A stretch of DNA of 64,000 nt, taken from contig JALUCS010000118.1 of NCBI GenBank assembly GCA_027050205.1, positions 12,992 to 76,991 of the forward strand. The letters are read 5' to 3'. Position 1 is the stretch's first letter; every line of letters begins with the position of its first letter. The notes beneath the pieces were generated by a model, which did no database searches, had not been told where the DNA came from, and saw only the letters and a program-made list of their open reading frames with translations. The DNA is from a candidate division WOR-3 bacterium. GTDB taxonomy: Bacteria > Hydrothermota > Hydrothermia > LBFQ01. Both the position numbers and the translations under genes were made by a program. Below, one piece after another: positions 1-64,000 of this stretch.

Positions 1-410
1 GGGGAGAGGGGGAGCAGGAAGGGAGAAAGGAAGGAAGACTCGTGACGTACAACGGACGGAGGTTTGACATCCCCTTCCTTATGCTCCGCTCTCTCGTCCT
101 TGAGGTCCCCATAAGCAAATATCACCTCAAGAGTCGTTACGACTACGCCAACCACTTGGATGTGATGGACGTCCTCTCCCTCCATGGCCTGAACAGGTTT
201 GCCTCCCTTGACTTCGTAAGCCGCCGCCTTGGGATCCCCACGCCCAAGGGTGATATGGACGGAAGTAAGGTTGAGGAGTATTTCAAGGAGGGGAGATACG
301 ACGACATAGCCCTCTACAACCTACAGGACGTCTACGCCACCTTCCTGGTCTACGAGCGTCTCATCCGTATCTTTGGCCCGATGATAGACAAAGCACAAAA
401 TCCAAGGTAG
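1..410 (+). CDS. PolB-like/DnaQ-superfamily 3'-5' exonuclease, 5'-truncated by the window edge
   Basis: ExoII-like TYNGRRFDIPFL and ExoIII-like YNLQDV motifs; frame is open back to the window start. Confidence 0.8.
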   Translation, partial: GEGEQEGRKEGRLVTYNGRRFDIPFLMLRSLVLEVPISKYHLKSRYDYANHLDVMDVLSLHGLNRFASLDFVSRRLGIPTPKGDMDGSKVEEYFKEGRYDDIALYNLQDVYATFLVYERLIRIFGPMIDKAQNPR

Positions 411-504
411 GGAAATTGGGAAAATCGCAGATAAACCCCATTTGAACGCCTAACCGTTCAAAAAAACTCTTCAATTACGCAACACCTCTGCATAATATTG
501 CCCT

Positions 505-1347
505 ATGATGAGGAAGGCGGCACTTCTGACGATCGTTCTTGTTTCTCTCTCCTCCTGCAGGAGGGATACCAAGGGCTACGAGGATCCAACCCCACCCGCC
601 CCTTCAAAACTTAGGCTTGAGGCCGTAAACGAGGGGGCGGACCTGAAACTCACGTGGACCCCTTCGGAGGGTGCCGATAAGTACAGGGTATATTGCGACG
701 GCTTCCTAAGATGGGAGGGGAAGGACACCACCCACACCCTCCGCGGTGAAGACGGCGTATGCGACAGCGTTAGCGTGACCGCCCTTAGGGGGGCGAACGA
801 ATCGTGGCACACTACGAGGTACCTGATACCATGGTACGCCGCCCTGTGGATGGAATCGGACGGTATCTCCTCTACACCGTGGGTGAGGATAGATTTCCGT
901 ATACCCTCGGCGAGGAAGGTTTCGGATGCCGACATAGACATCTCCAGACCCAAGACGGGGTACTTCCTCCTATGCGACGAGGCCTCCTATCGCTGCGGGG
1001 GTATGGAGGTGAGGGACGTAAGTTCCGCGACGGGCCTGGGGACGGCCGATATGGAGTTCGCCTTCTCTCCGAGGGGTAGTTTTGACTACCTCGCCCCTCC
1101 CACCGGAAACTACAGGACCGTAGAGTCTTTGGACGTCGTACCCGGCTACAGCTACAGCCTCTTCTTCTGGGCGGACCTCACTTCCGACGGCTACGGTTCT
1201 ATGGACAGCAACGATTACTTCGGTATCTTGTACTTCTCGTCCTTCCGATACGAGGACAGTGAACGCACAACCTACAGCACCTACCTTGAGATATACATTC
1301 AAAACAACGTGAAAGGCTTAAGGTGGGTAACACCCTATTGGTTCTAA
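505..1347 (+). CDS. Putative lipoprotein with N-terminal FN3-like segment
   Basis: Basic-hydrophobic leader ending LSSC (lipobox-like); PPAPSKL...LTWTPS...YRVY pattern. Confidence 0.65.
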   Translation: MMRKAALLTIVLVSLSSCRRDTKGYEDPTPPAPSKLRLEAVNEGADLKLTWTPSEGADKYRVYCDGFLRWEGKDTTHTLRGEDGVCDSVSVTALRGANESWHTTRYLIPWYAALWMESDGISSTPWVRIDFRIPSARKVSDADIDISRPKTGYFLLCDEASYRCGGMEVRDVSSATGLGTADMEFAFSPRGSFDYLAPPTGNYRTVESLDVVPGYSYSLFFWADLTSDGYGSMDSNDYFGILYFSSFRYEDSERTTYSTYLEIYIQNNVKGLRWVTPYWF

Positions 1348-1548
1348 ACGGAGGCGCGAACGGCGGATGGAGGGGCAAAGGGACGGTCCTTGGCGTCCCG
1401 TCGCAGGGCTTTGGCCATCGCGGGATCACCCCGTGCCAATACGATTCCGCCCCTCCATCCCTTCCTAAAAAGGTGCCGGGGAGATAGAATTACCATAAAC
1501 GTATGTTTAAAAACCGAAGGTCAGACTTTCAAAAAACCGATAAACTTA

Positions 1549-1628
1549 AAGGCCTTGAAACACCGTTGCAAGATTTTGAACGGGAAAGGCTCGTACGGCG
1601 ATAGACGGTTTGATGTCGCATTGTACCC
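1549..1628 (+). repeat. Dispersed degenerate non-coding repeat block (copy 1)
   Basis: Aligns by eye with 52908-52999, including exact GGGAAAGGCTCGTACGG (1582-1598 = 52951-52967). Confidence 0.7.
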
Positions 1629-2121
1629 CTTACGAGGGATTCTGAACGGCATCGGAACTACATTTTCAGCGAATAGGGGGATGATAGGAATGATCGGGCG
1701 TTCGGATATATCCTCGGAAATTATAAACTTTTCTTCATAAATTTAATCTCCGTTAAGAATTTGATGTATCACGAATTTACGCATACGCATGTAAGAGGAT
1801 AGACCCCCGCCGCACTGCATTGGGCCGTCTGCACCTTCAAAAACTATAAGCAAAGTTTCAAAAAACTGAAATTTACATTTCAGGAAATCGCAAGTTGCGC
1901 TTTAGGATTTCGTAATCTCGCAATCCCCATTAACGAATTTTTAACGGCATCAAGTGGTACGATCCACCTTTATACGGAAATGTGGATTTAGGCATATGCG
2001 ATACGGAAGACAACGCCCATCGGAGGATGCATCACCTCATCCCAAGAATACCTTGTATAGTGAAGGATTCTCGCAATACCCATTACGGGATCTTAGCGCC
2101 CCCAAACCGATATGCGGTTCC

Positions 2122-2757
2122 CTACACGATGTGCGATAGCAGTACGTACGTACCAGCCCCGATGAGGGTCGCGAGGAGGTTGGTGGTGTCGTTTCCGAAG
2201 AAACCCCGGGATTCCAACACGGCCCCGATGATACTGTCGCTTAAGAATCCAACGGAGGCGGCGAGGACTACGGCCCAGGGGTTCCCCTCACTGGAGAGTA
2301 GGGAGAATGAGGCCATCAAAAGGGACGTCAGAATACCGGCGACGGTTCCGGGTAAACTCACACCTCCGGACGTACCGGGAGGAACCTCCGCAAAGGTAGT
2401 TATGAGGTAGGCCCTCTTGGAGAGCCTCGTCCCCACCTCCGTGGCCACCGTATCCGAGAAGGCCGTAGCGAGGGCCGTCAGATAGGCTCCGGGGTCCCCC
2501 AGAAGAGCGAAGAGGGTAGCCACACCCCCGTTGGCGAGGACCTGACGTACGTTCCTTCTACCCTCTCTCCCCCTTGATAGGAGGGAGCCAACGCCGAGGA
2601 ATAGGACGGCGGGGAGGGTCCAGAACCATCCGAGACGCACTACGATGCCAAAGCCCATGAGGGAGACGGCGATGGAGGCCGTGGGGGTTAGCCACCCTAA
2701 GATGGCCGCCCCCATACCAACGGTGAGGCTGACGGTTAGGGCGGCAAGTACCTTCAC
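2122..2757 (-). CDS. DUF92/TMEM19-family membrane protein
   Basis: RNVRQVLANGG, SDTVATEVG, VPPGTSGGVSLPGT, DSIIGA and NDTTNLL motifs; GTG start chosen by inspection. Confidence 0.85.
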   Translation of the reverse strand: MKVLAALTVSLTVGMGAAILGWLTPTASIAVSLMGFGIVVRLGWFWTLPAVLFLGVGSLLSRGREGRRNVRQVLANGGVATLFALLGDPGAYLTALATAFSDTVATEVGTRLSKRAYLITTFAEVPPGTSGGVSLPGTVAGILTSLLMASFSLLSSEGNPWAVVLAASVGFLSDSIIGAVLESRGFFGNDTTNLLATLIGAGTYVLLSHIV

Positions 2758-2817
2758 GGTAGAGTATTTATAAGGCCGAAAACAGCTCCCCATCCTCCGG
2801 CGTTATAATCCCCTCTT

Positions 2818-4479
2818 ATGAAAAAAATAGGATTTCTCGTCTTGCCTATTCTGGGCCTTGCGGTAAGCCCACTTCCCGGAAAGACGACCAGTGGTAAGGT
2901 GAAGAAGCTCCCTTACAGCGTTTGCTCTACGCCTTCGGTCTACCTGAAGGCCCGTATAGCCGTCAACCCCGCCGGTAAATACACCCAGAACTTCCGCGGC
3001 AACCTCCGTACCTACCTCGCCGTCATAGCGAAGAAGGCCAAGAGCCGCATTCTCAAGAACTCCTCCAACTCCATAAAGGTGGTGGGCGTATCCTTCTCCG
3101 AGACGCCCTTTGGCACCTTCTCTAAGCTCATAAACAACGACAAGAACGCCGCCCTCCATAGGGACGACACGGCGGCCGCTAAAACCCCGTACCTGATAGA
3201 CATCCTGGTGGGCGAAGACTCCTACGGCATAGTCGGAAAGATATGGCTCATAAACCTTGAGAGCGAGTACGTATATAACGTCTACGAGGCGAGGGTGCCT
3301 TCTACGAGCGTCAGGGACGTCCTCCAGGCCATAATCCTCATCACCAACAGCCTCGCCGACTCCCTTGGAAACGTCCTGACCAAGATAGCCTTGAAGGAAA
3401 CTATGACCTCCCTCTCCGTAGCAGTTAAGCCGGAGGCCGACATATCCCAGGACAAGTACGTTGCCATAAGGGTAAATAACGCCTTCAACTACGAGGGTAA
3501 GTCCCTCAAGGACGTCGTCGGTAAGAGGCTGGGGGTCGCCGTCAGGCTGAAGCCCGGAACCCCCGGCAAGATAACGAGCGGTGTAGCCGTGGGTAACGGT
3601 TGGCACATCGTAAGGGGCGAGAACCCCGTCGTACTCTATCAGCCCCCGGCCTGTAGTTTCTTCAACAAGCAGAATCCCATAAAGGTGGAGTTGGAGTTCA
3701 AACCCGCCTGTCCGAGGGACGACAAAATCATAGCCGGAGTCAATCCGGTCGTAAACGGTAGGGACAACTTTACCGTGAAGGCTCCTTACGCTTGGAGGGT
3801 GCGCACACTCGTCAACGCGAAGTCCAAGAACACCGAGCTGAAGTTTGAGATAAACTACATCCTCCACAGCAAATTCACCTGTAAGAGGTACGCCGACTAC
3901 TCCACCAAGTACGCCCAAACCTTCGGGATAGATGGGAACGACGTCCTCCTCTTCAGCGACAACTTCCTCAACGGAAAGGAACCGGGGAAGACTAAGGATA
4001 AGGGTAAGGTCCTCTCTGTCAAGTACTCGGACTGCGGTGTCTTGGATCCTTGGACGTTGAAGGATCCCTCCATAGATACGGTCTTCGTCGTCATATACGG
4101 ACCGCAGAACGTCCCCAACGCCGACCTTCGCTACTACATCAACGGCGGCATAATGAAGAGCAGCGTAGGGAGCGAGAACACCATCTTTGACCTCTTGGGC
4201 ATACGCGTGGTAGGTGGAGACAGGGTAAGGTTCAAGGACGTACCGGTCTTCACGAACGACCCCCTGACCTTTGAGGGGAAGAGGGCGACCTTCCTCTCCT
4301 TCAAACCCTTCTCGGCCGAGGCCGTCCTAACCCACACCTTCACCAACTCCGGGTGCGGCAAGGAGAAGCTCCAGATAACCGCCCAGACCACCCTTGAACC
4401 CATCATAGAGTGCGACTGCGTAGCCTTCAAGCTCAAGGAGGAGGGCAAAGGTGGAGAGGGGCAAAAGGGTAAGAAGTAA
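2818..4479 (+). CDS. Secreted hypothetical protein (553 aa)
   Basis: Long ORF with host codon usage, classical signal peptide MKKIGFLVLPILGLA, TATAAT 8 nt upstream. Confidence 0.75.
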   Translation: MKKIGFLVLPILGLAVSPLPGKTTSGKVKKLPYSVCSTPSVYLKARIAVNPAGKYTQNFRGNLRTYLAVIAKKAKSRILKNSSNSIKVVGVSFSETPFGTFSKLINNDKNAALHRDDTAAAKTPYLIDILVGEDSYGIVGKIWLINLESEYVYNVYEARVPSTSVRDVLQAIILITNSLADSLGNVLTKIALKETMTSLSVAVKPEADISQDKYVAIRVNNAFNYEGKSLKDVVGKRLGVAVRLKPGTPGKITSGVAVGNGWHIVRGENPVVLYQPPACSFFNKQNPIKVELEFKPACPRDDKIIAGVNPVVNGRDNFTVKAPYAWRVRTLVNAKSKNTELKFEINYILHSKFTCKRYADYSTKYAQTFGIDGNDVLLFSDNFLNGKEPGKTKDKGKVLSVKYSDCGVLDPWTLKDPSIDTVFVVIYGPQNVPNADLRYYINGGIMKSSVGSENTIFDLLGIRVVGGDRVRFKDVPVFTNDPLTFEGKRATFLSFKPFSAEAVLTHTFTNSGCGKEKLQITAQTTLEPIIECDCVAFKLKEEGKGGEGQKGKK

Positions 4480-4494
4480 AAGGAGGTAGAGGGT

Positions 4495-4920
4495 ATGGCA
4501 TACAGACCGCTTTCCCATACGGCGGAGATAGGTTTTGAGGTCAGCAGTATGGACCTCAACAAGCTCTTCGTAGAGAGCGCCAGGGCCTTTTTCAGAGAAC
4601 TCCTTGGGACCCTTTACGGCATAAAGATCCACCAGGAGAAGAAGGCCACCTTTGAGGCCGAGGACCTGGAGGAGCTACTCCACAAGTGGCTCTCCTTCCT
4701 CCTCACGGAGTTTGAGGTGAACAAGATGGTGTACCGCCAGTTTGAGGTGAATATAGACTTTGAGGGGGACAGGTTCGTGATGGAGGCCACGATGGGCGGG
4801 GAACACTTTGACCCGGAGAAGCACAAGATAAAGAGGCACCTGAAGGCCGTGACCCGCCACAAGCTCCACGTTGAGAGGGAAAGGGGCATCTGGAGGGCCT
4901 CGGTGGTAATAGACGTGTAG
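4495..4920 (+). CDS. Archease
   Basis: SHTAE N-terminus, KAVTRH, C-terminal IDV; AGGAGG Shine-Dalgarno. Confidence 0.9.
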   Translation: MAYRPLSHTAEIGFEVSSMDLNKLFVESARAFFRELLGTLYGIKIHQEKKATFEAEDLEELLHKWLSFLLTEFEVNKMVYRQFEVNIDFEGDRFVMEATMGGEHFDPEKHKIKRHLKAVTRHKLHVERERGIWRASVVIDV

Positions 4921-4926
4921 GTTGGT

Positions 4927-5808
4927 ATGTTGGTCTTCCACAGTCCCAAGGAGATGCAGCTTTTCGCCAATCAGATGCGGAGGGAGGGGAAGGTAATAGG
5001 TTTCGTTCCCACTATGGGCGCCCTCCACGAGGGACACCTCCGCCTCATAAGGAAGGCCCGACGGGAGTCCGATATAACCGTCGTCAGCATCTTCGTAAAT
5101 CCCATACAGTTTGACGACGCCAACGATTTCGCCAAGTACCCCCGCACCCTTGACGAGGACAGGTACAAGCTTGAGATGGAGGGGGTGCAGGTCCTCTTCA
5201 CCCCCTCCGCCGACGATATGTATCCCCCCGGCTTCTCTACCTTCGTGGAGGTCCAGAACCTTGACCGCTATATGGAGGGGTCTCACCGCCCCGGACACTT
5301 CAGGGGAGTCACCACCGTCGTACTGAAGCTCTTCAACATCGTAAAGCCCCACTTCGCCGTCTTCGGCCTGAAGGACGCCCAGCAGTACTACATAGTGAAG
5401 AGGATGGTTGAGGACCTCAACCTTGACCTTGAGATAGTCCCCCATGAGACCGTTAGGGAGCCGGACGGCCTCGCTATGTCCTCCCGGAACAGGCTCCTTT
5501 CCCCGGAGAGCCGCAAACAGGCTACGGCCCTCTACAGGGCCTTGAAGCTCGGTAAGGAGATGATCTTCTCCGGTGAGAGGGACCCGTGGAAGGTGAAGGA
5601 GGAGATGAGGAGGTTCCTTGAGAGGGAGGCCCCCCTCGGCAAGATAGACTACGTGGAGATAGCCAGCATCCCCGACCTCCAGCCCGTAAGCGAGATTGAG
5701 GGAAAGGTGCTCCTCGCCCTCGCCGTGCGGTTCCCGGAAGCGCGCCTTATAGACAACTTCATACTCCTGCCCGATGACGGCCTCGTGTGGAATGAGAAGG
5801 TTGGATGA
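4927..5808 (+). CDS. panC: Pantoate-beta-alanine ligase
   Basis: VPTMGALHEGH, SIFVNPIQF, RPGHFRGV, DGLAMSSRN, RLIDN. Confidence 0.97.
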   Translation: MLVFHSPKEMQLFANQMRREGKVIGFVPTMGALHEGHLRLIRKARRESDITVVSIFVNPIQFDDANDFAKYPRTLDEDRYKLEMEGVQVLFTPSADDMYPPGFSTFVEVQNLDRYMEGSHRPGHFRGVTTVVLKLFNIVKPHFAVFGLKDAQQYYIVKRMVEDLNLDLEIVPHETVREPDGLAMSSRNRLLSPESRKQATALYRALKLGKEMIFSGERDPWKVKEEMRRFLEREAPLGKIDYVEIASIPDLQPVSEIEGKVLLALAVRFPEARLIDNFILLPDDGLVWNEKVG

Positions 5809-5857
5809 AGGTTGGGGGTAAAGGAGACCAAAAGCGCCCTTAGAATAGGCGTAGGTT

Positions 5858-6148
5858 ATGGAGAGGTGGAAGGAGGAGCTTGATAGGTTCGCCTTGAGGC
5901 TCCACCGTATGGGTTTGGGTACGGTGGCGATGTTTATCCTGGAGAGTATGAAACCCCTGTCCGGAGTTTTCCTGAACTTGGGCGTATTCGGCAGGCCGTT
6001 CGTAGACCTCTTCGTACCTACGGACATCTACAACCGTCTCCTTGAGGTACTTGAAGACCGCGATAAGGTGGAGTACCTAATAGACAAACTGGAGGAGTTG
6101 GAAGATGGCACTTTGGTCGCTGATGGTTCAGATAGACCTGGGAACTAA
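5858..6148 (+). CDS. Small hypothetical protein
   Basis: 96-aa ORF with host codon usage; FILESMKPLS segment; TAGAAT upstream. Confidence 0.7.
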   Translation: MERWKEELDRFALRLHRMGLGTVAMFILESMKPLSGVFLNLGVFGRPFVDLFVPTDIYNRLLEVLEDRDKVEYLIDKLEELEDGTLVADGSDRPGN

Positions 6149-8105
6149 GGTACGGGTTCCCTTAACTACGGAGATAAAGGGGGTACCTACGGAGGTCCTC
6201 CTCCTCATAGACGTCTCCGGCAGCATGGTGAGGTTGGACCCCTCCGGCCTCGCCCATCAGGGGGCCAAGATGGTGGCGGATATAGCCTCCGTCCTCAACG
6301 CCAACGTCAAGGTTTCCGTCATCTTTTACGGTGAGAAGGCCAGATTCGTAATAAAGGATATGGACCCTTACGGCCTCCGGAAGGTCTTGGAGGACTCACT
6401 GAAGCAGGTAAAACCGGAGAAGTACTCCGACATCAGGGCGGCCTTGAAGTTGGCCAAATCCCTACTCCAGCAGAAGTCCTACGGAAGGGAGGCCTACGTG
6501 ATAGTCCTAACGGACGGTCAGATAAAGGAGGGAGACATACCTCCGGGAGAGAGCTTGGAGAACTACCTCGCCTCCCTGGTCCGGATCGCCTCCGACTTCA
6601 AAGAGAACCGCTGGAAGGTCTACACCTTCACAACTACGGAGCCGGTGGAGGAGCTGAAGGTACTCTCCTCCCTGACCGGGGGTGAGCAGGCGACGGTCTC
6701 CGACCTCAAACGCCTATCGAAGACCTTCCTTGAGATAATAAAGGCCGGAAGTTCCCACTTCCGGTTGGACGTGGGCCACAACTCCATCGTAGAGTTCCCT
6801 ATGGAGGAGGGGGTGGCGGAGTTCAGTATGGTGGTGGCCTTCGACCCAAGGGAGAGAAAGAACCTCAAGATCTACGACCCCGACGGAAAGGAGGTCAAGG
6901 GCGAGAGGAGGAGCGGGAGGGGATTCATCATAGTCAAGATAAAGGACCCCAAGCCGGGTACCTGGAAGTTTGAGATAAGCAAGGGGGCTACCATCCTCCT
7001 CTCTATGGCCATCCCCAGGCTGGTTAAACCCTCTTCCGAGACCCCTTCAACCGAACCTGTCCCCGTCCGGCTGGAACTGACGCCCATATCCCCGAAGGAG
7101 CCGGACTGGAGGCACTTCTCGGCCAAGGTGTACGTGGAGGACTCCCGCGGTAGGCAGGTGGCCTACGACCTTTACGACGACGGCAAGCACTACGATGGCA
7201 ACCCTTATGACGGTGTGTTCGGCAGGATGCTCCCTCGCTTAGCCGAGGGGGAGTACACTTTCACCGTGGTGGTTAGCCACACGCCCACCAACGCCGAGAT
7301 AAGGGTTAAGAAGAAGGTAAAGGTGGTGTATATCCCTATTCTGGGTGTCCGTTTCAAGGGGCAGTTCCTCATAGGTACCCCCGTTGAGATAATCCTCGGA
7401 ATAACCAACCGCTCCAAACCCATAAAGGATGAGAAGTACGAGCTAACCATCCGGGACCCCAAGGGAAAGACCTATCACCCCAAGCTCAAGAGGGACGATC
7501 TGGGATACTGGCGTACGACCTTCCCCCAGACCTTCTACGGCGGGGTCTATACGGTTGAGGCGAGGGGGATGGTTGTGGTGAAGGATTCCAACCGCCTAAG
7601 GACGTTCTCCAACGTCAAGGTGAAGGACACCTTCTCCCTCTGTGTGTCCTTCCACAAGAGTAAGGTGCCGGGCTTCCTGTTCTTCGGTGAGATGCCCGGC
7701 CGGGACTACACCCACACCCTCATCCTGATGAACCACTGCGACTCCGCCGTCGTACTCAACTTCACGGACGTAAAGGCCCAGCTGGCCGACACCCTCAAGG
7801 ACGCTGGGATACCCCCCAACCTCAAACCCAAAGCTGACACCGTCCCCCCCTTGGAGATACCAGGTAGGGCTGGGGACGTACCGGGTAAGGAACTCCTGAA
7901 GGTGAAGTGGCATATCCCCCCAAACGCCCATTCCGGACACTACACCGTCCGCATGAGAGGGGTTCAGAGGCCGGCCTACCGCCCCATAGAGCTTAGGTAC
8001 GATATGAAGGTGGGGTCCTGGAGGCAGGTATGGCTAACCCTCGGAGGTCTGGGGGTGGCCGTCGTAGGGGGCGGTGCGGCCGTATGGTACTTTACGCATA
8101 GGTGA
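6105..8105 (+). CDS. VWA-domain surface protein with choice-of-anchor-X-like motif and C-terminal membrane anchor
   Basis: MIDAS DVSGSM, VLTDG, LYDDGKHYDGNPYDGVF, hydrophobic C-terminal helix. Confidence 0.8.
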   Translation: MALWSLMVQIDLGTKVRVPLTTEIKGVPTEVLLLIDVSGSMVRLDPSGLAHQGAKMVADIASVLNANVKVSVIFYGEKARFVIKDMDPYGLRKVLEDSLKQVKPEKYSDIRAALKLAKSLLQQKSYGREAYVIVLTDGQIKEGDIPPGESLENYLASLVRIASDFKENRWKVYTFTTTEPVEELKVLSSLTGGEQATVSDLKRLSKTFLEIIKAGSSHFRLDVGHNSIVEFPMEEGVAEFSMVVAFDPRERKNLKIYDPDGKEVKGERRSGRGFIIVKIKDPKPGTWKFEISKGATILLSMAIPRLVKPSSETPSTEPVPVRLELTPISPKEPDWRHFSAKVYVEDSRGRQVAYDLYDDGKHYDGNPYDGVFGRMLPRLAEGEYTFTVVVSHTPTNAEIRVKKKVKVVYIPILGVRFKGQFLIGTPVEIILGITNRSKPIKDEKYELTIRDPKGKTYHPKLKRDDLGYWRTTFPQTFYGGVYTVEARGMVVVKDSNRLRTFSNVKVKDTFSLCVSFHKSKVPGFLFFGEMPGRDYTHTLILMNHCDSAVVLNFTDVKAQLADTLKDAGIPPNLKPKADTVPPLEIPGRAGDVPGKELLKVKWHIPPNAHSGHYTVRMRGVQRPAYRPIELRYDMKVGSWRQVWLTLGGLGVAVVGGGAAVWYFTHR

Positions 8106-8767
8106 TGTGGTACCTCCTACTTGAGCCTCTGGTCTTCAACCGGTGGCAGGGGGAGTTGGGCGGTGGCCTCTCCGACACCCTCTACTTCTCCTACTTCAAG
8201 TTCCGGGGGGAGTGGATAATGTCCGCGGAGGGCGTGTCCCTCAACTTCTCCGTCCCCTTCGTCTTCCCCCTTGGCCAGCGGTTCTCCCTGTCGGACATGG
8301 AGATGGGCCTCGGCTTCGTCTTCGCCGACCGGAACCGCCTGGACTTCAACCTCGTCCTCCCGACGGGCATACTCTCCAGCAAGTATCCCGGAGTGAACCT
8401 AAGGTACCGCCGCATCGTAAAGCTTGACTCCTCCTACGCCCTCTACGGCTCCCTCCTCTGGTACTTTATGGCCTCATCCGATAGGTCGGAGAAGTCCCTG
8501 TACAACAAGGTGATAGACCGCCACGGCTACAGGCACCTGTCCTTGGACCTCACGTACATCCGCAGGGTGGGCGAAACGGCCTTCTGGAAGGTCTCCCTTC
8601 CCTTAGACTACGCGTACTCCTCCAACCTCTTCTGGGGTGGGATCCGGTTAGGGTTCGGCCTCTTCCCCTTCGTGGAGGTGGACGCCACCTTCTGGCCCAC
8701 CAAACCCCGTCCGCACCTGTTCCTCTTGAGGGTTTCCGCCCTGGTACCCACGTCCGAGACCCTGTAG
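8102..8767 (+). CDS. Hypothetical protein, possible outer-membrane beta-strand protein
   Basis: Overlaps the upstream stop (GTGA); aromatic-rich alternating strands. Confidence 0.6.
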   Translation: MMWYLLLEPLVFNRWQGELGGGLSDTLYFSYFKFRGEWIMSAEGVSLNFSVPFVFPLGQRFSLSDMEMGLGFVFADRNRLDFNLVLPTGILSSKYPGVNLRYRRIVKLDSSYALYGSLLWYFMASSDRSEKSLYNKVIDRHGYRHLSLDLTYIRRVGETAFWKVSLPLDYAYSSNLFWGGIRLGFGLFPFVEVDATFWPTKPRPHLFLLRVSALVPTSETL

Positions 8768-8768
8768 T

Positions 8769-9587
8769 ATGCCCCTCCGCCTCCTCGCACCGGCCAAGGT
8801 CAATCTGGGCCTGTGGATAACCGGGACGGACGAGGGTGGATACCACCGCATTACCACCCTCTTCTACCGCATACCCATCTACGACGAGATAGAGGTGGAC
8901 CTCTGGCACGAGTCCGTCGTAAGGTGTGAGGGGATAAGGAGTACGTCCAACAATACCGTATTCAAGGCCCTGAAACACCTTAGCGAGTACGTGGGCGAGA
9001 GCCTCTGCCTAAAGGTGGTGATAAGGAAGAGGATACCGGTAGGGGCGGGCCTCGGTGGTGGTTCCAGCGACGCCGCCGCCGTCCTCTACGCTGCCAACCG
9101 CATCTTCAACCTCGGCCTCTCCCTAAAGGAGCTTATGGAGGTGGGAGCGAAGGTGGGGGCGGACGTCCCCTTCTTCCTGCTCCGGGAGAGGGCGGCGATA
9201 GGGAGGGGGAGGGGGTACGACCTTGAGCCTATAGACCTGAAGGTACCGGGGGAGTGGATCCTCGTCTTTCCGGGTGTTCCCGTCTCAACCCGCAGGGCCT
9301 ACGACCTCTTTGACAGCGAAGGCACCTTCACGCCCCCCGACGTAGCCGAGCGAAAGGTGAAGGACCTCGTGGAGGCCTTGAGGGCGGGGGAGGTCCCCCC
9401 CCTTGAGAACGACTTTGAGAGGGTGATACTTCCCCGCTTCGCCCCCATAAGGGAAGCCAAGGACCTCCTCGTAAGGGGAGGGTGGCGGGCCGTAATGAGC
9501 GGGTCCGGCTCCACCGTCTTCGGGATAGGGGGAGGGGAGATCCCCCTCTTGGGCGGCAAGAACAGGGTATGGTACTGGAGGGATTGA
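8769..9587 (+). CDS. ispE: 4-diphosphocytidyl-2-C-methyl-D-erythritol kinase
   Basis: APAKVNLGL, KRIPVGAGLGGGSSDAAA, GADVPFF, NDFE, MSGSGSTVF. Confidence 0.96.
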   Translation: MPLRLLAPAKVNLGLWITGTDEGGYHRITTLFYRIPIYDEIEVDLWHESVVRCEGIRSTSNNTVFKALKHLSEYVGESLCLKVVIRKRIPVGAGLGGGSSDAAAVLYAANRIFNLGLSLKELMEVGAKVGADVPFFLLRERAAIGRGRGYDLEPIDLKVPGEWILVFPGVPVSTRRAYDLFDSEGTFTPPDVAERKVKDLVEALRAGEVPPLENDFERVILPRFAPIREAKDLLVRGGWRAVMSGSGSTVFGIGGGEIPLLGGKNRVWYWRD

Positions 9588-9592
9588 GGATT

Positions 9593-10909
9593 ATGGAGGT
9601 AAGGGTGGCCCTTCCCGTAATGGACGTAGTCAGGATGAGGGGGGAGATGGTGGTGGAGGGTGGGATCAAGGCGGAGGAGGTGGAGGTTAGAGCGGTAGGG
9701 GGCGACCTGTGGGAGGGGTACGCTGTCTTCAGGCCCTCCCCCCTCGGAAAGCCCTTCGGGAGGTTCCACACCGAGAGGTGGGAGATGGTGGGCCTCTACC
9801 GGGACCTCGGCGAGGCCTACAGGGTGGCGAGGGAGGTCGGAGGGACCTACAGGACGTGGGTTGAGGGTTGGGGAGGGAAGATAGTGGCCGTAATAGACGG
9901 CCGGAGGTGGCTCCTGGACTCCCCCCTACAGGTGAGGGGAAGGGTCTGGATAGAGGAGGTCTGGGTGGGGAGGGGGTTCCACTGGGAGAGGAGGGAGAGG
10001 GCGGCCTACGAGGGGAAGTTCGCCATCTACGGTTGGGGGAAGGGTGTCAGGGTGGTGGTGGGAATGCCCCTTGAGACCTACATAGCCGCCGTCGCCTCCT
10101 CCGAGATGCACCCGGAGGCCCCCCTTGAGGCCCTAAAGGCCCAGGCCGTAGCCGCCCGTACCAACCTCTTCCGTACGGCGGGCAAGCACCACCCGAACGA
10201 GCCTTTTGACGTATGCTCCGAGGACCACTGTCAGGTCTTCAGGGGCCTACATATAACGAGCGATAGGGCGGTTGAGGCCGCCGAGGGTACGGCCGGTGAG
10301 GTACTGCTCTACGACGGGGAACCCATAGAGGCCCGGTACTCCAAGGCCTGTGGCGGCATAACGGAGACCTTCTCCGTCGTCTGGGGGGAGGGGGACAGGC
10401 CCTACTCCCCATCCTTCCGGGACTGGGAGGAGGAGGACGGGAGCGACGCCTCAACCGAAGAGGGTTTTCTCAAGTTCTACCCGGTTAAAGAATCCTTCTG
10501 CAACGTTTCATTCCCCGGCATAGAGAACCTCTACCGCTGGGAGGAGACCTACACGGGGGAGGAGCTGACGGAGAAAATGAAGGGCCTCGGTGTGGGGAAG
10601 GTACTGGCCATCGTACCCCTGAAGAGGGGGAGGTCGGGGAGAATATACGAGATGCGGATAGTTGGGGACAGAGGGGAGGTGGAGGTGGCCGGAGAGTACA
10701 GGATAAGGGAACTTCTAGGGAGGCCCTTCCTACCGTCCTCCGCCTTCGCCATAGACGTAGAGGGGGACCTAATCAGGTTGAGGGGTATGGGGTGGGGCCA
10801 CGGCGTGGGAATGTGCCAGATGGGGGCGATAGGGATGGCCAAACGGGGGTACGGCTACCGGGATATCCTCGCCCACTACTACAGGGGGGCGGAGCTGACG
10901 AGGTTATAA
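9593..10909 (+). CDS. SpoIID/LytB-domain protein
   Basis: [43 protein letters not shown]. Confidence 0.92.
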
Positions 10910-10916
10910 TAGCCCC

Positions 10917-11762
10917 TTGCGGACCTGGAGGGATAGGCTCATCGTAGCCCTCGGTTTCTTTCTAACCTTCTTTGCCTTGGCCGTCCTCTTTACTTTGGTG
11001 GCCGACGTCTTTATGGACGCCCTCCCCCGTCTGAATATAAAGTTCCTGACCTCCTACCCCTCCCGCCACCCGGAACACGCCGGGATACTCCCCGCCCTCG
11101 TCGGCTCTATCTGGATAGGCATCCTTACCGCCTTAATCTCCTTCCCCCTCGGCGTCGCCACGGCCGTGTATCTGGAGGAGTACGCTCCAAAGAACCTCTT
11201 CACGGAGCTTCTGGAGATAAACATCGCCAACCTCGCCGGCGTCCCCTCCATAATCTACGGCATCCTCGGTTTGGAGCTGTTCGTGAGGGCAATGCACCTC
11301 GGAAAGAGCATAATCTCCGGCGCCCTGATCCTCGCCCTCCTCGTCCTTCCTATGATAGTGATAGCCTCCCGTGAGGCAATAAGGAACGTGCCATACACCA
11401 TCCGAGAGGCGGCCTACGCCCTTGGGGCCTCCAAGTACCAGACCGTCCTCTACCAGGTGATACCGGCGGCCATGCCCGGAATACTGACGGGTACCATCCT
11501 TGCTATGTCCCGCGCCCTCGGTGAGACCGCCCCCTTGGTGATGGTGGGGGCCTTGACCTTCGTCGCCTTCATACCGGAGAGCATATTTGACCCCTTCACC
11601 GTCCTGCCCATCCAGATCTTCAACTGGGTCTCCCGTCCCCAGAAGGAGTTCGCCACCAACGCCGCCGCCGCCATAGTCGTCCTCCTATTTCTAACCTTCT
11701 CCCTCAACTTTCTGGCCATATACCTGCGGAACAGGTACTCCAAGTACGGACGACCGGACTGA
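10917..11762 (+). CDS. pstA: Phosphate ABC transporter permease PstA
   Basis: [37 protein letters not shown]. Confidence 0.95.
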
Positions 11763-12442
11763 TGTTCGTCCTGACGAAGGGAGAGGGCGTTCCCGTCCTT
11801 CTCATACACGGCGTAGCTGGGGACCACCGCATCTGGCACCCTCTCCTCCGGAAACCCTTACCGGGGTTCAGGTTTCTGGCCGTAGACCTTCCGGGCCACG
11901 GTAAGAGTGGGGGGAAGGCCCTTGGGAGGGTTGAGGACTACGCCCAGGCCATCCTTGAGGGGATAGGGGACGAGATAGCTGGGGGGATGGTGGTGGGCTT
12001 CTCAATGGGTGGAGGTGTGGCCGTAAGCCTGTACGCCCTGGCCCCGTCCCTCTTCAAGGCCTTGATCCTCGTAAGTAGCGCCTTCAGGATGCCCCTCATA
12101 TCTCCCACCTTGGGCAGGGAGGGGATGTGCCGGAGGATCTACCTCTCGGAGAGGTTGAGGAGGATGTGCCTAAGGGAGCTAAGGAGGGTACCGGAAGAGG
12201 TGATGAAGACGGACAGGAGGGCGGCCGCCTACGACCTACTCGGATTGGCCCCTTCCGTTGAGGTCCCCGTCCTCTTCGTCTATGGCACACTGGACGCCCT
12301 CCTAAGGAGGGAGTTCGTCTTAGAGAGCTTTCGCAGGGTCAGGAAGGCCTCCCTGTCCTTCGTCCCCTCCTCCCATATGCTACCCGTTGAGGCCCCGGAG
12401 GCCCTCCGGAGGGCCACGTTGAACTTCACTCTACGGCTTTAG
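11762..12442 (+). CDS. Alpha/beta-fold hydrolase
   Basis: LIHG, DLPGHGKS, GFSMGG nucleophile elbow, C-terminal His. Confidence 0.9.
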   Translation: MFVLTKGEGVPVLLIHGVAGDHRIWHPLLRKPLPGFRFLAVDLPGHGKSGGKALGRVEDYAQAILEGIGDEIAGGMVVGFSMGGGVAVSLYALAPSLFKALILVSSAFRMPLISPTLGREGMCRRIYLSERLRRMCLRELRRVPEEVMKTDRRAAAYDLLGLAPSVEVPVLFVYGTLDALLRREFVLESFRRVRKASLSFVPSSHMLPVEAPEALRRATLNFTLRL

Positions 12443-12454
12443 AATTGACGAGCC

Positions 12455-13798
12455 ATGACACAGCTTGAGGCCGCAAGGCAAGGGAAAATAACTCCCGAGA
12501 TGGAGAAGGTTGCCAAGGACGAGGGCCTCCATCCGGAGGTCATCAGACAGGGTGTGGCCGAGGGAACCATCGTCATCCCCGCCAACAAGATACACCTCTC
12601 CCGGAACCTTAAGAAGGTCGTCGGCATAGGGAAGGGCCTACGTACAAAGGTGAACGCCAACCTCGGTACGTCCTACGACTACGTTAACGTGGCCGAGGAG
12701 GTGGAGAAGCTCAAGGTGGCCGTTGAGGCCGGGGCCGACACCGTGATGGACCTATCAACGGGCGGGAACCTCCGGGCCATACGCCAGACCCTCATGGCCG
12801 TCGCCGAGGTACCCTTGGGGAGCGTACCCGTCTACGAGGCCGAGTTTGACGCCGCCCGGAAGAAGGGGTCCGTCTTCCACCTTGAGCCGGACGACTTCCT
12901 TGAGGCCATAGAGAAGCACGCCCAGGACGGCGTAGACTTTATGACCATCCACGCCGGCATCACCCTTGAGGGGCTGCGGTTCATGAAGGAACAGGGCCGC
13001 ACCACGTGGGTGGTCTCCAGAGGGGGAGGCCTCCTCGCCGCCTGGATGATGTATCACAACCGGGAGAACCCCCTGTACGAGCGGTTTGACGACATCCTTG
13101 ACATAATGAAGACCTACGACGTCACCGTCAGCCTCGGCGACTCCCTCAGGCCCGGAAGCATAGCCGACAGCTTTGACAGGCCGCAGATACACGAGCTTCT
13201 GGTCTTGGGTGAGTTGGTGGACAGGGCCCGCAAGGCCGGGGTGCAGGTGATGGTTGAGGGGCCGGGCCACGTCCCCCTGAACGAGATAGAGGCCCAGGTG
13301 ATAGCCGAGAAGAAGATATGCAAGGGGGCGCCCTTCTACGTCCTCGGACCCCTCCCGACGGACGTCGGGGCCGGATGGGACCACATAACCGGGGCCATAG
13401 GTGGAGCCTTGGCCGCTGCCGCCGGCGTGGACTTCCTCTGCTACGTGACGCCAGCCGAACACCTCGGCCTACCCACGCCCGAACACGTGAGGACCGGGGT
13501 AATAGCCTTCCGCATAGCCGCCCACATCGGAGACATAGTCAAGGGGGTGAAGGGGGCCTACGAGTGGGACCTCGCTATGTCCCGCGCCCGCTACGCCCTT
13601 GATTGGGAGGCCCAGCTCAAGTTGGCCCTTGACCCCGTAAAGGCGAGGGAGATCTACGAGATGAGGGCGTCCAAGACGGAGGCCTGCTCTATGTGCGGAC
13701 CCTTCTGCCCGATGAACTTGGTTGAGAAGTTCCTGAAGGACGCCAAGAAGGCCCGCGAGGAGGTCAGGCAGGTTCTGGAGGAGATGGCCACCGCCTAA
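12455..13798 (+). CDS. thiC: Phosphomethylpyrimidine synthase
   Basis: [41 protein letters not shown]. Confidence 0.97.
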
Positions 13799-13801
13799 GG
13801 G

Positions 13802-14569
13802 CTATATCCAGCCGTAGGTGGGAGGGGAGATCCTTATTATTCGCATAACGTTGAAGTACTTGAACCTCCCCTCCCCCGTATCCCCTATGACGTAACTCTT
13901 CAGGATGGTAATGGGTCGGATGTTCCACTCGGAAAGGCCGTAGCGGTGGGAGTAGTACTTGATGTTCACCCAGCCGTACTGCCGGGCGACCCGCAGTATG
14001 TCCACCGATTTGGCCGGGAAGTTGGACAGGGTTAGGCTCTCAAGACCCTCCACATCGCTGAATATCTCCGGCTTCCTTTCCCTTAAAGCCCTGAATACCT
14101 TGCGGGTTATACGGGCATCCGCCAAGGCCCGGTGGTTCTTCCTCACCTCTATGCCGAGGTACCTCGCCAGTCTCTCTAAGGAGTTGGGGGCGTCCTCGTA
14201 TATGACCTTGGCTATCTGCTTCACGTCCACGACGTAGTTCAGGAGGGGTGGCTCCCCCAGGCGGTAGAACTCAAAGTTCAGGAAGGGGATGTCCAAGCTC
14301 AAGAGGTTGAATCCCACGATTATAGCGTCCTCTAAGAGGGGTCGCAGCTCGTCCTTTACCTCGGCGAAGGTGGGCGCCCCCTTGACGTCGTCGTATCCTA
14401 TCCCGTGGACCTGAAACGCCCTCCTCTTTATGGGGGCCTGGGGGTTGAGGAGGAATGCCCTCTCTTCCGGCCTACCCCTCTCTCCTTTCACCACTAAGCC
14501 TATCTCAACTATCCTGTCCCTCCGGAAGTCCGTCCCCGTCGTCTCAATGTCCAGAAACACCCACTTCAA
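13802..14569 (-). CDS. DEDDh (DnaQ-like) 3'-5' exonuclease with C-terminal WYL-like domain
   Basis: DIETTG, HRALADA; C-terminal NIKY...RP...YV...FNVMRI. Confidence 0.85.
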   Translation of the reverse strand: MKWVFLDIETTGTDFRRDRIVEIGLVVKGERGRPEERAFLLNPQAPIKRRAFQVHGIGYDDVKGAPTFAEVKDELRPLLEDAIIVGFNLLSLDIPFLNFEFYRLGEPPLLNYVVDVKQIAKVIYEDAPNSLERLARYLGIEVRKNHRALADARITRKVFRALRERKPEIFSDVEGLESLTLSNFPAKSVDILRVARQYGWVNIKYYSHRYGLSEWNIRPITILKSYVIGDTGEGRFKYFNVMRIIRISPPTYGWI

Positions 14570-14586
14570 GGCGTTATTCTAAGGCC

Positions 14587-16182
14587 CTACCTGAACCAGA
14601 GGCCAAGGCCTACGGAGAGGACGGAGTGGATCCGCCTTTCCTCCTTGTCCTTGGAAGATAAGGCCCTACCTATCTCCTCCAACCTCATCCTCTCCAGGGC
14701 GAGCATCACCGTCCAGGGGGTCTTCCCGTACCGGTACCATAGGGTGGTCCTCAAGGCGAGGGGCTTGGAGTTCCCATCCCTTAGTACGGTTGGCCCGAAG
14801 GTCGCCCTAAGGTTCCCGCGGCGGTATATCCCCTCCAACCGGACTATCTCGTTCCCCCCGGAGAAGGCCACCACCTTGACGATGGGAGAGCCTACGCCGA
14901 AGCCCCAACCGGCGTTCTTTACGAGGTACAGGGAGGTACTCCACAGGTCGGTATGGACTGCCGCCGTTATCTCGTACCTGTCGGAGGGGGGGAGGGAGTT
15001 CCGGCCCTCTATAAGCTCGTCCGGGTTACCCCTAAGGAAGTACAGGCCCACCTGAAACTCCTCAACGTGTTCCCTCCAAGCCTTCAGGCGGGAGGACGAA
15101 GAAGAGGACGATGAGAGGGAGACCTTTACGGAGCTTGAGGTGGTATCGGTGGAGGTCGTATCCCTTCGGATCTCAACCGGCTCCGGTTCGCTCTCCTCCT
15201 CATCCTTGCCCGTGGTGTCGGGGTTGAGGAGTTTCTCCACCGTCTCCTTGTTGTAGTTGTCGTCAAAGAGGGAGGGCTTCAGCTTGTAGGCCGTCTTGTA
15301 CTCCCTGTTGGCTATCTCGTAGGCCTTGTACTTGTATGCCAAAAAGCCGTAGAAGAAGTGTCCCTCGGCGTAATCCGGGTCCAGCTCTATAGCCTTCTGG
15401 GCGTGGTCTATGGCCGCCTCGTAGTCCTTGAACATCAGGGCCTTCATAAGCCCCCTTCCCAACTCCTCGTAGGCCTCATATACTTCCGTACCGGCGTAAT
15501 GGCCCTTGGTTATGTGCCTAAGCTCTATGTTCCGCAGTACCTTCTTAACGACGGGGACGGGGATAGCGTAGGCCAGACCTTCCCGCCCCTCCCCCTCTCT
15601 GGCAAACACGACCCCCACGACGTCCCCCTTGCCGTCCAACAGCGGCCCTCCGGAGTTCCCCGGATTTACGCTCATATTCAGGAGGATGGGGTTATCGTCC
15701 TTGTCCGAGGCGACGAAGCCGAAAACCACCTTCAGTTTGTTGTCGTGGTAGGAGGTGCCGGGAAACCCCAGGGCTGCCACCGGCTCCCCCTGACGGAGGT
15801 ACTTCCGGTTAGACAGGTGGAGGTACTTGAAGTTCTCCCCCACCACCCTAAGGACGGCTATGTCGTTGTCGGGGTCGTCGTACAGCAACTCGGCGAAGTA
15901 GAGACTCTCCATCAACTCCTTGAAGTTCTCCGTCTTGGCGTCGCTCAAAATTATGGCTATTACCTTCGCCTTACGCACCACGTGGCTGTTGGTGATTATG
16001 GTACCCGTTGAGTCTATGAAGAAGCCGCTTCCGAGGGATACGTTCCAGTCCGCCACCACGTCTCCCATCGCCCTTAGTTTGGGGAGTCCGAAGGCCAGTA
16101 TCCGTACGACCGCCTTCTTCCTGTCCTCCGTAAGGACGGCATCCCAGTTGGGTAGGGTTATCTGTCCGAGGGCAAAGAGCAT
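14587..16182 (-). CDS. Trypsin-like (HtrA-type) serine protease with TPR region and C-terminal extension
   Basis: GSGFF, TNSHVV, DIAVL, NPGNSGGPL; KAIELDPDYAEGHF TPR; Ser-rich linker. Confidence 0.88.
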   Translation of the reverse strand: MLFALGQITLPNWDAVLTEDRKKAVVRILAFGLPKLRAMGDVVADWNVSLGSGFFIDSTGTIITNSHVVRKAKVIAIILSDAKTENFKELMESLYFAELLYDDPDNDIAVLRVVGENFKYLHLSNRKYLRQGEPVAALGFPGTSYHDNKLKVVFGFVASDKDDNPILLNMSVNPGNSGGPLLDGKGDVVGVVFAREGEGREGLAYAIPVPVVKKVLRNIELRHITKGHYAGTEVYEAYEELGRGLMKALMFKDYEAAIDHAQKAIELDPDYAEGHFFYGFLAYKYKAYEIANREYKTAYKLKPSLFDDNYNKETVEKLLNPDTTGKDEEESEPEPVEIRRDTTSTDTTSSSVKVSLSSSSSSSSRLKAWREHVEEFQVGLYFLRGNPDELIEGRNSLPPSDRYEITAAVHTDLWSTSLYLVKNAGWGFGVGSPIVKVVAFSGGNEIVRLEGIYRRGNLRATFGPTVLRDGNSKPLALRTTLWYRYGKTPWTVMLALERMRLEEIGRALSSKDKEERRIHSVLSVGLGLWFR

Positions 16183-16191
16183 CGTTTTATT

Positions 16192-16926
16192 TTAAAGGCG
16201 ATTACCTTCTGCCTTCAAGAAGAGGTCCAGCCAAGTCTCCGGGCTAACCTCCTCCGGCCTGCGGTGGGCGAGGTCCGGCGGTACCCCCTTGAGGGTGTTC
16301 TTCAGCTTCTTCCTGCGCCTGCCGAAGGGTACCTTCAGGAACTTGAGGAACCTAAGGGCGTCTATGCCCAGCCTATCCTCCCGTGGAACGAGCCGGATGA
16401 GGGCGGAATGCACCTTCGGGACTGGGGAGAAGGCCGTTCGTGGTACGTTGAAGAGTAGCCGGGGGGTAAAGAGGGTACGGGTCAGGACGGTGAAGGGGCC
16501 GTAGGCTTTCGTTCTCTCCTTCGCTACGAGCCTCTCGGCCACCTCCTTCTGGAGGATGAGGTGGATGTCCCGGTACAGGGGACGCTCTCCAAAGACCTTG
16601 AGGAGGAGGTCGTGGGTTATGTGGTATGGGACGGAAGAGAAGAACCTCACCCTGTCCGTTATTCCCCTCTCCCTAAGGAGGGCGGCTACGTCCGTCTTTA
16701 GGTAGTCCCCGCATACGGCGTCTATTCCCTTCCGCCTAAGGGCCATGCACAGGAAGGTGTCTATCTCAACGGCTACCACCCTCGCCCCCGCCTTCACAAG
16801 GGGGAAGGTTATGACACCGAGGCCCGGTCCCACCTCAACGAAGGTCTCCCCTTCCTTCGGGTCCACCGCCTCCACTATCTTCCTTACCGTCCTCTCATCC
16901 CGGAGGAAGACTTGGCTTAACTTCAC
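16192..16926 (-). CDS. rsmA: 16S rRNA adenine dimethyltransferase
   Basis: SQVFL, EVGPGLG, VPYHIT, LQKEVAERL, FSPVPKVHSA, RRKKLKN. Confidence 0.93.
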   Translation of the reverse strand: MKLSQVFLRDERTVRKIVEAVDPKEGETFVEVGPGLGVITFPLVKAGARVVAVEIDTFLCMALRRKGIDAVCGDYLKTDVAALLRERGITDRVRFFSSVPYHITHDLLLKVFGERPLYRDIHLILQKEVAERLVAKERTKAYGPFTVLTRTLFTPRLLFNVPRTAFSPVPKVHSALIRLVPREDRLGIDALRFLKFLKVPFGRRRKKLKNTLKGVPPDLAHRRPEEVSPETWLDLFLKAEGNRL

Positions 16927-17861
16927 TTCAGGAGGGGGGACCTGAATGTGATTATCCCTCCGGGACCGTAGGCCAAGACGAGGTACTTACCGTAAGCCCC
17001 CGCATCGTACAGGTACTGGCCGTTGGTGTAGTAGGCCGAGAGCAGGGGGGAGGAGGGCTGGGCGAGGGAGTAGAGTTTGGCACCGTTGCTGCCGAAGAGG
17101 CCTATCAGGACCTTTTTGTACCTGCGAAGGGCGAAGACGGGATGTTGGGTCTTCACCTCACCGACGAGGGGCTGCTCTCCCTTGCTTACGTCTATGACCT
17201 TTATCCCTCCTTTGGCGCAGGCGAGATACACGTAGTTCCCGTAGGGTTCCGCGTCTATTACGGGTGAGCCGTCGGAAGGTTGGTAACGGTAGACCTGCTC
17301 TATCTTCCCGTCCTCTACCTTGAAGATGAAGAGGCCGTCCTTGCCGGCGGATACGTAGAGGTACGGAAAGACGACCTTCAGGGAGGTGCCGGTGAAACCG
17401 GAGAAGGGGACGCTCCCGGCGTCTTGGGGGTCGGTTGGGTTCGTAAGGTCGTATATCTCCAGACCGGTGGAGGTCAGGACGAAGAGGTACCTTGATCCGA
17501 CGGCTACGTTTATGATGTTTCCACCCGTCGTTAGGCTGGTTTTGAGCTGTCCCTTCTGGAAGTCTACTACATCTATGGTGGGGGCGGTACGGGTGTTGTA
17601 TGCCACGTACATAGTCCCCTTGTAATAGACGACGTCAACGGGTCTCTCGCCGGTTACGTACTCTGGGAGCCTTACACCCTTAACGGAGTCCGTCAAGGAG
17701 ACGAGGTTGAGGATCTTGACACCGTCCTCCTTGGCTACGAAGAGGAACCCCCCAACGAGGTGTATCTTCCTGACGTCGCCGAAGGTCCAGGTCCTGAACT
17801 TGTGGAGGCGGTAAATCTCCTCCTGTCCGCCCCCCAACTGCGTTATCAGAAAGGTTATCAT
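16923..17861 (-). CDS. LVIVD-repeat beta-propeller-like protein
   Basis: Repeated YLFV...GLEIYDLTNP and YVYLA...GIKVIDVS units. Confidence 0.8.
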   Translation of the reverse strand: MITFLITQLGGGQEEIYRLHKFRTWTFGDVRKIHLVGGFLFVAKEDGVKILNLVSLTDSVKGVRLPEYVTGERPVDVVYYKGTMYVAYNTRTAPTIDVVDFQKGQLKTSLTTGGNIINVAVGSRYLFVLTSTGLEIYDLTNPTDPQDAGSVPFSGFTGTSLKVVFPYLYVSAGKDGLFIFKVEDGKIEQVYRYQPSDGSPVIDAEPYGNYVYLACAKGGIKVIDVSKGEQPLVGEVKTQHPVFALRRYKKVLIGLFGSNGAKLYSLAQPSSPLLSAYYTNGQYLYDAGAYGKYLVLAYGPGGIITFRSPLLK

Positions 17862-18853
17862 CCCTTCAGGTACTCAATTATATCCACCACACGGTTAGAG
17901 TACCCCCACTCGTTGTCGTACCAGCCGAAGATCTTGAAGAGCCTCGTACCCTCTACGGAGCGGGTTAGGGGGGCGTCTATGACGACGGTACGGTCCTCCC
18001 CTTTGAAGTCTACGGAGACGAGTTCCTCGTAGGTTATGCCGAGTAGGCCCTTCAGGTCCCCTCTGGCGGCCTCTTCGTAGGCGGCGTGTATCTCATCAAT
18101 CGTCGCGTCCTTCTCCAGCTCTACGGTGAAGTCTACGATGGACGGGACGGGTACGGGTACCCTAAGGGCGACGGCGTCCAACTTCCCCTTGAGGTCGGGG
18201 TATATCTCGTAGATGGTCTTGGCCGCACCCGTCGTGGTGGGTACTATGCTTAGGGCGGCGGCCCTGGCCCGACGGAGGTTCTTGTGGGGCGCATCAAGGA
18301 GCCTCTGGTCGTTGGTGTATCCGTGGACGGTGGTCATAAGGCCGTACTTCAGGCCGAACCTCTCCCTTAGGACCTTTATCATCAGGGCGAAGGCGTTGGT
18401 GGTGCAGGAGGCTGCGGATATGACCCTGTGCTTCTCCCTGTCTATGGCCGTATGGTTGGCGCCGTAGACGACGGTTACGTCCGCCCTGTCTTTGGCAGGG
18501 GCGGTTATCAGCACCCACTTGGCCCCGGCCTCTATGTGCTTGTGGGCCTTGTCGTAATGGCGGAACTTGCCCGTTGCCTCCACGACCAGCTCCACGCCCC
18601 AGTCTCCCCACTTGAACTCGGAGGGGTCAGGTATTGATAGGACCTTTATCTCCTTGCCATCGACGAAGATGCTGTCGCCCTTGCTCTCCACATGGGCGTC
18701 GTACTTACCGTAGGTGGAATCGTACTTGAGGAGGTGGGCGAGGGTGCGGGCGTCCGCGAGGTCGTTGATGTAGGCCACCTCTATACCCCTCCGGTGCGCT
18801 ATCTTAAAGACCTGCCTCCCTATCCTTCCGAAACCGTTGATGGCTATCCTCAT
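17858..18853 (-). CDS. gap: Glyceraldehyde-3-phosphate dehydrogenase, type I
   Basis: INGFGRIGR, ASCTTN, WYDNEWGYSNR. Confidence 0.98.
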   Translation of the reverse strand: MRIAINGFGRIGRQVFKIAHRRGIEVAYINDLADARTLAHLLKYDSTYGKYDAHVESKGDSIFVDGKEIKVLSIPDPSEFKWGDWGVELVVEATGKFRHYDKAHKHIEAGAKWVLITAPAKDRADVTVVYGANHTAIDREKHRVISAASCTTNAFALMIKVLRERFGLKYGLMTTVHGYTNDQRLLDAPHKNLRRARAAALSIVPTTTGAAKTIYEIYPDLKGKLDAVALRVPVPVPSIVDFTVELEKDATIDEIHAAYEEAARGDLKGLLGITYEELVSVDFKGEDRTVVIDAPLTRSVEGTRLFKIFGWYDNEWGYSNRVVDIIEYLKG

Positions 18854-18855
18854 GG

Positions 18856-19074
18856 CTACAGTTCCTCCTCTATGTCAAAGGCCTCCTCTTCAAGACGCTC
18901 CTTTATCTGCTCGAACTTACCGACGGAATCTACGAGCCTGTCAAGGAGCCTGTCGGATTCCTCCCTTATCTTCTCCCTAACCTCGTCCCCGGTGTAAGGG
19001 GTAAGGAGGAGGGTCGCCAGGGCGCCCACCACCACCCCTACGACAAAGGAAACGATGACCTTTTCATTCCGCAT
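18856..19074 (-). CDS. YtxH-like small membrane-anchored protein
   Basis: FVVGVVVGALATLLLTPYTGDEVREKI. Confidence 0.8.
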   Translation of the reverse strand: MRNEKVIVSFVVGVVVGALATLLLTPYTGDEVREKIREESDRLLDRLVDSVGKFEQIKERLEEEAFDIEEEL

Positions 19075-19128
19075 AACAGGGTATTATACCGCTGTCGGGC
19101 GGCTTTAAAGGAAAATCCACCGCCTCCC

Positions 19129-20496
19129 TTACGGCATACAGCGGGATAGGATGTCTATCAGGAGGCCGAGGATGAGGGCGTTGGCGAACTTGGCCTGTAG
19201 CTGGGCGGTGTAGAGGTCCAACATACCGGCCTGGATGTAGTTGGGTTTGAAGGCCCAACGCACAAGCTTTACGGCCTCCGGTAGGGTTATGAGAGCCAGT
19301 AGGCTCCAAGGCGTCAGGACCTTCAGGATAACTAAAAGGACGAGGAGGACGTAGGCGGAGAAGACGAGGAGGGCGTAGTAGTACCTTGAGAGGTTTGGGC
19401 CTATGAGGGCGGCGAAGGTCCTGTATCCGCTCTTTACGTCGTCGGCTATATCCCGCATGTTGTTCCCTTGAAGGATGGCCACTATGAGGAGGGCTGCGGG
19501 GGCAAAACCGAGGAAGGGTTTCCAATCAAGGTTACCCGTCTGGACGAAGTAGGCCCCTACGGCTATGAGGGTCCAAGCGAGGAATACGGCGACGTCTCCG
19601 AGGGCGATGTACTTCCACCCCACCGGTATGAAGGCGTAGAAGAATCCGAGGACGAAACCCGCCCCTATCAGGTAAAGGAGCCTTACGTCGTAGCCCATAA
19701 GGTACCAGAGGGCGAGGCCAACCGAGAGGGCGGCGGCGTACAGGGCGAGGGAGAGGAGGAGGACCTCCTTAGGTCGGAGGAGCCTATCCACGAGGACCCG
19801 GCTGGAGCCGAGGGTGTCCCAACGGTCTGCCCCCTTGAGGTAGTCAAAGAGGTCGGAGCTGGCGTTCACGGCGAGATGTACCAGGACGGCACCTACGAGG
19901 GTGAGGAGGAAGCGGAGGGGATCAAAGCGGCCGGCGAGGAGAGTGCCAACGATGACGGCGGAGACGGTGGCGTATATCACCCAAGGGCGGGTCGCCCTTA
20001 CGTAAAGCTGGAGGCGGGAGGGCCGGGGATAGACCTCCTTGAGCTTTTTAAAGGTTTCCCCGTTGAAGTCTATCTCAAAGCGGGGGAGGAATCCGCGGCT
20101 AAGGTCCGTGACGAAGACCCGCTTGGGCCTTATCCTGACGACCGTCGTCTTGGGGTTGGCCTTCAGGAAGGGGACGATGGGGAAGTTCCGGGCGGTTATT
20201 AGGGACCTCTCCTCCGGATGCTCCTCCGTCGGGCCGAGTATCTCGGCCACCCCCTCCCCCTGGATGAACCGAGTCGGCTCCCCGTTCTCTATTACGAAGA
20301 AGACCTCCGGGTTCCTGTGGATGTTCTGGAGGGTATGGCCAGCGTTTTCTAAGATGACGTATATGTAGCCGTCCCTGTCAGCGTAGTACGCTTTGGCGGA
20401 CCAGACACCGTCCCCGTTGCGGGTGGTGATGGTCACCGTGTTGTTGGAGGACAGTATCTCGGCGAACCTGCGGAGTCTCTCCTCAAGGGTGAGCAT
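19129..20496 (-). CDS. menA: MenA-like UbiA prenyltransferase fused to an N-terminal PNPOx-like split-barrel domain
   Basis: RATRPW, NASSDLFDYLKGAD, NNMRDIADDVKSGYRT; ~150-aa soluble N-terminus with NIHRNPEVFF...IQGEG. Confidence 0.8.
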   Translation of the reverse strand: MLTLEERLRRFAEILSSNNTVTITTRNGDGVWSAKAYYADRDGYIYVILENAGHTLQNIHRNPEVFFVIENGEPTRFIQGEGVAEILGPTEEHPEERSLITARNFPIVPFLKANPKTTVVRIRPKRVFVTDLSRGFLPRFEIDFNGETFKKLKEVYPRPSRLQLYVRATRPWVIYATVSAVIVGTLLAGRFDPLRFLLTLVGAVLVHLAVNASSDLFDYLKGADRWDTLGSSRVLVDRLLRPKEVLLLSLALYAAALSVGLALWYLMGYDVRLLYLIGAGFVLGFFYAFIPVGWKYIALGDVAVFLAWTLIAVGAYFVQTGNLDWKPFLGFAPAALLIVAILQGNNMRDIADDVKSGYRTFAALIGPNLSRYYYALLVFSAYVLLVLLVILKVLTPWSLLALITLPEAVKLVRWAFKPNYIQAGMLDLYTAQLQAKFANALILGLLIDILSRCMP

Positions 20497-20744
20497 AGCC
20501 ATCAATTTTAAACGAGGGAGGGAAACCTATCCCAAAAGATCAGCATTACGGATAATCCGAACCACCCGGACGAAACTCCCCCTCTCCGTGCGTTTTTATC
20601 ACCCGGTAAAAGGCGCCGTACAGGATAATGCGGGAGATCTGGCTCCTCCGTACGGTTCTGGGGATCCGCCTTGGTGGCCCGGTTAAAGGGGCCTTGTCCA
20701 AGGGCTATAGAGACAACTAAGCTCCCTCACGGGTATTGAGCTGA

Positions 20745-20856
20745 TAGAGGGATACCCATCCGCCGCGCATGGTTCTATAAGGCCTCCGAATTTCTTGGCC
20801 ATAGGAAAAGGAGAAGGATATAGAGATACTTCACAAAAATGCTAAAAATTTGTAGT
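20745..20856 (+). repeat. Dispersed degenerate non-coding repeat block, inverted relative to 53428-53554
   Basis: TAGAGGGATACCCATCCGC...TTCACAAAAAT...AAAATTTGTAGT matches the reverse complement of 53428-53554. Confidence 0.65.
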
Positions 20857-21226
20857 TAATGGCATCAAATTGCCAAAAATCCTACGGACGTTTCCAAAAA
20901 CTTAAACTTATCCCAGTTTGATGAGACTGCAGAGTGATTCTCATTCCACCAGCAGAATCCTCCTCACGGATGAAGGGTGGTAGTTTTCTGAAACCGGACT
21001 TTCGGTTTTTGAAGTTATGTTGAATAAAGTTCAAATAGGCAATTTTTTTAAAGTGAGTCCGAAATTAGGGTAGGTCGAAAACTAAACAAACTTTCGGAAA
21101 TAAGGAGTCCTATCCTATCAACGACACCCGTTGAAAGAAGCGAGGTACATCCCTCTTTCCGGGTGGAGATACGATTCCCCCTGTGAGGGGTACCCCCGTT
21201 GCTCTACCACAGTATAATCCCCAACT

Positions 21227-22681
21227 ATGTTGAGCCTCGTCATCTTCTTCCCGCTCCTTGCGGCCATACCGCTGTTTTTCTTTAGACCGGAGTGGAGAAG
21301 GACCTACTGGGTTTATGGGACGTTTGCTACCCTGTTGGAGCTTCTGTTTTCCTTGGGGCTTCTCGCCGGGTTTGACTTTGGCCACAGCGCGGAGTTCCAG
21401 TTCGTTGAGAGGTACGTATTCTTTGGCCTTGAGAACGCCCCGTACTACGTGGGGATAGACGGTCTGGCCCTCATCCTCATCCTCCTGACCACCTTCTTAA
21501 CCTTCCTCGGCATAGTGTCCTCCTACAACTACATCAAGGAGAAGGTGCAGGCCTACGTCATCACGATGCTCCTCCTGGAGACGGCTATGATAGGCGTCTT
21601 CGCCTCCCTCAACATCATCCAGTTCTTCATCTTCTGGGAGGCCCAGCTCGTTCCCATGTTCATCCTGATAGCCCTCTGGGGACACGAGAACCGCGTGTAT
21701 GCCGCCTTCAAGTTCCTGATCTACACGGCCGTCGGCTCCGTCCCTATGCTGGCAGCCATAATCTGGATCTACCTCAACTACGGCACCTTTGACTATCCCC
21801 TCCTCCTCCAGACCCTCCCTAAGGCCGCTGCTGACATCCAGAGGCTCCTCTTCCTCGCCTTCTCCATAGGTTTTATGATAAAGGTTCCCATGTTTCCCTT
21901 CCACACGTGGCTTCCGGATGCCCACGTTGAGGCTCCCACCGCCGGTTCCGTCATCCTGGCCGGCATCCTCCTCAAGATGGGTACCTTCGGCTTCTTGAGG
22001 TACTCCCTCCCCCTCTTCCCCGCCGGGTTTGATGCCTACAGGGGCCTGATAGCCGTCCTTGCCATAATTGGCATCATATACGGCGGCCTGATGGCGTGGG
22101 TCCAGGCCGATATGAAGAAGCTCGTGGCCTACTCCTCGGTCGCTCATATGGGATTCGCCATGCTCGGCATAGCCTCCGGAAACCCCATCGGGATACAGGG
22201 GGCGGTCCTTGTTATGATAAGCCACGGTCTGACGACGGGCGCCCTGTTCTTCATCGTGGGTATGCTCTACGAGAGGAGGCACACCCGCCTGATAAGGGAC
22301 TACTCTGGAATTGCCAACAAGGTACCTAACCTTTCAGCCTTCTTCGGTTTTATGGCTCTGGCCTCAATAGGTCTGCCCGGACTCTCCGGCTTCGTCGGGG
22401 AGTTCTTGAGTATGATAGGGGCCTACAAGGCCAACCCGGTCTGGGGCTACTTCGCGGCCCCCGGTGTAATAGTGGCCGCCATCTACATGCTATCGCTGAT
22501 AAAGAGGGTGGTCTTCGGGAAGCTGGATCCGGAGAGCGCAAAGATGCCCGACGTATCCTTCCGTGAGGCCTTCATCCTCGCCTTCCTGGCCATCTTCGTC
22601 ATCTGGATCGGGGTCTATCCCATGCCCTTCCTCAACTTCACGGATCAGGTGGCGGGACTCATAGTGAGTGTTCTGCACTGA
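21227..22681 (+). CDS. nuoM: NADH-quinone oxidoreductase subunit M (antiporter-like), stand-alone
   Basis: FFIFWE, IKVPMFPFHTWLPDAHVEAPTAGS, LLKMG, KKLVAYSSVAHMG. Confidence 0.93.
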   Translation: MLSLVIFFPLLAAIPLFFFRPEWRRTYWVYGTFATLLELLFSLGLLAGFDFGHSAEFQFVERYVFFGLENAPYYVGIDGLALILILLTTFLTFLGIVSSYNYIKEKVQAYVITMLLLETAMIGVFASLNIIQFFIFWEAQLVPMFILIALWGHENRVYAAFKFLIYTAVGSVPMLAAIIWIYLNYGTFDYPLLLQTLPKAAADIQRLLFLAFSIGFMIKVPMFPFHTWLPDAHVEAPTAGSVILAGILLKMGTFGFLRYSLPLFPAGFDAYRGLIAVLAIIGIIYGGLMAWVQADMKKLVAYSSVAHMGFAMLGIASGNPIGIQGAVLVMISHGLTTGALFFIVGMLYERRHTRLIRDYSGIANKVPNLSAFFGFMALASIGLPGLSGFVGEFLSMIGAYKANPVWGYFAAPGVIVAAIYMLSLIKRVVFGKLDPESAKMPDVSFREAFILAFLAIFVIWIGVYPMPFLNFTDQVAGLIVSVLH

Positions 22682-23286
22682 TGGGTAAGGAGGACGGGGC
22701 CGGCCGAAATCGGCCTATCCTCTTGGTACTCTCGGCCCCATCGGGGGCGGGGAAGACCACCGTGGCCCGCAGACTTGTGGGGGATTACGGTTTCACCCAC
22801 GTAGTAACGGCGACGACCCGCCCTCCACGGCCGAGGGAGAGGAACGGCATAGACTACCTCTTCGTGGATAGGGAGACCTTCCTCCGGTGGATAGAGGAGG
22901 GGAACCTCTTTGAGTGGGCGGAGATCTACGGGAACCTCTACGGGATACCGAAGGACCACCTCTACAGGCCCCTGAAGGAGGGTAGGGACGTCGTCCTGAC
23001 GGTGGACGTGAACGGGAAGAGGGCGCTTGAGAGGGTGTTCCGCGATGATCCGTCCGTCCGTTTCGTCAGCGTATTCCTGAAACCCCCATCTCTGGACGTC
23101 CTTCGGGAGAGGCTCCTGCGCAGGGGGGACCCACCGGAGGAGGTGGAGAGGAGGCTGAAGAAGGCGGAAGAGGAGATGGCCTGGGCCTCGGAGTACGACC
23201 ACGTGGTCATAAACGACGACCTCACCCGCACCGTTGGAGAGATAGCGAGGATACTCGGTCTGGATGGACAGGATAGAGCGGATTAG
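22681..23286 (+). CDS. gmk: Guanylate kinase
   Basis: SAPSGAGKTT, TTRPPR, GIDYLF, GNLYG. Confidence 0.95.
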   Translation: MGKEDGAGRNRPILLVLSAPSGAGKTTVARRLVGDYGFTHVVTATTRPPRPRERNGIDYLFVDRETFLRWIEEGNLFEWAEIYGNLYGIPKDHLYRPLKEGRDVVLTVDVNGKRALERVFRDDPSVRFVSVFLKPPSLDVLRERLLRRGDPPEEVERRLKKAEEEMAWASEYDHVVINDDLTRTVGEIARILGLDGQDRAD

Positions 23287-23980
23287 GGAGATAGACGGCC
23301 TCATATCCTCCGGGGAGTACGACTCCGCCCTCGCCCTCCTTGGGGAGATGGAGCGGGAGATGAGGGAAGAGGGGGGAGGACCGCAGCTCTTCAGTGTCCT
23401 GTGGAGGAAGGGTTGGCTCCTCTACCGGAGGAGGGAACTCCGCGATGCCCTCACAGCCCTTGAGGAGGCGGCCGGAGTTCTGCCTACCGGGTCTTTGACC
23501 CCCTCCCTCCTCTACCGGATGGTCTTCGTACTCTCCACAGCCGGGACGGTCGCCCACGAGCTGAAGGAGTTTGAGCGGGCGATAGACTACCACCGCAGGG
23601 CCTTGGAACTCCTTGAGGAGTTGGGGGGGTACCTCCCACCGGAGAGGTTCCACACCGATGCGGCTCGGTTGAGGAACAATCTGGCCAACTCCTTGGTGGG
23701 TGTGGGGAGGTTCTCCGAGGCGGAGGAGACCTACCTATCCGCCCTCTCCCTCCTCAATACCCTTGAAGGGGAGGGGGTGCCGCACCTGAAGGCCAACGTC
23801 CTCTACAACCTCGGCTCCTTGTACTACTACCTGAACGACGTCCGTTCGGCCTGCAGAATGTGGAGGGAGTCGCTGCGGATATACTCCGCCCTGTGCGAGG
23901 AGACTTATGGCGAGCCTTACTGCGAGAACGCCCGGAAGCTTGAGAGGTCGGTAAGGAGGAACTGCTCCAAGGAGACCTGA
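23264..23980 (+). CDS. TPR-repeat protein
   Basis: AIDYHRRAL, NNLANSL, LYNLGSLY repeats. Confidence 0.8.
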   Translation: MDRIERIREIDGLISSGEYDSALALLGEMEREMREEGGGPQLFSVLWRKGWLLYRRRELRDALTALEEAAGVLPTGSLTPSLLYRMVFVLSTAGTVAHELKEFERAIDYHRRALELLEELGGYLPPERFHTDAARLRNNLANSLVGVGRFSEAEETYLSALSLLNTLEGEGVPHLKANVLYNLGSLYYYLNDVRSACRMWRESLRIYSALCEETYGEPYCENARKLERSVRRNCSKET

Positions 23981-23982
23981 AA

Positions 23983-24582
23983 TCACCTTTTCCTCCCCAA
24001 AACCACCATATAGCTCCTCTCAATATCGTTTATCTTCACCACCTTGACCGATAATCCCTCCTCCCGTGCTATCCGGACGTACTCCTCCGGCTCTATGAGA
24101 TTCACGTCCATACCCGTCATAAAACGGTGGAAAGGCCTGTGGAGGACCGTAAACGGTGATGGGGCGGTGAGGGTTATAACGCAAACGTCTCCCAGTTCCT
24201 TGAGCTTTCTAAGGCCAGCGCGGTGGTTGAAGAGGACGAAAACGTGCATACTGACCACGACGTCGTACTCTCCCCTATGCTTGAAAAAATCCTCTTCCAA
24301 GAACCTGACGTTGGGTAGCCCCAACCTCTTTCCCCTTCTAACGCTTCCGGAGGACGTATCTATCGCCGTTATCTTGGAGGATGGTAGGGCGAGGGAGAGC
24401 CGCTTTGTGAGGAAGGCGTCGGAAAAGCCCACCTCAAGGACGGTTTTGGGTTTTAGGGATACGACCTCCCGCAGTATGCTCCGAGCGGCCTCCCTACGGA
24501 ACCAATACAGAGGCGGAACGAGAAACATCGTCGCCCTCGCCGCGGGTAGGCCGTAGTAGAGCGAGGATAGGAGACCTCTCAA
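23983..24582 (-). CDS. Class I SAM-dependent methyltransferase-like protein
   Basis: VLEVGFSDA (degenerate motif I), ITAIDTS, YDVVVS. Confidence 0.75.
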   Translation of the reverse strand: MRGLLSSLYYGLPAARATMFLVPPLYWFRREAARSILREVVSLKPKTVLEVGFSDAFLTKRLSLALPSSKITAIDTSSGSVRRGKRLGLPNVRFLEEDFFKHRGEYDVVVSMHVFVLFNHRAGLRKLKELGDVCVITLTAPSPFTVLHRPFHRFMTGMDVNLIEPEEYVRIAREEGLSVKVVKINDIERSYMVVLGRKR

Positions 24583-24647
24583 TTCCCTCTATTCTACCTT
24601 CGTAGTATCCACTACGTTCCCCCTACAACTTTAGAATACAACCTTCA

Positions 24648-24729
24648 GCCGGGGTGGCGGAACTGGTAGACGCGCCAGATTTAGGATCTGGTGGGGTATC
24701 CCGTGCGGGTTCGAGTCCCGCCCCCGGCA
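24648..24729 (+). tRNA. tRNA-Leu (anticodon TAG), CCA not encoded
   Basis: Acceptor GCCGGGG/CCCCGGC-A, anticodon arm CCAGA-TTTAGGA-TCTGG, long variable arm, GTTCGAGTC T-loop; TAGAAT at 24632. Confidence 0.97.
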
Positions 24730-24799
24730 TTCCGGTATCCGCATGCGTAGGTAAGTTCCATAACCCCTATCATCGTCCCTACAATTTTTGGTTCCGGAA

Positions 24800-25120
24800 A
24801 TGGAGGAGAAACAGCACCTTTTAGATTTCGTAGAAAGTTTAACACGCAAAATACGGGACTATATGAGATCTCACGGCCTTCCATCTCCGAAGTTTAGGGC
24901 TTTCTTAGAAGGTGGTTCAAGAGTGGTGATGGTTTCAGAGAGGGAGGCCCTTTTCCCAAGGGTTGTTAGGTGCATCTTTACTCCTCCCACCTATACGGTT
25001 ATGGTGGAGGGTTTTGTGGTGGCATACGACACCCTAACCTCCTACGATGGCTCCAGCATAGAGGACAGACTGCTTAAGACCCTCTTTGATGTGATGCTGG
25101 AGTACGTCATAGAGGATTGA
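24800..25120 (+). CDS. Hypothetical protein
   Basis: ~106-aa ORF filling the gap after the tRNA. Confidence 0.6.
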   Translation: MEEKQHLLDFVESLTRKIRDYMRSHGLPSPKFRAFLEGGSRVVMVSEREALFPRVVRCIFTPPTYTVMVEGFVVAYDTLTSYDGSSIEDRLLKTLFDVMLEYVIED

Positions 25121-25158
25121 GGGGGCATACGGTCCCTATGGCTTTAGAATACTTGGTG

Positions 25159-25536
25159 ATGTACCGGTTCATCCTAACCCTTACCGTCTTCCTACTCCTC
25201 TCCTGCGAACCTACCAAGGGGAAAAGGGGGGCGGACGGGAAGGTCCCGCAGGACGTACCTAAACCCTTGGTGGATTACGTCTATCCGGGTGCGAGGAAGG
25301 ATAAGGTGTTCGTAGGGAGGGGCGTATCCGGGATTACTATGAGTACGAAGGACGATATAACGAAGGTGGCGAAATTCTACCTTGATAAGCTCGGCCTGCC
25401 CGACGATAAGGTCGTTTCCTCACAGTACGTCTCCTATCTCTACCACGTTGGCAACAGGGACATCATCGTCAATATTGAAAAATTCAAAGAAAGGACGAAC
25501 GTCTCCGTATCCATCAGCGAGGGTCCGGGACGATAA
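25159..25536 (+). CDS. Putative lipoprotein
   Basis: MYRFILTLTVFLLLSC lipobox; TAGAAT at 25145 supports this start. Confidence 0.7.
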   Translation: MYRFILTLTVFLLLSCEPTKGKRGADGKVPQDVPKPLVDYVYPGARKDKVFVGRGVSGITMSTKDDITKVAKFYLDKLGLPDDKVVSSQYVSYLYHVGNRDIIVNIEKFKERTNVSVSISEGPGR

Positions 25537-25574
25537 CATCCGGGTACCTTCCTCCAGTAGAATACCCGCCAGCC

Positions 25575-26645
25575 ATGAAAAGGAAGGTAGAGTTCCCCGC
25601 GATAGGGAAGATCTCGCCGGAGTTCTTTGACGAGTACATCTTCCCTCACCTTGGGGCGAAGAGGGAGGAGGTCATCGTACCTCCCCAGCACGGCGTGGAT
25701 ACGGGCGTGGTCCGTATCGGCAACGGCAAGGTCCTCGTCTTCACGACCGACCCCATCTACATCCTCCCCGCATACGGTTGGGAGAAGGCGGCCTGGTTCG
25801 CCTGGCACATCCTGGCCTCCGACGTCACCACCTCCGGTTTCCCACCCACCTACATCACCGCCGACTTCAACCTCCCGATGGAGATAAGCGAGGAGGAGTT
25901 CGCCACCGTCTGGCAGGTCTGGGACAGGGAGAGTAAGAAGTACGGGGCCACGGTCGTAACGGGACACACCGCCCGCTACCCCGGAGTGAATTACCCGATG
26001 GTGGGAGGGGCGACTTTTATGTCCCTTGCCGACGAGGATAAGTTCCTGACGCCCAAGATGGCGAGGCCCGGGGACGCCCTCATAATAACGAAGGGGCCGG
26101 CCGTTGAGGCCACCGGCATATTCGCCAGCCTCTTTCCCAACTACATATCCGAGAAGCTCGGACCGGAGATAGCCGAGGCCGGGGAGAGGCTCTTTTGGAA
26201 GATGAGTACGGTGGACGACGCCCTCACGGCCGTGTCCGTGGGCTACAGGGAGGAGGGCGTACGAGCTATGCACGACGCCACGGAGTGCGGCATCCTCGGA
26301 GGGGTGTACGAGATGGCCGAGGCCTCCGGTGTAGGTGTCGTATACTACAAGGATAAGACACCCATCCAACCCGGTGTCCTTGAGATAACCTCCCTCTTCG
26401 GTATGGAGCCTTTCTCCTCCATAAGCGAGGGTACCCTCGTCATGGCCGTCGTACCTGATAAGGCCGACGAGGTGGTCAGGAGGCTGAAAGAAAAGGGTAT
26501 AGACGCTGCTATCGTCGGTGAGTTCCTACCCAGAGACAAGGGGATGTGGGTCGTAGAGGACGGTGTCCAGAAACCCCTTGAGCATCCCCGCGTAGACCCC
26601 TTCTGGTCCGCGATAGACAGGGCTTTGAGCGAAGGGTTGAGTTGA
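25575..26645 (+). CDS. AIR-synthase-related (HypE/ThiL-like) protein
   Basis: GVDTGV, TTDP, VTGHT, MHDATECG. Confidence 0.88.
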   Translation: MKRKVEFPAIGKISPEFFDEYIFPHLGAKREEVIVPPQHGVDTGVVRIGNGKVLVFTTDPIYILPAYGWEKAAWFAWHILASDVTTSGFPPTYITADFNLPMEISEEEFATVWQVWDRESKKYGATVVTGHTARYPGVNYPMVGGATFMSLADEDKFLTPKMARPGDALIITKGPAVEATGIFASLFPNYISEKLGPEIAEAGERLFWKMSTVDDALTAVSVGYREEGVRAMHDATECGILGGVYEMAEASGVGVVYYKDKTPIQPGVLEITSLFGMEPFSSISEGTLVMAVVPDKADEVVRRLKEKGIDAAIVGEFLPRDKGMWVVEDGVQKPLEHPRVDPFWSAIDRALSEGLS

Positions 26646-26803
26646 GGGAGATAGTCCTGGCCTTCATAACGGGGTTCCTGACGGGCGTGGTCTTCTCCCT
26701 CGCCCGTCTCCCCATCCCCGCACCTCCAACCCTCGCCGGGATAATGGGGATAGTCGGCATATTCGCCGGCTACCTCCTGGTGAAGTACCTGACGGGGAGA
26801 TAA
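26642..26803 (+). CDS. XapX/DUF1427-like small membrane protein (53 aa, absent from the ORF track)
   Basis: TTG start overlapping the upstream stop; MREIVLAFITGFLTGVVFSLARLPIPAPPTLAGIMGIVGIFAGYLLVKYLTGR. Confidence 0.85.
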   Translation: MREIVLAFITGFLTGVVFSLARLPIPAPPTLAGIMGIVGIFAGYLLVKYLTGR

Positions 26804-26830
26804 AAAAACGGGGGGCTTTCGCCCCCCTTT
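26802..26830. terminator. Intrinsic terminator, probably bidirectional and stronger on the minus strand
   Basis: A7-C-GGGGGGC-TTTC-GCCCCCC-TTT between convergent genes. Confidence 0.85.
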
Positions 26831-26848
26831 CCCCGTTATCTGCGGCCG

Positions 26849-28480
26849 TTAGCGGATGACGATGCTCCTTAAACCGCTCTGGGTCTTCACGAAGTAGGAG
26901 CCTCTCCTTAGAGGTACGAACTCGTAGTCGGAGGACTGGCCACTCCCAACGAGACGGCCGGCGGGGTCGTATATGCGGTAGGTACCTTTGACCTTCAGGC
27001 CACCCTTGACCACAACCACGTTATTCTCGGCTACGGACGGGGCCTCCTCTATGCCGGTGGCCGGCGTGAAGAAGTGGTAGTCGTAGCGCACATCAAAGTC
27101 GTTCGTATTATTCCACCTTCTGGACCACGCCACGTGGAGGAACTGCTCGCTTATAAGGGTATCCTCGGAGCTGGTGATGACGGGGTGCCAGGTCGTAAGG
27201 ACGCCGTACTTAAAGGAGGGGTCGTTGATGCTGTCCTTGTAGATATAGTAACCACCGGACAGCGGCAGAGCAGCGACTATTACCCTCATCGTATCCGTTA
27301 TGGAATCAACCGGTGTATCCTTGTCTCCGTAAAGGTAGGATACCCACACGGTATCGGCAGCGAAGGCCATGGTGGGCCATAGCTCGTCATCCAATGTGGT
27401 ACCGCAACTATGCCAGTTGAAGGAAGAACCGCCGTCCGTACTGTACTGTATGTAGCAGTCGTAGTCCGTTGAGGAGTAAGGATAGGTATAGACCACACCG
27501 ACGTAGGGGCCTCCCCTCCTACCCTTTACGTGGGGGAATAAACCTTTACCGAAGCTGGCGGACCTCGCCGTCCAGGAGCTACCGAAGGAGGAGGTGGCCA
27601 GGAGTACGGTGTCCCCGTTGGTCATATAGGCGAGGAAGAGCTTCGCACCGCTGGAGTAGAAGTGATCTATGCTCATCCTGTTGGCGGTACCCGTATCTCC
27701 TATGGCATAGGCTATGCCGCCGTAAGAGGTGTACGTGGTAGTGTCGGGATTGTCTATCCGTACGAACATAACGGAGTCCTTGTTGGCGTTCCAGTAGGCG
27801 TAGTAGACCCAAACGGCGCTGCTGTACGTCTCGTAGTCCGTCGTCACCGTGGGGAAGTCCTCAAAGTCTCCGGCGAGGGAAAGGTAATACATATACTTCG
27901 TAGCATCGGATCGCCTTACCTTGAGGAGACGGGGGTCGTGATCCGTTGAGGAAAAAACCTTGGAGAAGGCTACATAGACGTAGTTCCCATCTATAGCCAT
28001 ATCGGGATTGCGGAGGTCCCCGGAGTAGGAGTAGGACGTCCAGCGGCTCCAGGAGATGCTGCGGCTACTGTAGTTTACGACACCCCTGTACAGGACTATG
28101 CTGTCCCGGAGGGTGATGGCAGCGTAGAGGGTGTCGCTCCTCGGATCCTTCACAACGTCAAAGTACTTCTCGTCCAACCCGGACGTCCTCGCGAGTATAC
28201 CGTCCAAGGACTCCCAGAGGGGCTTAACGGAACTCGGCGGAGAGAAAGGCTTACGGCGGTTCTCGTAGACCTCGTCCTTCAGCCTGCCCATCTCCTGGAC
28301 GAGGCGGTCGTCTATGACCGTACCACCGTAGTGCGCCCTTAGGAGCCTGGCCGCCTCCGCGCCCTTGCCCTCCCTCTTGAGGGCGTCCGCCTGAATATCT
28401 ACGGCGGTTATCCGATGCAGGTTAGCCCGTATGGTGCGCGCCTCTACGGGCTTATCCACCATTGCTATGATCCACATCAT
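26849..28480 (-). CDS. Secreted beta-rich (BNR/sialidase-like) protein with T9SS-CTD-like C-terminus
   Basis: YSTDGGSSF Asp-box; tail GIEE...RIYDPAGRLV...RRGSYFVK...IVIR; AGGAGGT SD. Confidence 0.75.
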   Translation of the reverse strand: MMWIIAMVDKPVEARTIRANLHRITAVDIQADALKREGKGAEAARLLRAHYGGTVIDDRLVQEMGRLKDEVYENRRKPFSPPSSVKPLWESLDGILARTSGLDEKYFDVVKDPRSDTLYAAITLRDSIVLYRGVVNYSSRSISWSRWTSYSYSGDLRNPDMAIDGNYVYVAFSKVFSSTDHDPRLLKVRRSDATKYMYYLSLAGDFEDFPTVTTDYETYSSAVWVYYAYWNANKDSVMFVRIDNPDTTTYTSYGGIAYAIGDTGTANRMSIDHFYSSGAKLFLAYMTNGDTVLLATSSFGSSWTARSASFGKGLFPHVKGRRGGPYVGVVYTYPYSSTDYDCYIQYSTDGGSSFNWHSCGTTLDDELWPTMAFAADTVWVSYLYGDKDTPVDSITDTMRVIVAALPLSGGYYIYKDSINDPSFKYGVLTTWHPVITSSEDTLISEQFLHVAWSRRWNNTNDFDVRYDYHFFTPATGIEEAPSVAENNVVVVKGGLKVKGTYRIYDPAGRLVGSGQSSDYEFVPLRRGSYFVKTQSGLRSIVIR

Positions 28481-28598
28481 AACTCTTACCTCCTGGTTTG
28501 CTGGTTAAGGGGTATATTATACGGGAAGTGCGAGACGATTTAGGGGAGTCTTGCAAGGCTGCCCATTTTCTCCCTCATCGCCAGTATAATAGCCGCTT

Positions 28599-28784
28599 AT
28601 GGCGACCAAGGCGCAGATGGAGAAGATGAAGAGGAAGCCCAAGTACAGGGTGAGGTACCGCAACAGGTGCAAGATATGCGGGAGGGACCACGGCTACATA
28701 AGGCAGTTCGGGATATGCCGTATCTGCTTCCGCGAGATGGCCCTATTCGGAAAGCTACCGGGTGTAGTTAAAGCTTCCTGGTAA
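28599..28784 (+). CDS. rpsZ: 30S ribosomal protein S14, zinc-binding type
   Basis: RCKICGR...CRICFRE...PGVVKASW. Confidence 0.97.
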
Positions 28785-28807
28785 TCGCACACAAGGAGGT
28801 AAAGGGT

Positions 28808-29203
28808 ATGCTTACGGATCCTATCGCCGACATGCTAACCCGGATAAGGAACGCCATAACGGCCGGGAAGAAGGAGACCATCGTAGAGCCGGTCTCCAAG
28901 TTCAAGATGGCCATCCTTGACGTCCTCAAGCGCGAGGGCTACATAGACGGGTACAAGGTTGAGGGGGAGGGCGTCAAGAAGAGGTTGAAGGTCTACATCC
29001 GCTACCACAAAGGGCAGCCCGTTATAAGGCACATAGAGAGGGTCTCCAAGCCCGGCCGTCGGGTGTATGTCGGAGTTGAGGAGATACCCAAGGTGTATAA
29101 CGGCCTTGGGATAGCCATACTTTCCACGTCCAAAGGTGTCCTCTCCGACCGCGAGGCCAAGCGCCTAAGGGTAGGCGGAGAGCTGATAGCGAAGGTCTTC
29201 TAA
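28808..29203 (+). CDS. rpsH: 30S ribosomal protein S8
   Basis: DPIADMLTRIRN, SKPGRRVY, GLGIAILSTSKG. Confidence 0.98.
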   Translation: MLTDPIADMLTRIRNAITAGKKETIVEPVSKFKMAILDVLKREGYIDGYKVEGEGVKKRLKVYIRYHKGQPVIRHIERVSKPGRRVYVGVEEIPKVYNGLGIAILSTSKGVLSDREAKRLRVGGELIAKVF

Positions 29204-29213
29204 GGGGGGAAAT

Positions 29214-29822
29214 ATGTCAAGGCTCATAAAGAAACCCATAGTCTTACCTTCTGGAGTTCAGCTGGAGGTCAAGGAGGGAGAGGGGAAGTTCAAGGGCGAG
29301 ATGGTGAGGGGGAAGATCTTCCACTTCAAGGGACCGAAGGGGGAGATGGAGGTCTTCGTTCCCCCGATGGTTGAGGTTGAGGTAAAGGACAAGGAGATAT
29401 GGGTGAAACCTATAGACCCCAAGAGCGTCCCCAAGCCCGACCGTAAGTTGGCCAAGGCCTTACCGGGTACCATCTACCGCCACCTATCCAACGCCATCAA
29501 AGGGGTGACCGAAGGGTACCGCAAGGAGCTGAAGGTCGTAGGCACCGGATACCGTGTCAGGTTGGAGGGGGACAGGTTCGTCTTTACGGTGGGGTACTCC
29601 CATCCGGTGTACTACAAGGTCCCGGAGGAGTACCGGAAGTACGTCAAGGCCGAGGTCAAGGGCGTGGATACGGTTATCGTAAGTGGCACCAGCAAGGAGC
29701 TTGTCGGCCTCGTCGCCGCCCAGATACGGTCCATAAAGGAGCCGAACATCTACACCGGTAAGGGGATCCGCTACGCCGACGAGGTGATAGTCCTCAAGCC
29801 CACGAAGAAGACCAAGGTATAA
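29214..29822 (+). CDS. rplF: 50S ribosomal protein L6
   Basis: [25 protein letters not shown]. Confidence 0.97.
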
Positions 29823-29833
29823 GGGGGTTTGCT

Positions 29834-30229
29834 ATGAGGTACGTATCTGAAAGGAGAAAGACCGAGTACCGCCTCAAGAGGCGGAAGAGGAGGCACCTTA
29901 GGGTGCGAAAGAAGGTGGAGGGGACGCCGGAGAGACCCCGCCTCGTAGTGTTCAGGTCCAACAAGCACATATACGCCCAGATAGTCCTGGACCCGCCCTT
30001 CAAGTCTTCCATAGTCATAACGGGTGCCTCCACCCTATCTCCGGAGATAAGGGAGAAGATAAAGGGTATGAAGAAGACGGAGCAGGCTCGCGAGGTGGGT
30101 AAGCTCATAGCCCAGCGGGCCAAAGAGAAGGGCATAACCAAGGTGGTGTTTGACAGGGCCGGGTACAAGTATCACGGCCGCGTTAAGGCTCTGGCCGAGG
30201 GCGCCAGAGAGGGCGGACTCATCTTTTAA
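29834..30229 (+). CDS. rplR: 50S ribosomal protein L18
   Basis: [37 protein letters not shown]. Confidence 0.97.
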
Positions 30230-30242
30230 AAGGAGGTGAAGG

Positions 30243-30773
30243 ATGGAAGAGCAACTGATTGAAACTACGGTGATCATAAGGCGCACGTCCAAGATGACCT
30301 CCGGAGGGCGTAAGTTTCACATAGACGCCTGGGTGGTCGTAGGGGACGGAAACGGGCGAGTGGGCGTGGGCCACGGTAAGGCCCAGGAGACCCCCGACGC
30401 CATTCAGAAGGCCATCCGTAGGGCCAAGAAGAATATGATAAGGGCCATCGTCTGGAGGGGGACCGTACCCCACGACATACAGGTCAAGTTCAAGGCCACG
30501 AAGCTCCTGATAAAGCCCGCCTCCCCCGGTACGGGTATCATAGCCTCCCGGCCGGTGCGAGCCATCTTGGAGGCCGCCGGCTACCGGAACGTACTCACCA
30601 AGCTCATCGGCTCCACCAACCCCATAAACGCCCTCTACGCCACCATAAAGGCCCTATCTATGATGCGGAGTCCCGACGAGGTTCTAAGCGCCAGGGGGAA
30701 GAAGAAGAGGGTAAGGCCTACGGCGAAGGAGGAGGTGAAGGATGAGAAAGCTCCGGATAACGTTGAAGCGTAG
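30243..30773 (+). CDS. rpsE: 30S ribosomal protein S5
   Basis: GGRKF, VVVGDGNGRVGVGHGKA, PGTGIIA, GSTNPIN. Confidence 0.97.
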   Translation: MEEQLIETTVIIRRTSKMTSGGRKFHIDAWVVVGDGNGRVGVGHGKAQETPDAIQKAIRRAKKNMIRAIVWRGTVPHDIQVKFKATKLLIKPASPGTGIIASRPVRAILEAAGYRNVLTKLIGSTNPINALYATIKALSMMRSPDEVLSARGKKKRVRPTAKEEVKDEKAPDNVEA

Positions 30774-30927
30774 CCTCATAGACAAGAGCAAGAAGACGAA
30801 GAGGATCATCCGCTCCCTCGGCTTGAGGAGGATAGGTCAGACGGTGATCCATAAGGACGTCCCCGCCATCCGCGGGCAGGTTGAGAAGGTAAGGCGGTAC
30901 ATAGAGGTTGAGGAGATAGAGGATTGA
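30742..30927 (+). CDS. rpmD: 50S ribosomal protein L30
   Basis: LRITLKRSLI...LGLRRIGQTV...IRGQVEKV. Confidence 0.95.
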   Translation: MRKLRITLKRSLIDKSKKTKRIIRSLGLRRIGQTVIHKDVPAIRGQVEKVRRYIEVEEIED

Positions 30928-31967
30928 GGGGATTCCTCCGGAACTTGGTGACCTTCTTCAAGCCGGAGATAGCCGTAGATCTGGGAACCTCCACTACCCT
31001 GATATACCTCAAGGGTGAAGGGATAGTCCTACGGGAGGCCTCCGTCATCGCTCTGGACGCCAACACCAAGGAGGTGGTGGCCGTAGGCGACGCCGCCAAG
31101 CGTATGCTCGGCAAGACCCACGAGGGCCTCATAGCCAAACGTCCGATAAAGGACGGAGTCATACACAACCTTGAGTACGTCCAGATGATGCTCGCCGAGT
31201 TCCGCAAGAGGGTGATAAAGAACTTCATAGCCAACCCGACTATGCTGATGGCCATCCCCTCCGGGGCCAACGACGTTGAGCGTAAGGCCACCATAGACGC
31301 CGCCAAGAGCGTAGGGGCCAACCAGGTCTATCTGATAGAGGAACCGGTCGCCTCCGCCGTCGGTATAGGCCTGAACGTCTTTGAGCCGCAGGGCCATATG
31401 ATAGTGGATATAGGAGGTGGAACCTCCGAGATCGCCATCATCTCCCTCGCCGGTGTGGTGGCCAAACAGCCCATAAGGGTAGCCGGGGACGAGATGAACG
31501 AGGCTATAGCGGACTACATCCGCCGGGTCTACAACATAGCCATAGACGAGAACATAGCCGAGGAGATAAAGATAAAGATTGGGGACGTCTATGGCGATCG
31601 GAACGATGAGATGGTGATAAGGGGGTGGGAGGTCTTCTCCCGGAAGCCCACGGAGATAGTGGTGAAGTCGTCTGACGTAAAGGAGGCCCTCAAGGGGGTG
31701 ATAGACTCCCTCGCCCAGGCTATCAGGAAGGTCCTGGATATGGCGGAGCCATCCGTCGTTAGGGACGTCCTTGAGGAGGGGATATACCTGACGGGGGGAG
31801 GTTCCACCATAGAGGGGTTGGACAGGCGTCTGGAGGAGGAGACGGGAGTGAAGTTCATAAGGGCGGAGAACCCGTACGAGAGCGTAGCCAGGGGGGCGGG
31901 TATAGTCCTTGAGAACATAGACAGGAACCCGGAGTACAAGAAGCTGTTGGTGGCGGCCAGTAGGTGA
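30924..31967 (+). CDS. mreB: Rod-shape actin homologue MreB
   Basis: VDLGTSTT, RPIKDGVI, IEEPVASA, VDIGGGTSE, LTGGG. Confidence 0.95.
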   Translation: MRGFLRNLVTFFKPEIAVDLGTSTTLIYLKGEGIVLREASVIALDANTKEVVAVGDAAKRMLGKTHEGLIAKRPIKDGVIHNLEYVQMMLAEFRKRVIKNFIANPTMLMAIPSGANDVERKATIDAAKSVGANQVYLIEEPVASAVGIGLNVFEPQGHMIVDIGGGTSEIAIISLAGVVAKQPIRVAGDEMNEAIADYIRRVYNIAIDENIAEEIKIKIGDVYGDRNDEMVIRGWEVFSRKPTEIVVKSSDVKEALKGVIDSLAQAIRKVLDMAEPSVVRDVLEEGIYLTGGGSTIEGLDRRLEEETGVKFIRAENPYESVARGAGIVLENIDRNPEYKKLLVAASR

Positions 31968-31968
31968 T

Positions 31969-32664
31969 ATGTTCCCCCCCCGGTTGAAGATGGACCTCAA
32001 CAGGTGGGAGGTCCTGGCGCTTTTTGTCTCCCTTTCATTCCTCTTTCCCTTCGTCAAGGAGGGGGCCTTCTGGCTTGGACTCCCTAACCTCCTCTCCCCC
32101 TTCTTCGGTGTGAGGGCCTGGATATACACACTAACGGAGCTCCGTCTTCAGAGGGACGAACTCCTTAGGAGTAGATCGGAGGTCGTGGTGGTGAACCCCG
32201 TAGATACGGCTTCCAGTTTCCCTGTACGGTACAAGGGCCGGTGCCACCTCTTGGAAGCCTCATCACCCTATTACCCGGAGAGGGTCACCGTCAGGTGCGA
32301 CACCCTCCCCGCCCCTGGGGACCTCCTCTGGGCGGTCGGCTTGGTGGGTAGGGTGATGACGACGATAGGGAGGACCGGGGAGGCCCTGACCCTGCACTCC
32401 GGAGAGTTCTACATAAGGGTGTTTGACCTAAGGTCCGGGGTGTGGGGGACGTTGAAAGGGGGTAGAATACCCGCAGTAAGGTTCCTGCCGGAGGCGGCGG
32501 ACGTCAAGGTGGGCGATACCTTAGTGGCCTACGATCACCCAGGTGTGGTCGTGGGGGTGGTGGAGAGGATAGTACCGGAACCGCCCTTCGTTCGCCTGAA
32601 CGTTAGACCCGTATGGAGGTACTACGTATGGACAGAGTTCGCCCTGTTGAAACCGCTCTACTGA
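31969..32664 (+). CDS. mreC: Divergent MreC
   Basis: Follows mreB; N-terminal TM, short coil, GLVGRV, DVKVGDTLV, VGVV. Confidence 0.7.
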   Translation: MFPPRLKMDLNRWEVLALFVSLSFLFPFVKEGAFWLGLPNLLSPFFGVRAWIYTLTELRLQRDELLRSRSEVVVVNPVDTASSFPVRYKGRCHLLEASSPYYPERVTVRCDTLPAPGDLLWAVGLVGRVMTTIGRTGEALTLHSGEFYIRVFDLRSGVWGTLKGGRIPAVRFLPEAADVKVGDTLVAYDHPGVVVGVVERIVPEPPFVRLNVRPVWRYYVWTEFALLKPLY

Positions 32665-33845
32665 TAGGGCTTCTCCTCATCGTCCTGAACGTCCTGAACC
32701 CGTTCGTGGAGTTGGGAAGACTCATCGTTCATATCTCACCGGTGGACGTGGTCTTCGCCCTCGTCGGCGCCTCCGCCCTCGTCTTCCGTAGGAGGGAGAC
32801 CCTGACCCTGATAAGACGGAACTCTACGTACTATCTCCTCTCCGGTCTCTTCATCACCTCCGTACTGCTGTCGGCCCTCCTATCCCCTCACAGGGCCGTA
32901 CCCCTTAGGGAGAGCATCCAGATGATAGCCTACCTGTGGATCTTGCCCCTCATCTTGGCCTACGAGCCGAACGTACCTTGGGTGTATAGGACGGGGGCGA
33001 AGGCTTTAACCGTAGTGGGGGCTTTTCTCCTGGTTCCCTACTTCTACTTCTTCGGTTGGGTCCGGTTCAATCCCTTCAACATCCACGCCAACATAACCGG
33101 CTTCCTGTTCGCCCTGTTCTCCCTGATCCTAACCCATTACGGGGAAACGGGGATGGCCGTCCTATCAACCGTAGTGGCCTCCTTTACCTTCTCCAGGGCG
33201 GCTCTGGGGTCCCTGTTCTCCACCCTCCTGATGAAGGGGTTCTTGGAGCGTAAAAGGTGGCTGCCCCACCTATCCCTCGCCGCCCTTTCCGTTGCCCTTC
33301 TGTTCGCCTCTCCCTACGCCTTGAGGGGTTTCATAAAGGTCAGGGATCACATCAAGAGTAAGCTCGTGAGGGTTGAGGGAGGGATAGGCTACAAACCACC
33401 GATAGACGTCTTGAGGGGGAAGGGGTACGAGATGATAAGGGTATTGATGTGGGAGTCCTCCTTGGAAATGTGGGAGGAGAAACCGCTAACGGGTATAGGG
33501 TTGGGAAGGTTCCGGGAGGAGTGGGAGTCGGAGTGCAGGGAGGGAAAACTACCCGATAGGTTGTGCGTCAAGTGGGTGGGGAACGTAGACCCTCACAACG
33601 TGTTCCTCCACGTCCTTAGCGAGACCGGTATAGTGGGCCTTACGACCTTCCTCCTCCTTTTCGCCTTTGTGGCCCTTAGGGTAGCAGGGAACAGCCTCGC
33701 CCTATCCGTCCTCGTTATGACCTTCCTCTTCGCCCTCCTCCAACCCTTCCCCCTCTTCATACGCAACCTCGCCCCGATCGTATGGCTCCTACTCTTCTAC
33801 GGTGGTGTGATAAGATGGAGGAATCCCGGAGGACCCGACGCCTAA
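32613..33845 (+). CDS. O-antigen ligase (WaaL-like) family membrane protein
   Basis: TFSRAA, R..MW...EKPLTGIGLG, PHNVFLHVLSETGIVG; start uncertain. Confidence 0.85.
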   Translation: MEVLRMDRVRPVETALLIGLLLIVLNVLNPFVELGRLIVHISPVDVVFALVGASALVFRRRETLTLIRRNSTYYLLSGLFITSVLLSALLSPHRAVPLRESIQMIAYLWILPLILAYEPNVPWVYRTGAKALTVVGAFLLVPYFYFFGWVRFNPFNIHANITGFLFALFSLILTHYGETGMAVLSTVVASFTFSRAALGSLFSTLLMKGFLERKRWLPHLSLAALSVALLFASPYALRGFIKVRDHIKSKLVRVEGGIGYKPPIDVLRGKGYEMIRVLMWESSLEMWEEKPLTGIGLGRFREEWESECREGKLPDRLCVKWVGNVDPHNVFLHVLSETGIVGLTTFLLLFAFVALRVAGNSLALSVLVMTFLFALLQPFPLFIRNLAPIVWLLLFYGGVIRWRNPGGPDA

Positions 33846-35200
33846 CCTTCCTCGTCTTGTCCCTGCTGATTCTTCTTATGTCGCCCTATCTGTTCTCTTT
33901 CGGAATGTTCTTTGACGGCCTAACCTACGCCGCCGTCTCCCGCAACCTCGCCATCGGCTTCGGCACCCTCTGGAAGCCCGCCTACAGCCTGACCATCGGG
34001 AGGGAGTTCTACGGCCACCCCCCTCTGGGCTTCTGGCTCCAGTCCGTCGCCTACCGCCTCTTTGGGGATCACCTGTGGGTGGATAAGGCATTTACCTACG
34101 CCGTAGCCTCCTTGAACCTCCTCCTCTTCTACCTCCTCTACCGTTCCATCCGCAGGTACGGGGACCCCGGCTTCTGGGCGCCCCTTCTCCTCCTCGTCTC
34201 CTTCCACTCCTACCGTTGGGTCATTAGGAACGGCCTCCTGGAGAACACTATGACCTCCTTCGTCCTACTCGCCCTGATCCTCTACACCCTCTCTCTCCGC
34301 CGCCCGTACTACGGTATCCCTGCGGGCCTATCCGTCCTCGCCGCTTTCCTCGTCAAGGGTCCGGTTGGGACCTTCCCCTTGGTCTCCCCCCTCCTCTTAC
34401 CGTCTCCGTCCCCTAAGAAGAGGCTGGCCCCCTTCCTCTTGAGCGTAGTTGCCTTCTCCCTATCTTTCGCCCTCTTGATGCTCCTTCCGGAGGTGCGGCA
34501 CTTCTTCTCGGAGTACCTCCACCACCAGATTTTCAGAAGCGTAACCGGGGGGGAGAACCCCGCCCCCTCCCGCCTCTACATCCTCTACGCCATCGCTACG
34601 GAGATGGCCTTCCCCTCCCTCTTCCTCATCCCCCTATCCTTTCTCCTCCACCTGAAACGGGAGGTGTGGGTGGAGTGGGACGGACGTACCCTCGGCCTCC
34701 TCCTCCTCGCCCTCTCCGGCAGCCTCCCCATAATGTTGAGCCTCAAACAGGCCCGTTTCTACCTCCATCCCTCCCTGTTCATCTACGCCCTCTTCCTGAC
34801 CTCCCTCTTCCGTCCCGCCCTTAGGAGGTTGGAGTCTTGGCGACCGGTGGATAGGTTGGCCCTACCTACGGGCATCATATTCCTGCTTGCGGCCCTACCC
34901 GTGGCCCTTAGGTTCGCGGGGACTGGGAAGGGGGGCTACGAGCCTTTCTACAGGGACTTCGTTGAGAACCCCCTACACCTCAACCTAAAGCACCACGAGT
35001 ACCTCTCCGTATGCCCAAGGGGACTGTACGGGAACTGGAGTATGTTTGCCGGTATGGAGAGGGCGTTTATGTTGAGTATGACCCGGCGGGACGGTTCTCC
35101 CTTCCTGTTGGTGAGCCGAGGGGAGTGCCGGAGTATCCCCGACGGCTACCTCCCCATCCACGAGGGGAAGCAGTTCGTCCTGTACCGGAGGGTCAGGTAG
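33815..35200 (+). CDS. ArnT/PMT-like (GT-C) membrane glycosyltransferase
   Basis: DGLTYA, GHPPLGFW, FLVKGP; many TM helices. Confidence 0.85.
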   Translation: MEESRRTRRLTFLVLSLLILLMSPYLFSFGMFFDGLTYAAVSRNLAIGFGTLWKPAYSLTIGREFYGHPPLGFWLQSVAYRLFGDHLWVDKAFTYAVASLNLLLFYLLYRSIRRYGDPGFWAPLLLLVSFHSYRWVIRNGLLENTMTSFVLLALILYTLSLRRPYYGIPAGLSVLAAFLVKGPVGTFPLVSPLLLPSPSPKKRLAPFLLSVVAFSLSFALLMLLPEVRHFFSEYLHHQIFRSVTGGENPAPSRLYILYAIATEMAFPSLFLIPLSFLLHLKREVWVEWDGRTLGLLLLALSGSLPIMLSLKQARFYLHPSLFIYALFLTSLFRPALRRLESWRPVDRLALPTGIIFLLAALPVALRFAGTGKGGYEPFYRDFVENPLHLNLKHHEYLSVCPRGLYGNWSMFAGMERAFMLSMTRRDGSPFLLVSRGECRSIPDGYLPIHEGKQFVLYRRVR

Positions 35201-35201
35201 G

Positions 35202-36455
35202 TCACCGCTCAAGGACGGAGTACCTCAAGAGGAGCCTACCGTCAGCCCATACGGTTACGCTCCGGCCGATGGCCTTGAACTTCCCCTTGAAGACGTCCCC
35301 CTTCTCCCTACGTATGGGGAACCTCCTCCCCCCACTGACAGCCCAGACCTTTTTGGCTCCCGGAACCTTCAGTTGCAACGTCGCCGTATCCCCCTTTAGG
35401 AAGTATCCGTTTATGGGGCCGTAGAGGTAGGCTCCCATCCTGTAGAAGCGGTCGTACACCTTCACGAACCCCTCGCCGTACGGGTAATCCATATCCTGAA
35501 TCCAGTAGGAGGTGCGGCTGCTGAAGTACTTGGTGAAGGCCAAATCCTCCCTCTTCGTCTTGAGGTCCTTCATCCAAACCTCAACTACGTATAGGCCGGT
35601 GTCCGGCCATAGGATGTGTATCCGGTAGGTTAGGGTGTCGGAGGGTAGGGTATCCACCCAGAGGTAGTGGAGGGGTTGGCGGAGGCGTTTGCCAAGGGGT
35701 TTGACGTAGAAGACGTAGCCCTTAGGCCCACGCATCTCTAAGTCGTACCGGCCGAAGAAGTTGGGGCTTAGGACGGAGCTGTCCGGACCGAGGAAGACGA
35801 ACCCCTTCTTTATGAACCTCTCCGAGGGGCAGGGCATGGCCAGAAACTGCTCCTTGGTTATCTCCCTTCCCTTCCATATCCTGTAGGCCTTCAAGTTCGG
35901 TATCAGGTCGTCCATCCTACTCCATCTTATCTTCTCGGCGTAATGGGTGTATATGAGGGCCTTCGGGGAGACGTCGTAGTAGAAGAGGTCAAAGTGGGGG
36001 TAGAATCGCCTGCTATCCTTGGATACGTACCCCGAACCCCACGTGGGATCGGCCAGTACCCACCTCCCCTTGGCCTCGGAGTAGAAGACCACCCAGGCGT
36101 GGCCGCCCGCGTTAATTGGGTGCTTCAGGTCGGAGTAGTTCTTCGCCGTACCGACGATTACGTAGGCCACTATCCCCATCTTACGGAGGAGATGGACCAT
36201 AAGGTTGGCGTACCCTTCACATACGGTCTTACGCTTCTTCAGAACGCCTTCCGGGTCCGTGGTGGCAAAGTAGGATGTGTCCCACAGGGCGCGGGTGTCG
36301 TACCTTATGTTCCTCGCCACCCAGGTGTAGGTGGCCAGAGCCTTCTCGTAGTCGCTTTTACCGCACCTGTTTAACCTCTTGACCAGAAACGGGACTTTAC
36401 GGCTGTAGGGTATCCGGGCGGCACACCTAACCGGAGATAGGGCGATGAGGAGCAT
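35202..36455 (-). CDS. Transglutaminase-like domain protein
   Basis: WVARNIRYD, VCEGYA, HAW, DPTWG (Cys-His-Asp triad). Confidence 0.88.
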   Translation of the reverse strand: MLLIALSPVRCAARIPYSRKVPFLVKRLNRCGKSDYEKALATYTWVARNIRYDTRALWDTSYFATTDPEGVLKKRKTVCEGYANLMVHLLRKMGIVAYVIVGTAKNYSDLKHPINAGGHAWVVFYSEAKGRWVLADPTWGSGYVSKDSRRFYPHFDLFYYDVSPKALIYTHYAEKIRWSRMDDLIPNLKAYRIWKGREITKEQFLAMPCPSERFIKKGFVFLGPDSSVLSPNFFGRYDLEMRGPKGYVFYVKPLGKRLRQPLHYLWVDTLPSDTLTYRIHILWPDTGLYVVEVWMKDLKTKREDLAFTKYFSSRTSYWIQDMDYPYGEGFVKVYDRFYRMGAYLYGPINGYFLKGDTATLQLKVPGAKKVWAVSGGRRFPIRREKGDVFKGKFKAIGRSVTVWADGRLLLRYSVLER

Positions 36456-36465
36456 CACCTGTATT

Positions 36466-36807
36466 TTAAGCCCGATCGGGGGCCTCCCTCACCGCCTCCC
36501 AATCCACCGGTGGCTCCCCCCTCAAGTCTGCCAGTTTACCCTTGCCTATGAGGATCCAGATGCCGACGGGGAACCTATCCCTGTTCAGGCGGTACAGCTC
36601 CCGGAGTTTCCGCTTTATCCTGTTCCTCCGGACGGCCCTCCTGACCTTCCGCTCAACGGCGAAGAGGACTTTCCTCTGTCCATAGGGGGCGTACCTGATG
36701 ACGAGGTAATCGGAGGAGAGTACCGTCCTTGAGTTGCGGAAGGCGTACCTTATCTCCCTCCTGTGGCGGAGGATCTCCCCCTTGTTGAGGCCGTACCTCT
36801 TAGCCAT
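36466..36807 (-). CDS. rnpA: Ribonuclease P protein component
   Basis: KVRRAVRRNRIKRKLRE RNR motif. Confidence 0.88.
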   Translation of the reverse strand: MAKRYGLNKGEILRHRREIRYAFRNSRTVLSSDYLVIRYAPYGQRKVLFAVERKVRRAVRRNRIKRKLRELYRLNRDRFPVGIWILIGKGKLADLRGEPPVDWEAVREAPDRA

Positions 36808-37075
36808 CGCTTAGACCGAAGGCCTTCAGGAGGAGCCTCCTACGGTTCTCCCTGTTCTCCGGCAGATCCGCAGCCTCCAAGGTGCGACGTACCACCTCCC
36901 CTATCCTCCCCTCCTCAACGCCGAGTAAGGCTTCCTTTAGACTTTCGGCCAGCCCCCTTAGGGTTTTGCACCTCGCGGCCGTGTACTCAACGTCCCTCAC
37001 CCTGCCATCCTCCACCGTGAGGACGAACTTAACCCTCAACCAGCCGTCCTTAGCCTGAAATACCCTCCTTTCCAT
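36800..37075 (-). CDS. Small protein, weakly IscU/NifU-N-like
   Basis: LTVEDGRVRDVEY...C pattern; only one Cys. Confidence 0.5.
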   Translation of the reverse strand: MERRVFQAKDGWLRVKFVLTVEDGRVRDVEYTAARCKTLRGLAESLKEALLGVEEGRIGEVVRRTLEAADLPENRENRRRLLLKAFGLSDG

Positions 37076-37085
37076 ACCCTTAAGT

Positions 37086-37796
37086 CTAAGGGGGAGCGAT
37101 GGGCAGGTCCCCGTCCATCAGAAGCACCTCCCCTCCGCCCGTCAGGGCCATCTTTACGGCTACGATCCTCCCCCCGAACCCTGACAGGAGTCTGGGAATC
37201 TCCGGGTCAAGGGAGCAGGGCCTGAAGGCCCTCGCCAGGGGGTGGGCGGCCACGAAGATGAGGATTCCCCTCCTCTTCCCCAGTTCCTCTACGTGCCTCC
37301 GGCCCCGGAGGGTTACGGTGTCGGGGTACCGGGCGGTGCCATCCTCCGGGAAGTAGAAGACGGCGCTCTTTATCTCCGCCGGCACCTTCCCCTCCGGCCC
37401 CTTCAGGAGGAGGTCAAAGGTAGAGCCTCCCACCCTTACGTTCCGCCTCACCACCCTGTAGTCCTTAAGGGACGGGATGAGGCCCCGCCCTACGGCCTCC
37501 AATACCGCCCTCTCCTGGAGGGAGGTGTCTATGAGGGTGTAGAGGGGGCTACCCTCAACCGCCGTGCCGACTATCCTCCAACGGAGTCTTCTCCCACTTA
37601 TGGGGGTGCAGAGGACCTCCCTCCCCTCAACGAGGAGGTCAAGGAGCTTGCCCGTGTTGTTGGTGTGGGCCTCGGCGGGTACATCGCCAAGGAGGACGTT
37701 GGAGACGAAGCGGTTGAGCCTCCTAAGGAATACGCACCTCTCAACCGGTACCTCAAGGAGCCTCGTAAAGTCCAAACTTCCGGGCGAGGTTTCCAA
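37086..37796 (-). CDS. sfsA: SfsA-family nuclease
   Basis: RRLNRF, HTNNTG, FDLLL, EIKS, YPD...RGRRH. Confidence 0.9.
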
Positions 37797-38922
37797 CGAC
37801 GGCCTCCTCCCTTTCCTTTTCTACGGCGATGCACACCTTCGTATCGGACGCCCCCATCATCATAAAGATATGCTCCCAGCCGACCACCGAGAAGATGGCC
37901 TCCATTATCTCCGGGGCGCTCACCCCCCAACCTACGACGCACACCATGGACAGACCCTCCCTCAAGGCGAACCTCACCCCCATTTCCGATAGGGTCTCCA
38001 ACGCCCTGTCCCGCTCCTCCAAGGGTACGGAGAGGACGAGGTGCTTACCGGTCGTGGCGTCGTGGGTGAAGTTCAGGACCCTTACGGCCTCAACCATCCG
38101 CGCTAAGAGGGGAAGTCCCTCCCTCCCCTCAACGTCAAACATAACGATGGGCATGGTGGTGATGGCCTTAACGCCCGGACTCTCAAGGTGTTCCCTCTTC
38201 TCCACCAACGTACCTCCCTTTTCCGGTTCGTAGGATGAGAGTATAAGGAAGGGGAGGCCGTACTTGGCGGCCAGGTTGACGGCGCGGGAGTGCATCACCC
38301 TGGCACCGGAGGAGGCCATCTCGGACAGGATGGTGTAGTCCATCCTCTCGTACCTCCTGACTCCGGGGAACTTCCTCGGGTCAAGGGCGAAGACTCCGGG
38401 AACGTCCGTGTATATCTCGCAGGGTACCTTGCCGAGGGATATGGCGAGGGCTACGGCCGTGAGGTCGCTCCCACCCCTCCCGAGGGTGGTTATCTCCTTG
38501 CTGACGCTCACCCCCTGAAAGCCGGCGACGACGGGGATCTTACCCTCCTTCAGAGCGTCCGTTATGCGGTAGAGCTTTATCTCAAGCACCCTCGCCCTGT
38601 TGAAGCGGTCCTCCGTGATTATGCCCACCTGCGACCCCGTAAAGGATATGGCCTCAAGCCCCAGCTCGTACAGGGCCATGGACAGGAGTGCCATAGATAT
38701 GCGTTCTCCGACGGTTAAGAGCATGTCCAACTCACGGGGCGGGGGTCTCCTTGATACGCTGTAGGCCAGTTTCAGGAGTTCGTCCGTCGTCTTGCCCATC
38801 GCCGAGACTACGACGACGGGGGCGCACACCTCCCGCTTCCGCTTGACTATCTCGGCCACCGCCCGGATCCGCTCCGGCGTGGCTACGGAGGAGCCACCGA
38901 ACTTAAGGACGCAGGGGGTCAT
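37753..38922 (-). CDS. lysC: Aspartate kinase
   Basis: [27 protein letters not shown]. Confidence 0.95.
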
Positions 38923-39787
38923 AGATCTTAACTATTCGGTTCAACATTTTATAGTTTAATATCCAATCCATCTCCGTCATTGCCCTTTCCATATGATTTT
39001 TCATTTTCAACCAACCTCTGCCATCAGTAATCCACACGAATATAATGCCGTATTCTTTGGCTTTTCTGTGAAGTTCTATATAATCCCCTACTATAGCATT
39101 TGGCTTACTTCCAGGTGTATTGTAGAAATTCGCCTCTATTATCATAAAGGGTTGCCTATCTGTAGATTCTAAATATAGAGCGAAATCATGACGTTTGCGG
39201 CGGCTTCCATATAGGGAAAAGTTTGCATCTTGGGGAACTATTTTCACCCTTTTTGATATAATTTTGGAAATTTTATTATAAACCATTTGCTCAAATATGA
39301 GGCCACTTCTATTTTTTCTTGCATTTGTGTCTAATCCAACTTCCACCCCAAGTATATAATCAAGGAGGTTCTGGGTTCTATCAAAAATATTAAGTATACC
39401 AGTGCGTTCACAGAATTTCACAACAGTTTTTAAGTCATATCTATCATCTTTGGGATCAAAAATTACGGTTAATATTTTTTCTGATACCGCATCAAAAATA
39501 TCTATACCTTTTGTGTGCAATCTAACTGCAATGATAATAGGTATAACTTTTGATACTTCTGGATACTCTTTAAGGATTTCAAATAATTTATTTTTTCTCC
39601 ACTTTCCATGATATCTTGACAGAATGGATAAAATTTGCAATTCATTCTCATAATGTTTAACATTTGATAGAACTCTATCCCAATCAACAAAATATTCGTA
39701 TGTTTGGTTGGTTTTCAAAAGCGTTTTAAAAAAGGTTGACTTATATTCATCAAAACTGTCAAATCCTAATTTCTCAAAATTTACCAT
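38903..39787 (-). CDS. DpnII/MboI-family type II restriction endonuclease
   Basis: [38 protein letters not shown]; markedly AT-rich. Confidence 0.9.
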
Positions 39788-39788
39788 A

Positions 39789-40721
39789 TCACCATCCCCC
39801 CCTTTCCCTGTGGCTGCTGAACCTGTACTTCCTATACTCTCCCTCATCCTCCGGCTTACGAAATACGAAGATCTGCTCGTGGGTTATGAGGTAGAAGTCG
39901 TAATTCCTCCCCCTCCATCTCTCCCTCGTCCCCTTCATATTATGTTGGACTTTAACGATATTTTCTAAAAGCACAAAACCGACCTCCAGAAAGGCCTCAA
40001 GTACGTAGTGGGATATAGGTACGTAGTGCTTGTGCTTTCTCGTATCCCCTATGAGTATGGCGCACACCCTGCCCGGCTTCAGCACCCTGAAAAACTCTGC
40101 TGCTGCTGTCTTCATCCCCTCCAGGTACTCCGGGAAAGAAAGGTTAGAAAGGTCATCTTTATCGCCTTTCTTCCTGCTATAGACGATTATGTTTGCGTAC
40201 GGTGGGTGGGTCGCCACGAGATCTACGGAGTTAGATGGCACCTTATCAAGGTTCCGGGCATCCCCCCAGTAGGTGCGGACTTCCGGCATCTCCGATTTTT
40301 CAAACATATCGTTGACTTCAAAGTTCAACCTGTCCAACGTGAGCATCACCGACTCGTAGTTGATATCCACCCCTATAGCCCTCCGTCCAAGGAGCCGGGC
40401 TTCAACCAAGGTCGTACCGCTGCCCATCATAGGGTCTAAGACGGTTTCCCCCTCCTCCGTGTATTTGAGAATGAGGTTGCGGGGTATGTAGGGAGACCAA
40501 TTCCCTCTGTAGTTTCCCCTGTGTGTCGCCCAAGAGCCTCTATCCGGGAAGCTCCATACCGTCGTTCTTTCCAGCTCGTACCCTGCCGGAGGTCCGAGCG
40601 TTTTAACCAACTTCCTCCCCGTTAGCTCTATCCTCACTCCCCCAACTTCAACGTACCCCTTTTCCCTTCTAAACCTCTCGTAATCCTCCCATTCTACTTC
40701 CACCATCTCCCTGTACCTCAT
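39789..40721 (-). CDS. N4-C/N6-A DNA methyltransferase, partner of the endonuclease
   Basis: DPMMGSGTT (motif I) then THPPY (motif IV); ATG overlaps the upstream TGA at 40718-40721. Confidence 0.88.
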   Translation of the reverse strand: MRYREMVEVEWEDYERFRREKGYVEVGGVRIELTGRKLVKTLGPPAGYELERTTVWSFPDRGSWATHRGNYRGNWSPYIPRNLILKYTEEGETVLDPMMGSGTTLVEARLLGRRAIGVDINYESVMLTLDRLNFEVNDMFEKSEMPEVRTYWGDARNLDKVPSNSVDLVATHPPYANIIVYSRKKGDKDDLSNLSFPEYLEGMKTAAAEFFRVLKPGRVCAILIGDTRKHKHYVPISHYVLEAFLEVGFVLLENIVKVQHNMKGTRERWRGRNYDFYLITHEQIFVFRKPEDEGEYRKYRFSSHRERGGW

Positions 40722-41419
40722 ATCACGTGCAGCCAGCTGTGGAGAAGGAAGTATATCCTGCCGAGGAGCAGGGAGATACGGCCCATAACCGTGTAGCCGA
40801 AGGAGGCCCCGAAGGCCACCATTATGAAGACTATGCCGATGTTCACTATCGGCTTCATTATCCCCTTCTGCTCCACGGAGAAGAAGAAGTACAGGATGGT
40901 CGTGAAGACGCCGATTATGAAGACCCAGTTGGAGAAGGTGGTGAGGGCGCTGTCGGTCCAGAGGGGAAGGAAGGTGGCCTTTATCTGCGGGAATATGATC
41001 CCCTGGAAGAGGGCCGTCAGGTTTATACCGGTGTAGATACCGATGGTGACGGCGAGGGGGTAGAGGGCGAGCCAACGGAGTTGAGGGGCGACGTAGCCGA
41101 ATATCTCCAATTTCGTCAGGATCATCAAACCGAGGATGGCGCCTATTATGACCACCAGCTGGCCGAGGGTGAGGAAGGGTACCTGCTGGCCCATGAAGTT
41201 GAAGGTGCCGAGTTTCAGGACGACGTACTTGCTGTCCCTTATGCCCTGGGCGATCTGGGGCCAGATGGCCTGGTTGAAGATGTTGATTATGCCGTAGCCC
41301 GCGGAGACGCCGACGAAGATATGCTCCGCGAACCGATACACCGGGTTCTCCTTTATTATGAGCGAGAGGATCGCCAGCGTTAGAAAGGCTGCTATCCAGA
41401 CTCCAATTACTTCGGCCAT
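40718..41419 (-). CDS. Uncharacterised multi-pass membrane protein (KENPxYRFAEH type)
   Basis: KENPVYRFAEHIFVGVSAGY, ILYFFFS, FGASFGYTVMGR. Confidence 0.85.
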   Translation of the reverse strand: MAEVIGVWIAAFLTLAILSLIIKENPVYRFAEHIFVGVSAGYGIINIFNQAIWPQIAQGIRDSKYVVLKLGTFNFMGQQVPFLTLGQLVVIIGAILGLMILTKLEIFGYVAPQLRWLALYPLAVTIGIYTGINLTALFQGIIFPQIKATFLPLWTDSALTTFSNWVFIIGVFTTILYFFFSVEQKGIMKPIVNIGIVFIMVAFGASFGYTVMGRISLLLGRIYFLLHSWLHVI

Positions 41420-41421
41420 GG

Positions 41422-41670
41422 CTACCTCTTCCTCTTTCTGTTCCTCTTGAGCTTTTCAACCTCCCGCAGGAGTATCCTGTAGTTCTCCTCCAGGGCCTTC
41501 ACCTTGCCCGTCGCCGATGAAACCTCCCCCTTGGCCTCCGAAACCTCAATCCTTAGGTGATTTACCTCCTTTTCAAGCTTGTTCAACCTGCTTTCGAACT
41601 TCTTGGAATCCCTCGCCGATATGCAACCGGCGGCGAACAGTAGAACAGCTAAAGGTAGGAGCCTCCTCAT
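41422..41670 (-). CDS. Small coiled-coil lipoprotein
   Basis: LFAAGC lipobox followed by heptad repeats. Confidence 0.75.
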   Translation of the reverse strand: MRRLLPLAVLLFAAGCISARDSKKFESRLNKLEKEVNHLRIEVSEAKGEVSSATGKVKALEENYRILLREVEKLKRNRKRKR

Positions 41671-41715
41671 TGTGCGGATATTATAAGGGAGGGCGACACC
41701 TGTAGAATAGGGGCT

Positions 41716-42579
41716 ATGAAGAACCTGTGGTTTTGGCTCTTCATCTTCTTCGCCGCCCTAACCGGCATCTTGCTCGTCCTCCGCATTTTGGTCAAGAGCC
41801 AAACCCTATCGCTGGGGAACGTCCTCTACGTTGAAATTGATGGCAACATAGACGACAAGAAGATCCCGGAGATAGCCGACTGGGCCTACGAGAAGCTCAA
41901 GGGCGACAGGATGAACCGCATAAAGGGAGTGTTCGTATATATAAACAGCCCCGGCGGGAGCGCTGCGAGCAGCGAGACTATGTACCAAGTCCTGAAGTTC
42001 GCCGAGAAGAAGGGGAAGAAGGTCGTGGCATACATACACTCCATCGGTGCCTCCGGCGGATACTACATCGCCTCCGCCGCCGATACGATCGTCGCCAATC
42101 CCGCCGCCCTGACGGGTTCCATAGGGGCGATAATAATACTGCCGGAGGTCACGGAACTGTCCAAGAAGGTCGGGGTCTCCTGGGACATATACAAGTCGGG
42201 CAAGAACAAGGACCTGACCCAACCCTTCCGGAAGAGGACGGAGGAGGACAGCGTCCTGCTGACGGAGTTGGCCAAGGAGGTATGGAAGGTCTTCCTCAAC
42301 AGGGTGGCCGAGGGTAGGGGCAAGAAACCGGAGGACCTTATGGAGATTGCCGACGGAAGGGTTCTGACGGCGGAGCAGGCCCTCAAATGGGGCTTGATAG
42401 ACGTCCTCGGAACCAAGTACGATGCGATGGAGATACTGAAGAGGATGACGGGGATCAAGAAGGTTAAGCTCATAAAGAGGCCGAAGAAGACGAACCTTCT
42501 CAAACAGGTTTTCGGGACGACCGCCCGAATCGGCGAGATGATGGACGAATGGATGCTCCCCAAGGCCCTCTTCTACTAA
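41716..42579 (+). CDS. sppA: Signal peptide peptidase (36K type)
   Basis: INSPGGS, ASGGYYIA, TGSIG, KSGKNKD, DGRV. Confidence 0.95.
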   Translation: MKNLWFWLFIFFAALTGILLVLRILVKSQTLSLGNVLYVEIDGNIDDKKIPEIADWAYEKLKGDRMNRIKGVFVYINSPGGSAASSETMYQVLKFAEKKGKKVVAYIHSIGASGGYYIASAADTIVANPAALTGSIGAIIILPEVTELSKKVGVSWDIYKSGKNKDLTQPFRKRTEEDSVLLTELAKEVWKVFLNRVAEGRGKKPEDLMEIADGRVLTAEQALKWGLIDVLGTKYDAMEILKRMTGIKKVKLIKRPKKTNLLKQVFGTTARIGEMMDEWMLPKALFY

Positions 42580-44030
42580 ACGGTGATGCTCAAGAGGGAC
42601 AGCACCATCTCCTCAAGGGATATACCACCGTGAAACATCTTCTTTCTGTACAGCTCGGCGAACTCCGATGCCCTCTCCCCCCACACGAAGTAGGTATCCT
42701 CGGCGGCGAATAGGAACTTCCCCCAGTCCGGGAGGCCCCACTCCTCCGGGCGCTCAACCAGTACGGTCCGTCCCTCTCCTTTGGGGATCATCTCCTTCCC
42801 GTACTTGTGCCTGAAACCCTTGCTGAAGTCCTCACCCTCCACCACGACGGGCTTACGCCCGATGGTCCAACCGTGGTCCGACGTTATGAAGACCCTGTAC
42901 CCCTTGTCTAAGAAGCGACTTATCACGGAGGAGAACCTACCGTCCTCCAGGATGAGCCTCGCCCACCTCTTTATGGACGACTCTCCCTCACCGAGGGCCT
43001 TCAGGGCCTCCACGTTGGCCGTAAGGTGCAGGATGGTATCCACGAAGTTGACGATGTATATCTCCAGCCTCTTCCCGTAGGGTTTCATCTTGGCCAGAGA
43101 CTCCAAGTCCTTTATCTTAGTGTACCAAACCCCAACCCTGTACCCTTCCCTCTCAAGTTGCTTCCAGAGGAGCTTCAGCTCACTCTGATTGTCGTTCAAC
43201 GCCCCCGGTATCATAACTTCCGTCTCGTTGGGCAAGGCACCGCTGAACAGGGCGTTGCGGGAGTACTGCGTGGCCGTGGGAAGGAGGGACATGTAGATGC
43301 TCTGCTCCACCTTGTAGTTGGGGGAGAGGGCGGATACCACCTCGTAGATCTGATCAAACCGGAAGTTGTCTAAGACGATTAGGACTACCGGCGAGACCTC
43401 AACGTAGGGGAGGACGAGCTTCCTTAGGAGGTTGTGCGACATGAGGAGTGTATCGTCCCTGATTATCTCTGGATAGTTCCTCTCTATCCAAGCAGCGAAC
43501 TTGGCGTTCTCTTGGGACAGGATCTCATCAAACTTACTCCTGTATCCCTTATAGACGTACCGGGCCTGGAAGATCTTAACAGCCTTCAGGAGGTACCCGT
43601 CAAAGGTCTCCGGTATGCGGCTTATCTCCTCCCTCAACCTGTCCGCTTCGTCTATGTAGTACTCCCTCTTCAGGCTCTCCTTGTGGAGGCGGGCTATGAG
43701 GGCCATGAGCTGGGCGGGTTGGACGGGTTTGACGAGGTAGTCGTAGGCGTCCTCTACCATTGCCTTCTTGATAAGCTCGGCGTCGGTCATCATGGTGAGC
43801 ATTACGACGGGGACGTGGGGATAGGCCCGCTTGATGAGCTTGAGGGCCTGAAGGCCGTTCACCCTCGGCATACGGTAGTCCAGAAGGATCAGGTTGTAAT
43901 GATGGCGTGAGAGCTTATCCACCCCCTCCTCAACGGTAGTCGCCGTATCCACTTCAACCCCCTGCGACCTCAAGAAGGCCACTATGGAGTACATCTCGTC
44001 TATCTCGTCGTCTATCCAAAGTACCCGCAT
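42576..44030 (-). CDS. PorX-like response regulator (receiver + PglZ domain)
   Basis: LWIDDE, LLDYRMP, YLVKP; LDNFR, LPTATQYSRNALFSG, TSDHG, HGGISLEEM. Confidence 0.9.
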   Translation of the reverse strand: MRVLWIDDEIDEMYSIVAFLRSQGVEVDTATTVEEGVDKLSRHHYNLILLDYRMPRVNGLQALKLIKRAYPHVPVVMLTMMTDAELIKKAMVEDAYDYLVKPVQPAQLMALIARLHKESLKREYYIDEADRLREEISRIPETFDGYLLKAVKIFQARYVYKGYRSKFDEILSQENAKFAAWIERNYPEIIRDDTLLMSHNLLRKLVLPYVEVSPVVLIVLDNFRFDQIYEVVSALSPNYKVEQSIYMSLLPTATQYSRNALFSGALPNETEVMIPGALNDNQSELKLLWKQLEREGYRVGVWYTKIKDLESLAKMKPYGKRLEIYIVNFVDTILHLTANVEALKALGEGESSIKRWARLILEDGRFSSVISRFLDKGYRVFITSDHGWTIGRKPVVVEGEDFSKGFRHKYGKEMIPKGEGRTVLVERPEEWGLPDWGKFLFAAEDTYFVWGERASEFAELYRKKMFHGGISLEEMVLSLLSITV

Positions 44031-44057
44031 CTGTAAGGTTATATTCTAACCTTGAGG

Positions 44058-44324
44058 TATAATAGTATCTATACTCTGTCTAAGTTGTCTAACCCAAGTT
44101 TTGAGAATTATTTTTCACTTTAGGTTCAAAAATAGGGTGTCTAAACTTAGACACCAGTCTGTACGTTTGATAATTTAAATTTTTAAACAAATTTTCGCAA
44201 TAATTGCAATAATACCGCATACGACCTAAATACAATTTCACCTCCACGCGGATTTAGACACCTCGCCGGCGGTCTGTCTAAATTTAGACACTAGAGTCTA
44301 AGTCGTGTCTAAGGCGTTGTCCAA
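44058..44324. repeat. Non-coding array of TGTCTAA/TTAGACA boxes around an AT-rich tract (candidate oriC or protein-binding array)
   Basis: Eight exact and two one-mismatch heptamers, including two 16-bp palindromes TGTCTAA-AY-TTAGACA; AT-rich 44166-44214. Confidence 0.8.
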
Positions 44325-44559
44325 CATATGGGGTGATGTCTGTCCCCTACGGTACGTTGGTGTAAGGTGCAGTTGACGAAAGGCACCAATACGGGTTCAA
44401 GGTCCTGCTATCCGCGGCACAGGGAACTTCGTCCCAACGACCCTTTGAAAGGATCATACCATCAGCCGAATACGATACCGATAAAAAACCCTATTATATC
44501 ACTCCATCAGTGTAATCCCAGCCTTCCCTGTACTGCTACCTGAACCTCCGCTACCCCTT

Positions 44560-46227
44560 CTAAAACAGGCCGGAGACCCTTCCCCTCTCGTCTATGTCCA
44601 TCCGTACGGCGGCCGGCTCCTTAGGTAGACCGGGCATTGTCATTATGTCCCCCGTTATGGGGACGAGGAAACCGGCTCCCGCCATTATCCGGACCTCCCT
44701 GACGGTTATCTCAAAGCCCCTCGGCCTGCCGAGTTTCTTAGGGTCGTCCGATAGGGAGTACTGGGTCTTGGCGACGCAGATGGGTAGGTGGCCGAACCCC
44801 ATCCTCTCGTACCGCCTTATGGCCCTCTCCGCCTCCGGGTAGTATATGACGCCGTCCGCCCCGTATATCTCCCTGGCCACCCTCTCTATCTTCTCCTTTA
44901 TCCCCATCTCCGGCGTATAGATGGGATGGTAGTTGCTGCCAACCTCAAGGGCTTGGAGGACTGCGTCCGCCAGCTCAAGCCCCCCTTCGGACCCCTTCGC
45001 CCAGACCTCAACGAGGGCGTAGGGTACCCCCTCCCCCTTCAGGAGAGAGTCTAAGGTCCGCAGCTCCTCCTCCGTATCCGTAGGGAAGCGGTTGATTGCC
45101 ACGACGACGGGGAGGCCGAACTTCCTTAAGTTCTCTATGTGCTTCTGGAGGTTGGGGAAGCCCCTCTCTAAGGCCTCCGGGTTAGGCTCGGAGACCTTCC
45201 CCTTCGGCACCCCCCCGTGATACTTGAGCGCCCTGACCGTAGCTACTATAACGGCGGCAGACGGGGCGAAGCCCCCTATGGGGGCCACGAGGTCCAGGAA
45301 CTTCTCTGCTCCGAGGTCGGCACCGAAGCCCGCCTCCACCACCGCCACGTCCGAGTAGGCCATGGCCATCTCGGTGCTTAGGACGGAGTTGGTCCCGTGG
45401 GCTATGTTGGCGAAGGGGCCGGTGTGGATGAGGGCGGGGGTGTTCTCAAGGGTCTGGACGAGGTTGGGCTTTATGGCGTCCTTAAGGAGAACGGCCATCG
45501 CCCCCTCCGCCCTTATGTCCCTGGCATATACCGGCTCCTTACCCCGCGTGAAGCCGATCAGGATGTTCCCAAGGCGCTTCTTGAGGTCGGCGTAGCCCTT
45601 AGCCAGGCCTAGGATGGCCATCACCTCCGACGCCGGCACTATGACGAAGGAGTCCTCACGGGGGAAGCCGTTCTTCCTGCCACCGAGGCCGACGACTATG
45701 CCCCGCAACGCCCTGTCGTTCATGTCCAACGTCCGGGGCCAGAGGACGGTACGGGCGTCTATGTCAAGGGGATTCCCGTGGTGGATGTGGTTGTCTATCA
45801 TAGCAGAGAGGAGGTTGTGGGCGGAGGCTACGGCGTGGAAGTCCCCCGTGAAGTGGAGGTTTATGTCCTCCATAGGGACGACCTGGGCGTATCCTCCCCC
45901 CGTCGCACCTCCCTTTACGCCGAAGACCGGGCCGAGGGAAGGTTCCCGGAGGGCCACGACCGACCTGACTCCCCTACGGTTGAGTGCCATAGATAGGCCG
46001 ATGGAGACCGTCGTCTTACCCTCACCGAGGGGGGTAGGGTTCATAGCCGTCACCAAAACGAGCTTCCCCCTCTCCTTCCTGTCCTCAAGTAGGTCCAGGG
46101 GAAGCTTGGCCTTGTAGTTTCCGTACTTCTCTATCCGTGATGGGGGGATCCCCATCCTCTCGGCCACCTCCTCTATGGGCAGGAGGTTGGCCCTCTGGGC
46201 TATGGAGAGATCCGAAGGCACACTCAT
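44560..46227 (-). CDS. fhs: Formate-tetrahydrofolate ligase
   Basis: TPLGEGKTT, KGGATGGG, HTGPFANIAHG, CVAKTQYS, MTMPGLP. Confidence 0.98.
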   Translation of the reverse strand: MSVPSDLSIAQRANLLPIEEVAERMGIPPSRIEKYGNYKAKLPLDLLEDRKERGKLVLVTAMNPTPLGEGKTTVSIGLSMALNRRGVRSVVALREPSLGPVFGVKGGATGGGYAQVVPMEDINLHFTGDFHAVASAHNLLSAMIDNHIHHGNPLDIDARTVLWPRTLDMNDRALRGIVVGLGGRKNGFPREDSFVIVPASEVMAILGLAKGYADLKKRLGNILIGFTRGKEPVYARDIRAEGAMAVLLKDAIKPNLVQTLENTPALIHTGPFANIAHGTNSVLSTEMAMAYSDVAVVEAGFGADLGAEKFLDLVAPIGGFAPSAAVIVATVRALKYHGGVPKGKVSEPNPEALERGFPNLQKHIENLRKFGLPVVVAINRFPTDTEEELRTLDSLLKGEGVPYALVEVWAKGSEGGLELADAVLQALEVGSNYHPIYTPEMGIKEKIERVAREIYGADGVIYYPEAERAIRRYERMGFGHLPICVAKTQYSLSDDPKKLGRPRGFEITVREVRIMAGAGFLVPITGDIMTMPGLPKEPAAVRMDIDERGRVSGLF

Positions 46228-46287
46228 GGGTGAGTATTCTACCGGGGTAGGGACGCCACACCTCCCGCTCCTTTAAAATCGTATCTC

Positions 46288-47505
46288 TTGAAACACATCA
46301 GGGACCCGATATACGCCGAGTTCGTAGAGTTGGACGACCTCGCCCTTAGGGTGGTATCCCACCCCTACTTCCAGAGGATGCGGCGGATAAAGCACCTCGG
46401 CCTCGCTCACTACGTCTATCCGGGGGCCACCCACACCCGGTTCTCCCACATGCTCGGAGCCTACCACCTCGCCACCAAGTTCCTAAGGAACTTCAAGAGG
46501 AAGGGCTACGATGTGGCGGAGCTTTACGACCCCATAAGGATGGCCGCCCTCCTCCACGACGTCGGCCACACCTCCCTATCCCATGCCCTTGAATTTACCG
46601 TCCTCCCCTTCCGCCACGAGGAGATGGGTAAGGCCATAATAAACCTGAAGTTCAGGGAGGTCCTCGGAGACTACCTGACGGAGCAGGTCCTGGCCATATA
46701 CGACAGGAAGACGGAGCCTTTCGCCCGCGAGATGGTGGAGAGCCAGATGGACGTAGACCGCCTGGACTACCTCCGTAGGGACGCGTACTACTGCGGCGTA
46801 GATTACGGCCTCGTAGATGTTGAGAGGATAATCCAAACGAGCGAACTCTACCCCTCGCCCCAGGGCCGAACCCTCGTGATAGTGGAAAAGGGGATGTTTG
46901 CCGTTGAGAGCTACATAATAGCCCGCTACCTGATGTACTGGTCCGTATATTACCACAAGACCAACCTCGGCTTTCAGGCCCTCCTCTTCAGCCTATTCCG
47001 CAGGGCCAGGGAGGTATCCGGAGAGGTCTGGATGCCCGACCCCCTCCGCAGGGTCATGGGAGCAGCAACCCCGGAGGAGGCCGTTGAAGACTTCTACCGG
47101 GTGGATGACCCCCTCGTCCTATACACGATGCACGTCTGGTCGGAGGGAAAGGACCCCATACTCGCCGACCTCTCCCACCGGATCCTCAACAGGAACCGCT
47201 TCAAGGCCATAGAAATAACCGGACCCTTCATAGACACGTACGAGAGGCTGTCTAACGTGTGCGAGGATGTCGGCATGGACCCCCGCTACTACATCGTTGA
47301 GAGGACCCCGAAGGATGTGGCCTACTCCCCCTACGACCCCCACTCCGAAGAGCATATAAAGGTCCTAAAAGACGGCCGTCTGAAGGAGCTGTCCTCCGTT
47401 ATGCCGACGGACACCCTCAAAAGCCTATCCCGTGAGGTGATGCGGAAGTACCTGTTCGTCCCCGAAGAGTGTTGGCACCGCTACCGATCCAGTTCCCTGC
47501 GGTAG
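46288..47505 (+). CDS. HD-domain phosphohydrolase (SAMHD1/dNTPase-like)
   Basis: RDPI, YPGATHTRFSH, LLHDVGH, DVDRLDYL.RD, MY..VYYH. Confidence 0.93.
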   Translation: MKHIRDPIYAEFVELDDLALRVVSHPYFQRMRRIKHLGLAHYVYPGATHTRFSHMLGAYHLATKFLRNFKRKGYDVAELYDPIRMAALLHDVGHTSLSHALEFTVLPFRHEEMGKAIINLKFREVLGDYLTEQVLAIYDRKTEPFAREMVESQMDVDRLDYLRRDAYYCGVDYGLVDVERIIQTSELYPSPQGRTLVIVEKGMFAVESYIIARYLMYWSVYYHKTNLGFQALLFSLFRRAREVSGEVWMPDPLRRVMGAATPEEAVEDFYRVDDPLVLYTMHVWSEGKDPILADLSHRILNRNRFKAIEITGPFIDTYERLSNVCEDVGMDPRYYIVERTPKDVAYSPYDPHSEEHIKVLKDGRLKELSSVMPTDTLKSLSREVMRKYLFVPEECWHRYRSSSLR

Positions 47506-47999
47506 GGGAAGGTGCGGCGGTACCGGTACAGGATCCTCATCTGTATGTCCCGGAGCCTGTACTCCCCGTGGACGACGTCGTACACCCAACCGGCGAAGTT
47601 AAGGAACATCCCCACACCGAATATACCGGCGTTAAGCCTTAAGGTGTTGGGGTCCAAACTCTCTATTGATCGTGGGACGCCGAAGTACATCACGTAGCCC
47701 ATCATAGCGAATCCGAGGAGCCGAACGGTGGCGCTTATGAACCCCCCGGTGCGGTCGTAGGTGATGAAGTGTATGTACCCCGGCAGGAGGGTGGACCACA
47801 TCCGATCCCAGTAGTCTATGCGGAGTTGGAGGTACTTGAAATCTTCATAAGTCATACTGTCGGGGAGGATGGGGAGGAGGTTATAGACGCCGAAGGTGTC
47901 CTCCACCACCCTTAGGGAGTCCTTTACGACTATACGGACGTCTTTGGGAAAGGTTGGCGCTCGGACAACGCCGGAGATTGTCAGTAGGACGGTTAGCAT
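47481..47999 (-). CDS. Hypothetical membrane protein
   Basis: 172-aa ORF with host codon usage and two hydrophobic segments. Confidence 0.65.
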   Translation of the reverse strand: MLTVLLTISGVVRAPTFPKDVRIVVKDSLRVVEDTFGVYNLLPILPDSMTYEDFKYLQLRIDYWDRMWSTLLPGYIHFITYDRTGGFISATVRLLGFAMMGYVMYFGVPRSIESLDPNTLRLNAGIFGVGMFLNFAGWVYDVVHGEYRLRDIQMRILYRYRRTFPYRRELDR

Positions 48000-48002
48000 C
48001 CC

Positions 48003-48890
48003 TTAGAGGCGGTAGATGTGGGCCTTCACCTCTTTGAAGCCGAGGTCCTTGACGAAACCGTGCTTTATGGCCGGGATCTCCAGGACGACGCCGGAGCGGG
48101 AGTACTCGTAGATGTACCTCCAGATGGTTAGCATACTTTCTTCTTCGGGGACGGTGTTTATTATGACGTATATTCCCCTGTCGGTGTCCAGCAGGACCAT
48201 GTAGCCTATGACCTTATCCCTCTTGCGGGCCTCTAGGATCCGCACGTCATCCCTGTGGGCGGCGAGGACGGACTTGAGGGCGAATTCCCTTTCGGGGGAG
48301 AGATTGTAGGAGAAGGTTAGGACATCGTCCAGCTTGGTGAAGTCGTGGAGCTCCACCGTCAGCCTCATCTTCTTCTTCATCCCCTCAAAGGCCGTTATGA
48401 AGGTCTTGGCCCTCTGACGGTAGAGGTGTTCAAGGGGGTCCCCCTTCAACTTAGTCCGGAGTATCCTAACGGTACTTATGGGGGTACCCATCTTTGAGAC
48501 GTAGGTGTGGGTGGGGGAATCCTCCCGTATCGGTCCCACTATGACGTTGTCGTAGTTGGCCTTAGTGTAGTCCAGGAAGGCGTTTAGGACCTCACCCCGA
48601 TGGGCGGGGTCTACGGAGAAGTCGGAGTACGGGGCGAATATGGGATCAAAGACTGGAAGTATGAGGGTTCCCCTGCTCCCGTAGTACGAGCCGGAGAAGT
48701 AGCCCAGGGGCTGCCCGTTGGAGACCATCCAGAAGCTCGGTTCCCCTCCGGTGTACTCGGCCGAGAGGATCGCCCACTTCGGAGATGCGAAGATCACCGT
48801 GTTAAGGCTCTTGCGATAGATCTCTTCCCACGGCTTGAGGTGTTCGTAGGCGTTTATCCTTTCAATCTCCAGCTTCATAGGTTTGAACAT
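48003..48890 (-). CDS. Hypothetical protein, GNAT/FemAB-like fold suspected
   Basis: WEEIY...IFASPKW, PYSDF, VIGYM patterns; weak. Confidence 0.6.
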   Translation of the reverse strand: MFKPMKLEIERINAYEHLKPWEEIYRKSLNTVIFASPKWAILSAEYTGGEPSFWMVSNGQPLGYFSGSYYGSRGTLILPVFDPIFAPYSDFSVDPAHRGEVLNAFLDYTKANYDNVIVGPIREDSPTHTYVSKMGTPISTVRILRTKLKGDPLEHLYRQRAKTFITAFEGMKKKMRLTVELHDFTKLDDVLTFSYNLSPEREFALKSVLAAHRDDVRILEARKRDKVIGYMVLLDTDRGIYVIINTVPEEESMLTIWRYIYEYSRSGVVLEIPAIKHGFVKDLGFKEVKAHIYRL

Positions 48891-48928
48891 GTACGTTTAT
48901 ATTTTAAGGCTGAAGGGGGAGGGATGGC

Positions 48929-50065
48929 TCACAGGTGGACACCGAACCTCTCCGCGAACGCCCTCTTGAACTCTTCGGGTGAAGGGTGTTTCTGCAGCAT
49001 CCGCCAGATCTCTATCTTCTTGAGGGCCTGCGGTAGGTCCTTGGGCATACTCCTCATAGCACGGGTGACCAACCTATGCAGCTCGTCCATTTCCCTCTCG
49101 TAGGTGCGTCCGAACTCCTCCGGGGTTATCCTCCTCTCCTCACCGGACGGCGGAAGGAGGACGAGGGTATCCTTCCCCTCACGGTAGGCGAAGGTTATGC
49201 CGTACTGCCTACCTATGGCCTTTATTATCTCCTTAGGTAGCTCCTCGGCTGCATCCGTGTATAGGAGGGCGTAGATGACCTTCTTCAGATCCACCGTCAA
49301 AGCCCAAACTTCCCGTCCCCTGATCCAAAACCGCACCAGAGCGAAGAGGGGGAAGAGGAGGGCGAAGGTCCCCCTGACGCCGATGAACTTCCGACGGACC
49401 CTCTCAAACTCTCCCTGAAGGGGGGCGCCAAAGTCCTTCAGGGCCTTTAGAAAGCCGTACCTATCCTCCTCCCCCGGAACGTAGATTATGGAGAAGCCCA
49501 TAGCCCTGACCGGGAGGGTCACGTCCTCCTCACTTCTACCGACCTCTTCCCGCTCCGCCGGGAGATGCTGATGCTCACCTGCTATCAACGATAGGACCAA
49601 GCTCTTAGGAGGCGTTTCTGCCTCTTCCGAGGCGGAGGGCGGGGGGGATACCTTCCTCCTAAGTACGTCCAAAGCAAACATCTCGGCCACCTTCCAATCC
49701 TCCGCCTCCTCCACTTCAACTTCCACCTCCCACCCGCTCCGATTCGCCTCGGTTAGTACGGTCTTAAGAACGTTCTCGGTGTATTCTACGAGGTGTTGTA
49801 GATACCTCTCCCCGTACTTCTCTGCTGCTCTACGGAAGGCGTTTCCTCCCTCGGTTATCCACTTCTCTTCCCCTTTGTTGAACAGCCCTTCCCACCAGGG
49901 TTCCTTTACCAGAAAACTGGTCGCGTAGAGGGGCTTTCCCCTGTACAGATACACCGTAAGGAGAGGATCGCCGAAGAGCTTCCTCTTAACGGCCATCAAC
50001 CCACTCTTCCTGTCTTTTGCGAGTTCCCTTATAGCCCCCCCTATATCATCGTAAAGGGTCTTCAC
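48929..50065 (-). CDS. Hypothetical protein, possible N-terminal PATAN/DUF4388-like domain
   Basis: LAKDRKSGLMAV...VYLYRGKPLYA. Confidence 0.6.
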   Translation of the reverse strand: MKTLYDDIGGAIRELAKDRKSGLMAVKRKLFGDPLLTVYLYRGKPLYATSFLVKEPWWEGLFNKGEEKWITEGGNAFRRAAEKYGERYLQHLVEYTENVLKTVLTEANRSGWEVEVEVEEAEDWKVAEMFALDVLRRKVSPPPSASEEAETPPKSLVLSLIAGEHQHLPAEREEVGRSEEDVTLPVRAMGFSIIYVPGEEDRYGFLKALKDFGAPLQGEFERVRRKFIGVRGTFALLFPLFALVRFWIRGREVWALTVDLKKVIYALLYTDAAEELPKEIIKAIGRQYGITFAYREGKDTLVLLPPSGEERRITPEEFGRTYEREMDELHRLVTRAMRSMPKDLPQALKKIEIWRMLQKHPSPEEFKRAFAERFGVHL

Positions 50066-50114
50066 CGAACGGATATGTTAAAGCCGTTAACCTTCCGTAT
50101 GGGGAAAGGACCAA

Positions 50115-51248
50115 CTACCCCCTGGCCAGCTCTACGGCCATCTTTGCCCCCTCGGACATAGTCTCGGCCGTCTTCAGGGGCAGGCCGGACTCGGCCAGCA
50201 TCTTCCGACCTATCTCCTCGTTGGTGCCGGTCAGCCTCACCACCACGGGGACCCTAACGTCCATCGTCCTGAAGGCCTCTATGAGGCCGGCGGCTATGTC
50301 GTCGCAACGGGTTATTCCGCCGAAGATGTTTATGAAGACCACCTTCACGTTGGGGTCCCGCAGGATTATGTCCATGGCCTTCTTGACCTTCTCCGGGTTG
50401 GAGGAGCCTCCTACGTCAAGGAAGTTGGCCGGCTCACCGCCCCAGTACTTTATGACGTCCATAGTGGCCATGGCCAGACCGGCCCCGTTCACCATACACC
50501 CTATGTTCCCGTCAAGCTTCACGAAGGAGAGGCCAGCCTCCTTCGCCTCCTCCTCTTCGGGGTTGACGTAGTCCATGTCCTTGTACTGGAGGAGGTCCGG
50601 GTGGCGGAAGAGGGCGTTGTCGTCCAGTATAATCTTGGCATCCACGGCTACGAGGTCGTTGTCGCCGGTGACGACGAGGGGGTTTATCTCGGCGAGCTGG
50701 GCGTCCGTGGCGAAGTAGGCCTCGGAGAGCTTCTGGTATATCCCCGCCGCCTTCAGGGCGAGTTTGTTGTCCTCAAAGACGCTGAAGGCCAGTTCCCTCG
50801 CCTCGTAGGGCTTTAGGGGTTCGGTGATGTATCTCTTCACGATGGCTTCGGGTTTGGTCCGGGCTATCTCCTCTATATCCACGCCCCCCTCCTTGGAGGT
50901 TATGAAGACGGCCTTAGAGGTGCGCCTGTCAAGGGTGACGCTGACGTAGTACTCCTTGGCTATGTCCACGGCCTCGGTTATCAGGATCTTCTTGACCTTT
51001 ATGCCCTTTATGGTGAGATTCAGGATCTCCTCCGCCTTTTTAACGGCATCCTCGTAGTCCTTGGCGAGTTTTACGCCGCCAGCCTTACCGCGGCCACCGA
51101 CGGGTACCTGTGCCTTTATGACGACGGGGTACTTGGCCTCCTTGAGTATCTCCTTAGCCTCCTCTACGGTGCGGGCGAGTTTCCCTGTCTGGGTCGGGAT
51201 TCCGAACTTCTTGAAGACCTCTTTGGATGCCCACTCAAGCAGTTTCAT
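50115..51248 (-). CDS. sucC: Succinyl-CoA synthetase beta subunit (or related ADP-forming acyl-CoA ligase)
   Basis: KAQV..GGRGKAGG, EINPL, NGAGLAMATMD, ANFLDVGG, NIFGGI.RCD. Confidence 0.96.
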   Translation of the reverse strand: MKLLEWASKEVFKKFGIPTQTGKLARTVEEAKEILKEAKYPVVIKAQVPVGGRGKAGGVKLAKDYEDAVKKAEEILNLTIKGIKVKKILITEAVDIAKEYYVSVTLDRRTSKAVFITSKEGGVDIEEIARTKPEAIVKRYITEPLKPYEARELAFSVFEDNKLALKAAGIYQKLSEAYFATDAQLAEINPLVVTGDNDLVAVDAKIILDDNALFRHPDLLQYKDMDYVNPEEEEAKEAGLSFVKLDGNIGCMVNGAGLAMATMDVIKYWGGEPANFLDVGGSSNPEKVKKAMDIILRDPNVKVVFINIFGGITRCDDIAAGLIEAFRTMDVRVPVVVRLTGTNEEIGRKMLAESGLPLKTAETMSEGAKMAVELARG

Positions 51249-51349
51249 AAGCGGATATTATAGTCTCGTAAGGGGGTACGAACGCCTCCGTAAAGGTAAA
51301 TGGAGGTTCGCCGTCTCCCAAACCCCTCCTCAAGGGTATAATTCCCGTA

Positions 51350-51880
51350 ATGTTAGCCCTACTCCTTTTGAGCCAGGTGAATACGGAGGTGAATCCGCCG
51401 GAGCATGGCGAGACCATCAAGAACGCCTACGGTGTCTTCCTTAGCGGGTACTATGGCAAGCGGATAGGTTCCTTCGGAGCCGGTGGTGGCCCGATGGTGG
51501 CCATAGGGAACTGGTACGAGCCTCTGGCCTTCCTCATAACAGCCCATGGCATATACTCCCCGGACAGCGGTACGGGCTTCGCCCTTGACTTCTCAACCCG
51601 CATCCCCGTCCTCGGTCAGAGGGAGTTCACCCAGTCCAACGGTACCTTCGCGTACCTATCCTTCGGTCTGGGTATAATGGGGGTTCCGGGGATAGTGGAG
51701 CAGAACTTCAACTTCTACAAGCTCCGCCCGGACGTCCTCCTCGGCGCTGGCTTTGAGTGGGCGGTCTCCCCGGAGGTCTCCATCCTGGCCCAGGTCCGGT
51801 ACGACATCCTCGGTGTGAGGGACTGGATTAAGGAGAACCTCGTAGTGGCCCACCTGGGGCTTCTGATTTACGGGAGGTAG
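51350..51880 (+). CDS. Small outer-membrane beta-barrel-like protein
   Basis: Amphipathic Gly/aromatic strands AYLSFGLG, GAGFEW, QVRY. Confidence 0.65.
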   Translation: MLALLLLSQVNTEVNPPEHGETIKNAYGVFLSGYYGKRIGSFGAGGGPMVAIGNWYEPLAFLITAHGIYSPDSGTGFALDFSTRIPVLGQREFTQSNGTFAYLSFGLGIMGVPGIVEQNFNFYKLRPDVLLGAGFEWAVSPEVSILAQVRYDILGVRDWIKENLVVAHLGLLIYGR

Positions 51881-51888
51881 CCTCCCCC

Positions 51889-52821
51889 TTGAGGGAGAGG
51901 GTGTTGGGAGGTCTCCTCGGCCATGCTATAGGGGATGCCATCGGTTTCCCCTACGAGGGGGTGAGCAGGGAGGTCTTGAGGCGGAGGCCAGTTGAAGGTA
52001 TGCCAGCGGTGGTGAGGGTGTCGGACGATACCGCCCTTATGCTATGCACGGCCCGGAACCTGTGCGAGGTCGGGGTAGACCCGGAGGACCTCGCACGCCG
52101 CTTCGTTGGATGGTTGGAGAGGGGGGAATGTACCCCGGACGGTGCGGCCATAGGGGTGGGGAGGACGACCTACGAGGCCATAAAACGGATAGCCTCCGGC
52201 ACCCCTCCCCTCCTCGCCGGGGGAAGGGGGGAAAGGGACAACGGCAACGGCTCCCTCATGAGGATGCTCCCCTTGGTGTTCTACCTCTACGGGAGGCCAT
52301 CGGAGGAGCTCCTTGAGGTGATCGGGGCTTACTCCTCCGTAACCCACGCCCACCGGAGGAGCGTCATAGCCTGCCACATCTACGTCCTCTTCGGCATAAA
52401 CCTCTGCAGCGGCCTGAACCTTGAGGAGGCCCTCGGTAGGACGGTGGAGGAGGTAAGGAGGGTGTGGGAGGGGGACGGGGAACTCGGCCATTACTCCCGG
52501 ATACTGGACGGCTCTATAGTTAAGGTACCGGAGGAGGAGGTGGTGTCCAACGGCTACGTCATACATACCCTTGAGGCCACCCTCTGGACCCTGTTCCGGA
52601 CGTCCTCCTTTAGGGAGGCCGTCTTGCGGGCCGTCAACCTCGGTGGGGACACGGACACCGTCGCCGCCCTCGTCGGTGGGCTGGCTGGGATCCTGTACGG
52701 GATCGGAGGGATACCGGAGGAGTGGGTGCGGGCCGTCCCCTTGAGGGAGGAGTTGGAGAGCCTCGCCCTGTGCCTGTTCGGGTTCTGTCGGGGGGAGGGG
52801 GTTTCAGGAACTGAAAGTTGA
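51889..52821 (+). CDS. ADP-ribosylglycohydrolase (DraG/ARH family)
   Basis: GDAIG, SDDT, GNGSLMR, THAH, GGDTDT. Confidence 0.95.
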   Translation: MRERVLGGLLGHAIGDAIGFPYEGVSREVLRRRPVEGMPAVVRVSDDTALMLCTARNLCEVGVDPEDLARRFVGWLERGECTPDGAAIGVGRTTYEAIKRIASGTPPLLAGGRGERDNGNGSLMRMLPLVFYLYGRPSEELLEVIGAYSSVTHAHRRSVIACHIYVLFGINLCSGLNLEEALGRTVEEVRRVWEGDGELGHYSRILDGSIVKVPEEEVVSNGYVIHTLEATLWTLFRTSSFREAVLRAVNLGGDTDTVAALVGGLAGILYGIGGIPEEWVRAVPLREELESLALCLFGFCRGEGVSGTES

Positions 52822-52907
52822 ACTTCAAGGGATTGGAACCGGCATTTGGGATTACACTACTTTGAGTTCCGAAAGGGGTTCGGGCGCCGATGGGGTCTCT
52901 CACTTTC

Positions 52908-53554
52908 AAGGCCGAAACGCCGCTGAAAGGTCTTTGAACGGTCCAGTCAAGGGAAAGGCTCGTACGGGAATGGGGCGGTTTGACATCGGCTGCGTATCCG
53001 CAAAACGCCTCGTTATCCTCGGTGTGAATTTTAGTATCACACCTTCAAGTTATCATATGCATCAATTTTTGGACGAAATTTTGTTATACAAAACCAAAAA
53101 TCCTGCAAAACTGCAATATTTTTGGATGATGGGCCGAATATTGCAATGCCCGACCTTGTGGTGCATTCCAAGATCGGCTACGGCATCCCTCCTCTAAGGT
53201 CCGGGTATTACGCCGATAGAACGGGCATTCAGAAGTCGCAATTGGACTTCCAAAAATCGGGTATTACGCTGATGGGGTGATAGCCTACCTGTCAAACCGA
53301 AGCCCGACCAAGGGAAAGGCTCGTATAGGGGGTAGAACAGGGTTCCATTCAAAATCGGCCGAATACACCGGATAGGATTCCACCGATGGAATGACGATTA
53401 CTCTATGGACCCATCAAATGGGAAAATACTACACATTTTCGTTATTTTTGTGAAAAATTTCTACATCTTATACCGTTTTTATCCATATCCCAAAGATGAG
53501 GAAGTGATGTTAGAAGTCCTATGTGGATTCGGACAGCGGATAGGTATCCCCCTA
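52908..53554. repeat. Non-coding island with internal direct repeats and blocks shared with the 1.5 kb and 20.8 kb islands
   Basis: CAAGGGAAAGGCTCGTA at 52948 and 53309; CGGGTATTACGC at 53202 and 53258. Confidence 0.7.
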
Positions 53555-53569
53555 CGCAAGTTTGAACGC

Positions 53570-54457
53570 CTACCCCGACCGGCCGAAGGCCAGAGAGCGA
53601 ATGAGGGATCGGGCGGAGGCTACGTCCTCCTCTATCTGCTTTTTCAAGGCCTCCACCGACGGGAACTTCCTCGGCGGCCTCAATCGGGCGACGAACTCCA
53701 CGGTCAGGGAAGACGGTACGTCCCCCTCGTAATCCAGTACGTGGGCCTCTACGCTTCGGGTGAAGCCGAGGGTGGGACGGGGGCCGATGTGCATCACCGC
53801 CCACCTAAGGAGTTGAGGGACGAAGACCACATAGACCCCATCGGCCGGTACCAGTTTCTCCGGTGGTACCTCAAGGTTGGCCGTGGGGAAGCCTATCTCC
53901 CTACCCTTCCCCATCCCCCTCACCACCCTACCGCTAAGGCTGTAGTACCTTCCGAGGAAGCGGGCCGCCTCCTCCACCTTTCCCTCCTTGAGTAGCCCCC
54001 TGACGAGGGAGGAGCTGACCACCTTGCCGTCCATTACGAACGGTGGGAAGAGGTGAAGCTCCACGGGGTACTCCCCTATGTGGTTTATTATCCACTCCGG
54101 GGAACCCTCTCTCCCCCTGCCGAAACGGTGGTTGAAGCCCATTAGGATCCGCCTGACGTGGAAGTGGGTTATGAGGACGTCCATAAACTCACCGGCCGTA
54201 AGGGACTTGTGTTCCCTCTCAAGGAGGAGGGCGGCGTCTATGCCCATGCCCTTCAGGGCGGCGAGTTTCTCCTTCGGTGTAAAGAGGAGGTCCCTATCCA
54301 AGGACGGGTGGGTACGGAAGGTCACGACCATACCCCTGTAAGGGGAGGAGAGGCACTCCTTTAGGATCTTCCGATGGGCTACGTGGAGTCCGTCAAAGGA
54401 GCCGACGGCGGCGCAGGTCGGCCTTGGGCTGTAGTCCTGCGGCCTAAGGATTTTCAC
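53570..54457 (-). CDS. ribF: Riboflavin kinase/FAD synthetase
   Basis: GSFDGLHVAH, VSSS.VR, GFPTANL, GPRPT, VEAH. Confidence 0.95.
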   Translation of the reverse strand: MKILRPQDYSPRPTCAAVGSFDGLHVAHRKILKECLSSPYRGMVVTFRTHPSLDRDLLFTPKEKLAALKGMGIDAALLLEREHKSLTAGEFMDVLITHFHVRRILMGFNHRFGRGREGSPEWIINHIGEYPVELHLFPPFVMDGKVVSSSLVRGLLKEGKVEEAARFLGRYYSLSGRVVRGMGKGREIGFPTANLEVPPEKLVPADGVYVVFVPQLLRWAVMHIGPRPTLGFTRSVEAHVLDYEGDVPSSLTVEFVARLRPPRKFPSVEALKKQIEEDVASARSLIRSLAFGRSG

Positions 54458-56951
54458 CTTCCACCTCGTAGGTGGAGTAGTAGGCCTTACCTAACTCCTC
54501 GCGGAGGAGAAGGAGGCCCTTCCCCGGCCCGTACTTAACGTTCAGGACGGGGTCCTCCAGGGTGCGACCTATCCGCTCGTAGGGCAGGTTCCTCCGGGAG
54601 AGGTAGACCTCCAGTTCCCTCGGCATGGACGTGGTGAGTACCACCTTGGGGACGGTCTCGGAGAAGAGGTCGCCCAGACCGTCTACGGATACGTCCAGAC
54701 CCCCCTCACCGAGGAGTACCATCTCCGATAGGGCGGCGAACAGTCCCCCTTCGGAAACGTCGTGGGCGTTTATGACGAGTCCGAGCTTGATCATCTCGGA
54801 GAGGGCGGAGATGAGGTCCCGGAGGTAGTGGAGGTCGTAGTTGTGGGCCTCCGGTTTCCGGTAGTACCTGTACAGGACGTTCTCGTCTATATCCTCAAGG
54901 GGGAACTCCTCAAGGAGGGCCGAGAGGAACTCGCTCCCTCCGAGGTCAAAGAGGTTGGCGGGGAAGCCAACCGTATAGACGTAGAGGTCGCTCCTGTTTA
55001 TGCCAACCTTAGGGACGGAGAAGACGTCCCTAACCAACCCCACGGCCCCCACTATGAGGGTGGGGAACACCTTCTTGCCCTCCGTCTCGTTGTAGAGGCT
55101 GACGTTTCCGGATACGACGGGTATGCCGAAGAATCGGGCGAAGTCCCCCAGACCTTTCAGGGCTTCCTGGAGGCTGTAGTAGGTGTCGGGGTCCTCCGGT
55201 GAGGGGAAGTTGACCCCATCCGTGAAACCTATCACCTCCCCACCGCCAAGGACGACGTTGAGGACGGACTCAAGGGCTACCTTCTGGGCGCCCCAGTAGG
55301 GATCAATGGCGAGGTACTTCCCGTTGCCGTCCACACTTACGGCGATGGCGTAGTTCTTCCCCTTTATGCGTATGACGGCGGCGTCCCCGCTCCCCGGCCC
55401 CACCACCGTGTCCGTCCCCACCATGTGGTCGTACTGCCGGTATATCCACCTCTTGGAGGCCACGTTGGGGTGGGACAGGACCTTCAGGGCTACCCTGCGG
55501 ACGTACCTCTCGCTCAAGAGGGCGTCCGGGTCCCTCTTAGAGGAGGCTATCCGGTGCAGGAAGGTGTGGTAGTCCTCTATCAGCCTCGTACTCTCCCTAA
55601 GCTCCTCCCCACGGTCCCCCGAAAGGGCCGCCCTCTGGATTCGGAAGGTCTCCCTCTTTATCTCGGTGTCGGCCCAGTGGAGGCCCACCCTGTCGCCCAC
55701 CGGGAAGGTGGAGAAGCCGTAGATCTGGAGTATCGCTCCGAGCCTCGTCCTCTTTCTGCCCGATGCCTTCCTGTAGGTGGCAACGAGGCGGGAGACTATC
55801 CGGAGGTACTCCCACAGGGAGGGAGGGGAAGGCTCTGCTATCCATTCGGGTACGGGTAGGCCGGAGAAGAGGAAGCCCAGGGGAAGCTCCGCCACCGTCT
55901 CGTTCCCGTCCTTTATCCGGAAGACCTTCTCCTCTATCACCTTCCCCACTACGGCGGCCGTCAGGCCCCACCTCCTGAAGATTTCAATCACCTCCTCCTC
56001 CTTACCCGCCTCAACGCACATCACCATCCTCTCCTGACTCTCGGAGAGGACAATCTCGTAAGGTGTCAGGGGTCCCCGTGTCGGGACCCTGTCCGTGTAA
56101 AGTTCAACACCCACCCCACCGTTCCGGGCCATCTCCGGTAGGGCAGTTGATAGGCCACCGGCTCCGAGGTCCTGAAGGCCTAAGACCTGCGGTAGTTTGA
56201 CCGCTTCTAAGGTGGCCTCTATCAGGAGTTTCTCCACGAAAGGGTCCCCTATCTGGACGGCGGGGCGGTTCTCGGATACGTCCCCCTCAAAGGTCTGGGA
56301 GGCGAAGGAGGCCCCCATTATCCCGTCCGGACCCGTGGGGGCGCCCACGAGGAGGATGCTGTTCCCTACCCCCTTGAGTACCCCCTCCTTCAGGTACCTC
56401 CTCTCCCCGACACCTACGCACATGACGTTGACCAGAGGGTTGTCCTCGTACGTCCCGCTCACGAACACCTCCCCCCCTACGACGGGGACGCCTATGGAGT
56501 TGCCGTACCACGAGATCCCCTCAACTACCCCCTTCATAAGCCGGAGGGACTTCTTACTCCTACGGAAATCTCCGAAACGGAGGGAGTCTAAGAGGGCCAC
56601 CGGCCTGACCCCCATACTCAAGACGTCCCGCACTATCCCCCCCACCCCGGTTGCTGCCCCGTGCTTAGGTTCAACGGCCGAAGGGTGGTTGTGGCTCTCT
56701 ATCTTGAAGGCCACCACCGTATCCTCGTCCAAAGCGAGGACGCCGGCACCCGCCCCCGGCCCCTTAACCGTCCTCTCCGACTCCGATGGCAGTCGCCTAA
56801 GGAACCTCTTGGATGACTTGTAGGAGCAATGCTCCGACCAGTTCAGGGCGAAGATACCCAGCTCTATCTCCGTAGGCTCCCTTCCGAGGAGGTCGGTTAT
56901 GGTACGGTACTCCCTTTCGCTCAACCCCATAGCCAAGGCCCTCTCTAACAT
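54444..56951 (-). CDS. purL: FGAM synthase subunit PurL (small type) with internal insertion
   Basis: WSEHCSYKSS, ESHNHPS, QDLGAGG, SESQERM, SGNVSLYN, HDVSEGG. Confidence 0.96.
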   Translation of the reverse strand: MLERALAMGLSEREYRTITDLLGREPTEIELGIFALNWSEHCSYKSSKRFLRRLPSESERTVKGPGAGAGVLALDEDTVVAFKIESHNHPSAVEPKHGAATGVGGIVRDVLSMGVRPVALLDSLRFGDFRRSKKSLRLMKGVVEGISWYGNSIGVPVVGGEVFVSGTYEDNPLVNVMCVGVGERRYLKEGVLKGVGNSILLVGAPTGPDGIMGASFASQTFEGDVSENRPAVQIGDPFVEKLLIEATLEAVKLPQVLGLQDLGAGGLSTALPEMARNGGVGVELYTDRVPTRGPLTPYEIVLSESQERMVMCVEAGKEEEVIEIFRRWGLTAAVVGKVIEEKVFRIKDGNETVAELPLGFLFSGLPVPEWIAEPSPPSLWEYLRIVSRLVATYRKASGRKRTRLGAILQIYGFSTFPVGDRVGLHWADTEIKRETFRIQRAALSGDRGEELRESTRLIEDYHTFLHRIASSKRDPDALLSERYVRRVALKVLSHPNVASKRWIYRQYDHMVGTDTVVGPGSGDAAVIRIKGKNYAIAVSVDGNGKYLAIDPYWGAQKVALESVLNVVLGGGEVIGFTDGVNFPSPEDPDTYYSLQEALKGLGDFARFFGIPVVSGNVSLYNETEGKKVFPTLIVGAVGLVRDVFSVPKVGINRSDLYVYTVGFPANLFDLGGSEFLSALLEEFPLEDIDENVLYRYYRKPEAHNYDLHYLRDLISALSEMIKLGLVINAHDVSEGGLFAALSEMVLLGEGGLDVSVDGLGDLFSETVPKVVLTTSMPRELEVYLSRRNLPYERIGRTLEDPVLNVKYGPGKGLLLLREELGKAYYSTYEVEGENP

Positions 56952-56964
56952 AAGGACGGGAATT

Positions 56965-58203
56965 CTAAGGGGAACCTACCCTGTCCCGGACCCATACGAG
57001 GGGCAGGAGGAGGAGGGTAAAGCTCCCCACCATAGCGAGGGCCAAACCGACGCCGAGGGTGTCGGCGAGGTAGCCTATTACGGGGGCGAGGAGTCCGGCG
57101 TAGAGGGTCCGCAGGCTACTCTCAACGCTCAAGGCCGTGGCGACGGTGTCTTCGGGGACGGTATCGGAGATGTAGGCCAGGGTTATGGGCCTACGGACGT
57201 TCTGGATGAGGTAGAGGAGGAGGAACATCAGGACGGAGAGCCACTTCAGGGAGAGGTGGAAGGTCAGGCCCGCAAGGAGGACGGACAGGCTCCCCGCGGC
57301 GTAGGTCAGGTTTACGGCCATTCCCTCCCTCTTGCGGAGGAGGTCCCTCAACCTGTACGCGTTCTCCGAGGCGATGGAGTTGAGGATGTATATCACCCCG
57401 TAGACGATGCCGACGAGGAGGGCCGTCCTCTCCTGACCGTTGAGGTAGAGGAGTACAGGGAGGGCCAAGGCGAGGCCCTTGAGGACGGGCTGGAGGTAGT
57501 CCTTCGTAGCTCGGAAAAGCCCCATATAGACGGAGGAGTTGAGCAGGACCCTAACGTAATCTCCACTCTTCAGGAAGGAGAAGATCTGTAGGATGGGGAG
57601 CCGTCCCTCCCTTCTCTTACGCTTTACAAGGCGGTCCAGGGCCGGGGGGTAGGTCGCCAGATTTACGAGGTTTATGACGTAGGGGATGGAGCTAAGGGCG
57701 AAGACCCACCTGTAGGTATGGGTGAGGAAGACCAGGAGGGCGGCGAGGAGGACGTTGACGGCCGAACCCCTCTGGGACCAGCTCCTCGTACCGCCGTAGT
57801 ACTCCACCTTAAGGTGGGACCACCCCCTCATCTTCAAATATGCGAGGATCAGGGCCTTGTGGGTCCCGCTCCGGAGGGCGTCTCCCAGACCGTACAGGAA
57901 CATAGCGAGGGCGAAGGGGTAGAAGGAGGAGGTGAGGGTGAAGAGGGCGAAGGAGAGGAGGTAGGTTAGCATAGACAGGACCATAGTGACCCGGCGGCCA
58001 ACGGTGTCGGCGAGGACGCCCGTAGGAACGTCTAAGAGGTTGGTCGTCAGCTCCCTGACGGTGTAGAGGATGCCGATCTGGAGGAAGGTTAGGCCCTGCT
58101 CCCGAAAGAAGAGGATTAGGAAAGGCTCAAACAGGCGTAGGTTCTTAAGGAAGCCGTAGGCGGCAAACCGCCAGAACATCGGATCCCGCTTCCAAGCCTT
58201 CAA
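56965..58203 (-). CDS. MFS transporter
   Basis: GVLADTVGRR motif A, ~12 TM; TTG start 8 nt after TAGAAT. Confidence 0.9.
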   Translation of the reverse strand: MKAWKRDPMFWRFAAYGFLKNLRLFEPFLILFFREQGLTFLQIGILYTVRELTTNLLDVPTGVLADTVGRRVTMVLSMLTYLLSFALFTLTSSFYPFALAMFLYGLGDALRSGTHKALILAYLKMRGWSHLKVEYYGGTRSWSQRGSAVNVLLAALLVFLTHTYRWVFALSSIPYVINLVNLATYPPALDRLVKRKRREGRLPILQIFSFLKSGDYVRVLLNSSVYMGLFRATKDYLQPVLKGLALALPVLLYLNGQERTALLVGIVYGVIYILNSIASENAYRLRDLLRKREGMAVNLTYAAGSLSVLLAGLTFHLSLKWLSVLMFLLLYLIQNVRRPITLAYISDTVPEDTVATALSVESSLRTLYAGLLAPVIGYLADTLGVGLALAMVGSFTLLLLPLVWVRDRVGSP

Positions 58204-59210
58204 AGGGGGGAATTCTAACGGTGGGTATCCGGCGGATAGGGGGAGGATACTGCTCCGAGTTCGGGAACTTCCCTTCGGGGGTGCAACTGGCACCGTTCGG
58301 GGAACCCTTGGTATTACAGGGACTTACCTTCAATAAAGTGATAGTCGCACTTCAGGATCGTTGCAGCCCTATTGCAATGTTTTGAACGGCATCGTGTTCA
58401 ACTTCAACCCCTTCCAGAGCCGGGTTTCAAACGGAGGTCGCCAAAACGGGGGATGCGGCCCTACGGCGGGATAAGTTCGTAGGGACTTACCGACCATCAC
58501 CGTTGAGCAGATCGCCCTTATGACGAACCTTGAAAGACATCGGGAAGAGTCCATCTTTGGATAAAATCGCCAACACGGACAAATTTGTGCGAGAGACCTC
58601 CTGAAGATGGTCATCACTCCATCCCCTGCATCTGTACTGCGGGGAGGCTATCTGGTACTGCCCCGCTCCATCCACACCTTCAAAAACTGAATGTAGTCCG
58701 TTTGATAGATTTTGAAACACCACGGCGTCCTATCTCCGAGAAGTTGAAACTAAATTTCGGGAAATGCGATTGTCAGAAGGCGTCAAAGACACCTACGATA
58801 CGGTTCTTTCCATACTATTCTCCGAATACCGACAAACCTTTGAAAACGGAAATCTGCATCTTTACCGCCTAAACGGGGATAGTACTACACCGATGGGAAG
58901 GCTATCGTTTGAGGTCGTATCGGGCGAAGACGTGGAGACATCTCCGCTATTTCAAAACCCGGAATTGCACTTCAGAACCTTTTCACCTCCCTATAACGAA
59001 CCCTCCTCAACTGTCTCACTTTTCAGCGTATTTATGTAAAGGTGCAACACTCCATCCACTCAAGGAAAAGTGAGGCATCCTCACCAAATATTGGCAAATT
59101 AACCTGGAATTTCACCACAGTATCCTAAACACCCACAAAGAACGGTTCAAAATTTTGAGTAAATCCACTATACGTTGTCATACGCATCCGAACGCCCTTA
59201 AAATTTCCGT

Positions 59211-59609
59211 ATGAGGTTGATGTGGGAGGACCTCGCCCTCCTGTTCTTGAGGGTCTCTGTGTCTGCTATGATGCTCATGCACGGCGTAGGCAAGCTGGCC
59301 GACCCCGGTTCCTTCGTAAATCTGATAGAGATGAGCCTACGGACCGGCCCTCTATCCGTCCCCCTAGCCTACCTCTCCATCCTCGCCGAAACCCTCTTCC
59401 CCGCCCTCGTCATCTTGGGCGTCCTCGTTAGGGTCTCCGCCCTGATCTCCGCCATCAACATGCTCGTAGCCGTCTTTGTCTTCCACATCCTCATCAAAGG
59501 CGACCCCTTCTTAGCTTGGGAAAAGGCCGCACTCTACGCTGTCGTCTTCCTGTACCTCGCTATGGTCGGAGGGGGACGCTACACCATCTTAGGTGCCTTT
59601 CGTGTTTAG
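59211..59609 (+). CDS. DoxX-family membrane protein
   Basis: FLRV...HGVGKL, AE, GGGRYT. Confidence 0.9.
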   Translation: MRLMWEDLALLFLRVSVSAMMLMHGVGKLADPGSFVNLIEMSLRTGPLSVPLAYLSILAETLFPALVILGVLVRVSALISAINMLVAVFVFHILIKGDPFLAWEKAALYAVVFLYLAMVGGGRYTILGAFRV

Positions 59610-59621
59610 AATAAACCCTGT

Positions 59622-59972
59622 ATGACGGAGAAAGGTTGGTGGATACTCGTAGATAAGGACGGCCTCATCGTAGACGGTGAAGGAAAGCCTAAGGAGGAGC
59701 TGGAGTACTTCGCCGCCGTAATAACCTTCGCCATATTGAGCCTACGTAAGGCCATATGGGAGGAGATGGAGGACACCATCTCCGAGATCTCCTTCAAGGT
59801 ATCGGAGAAGGGCCTTATCTTCCACATCCTTCCCCTTGAGGAGAGCGGCCTCTTCTTAATAACGGCCATGCCGGAGGATATGCCCCTCGGCCTCATCCGG
59901 CTACGCACCAAGGAGCTTTACGACCGCGCCAAGTCTATGGTCAAATCCTTGAAACCCCAGCGTAAGATATGA
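59622..59972 (+). CDS. Roadblock/LC7-like protein
   Basis: ILVDKDGLIV and LGLIR patterns. Confidence 0.6.
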   Translation: MTEKGWWILVDKDGLIVDGEGKPKEELEYFAAVITFAILSLRKAIWEEMEDTISEISFKVSEKGLIFHILPLEESGLFLITAMPEDMPLGLIRLRTKELYDRAKSMVKSLKPQRKI

Positions 59973-60424
59973 TCAGGTGGAGCGATAGGATCGCCACCGG
60001 GGTACCCAAGATAGACGTCCAGCACAAGGTCCTGATTCGGAACTTCAACCTCTTAGAGGAGCGGATAAACTCCCGCACCCTGACCTACGACAACCTCAAG
60101 GAGCTACTGCTCTTCCTCCTAAAGTACGCCGAATGGCACTTCGGCAGAGAGGAGGAGTGCGCTGCGGAGCATCGCTGCTACATCGCCGAGCTGAACAGGA
60201 GACAGCACGAGTGGTACATAAGCCGCTTTACGGAGCTGTACGAGGAGTTTAAGGCTGTAGAGGATTGGACGGAGGAGCGTCTCTACGAGTGGGCGGCTAC
60301 GGTGCATAAGGAGTTGAGCGAGTGGTTGCTCAAACACGTCGTGCGGACGGACAGACACATAGGGGTGTGCCTCGGTAAGTTGAAACGAGAAGAGGTTCCC
60401 CCTCCCGAAGAGAAACTATCCTAA
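59969..60424 (+). CDS. Bacteriohemerythrin-like protein
   Basis: W...TGVPKIDVQH, HFGREE, WLLKHV..TD. Confidence 0.9.
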   Translation: MIRWSDRIATGVPKIDVQHKVLIRNFNLLEERINSRTLTYDNLKELLLFLLKYAEWHFGREEECAAEHRCYIAELNRRQHEWYISRFTELYEEFKAVEDWTEERLYEWAATVHKELSEWLLKHVVRTDRHIGVCLGKLKREEVPPPEEKLS

Positions 60425-61452
60425 CGCACCCAGCTCCTGACGGCCTCAAGGAAGAGGTCGTTCTCCTCCGGTGTCCCTACGGTTACCCGCAGGTGGTTGG
60501 AGAGGCCCGGAAGGCCGGAGACGTCCCTTATCCTGACCCCCGAATCCGTCAGGAACTCGTAAAGTTCCCTGTGCCTCTCCGTCTTAAACATAACGAAGTT
60601 GGCGTAGGAGGGGAAGGGGTTGAGGGAAAGTTCGGCGAGGACCCTGCGGATCCTCTCCCTCTCGTAAATGACGGTATCTGCTCCCCTGTTTAGGTGGGGC
60701 TTTATTACGCCAAACTCGTTGAAGAGGACGAGGTGGGTATGGGTGAGGTTGTAGGGGGCGAAGAGCATATGCTCTACGGCGTTTATCACCTCCGGTGAGG
60801 AGAGGACGTAGCCCATCCGCATCCCCGCCAGCATAGATTTACTCAAAGACCGCCCCACCATCAGGTTGGGGTAGTCCCTCAACTCCTCCCACACGGAGAC
60901 CCTCGCAAAGGGATAGTACGCCTCATCAACGAAGACGAGGGCGCCCGTCTCCAAGGCGGCCCGCACTATAGCCGTGTCTATGAGGTTCCCCGTGGGGTTG
61001 TTGGGGGATACGAAGGTGATGAGGTGGAAGCCCTTACCGACGAAATGCTCCGGCGATGGGGTGTAGTCCTCACCAAGGACGACCACCTCCGCCTCCGTCC
61101 CGGTTGCTATGGCATAATGGCGGAACATCGGATAGGTCGGCTCAAACACCACGGCCCTCCTGCCGGGACCTCCCGCTATGAGGAAGGCGGAGAGTATGGT
61201 CTGGTCCCCCCCGAAGGTCAGGGCCACCCTCTCCGGCTCTACACCTATCTCCCCGGCGAACCTCTCCTTCACCTTAGAGTAGGTCAGGGGCTGGGGGTAC
61301 CTGTTCCACGCCGCCTCCTTCACCCTCTCCAACAGGTAGGTCTTTATGTCCTCCGGCAGGTCGTAGGGACTCTCGTTCTGATCCAGCTTCGCCCTGTAGG
61401 GCTTCTGACTGACCGTAAAAGACGTCTTGAACTCTATGTCCTCCCGCAGCAT
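60421..61452 (-). CDS. hisC: Histidinol-phosphate aminotransferase-family PLP enzyme
   Basis: KLDQNESP, NRYP, PNNPTG, DEAY, RSLSK, LRVTVG. Confidence 0.85.
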   Translation of the reverse strand: MLREDIEFKTSFTVSQKPYRAKLDQNESPYDLPEDIKTYLLERVKEAAWNRYPQPLTYSKVKERFAGEIGVEPERVALTFGGDQTILSAFLIAGGPGRRAVVFEPTYPMFRHYAIATGTEAEVVVLGEDYTPSPEHFVGKGFHLITFVSPNNPTGNLIDTAIVRAALETGALVFVDEAYYPFARVSVWEELRDYPNLMVGRSLSKSMLAGMRMGYVLSSPEVINAVEHMLFAPYNLTHTHLVLFNEFGVIKPHLNRGADTVIYERERIRRVLAELSLNPFPSYANFVMFKTERHRELYEFLTDSGVRIRDVSGLPGLSNHLRVTVGTPEENDLFLEAVRSWVR

Positions 61453-61455
61453 ACT

Positions 61456-62241
61456 CTACCTCGTCCAGGACCTCTCTATGCCGAACATTATCCGGAGGCT
61501 GAAGGCAACGCCTCCGAAGGTAAGGCCGAGGAGCATCCCTCGCTTGGCGGCGTTCTGGGGGACGTTTAAGATCCAGTCCGTTAAGCCGTATATGCTCCCG
61601 CCCACCGCCTTGAACACCAACGGGTAGAACACGACCAGCGCACCGATGAGGCTTATACCGGCGAGGGTCAGGCGTACCGTCTTTTCACCTCCGTAGAGCC
61701 TCCGGCTGCTCTTCCAGAGCCATGCGGCGACGAGGACGAGGAATATGGACAGGGCTATGGGGAATATGATGTGGGCGTACAGGATCCTACCTATCATAAC
61801 GACGGTGGCGAAGACGAGGAGGAGAAAGGAGTTGGTGTTGCGGGCGCGGAAGGCCCTGTAGGCGGCCGAGGCTATGTAGAAGGCCAGGATGGAGAACATC
61901 GTCGCGTCCAGGGGGAGATAGACGTTGCGGAAGAGCCACATGAAGGAGGCCCTGGGGTTGAAGGGGGAGCCTATCCGGATCCAGTCCAGTATCCCCCACG
62001 CCACGGTGATGAAGAAGGTTATCAGGAGGGTGGAGCTGTAGAGGACCCTCTCCCCCCTCTGGACCCTCCGGGCGTGGAAGAGAATTAGGCTGTCCATCCC
62101 GATGAGCATCGCGAAGCCGGAGATGACTATGGCTCCCATAAAGAGGTAGGTCTGAATTACCTCCGCCTGCGGCAGGAAGAAGAGCAGGACGCTCAGGATT
62201 GAGGTGACCATTACGGTGATAATCGGTCCCTGTCTTTGCAT
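61456..62241 (-). CDS. Uncharacterised multi-pass membrane protein (AAYRAFRARN type)
   Basis: ATMFSILAFYIASAAYRAFRARN, WILNVPQNAAKRG, LRIMFGIER. Confidence 0.85.
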   Translation of the reverse strand: MQRQGPIITVMVTSILSVLLFFLPQAEVIQTYLFMGAIVISGFAMLIGMDSLILFHARRVQRGERVLYSSTLLITFFITVAWGILDWIRIGSPFNPRASFMWLFRNVYLPLDATMFSILAFYIASAAYRAFRARNTNSFLLLVFATVVMIGRILYAHIIFPIALSIFLVLVAAWLWKSSRRLYGGEKTVRLTLAGISLIGALVVFYPLVFKAVGGSIYGLTDWILNVPQNAAKRGMLLGLTFGGVAFSLRIMFGIERSWTR

Positions 62242-62244
62242 ATC

Positions 62245-63417
62245 TCACCTCCCTATTGCTGCAAAGATGTTACTGTAGGCTTCGTACAACCCCTTGAACT
62301 CCGGGTTCATCTGGGCGAGGGTCGCCAGGATTATGCCTATCAGCATTATGGCCAGGCTTAGGGCCTTGAACCAGTCCCCGGCCTTAACACCGGCCACCTC
62401 AAGGGGGTTGCGGGATATGTAAGCTGAGGCCGCGTAAAGCTCGTCGGCTATGATGGTGTAATCGCAGGCGGCGATGAAGAAGGGCAGCTGGTCTATGGAG
62501 GTGGTACCGGCGACGGATATGGCGCCGCTCACGTACGCGTTCTCGGCTAGAATGAGGGACTCGGCGGCGAAGACCCCCATAAAGAAGACGGCCCCCGGCT
62601 TTATACGGTTCATCATCCCGCTCATACCGGAGGCGAAGCCAAACTGGGACGAGGTGAGGAAGAAGACGTCGTTCTCGTTGTAGAGGTCGGGCCTCCCCAT
62701 CTCGGTGTATGCCTCCTTAACGGCCTCGCGGGCGGCGGCGAGGACGAGAGGGTAGCTGTTTGGCATTAACACCTTCACCTCATACAAAGCCGCTCTCTTA
62801 GCCACCTGTTTTAGAACGGTCAGTCCAGCAAGGACCGGGAGGGAGTCTATATCCCCCAAGCCTGTGGTAAACATTATGGGTTTGCCCATCTCGGCCGACC
62901 TACCGACGGCGTCGTCTATGACGTCAAGGCCGGCTATACGGCGTATGAAGACGTTCGGGTCCTTCCTCGCCCGCTCAAGGAGGTAGAAGAAGATGACCAC
63001 AAACAGAATGATGGCGATGAGTATGTTAGTCTTCTTAGTGTCAAAGAAGGCGTTTATACCTCCCCTCTTCACCTCCGTTTTCTCCGCCTTCGGTGGAGGC
63101 GGAGGGGCCTCCTTCCTCTGTTTCGGCGAGACCTCCACGGTCTGGCCAACGCCTATCCAGTCGGTGTCGCTACTGTCGGAGCCGAAGAAGGTCCTTAGGA
63201 CGTACTCGGCCCGCCCTCCGAGGGTGTCGGTAAAGGCGGTATCGTTGGGACCGAGTACCCCCAGAAGCAGGGGAGTCTCCTTGGGATGGGAGGAGTCCGC
63301 CCGGAATATCTTTACCGAATCCACCTTTGCACCGGAGTAGGCCCACCTTACAACGTTGTTGCCGTTGAGGGTATCAACCGACACCCTCGCTATTCCGATG
63401 TAGGCGAGGAGGAACAT
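62245..63417 (-). CDS. DUF6754-like membrane protein with N-terminal FN3-like extracytoplasmic domain
   Basis: IRRIAGLDVIDDAVGRSAEMGKP, FAAESL, QLPFFIAACDY...ELYAASAY. Confidence 0.8.
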   Translation of the reverse strand: MFLLAYIGIARVSVDTLNGNNVVRWAYSGAKVDSVKIFRADSSHPKETPLLLGVLGPNDTAFTDTLGGRAEYVLRTFFGSDSSDTDWIGVGQTVEVSPKQRKEAPPPPPKAEKTEVKRGGINAFFDTKKTNILIAIILFVVIFFYLLERARKDPNVFIRRIAGLDVIDDAVGRSAEMGKPIMFTTGLGDIDSLPVLAGLTVLKQVAKRAALYEVKVLMPNSYPLVLAAAREAVKEAYTEMGRPDLYNENDVFFLTSSQFGFASGMSGMMNRIKPGAVFFMGVFAAESLILAENAYVSGAISVAGTTSIDQLPFFIAACDYTIIADELYAASAYISRNPLEVAGVKAGDWFKALSLAIMLIGIILATLAQMNPEFKGLYEAYSNIFAAIGR

Positions 63418-63476
63418 GGGAGGGTATTATACCGCAGAAGTTCCGCACGTCTCCCCGATTTCCACGGGTCGGTTCC

Positions 63477-64000
63477 TCATCCGCCGCTCGCCCTCGCCTC
63501 CTCAAGCATCTTCAGGAACTCCTCCTCCGTCAGGGTGGGGATCCCGTACCTCCGAGCCTTCTGGAGCTTGGAGCCGGGGTTCTTGCCCACGACGAGGTAG
63601 GTTATCTTCCGGGATACGCTGTTGGCGACGCTCCCACCCAACTCCTCAACCATCTTCTTGGCCTTGCTCCTCGGACAGCAGTCCAGTTCCCCTGTGAAGA
63701 CGAATATCTTGCCGGCGAGGGGGCCTTTCTCCTCCTCTTCGTAGAGGATCTCAACCCCGTACTCAAACATCTTCCGGATGGTTCGGCGGTTATGCTCGTC
63801 CTGGAAGTACTTGACTATGGCGTTAGCCGTCTCCGGTCCTATCCCCTTTATCCTCATCAGGTCCTCCTTGGTGGCCCTCATCAGGTCCTCAAGTCGGGGG
63901 AAGTGTTGGGCGAGGAGTTTGGCCGTCGCCTGTCCCACCGATGGGATTCCGAGGGCGTAGATGAAGCGGTGGTAAGGCACCTTCTTGGCCCTCTGTATGG
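63477..64000 (-). CDS. ligA: NAD-dependent DNA ligase, C-terminal HhH + BRCT part (runs off the window)
   Basis: ALGIPSVG, IKGIGP, FVFTGEL, SVSRKITYLVVGKNPGSKL. Confidence 0.95.
   Translation of the reverse strand, partial: IQRAKKVPYHRFIYALGIPSVGQATAKLLAQHFPRLEDLMRATKEDLMRIKGIGPETANAIVKYFQDEHNRRTIRKMFEYGVEILYEEEEKGPLAGKIFVFTGELDCCPRSKAKKMVEELGGSVANSVSRKITYLVVGKNPGSKLQKARRYGIPTLTEEEFLKMLEEARASGG

Follow-up and report, generated by a model that had tools for sequence, protein, structure and literature searches.

Among bacterial protein–DNA codes, the DnaA box with its contacting residues is one of the most conserved. In Escherichia coli, the residues R399, P423, D433, H434, T435 and H439 contact the box (PMC2533591). 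Re-specified boxes are already known in Thermotoga (PMC10316083, PMC4285127) and, in a mild form, in Epsilonproteobacteria (PMC5043019). The oriC of Thermotoga maritima uses the box AAACCTACCACC / ACCTACCAC (PMC10316083, PMC4285127) and, according to a 2015 review, alone among the studied origins departs by more than two mismatches (PMC4285127). Epsilonproteobacterial origins carry TCATTCACA, a drift attributed to helix 5 substitutions in domain IV (PMC5043019).

The window analyzed here, 64,000 nucleotides of a contig from a candidate division WOR-3 bacterium (assembly G000; 2.05 Mb, 93.5% complete), contains an array of TTAGACA boxes that is probably the chromosomal oriC of its family, its boxes predicted to be read by a single, re-specified DnaA. 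A sequence-only reading of the window had arrived at the same core idea, an oriC unlinked to dnaA and recognized by a DnaA with changed specificity, and the uniqueness of the array, the altered domain IV, the arrays of relatives and the strand switch in the relative G007 support it. Box and reader alike seem to have been rewritten throughout the family, with canonical sister families preserving the state before the change; given this before state and the short list of residue changes, the co-change of initiator and site is directly testable. If the assignment is true, the family would supply an orthogonal initiator–origin pair for the chimeric DnaA systems in use, such as the one made for Thermotoga (PMC13643167), and origin finders based on boxes and GC skew would miss or invert such an origin. 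Among the titles and abstract openings searched, we found no publication on TTAGACA as an origin box or on the origin of this lineage.

A phased array of TTAGACA boxes

The array comprises eight exact TTAGACA boxes and two one-letter variants within 267 bp, with the boxes spanning 44077–44324. All positions in the sequence-only reading proved exact: TGTCTAA at 44077, 44086, 44138, 44275 and 44306, TTAGACA at 44147, 44254 and 44284, the variants AGTCTAA (44295) and TGTCCAA (44318), two 16-bp palindromes (44138–44153 and 44275–44290) and, on the minus strand, the tandem 9-mers TTAGACAAC TTAGACAGA followed after 7 nt by TAC TAT TAT. On that strand, box 1 (TTAGACA, 9-mer ACTTAGACA; 44077–44083) is the outer and box 2 (TTAGACA; 44086–44092) the inner member of a 9-bp tandem pair, with box 2 lying 52 bp from palindrome 1 (44138–44153; TGTCTAA AC TTAGACA), in which boxes 3 and 4 stand back to back. 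The 107-bp spacer that follows contains the AT-rich tract that had been noted between the two clusters (44166–44214); it measures 14% G+C and, by composition, is a candidate unwinding element. Beyond it, box 5 (TTAGACA, ATTTAGACA; 44254–44260, plus strand) precedes palindrome 2 (44275–44290; TGTCTAA AT TTAGACA, boxes 6 and 7) by 21 bp, a step seen in both genera of the family, and three minus-strand boxes at a pitch of 11–12 bp (44295–44324; TTAGACT at 44295, TTAGACA at 44306 and TTGGACA at 44318) complete the array.

On its left, the array is flanked by a response regulator with receiver and PglZ domains (42576–44030, minus strand), which we take to be PorX-like, and on its right by a formate-tetrahydrofolate ligase (44560–46227, minus strand) that is not kept beside the array in relatives. 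This right flank is variable, since strain-level contigs from four other runs cease to match the window at 44321. To the right of the array also lies a dispersed repeat some 100 bp long (44367–44474), with six partial copies of 86–94% identity on contigs C104, C95, C15, C87, C83 and C122 and no Rfam match. Nor did an Rfam scan of 43500–45000 yield any hit with E up to 1.

When the 267 bp were shuffled 5000 times by dinucleotides, TTAGACA occurred 0.06 times on average and at most three times, and any 7-mer at all reached eight copies, overlaps counted, in one shuffle. The check proposed in the sequence-only reading confirmed this as the densest TTAGACA cluster of the genome, with 8 sites per 300 bp against 2 in the runner-up and 97 sites in the 2.05 Mb; only two other 7-mer families attain 8 per 300 bp in G000, on C95 and C10. 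Matches to TGTCTAAnnTTAGACA with up to two mismatches are confined, in the G000 assembly, to the two 16-bp palindromes. Nor does a canonical cluster lie elsewhere in G000, where TT[AT]TNCACA never exceeds two per 300 bp. Full scans of the G000 assembly and of 1.45 Mb of G007 each showed a single intergenic box cluster.

Across 95 boxes, the conserved span consists of Y (91 boxes), TTAGAC (92–95, of which TxGAC was fixed by the search pattern) and a final A (65), with the next two bases agreeing in 43 and 41. The register TTAGACAnn of the sequence-only reading found no support: conservation starts at the Y before TTAGAC, ends at the final A and then fades, so that the register (A)YTTAGACA is preferred over TTAGACACC; judged from the alignment, it is the more likely 9-mer, a preference rather than a forced choice. 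In this register the box shares six of nine letters with the box of a sister family, TTTTCCACA, with positions 1, 5 and 6 changed; the 6/9 match formerly counted between TTAGACACC and the DnaA box TTATCCACA was reproduced. Compared with TTWTNCACA, the 95 boxes have 2.5–2.7 mismatches on average in either register, about half having two and half three to four, and so do not, taken together, stay within about two mismatches of it.

Conservation and distribution of the array

Equivalent arrays, which the sequence-only reading had proposed to look for, are present in relatives: in ten of the twelve family genomes the palindrome GTCTAAnnTTAGAC is found at a single locus. Searches of the assemblies G003 and G009 found no array; the G003 assembly is without the flanking gene as well, so its array locus is probably unassembled. 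Outside the family, the array pattern occurred in none of 19 sampled relatives, and a scan of the phylum with a related pattern, which matched 6 of 11 family genomes, matched none of 190 genomes from outside the family. When 185,579 genomes were scanned, 76 loci came up; only two of them, both family copies, have at least eight boxes in 350 bp.

Within genus 1, the steps between boxes (9, 52, 9, 107, 21, (9), 11 and 11–12 bp) change little. The AT-rich spacer is fixed in length at 107–108 bp (97 bp in G001) and free in sequence. Over the six genus-1 arrays, 50 of 70 box columns are invariant, compared with 21 of 178 spacer columns. Box 1 is retained in all six, as TTAGACA, TTAGACG or TTGGACA, and the TGTCTAA of box 2 is invariant. 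Palindrome 1 has 15 of 16 columns invariant and shows no variants in the four strain-level runs; the right half of palindrome 2 is degenerate in G001, G002 and G004. The genus-2 arrays follow a related plan of an 11-bp run, a palindrome, the 21-bp step, an AT-rich spacer and a second palindrome, with 11-bp box runs in G007, G008, G010 and G011, and AT-rich DNA also lies beside the boxes in relatives' arrays. At the strain level, contigs from the four other runs (two studies) contain 33 variable sites, none of them in the 67 box positions, and no indels (hypergeometric probability 6e-6, if sites are independent).

The neighborhood is less stable. The response regulator adjoins the array in five of six genus-1 arrays and in none of genus 2, where purS adjoins it in 4/4; the opposite side differs in most genomes, so that the two genera differ in flanking genes, which on one side also vary inside each genus. 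With its flanks changing, the array behaves like a free-standing, phased protein-binding platform rather than the operator of a single gene.

The Bacillus-type trio layout suggested by the sequence-only reading fared less well. The candidate DnaA-trios next to box 1, ATA CTA TTA (44060–44068, minus strand), overlap what is probably the downstream gene's promoter and are invariant among the strain-level contigs, yet unconserved in genus 1. A minimal three-trio rule (PMC8287927) is passed in G000 and weakly in G005 and fails at the same place in G001, G002, G004 and G006; a strict trio pattern matched none of the ten arrays. With the trios missing at this place from four of five congeners, there is no firm case for a Bacillus-type unwinding module.

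The DnaA of the family

The G000 genome encodes a single DnaA, on C93, a different contig from that of the array; PF00308 has one match per family genome, and the G000 protein scores above its cut-off. The AAA+ motifs of the initiator clade (Walker A and B, Arg finger and sensor II) are retained and R278 is invariant, with one of the 12 family DnaAs (G005) lacking the sensor-II Arg. The closest solved relatives, by profile and by fold, are DnaA proteins. The NCBIfam model TIGR00362 gives the G000 protein 111 bits, far below the cut-off of 344 bits, and Pfam Bac_DnaA_C (PF08299), which matches the T. maritima control, matches in none of the 12 family genomes. All 12 contain dnaB.

Domain IV (about residues 355–443 of L002:1105–2436), whose recognition residues had been singled out for inspection, is altered. 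The recognition helix is altered in all 12 family proteins to CSR(A/S)(S/T)VYNY (CSRASVYNY in G000), compared with the (K/R)DH(T/S)TVLH-like helix of relatives, e.g., RDHTTVLHA. In the 16 complete domain IVs from eight other families, His434 is kept throughout and the Asp-His pair in 11; two further non-family rows are incomplete and were left out of this count and of the quick tree. The family equivalents of E. coli D433, H434, T435 and H439 are S, R, A/S and N, and P423 is not kept (contacts as given in PMC2533591 and PMC5043019). Elsewhere in the domain, the basic loop is shortened and part of the first helix is missing. The predicted structure nevertheless keeps the domain IV fold: the model of the last 91 residues has a pLDDT of 85, and its top two Foldseek matches, 3pvp and 1j1v, are domain IV–DNA structures (TM 0.72; E 0.18–0.19, not significant alone).

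The new helix is near-invariant over both genera in a DnaA that is otherwise about 40% identical, which indicates that it is under selection. The family branch is long (1.85 in the quick tree), and because box and helix changed on this one branch, their correlation counts as a single event. Among open reading frames with the helix pattern, DnaA is the sole credible one in G000 and in 1.45 of the ~1.7 Mb of G007. A domain IV search against 1.84 billion representatives gave 38 matches; four were inspected, with no second lineage among them: one is an HTH repeat protein, and the other three are DnaA of the family or a fragment of it. No TTAGAC box occurs within ~450 bp upstream of dnaA in any of the 12 genomes. 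Elsewhere in the class, DnaA helices of families f5, f6 and f7 (L016, L017, L026 and L015) read IHHTAILY, VHHTAVIY, RHHTTVLS and RSHSTVIY, and at L031 (G028) the dnaA frame breaks after Walker B, at 303 aa.

The sister families show the canonical state. In f2, arrays of seven to nine canonical boxes (TTTTCCACA) lie away from dnaA in three of five genomes (L273/G017, L274/G015 and L275/G014) and are likely the oriC of those genomes; searches of G013 and G016 found no canonical array, and an inverted-pair pattern matched none of the five. A triple canonical-box pattern matched none of 31 genomes, controls included, and was therefore too strict. The DnaA helix of f2 is DHS(T/S)IIN(G/A), and in f3 and f4 canonical boxes lie beside dnaA. 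The f2 arrays, too, lie apart from dnaA, which suggests that the origin had moved from dnaA before its box changed.

Position on the chromosome

Along the window and contig C1 of G007, uncorrected GC skew did no more than follow gene orientation and was rejected as an origin signal, and we therefore used fourfold-degenerate sites corrected for gene strand. In three controls with canonical boxes at dnaA, the switch falls at dnaA and the outward strand is G- and T-rich. In G007, the most contiguous relative, the combined fourfold index along C1 (347 kb) peaks at the gene at 318.4–320.4 kb, which places the switch within about 3 kb of the array (322.3–322.5 kb); the 21 genes beyond the array are more extreme than all 247 preceding blocks, and dnaA (C3) shows no switch. 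Over 25 kb on each side of the array in ten contigs, the sign was the same in seven, opposite in two (G000 and G002) and uninformative in one (7/10 negative; naive z −4.4, driven mainly by genus 2). The skew check proposed in the sequence-only reading thus shows a strand-corrected switch in G007, whereas G000 gives no signal (outward purine index +0.009; contig-level strand test, p 0.52 for GC and 0.05 for TA).

The strand pointing away from the array is T-rich, as in the controls, but C-rich, the opposite of the f3/f4 controls, so that GC skew alone would label the site a terminus and polarity had to be read from other markers. TA skew has origin polarity at nine of ten arrays. A single dif-type site, identified with the dif consensus, is present in each of the 12 family genomes and lies on another contig in all 10 that have both array and dif (C126:17104–17126 in G000 and C4:51702–51724 in G007). 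The most strand-biased of all 8-mers in G007 is GGGTAGGG, presumably a KOPS-type word, which occurs 95:42 on the pyrimidine-rich strand, the one pointing away from the array; in six genomes it is oriented into dif 41:4, and at the arrays it is balanced (16 in, 19 out). The generic GGGNAGGG has a weak bias (220:178) and no polarity at arrays (138:142). The genes for 16S rRNA, dnaA, dnaB, rpoBC, IF2, S12 and gyrB are on the pyrimidine-rich strand, and dnaK and rpsD, in G007, on the opposite one.

Taken with the orientation of KOPS-type words into dif, the strand of the rRNA and these genes indicates that the pyrimidine-rich strand is likely leading and that the array sits at the origin switch; GC skew is thus likely inverted in the family. 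The origin polarity is drawn from KOPS-type words, rRNA and TA skew, with GC skew playing no part in it, and a replichore switch of this polarity, away from dif, is found in G007 and in the pooled genus-2 contigs. Skew at dif itself is weak (three of six genomes, z 1.3, with short stretches used for four of the six), and gene orientation bias is almost nil (493/939, 52.5%, in G007). The caveat that ribosomal protein genes would meet forks from this origin head-on is real, as rplF and rpsE at 29.2–30.8 kb face the array. Across contigs C1–C7 of G007 (L050–L067, L210–L255), fourfold GC and TA skews are anti-correlated, as for a leading strand that is likely C- and T-rich. In the window, rnpA (36466–36807) lies 7 kb from the array without its usual rpmH-yidD-yidC-mnmE neighbors; yidD-like and mnmE-like genes are on C117 and C110 of G000.

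Alternative explanations

The array could mark the origin region and yet be bound by another family-specific protein, an accessory initiator or origin organizer, with the specificity of DnaA lost or changed otherwise. The back-to-back 16-bp palindromes would suit a dimeric regulator, domain IV is without part of its first helix and loop, and the dnaA promoter is without a box; against this stand the selected, near-invariant new helix in both genera, boxes that also occur singly and in direct 9–12 bp runs, like DnaA boxes, and, for an archaeal-type initiator, the absence of Cdc6_C from the four genomes tested, and we regard this reading as unlikely. That a transcription factor, e.g., of the TetR family, controls a neighboring gene through the array as operator or promoter is improbable, even though unrelated bacteria have TGTCTAAnnTTAGACA palindromes next to TetR-like regulators, in the gaps between divergent genes (L107, L129, L135, L140, L153 and L155; TetR domains confirmed by Pfam in three of these six regulators), where the palindrome is likely an operator motif. 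These loci have one or two palindromes between divergent genes and no phased array, and their regulators, whose binding is itself presumed, have helices of the form R(G/S/A)(T/S)(F/L)Y(N/T/Y)(Y/H) that resemble RASVYNY; such helices are common among TetRs, and the likeness is possibly convergence. At these six loci, and also at L083 and L117, the gene divergent from the TetR-like one encodes a large membrane protein. An operator would also accommodate TAGACA being one letter off the −35 hexamer, six promoter-like sites where 1.0 is expected and a response regulator start 47 bp from box 1. It would leave the skew switch unexplained, and the array stays while flanking genes change; the TetR regulator found family-wide has the helix TKSYFYFY with no box upstream at 13 of 14 loci, and there is no regulon, with five scattered sites of the 10-mer consensus outside the array.

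A terminus element, whether fork trap or matS-like, would account for a switch whose GC polarity is the one that most bacteria, like the f3/f4 controls, show at the terminus. It is nonetheless very improbable: dif is on a different contig in all ten genomes with both, KOPS-type words converge on dif and not on the array, the TA skew is origin-like at 9/10, and rRNA, rpoBC, dnaA, dnaB and the KOPS-type word are on the strand leading away from the array. The sequence-only reading had itself offered a variant parS, and the 16-bp palindromic unit does share 10 of 16 letters with parS. However, most boxes are unpaired half-sites, a perfect canonical parS lies at C93:84491 in G000, on the dnaA contig, and parS with at most one mismatch occurs in 8 of 12 family genomes (in G007, 180 kb from the array). 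The ParB HTH residues, inspected as that reading had advised, are ordinary, the helix GKSRSAVTNTLRLL...SEGH looking standard beside those of ParB/Noc proteins, and we give the centromere very little credence. A dif site with inward KOPS-type words together with canonical parS elsewhere thus argues against both the terminus and the centromere. An iteron-type origin from a plasmid or phage integrated into the chromosome is the least credible: the 11-bp runs are iteron-like and such palindromes occur at 25 loci in viral contigs, but none of these has more than six boxes, the flanking genes are housekeeping genes and the array was inherited across two genera.

Comparison with known origins and proposed mechanism

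As a probable oriC read by a re-specified DnaA, the locus has a precedent in Thermotoga, which likewise has about ten non-canonical boxes in mixed orientation, an 11-bp pitch, an AT-rich element and an altered recognition helix (NRSHPVVVDS in T. maritima; sequence of 2z4r). The box is different and two perfect 16-bp palindromes are present here; of the Asp-His pair, Thermotoga has retained the His, whereas the family has Ser-Arg, and recognition in Thermotoga is proven in vitro, whereas here it is predicted. With E. coli and B. subtilis (TTATCCACA) the family shares the AAA+ motifs, the domain IV fold, a helically phased box cluster and AT-rich DNA and, with E. coli, an origin displaced from dnaA; unlike theirs, its box shares 5–6 of 9 letters with the canonical one, its basic loop is shortened and the equivalents of P423, D433, H434, T435 and H439 are changed. 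In Epsilonproteobacteria one or two letters change and Asp-His is kept (PMC5043019), whereas in the family the pair itself is replaced. The G000 array resembles the basal unwinding system of PMC8287927 in having tandem boxes followed by three NAN units within 16 bp, and the B. subtilis ssDNA-binding residues I190 and K222 named there align with Val and Lys in the family DnaA; it differs in that four of five congeners have no such trios at the corresponding position.

One domain IV would dock on each (A)YTTAGACA box by way of the new helix, and the new G would probably be read by the Arg at the His434 position. The steps of 9, 11, 21 and 52 bp may phase ATP-DnaA protomers into two sub-complexes flanking the AT-rich spacer, an arrangement resembling the bilateral origin layouts that have been shown to work (PMC13643167). 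The filament would then melt AT-rich DNA, with 44166–44214 or 44040–44076 as candidate sites, and DnaB would be loaded. A fuller and tentative version, which we consider rather doubtful as a whole, holds that a TetR-like Arg-x-Ser/Thr-x-Tyr-Asn-Tyr helix replaced the near-universal Asp-His pair, that symmetric pairs of domain IV occupy the 16-bp palindromes without conserved trios, and that the resulting code is orthogonal to those of E. coli and Thermotoga and arose on one branch with inverted GC skew.

Apart from the array, a stretch of lower GC content in the window (38903–41459) contains open reading frames that by eye resemble a restriction endonuclease and a DNA methyltransferase, and G000 has CRISPR-like arrays at C131:5898 and C78:30, whose two 30-bp repeats are closely related.
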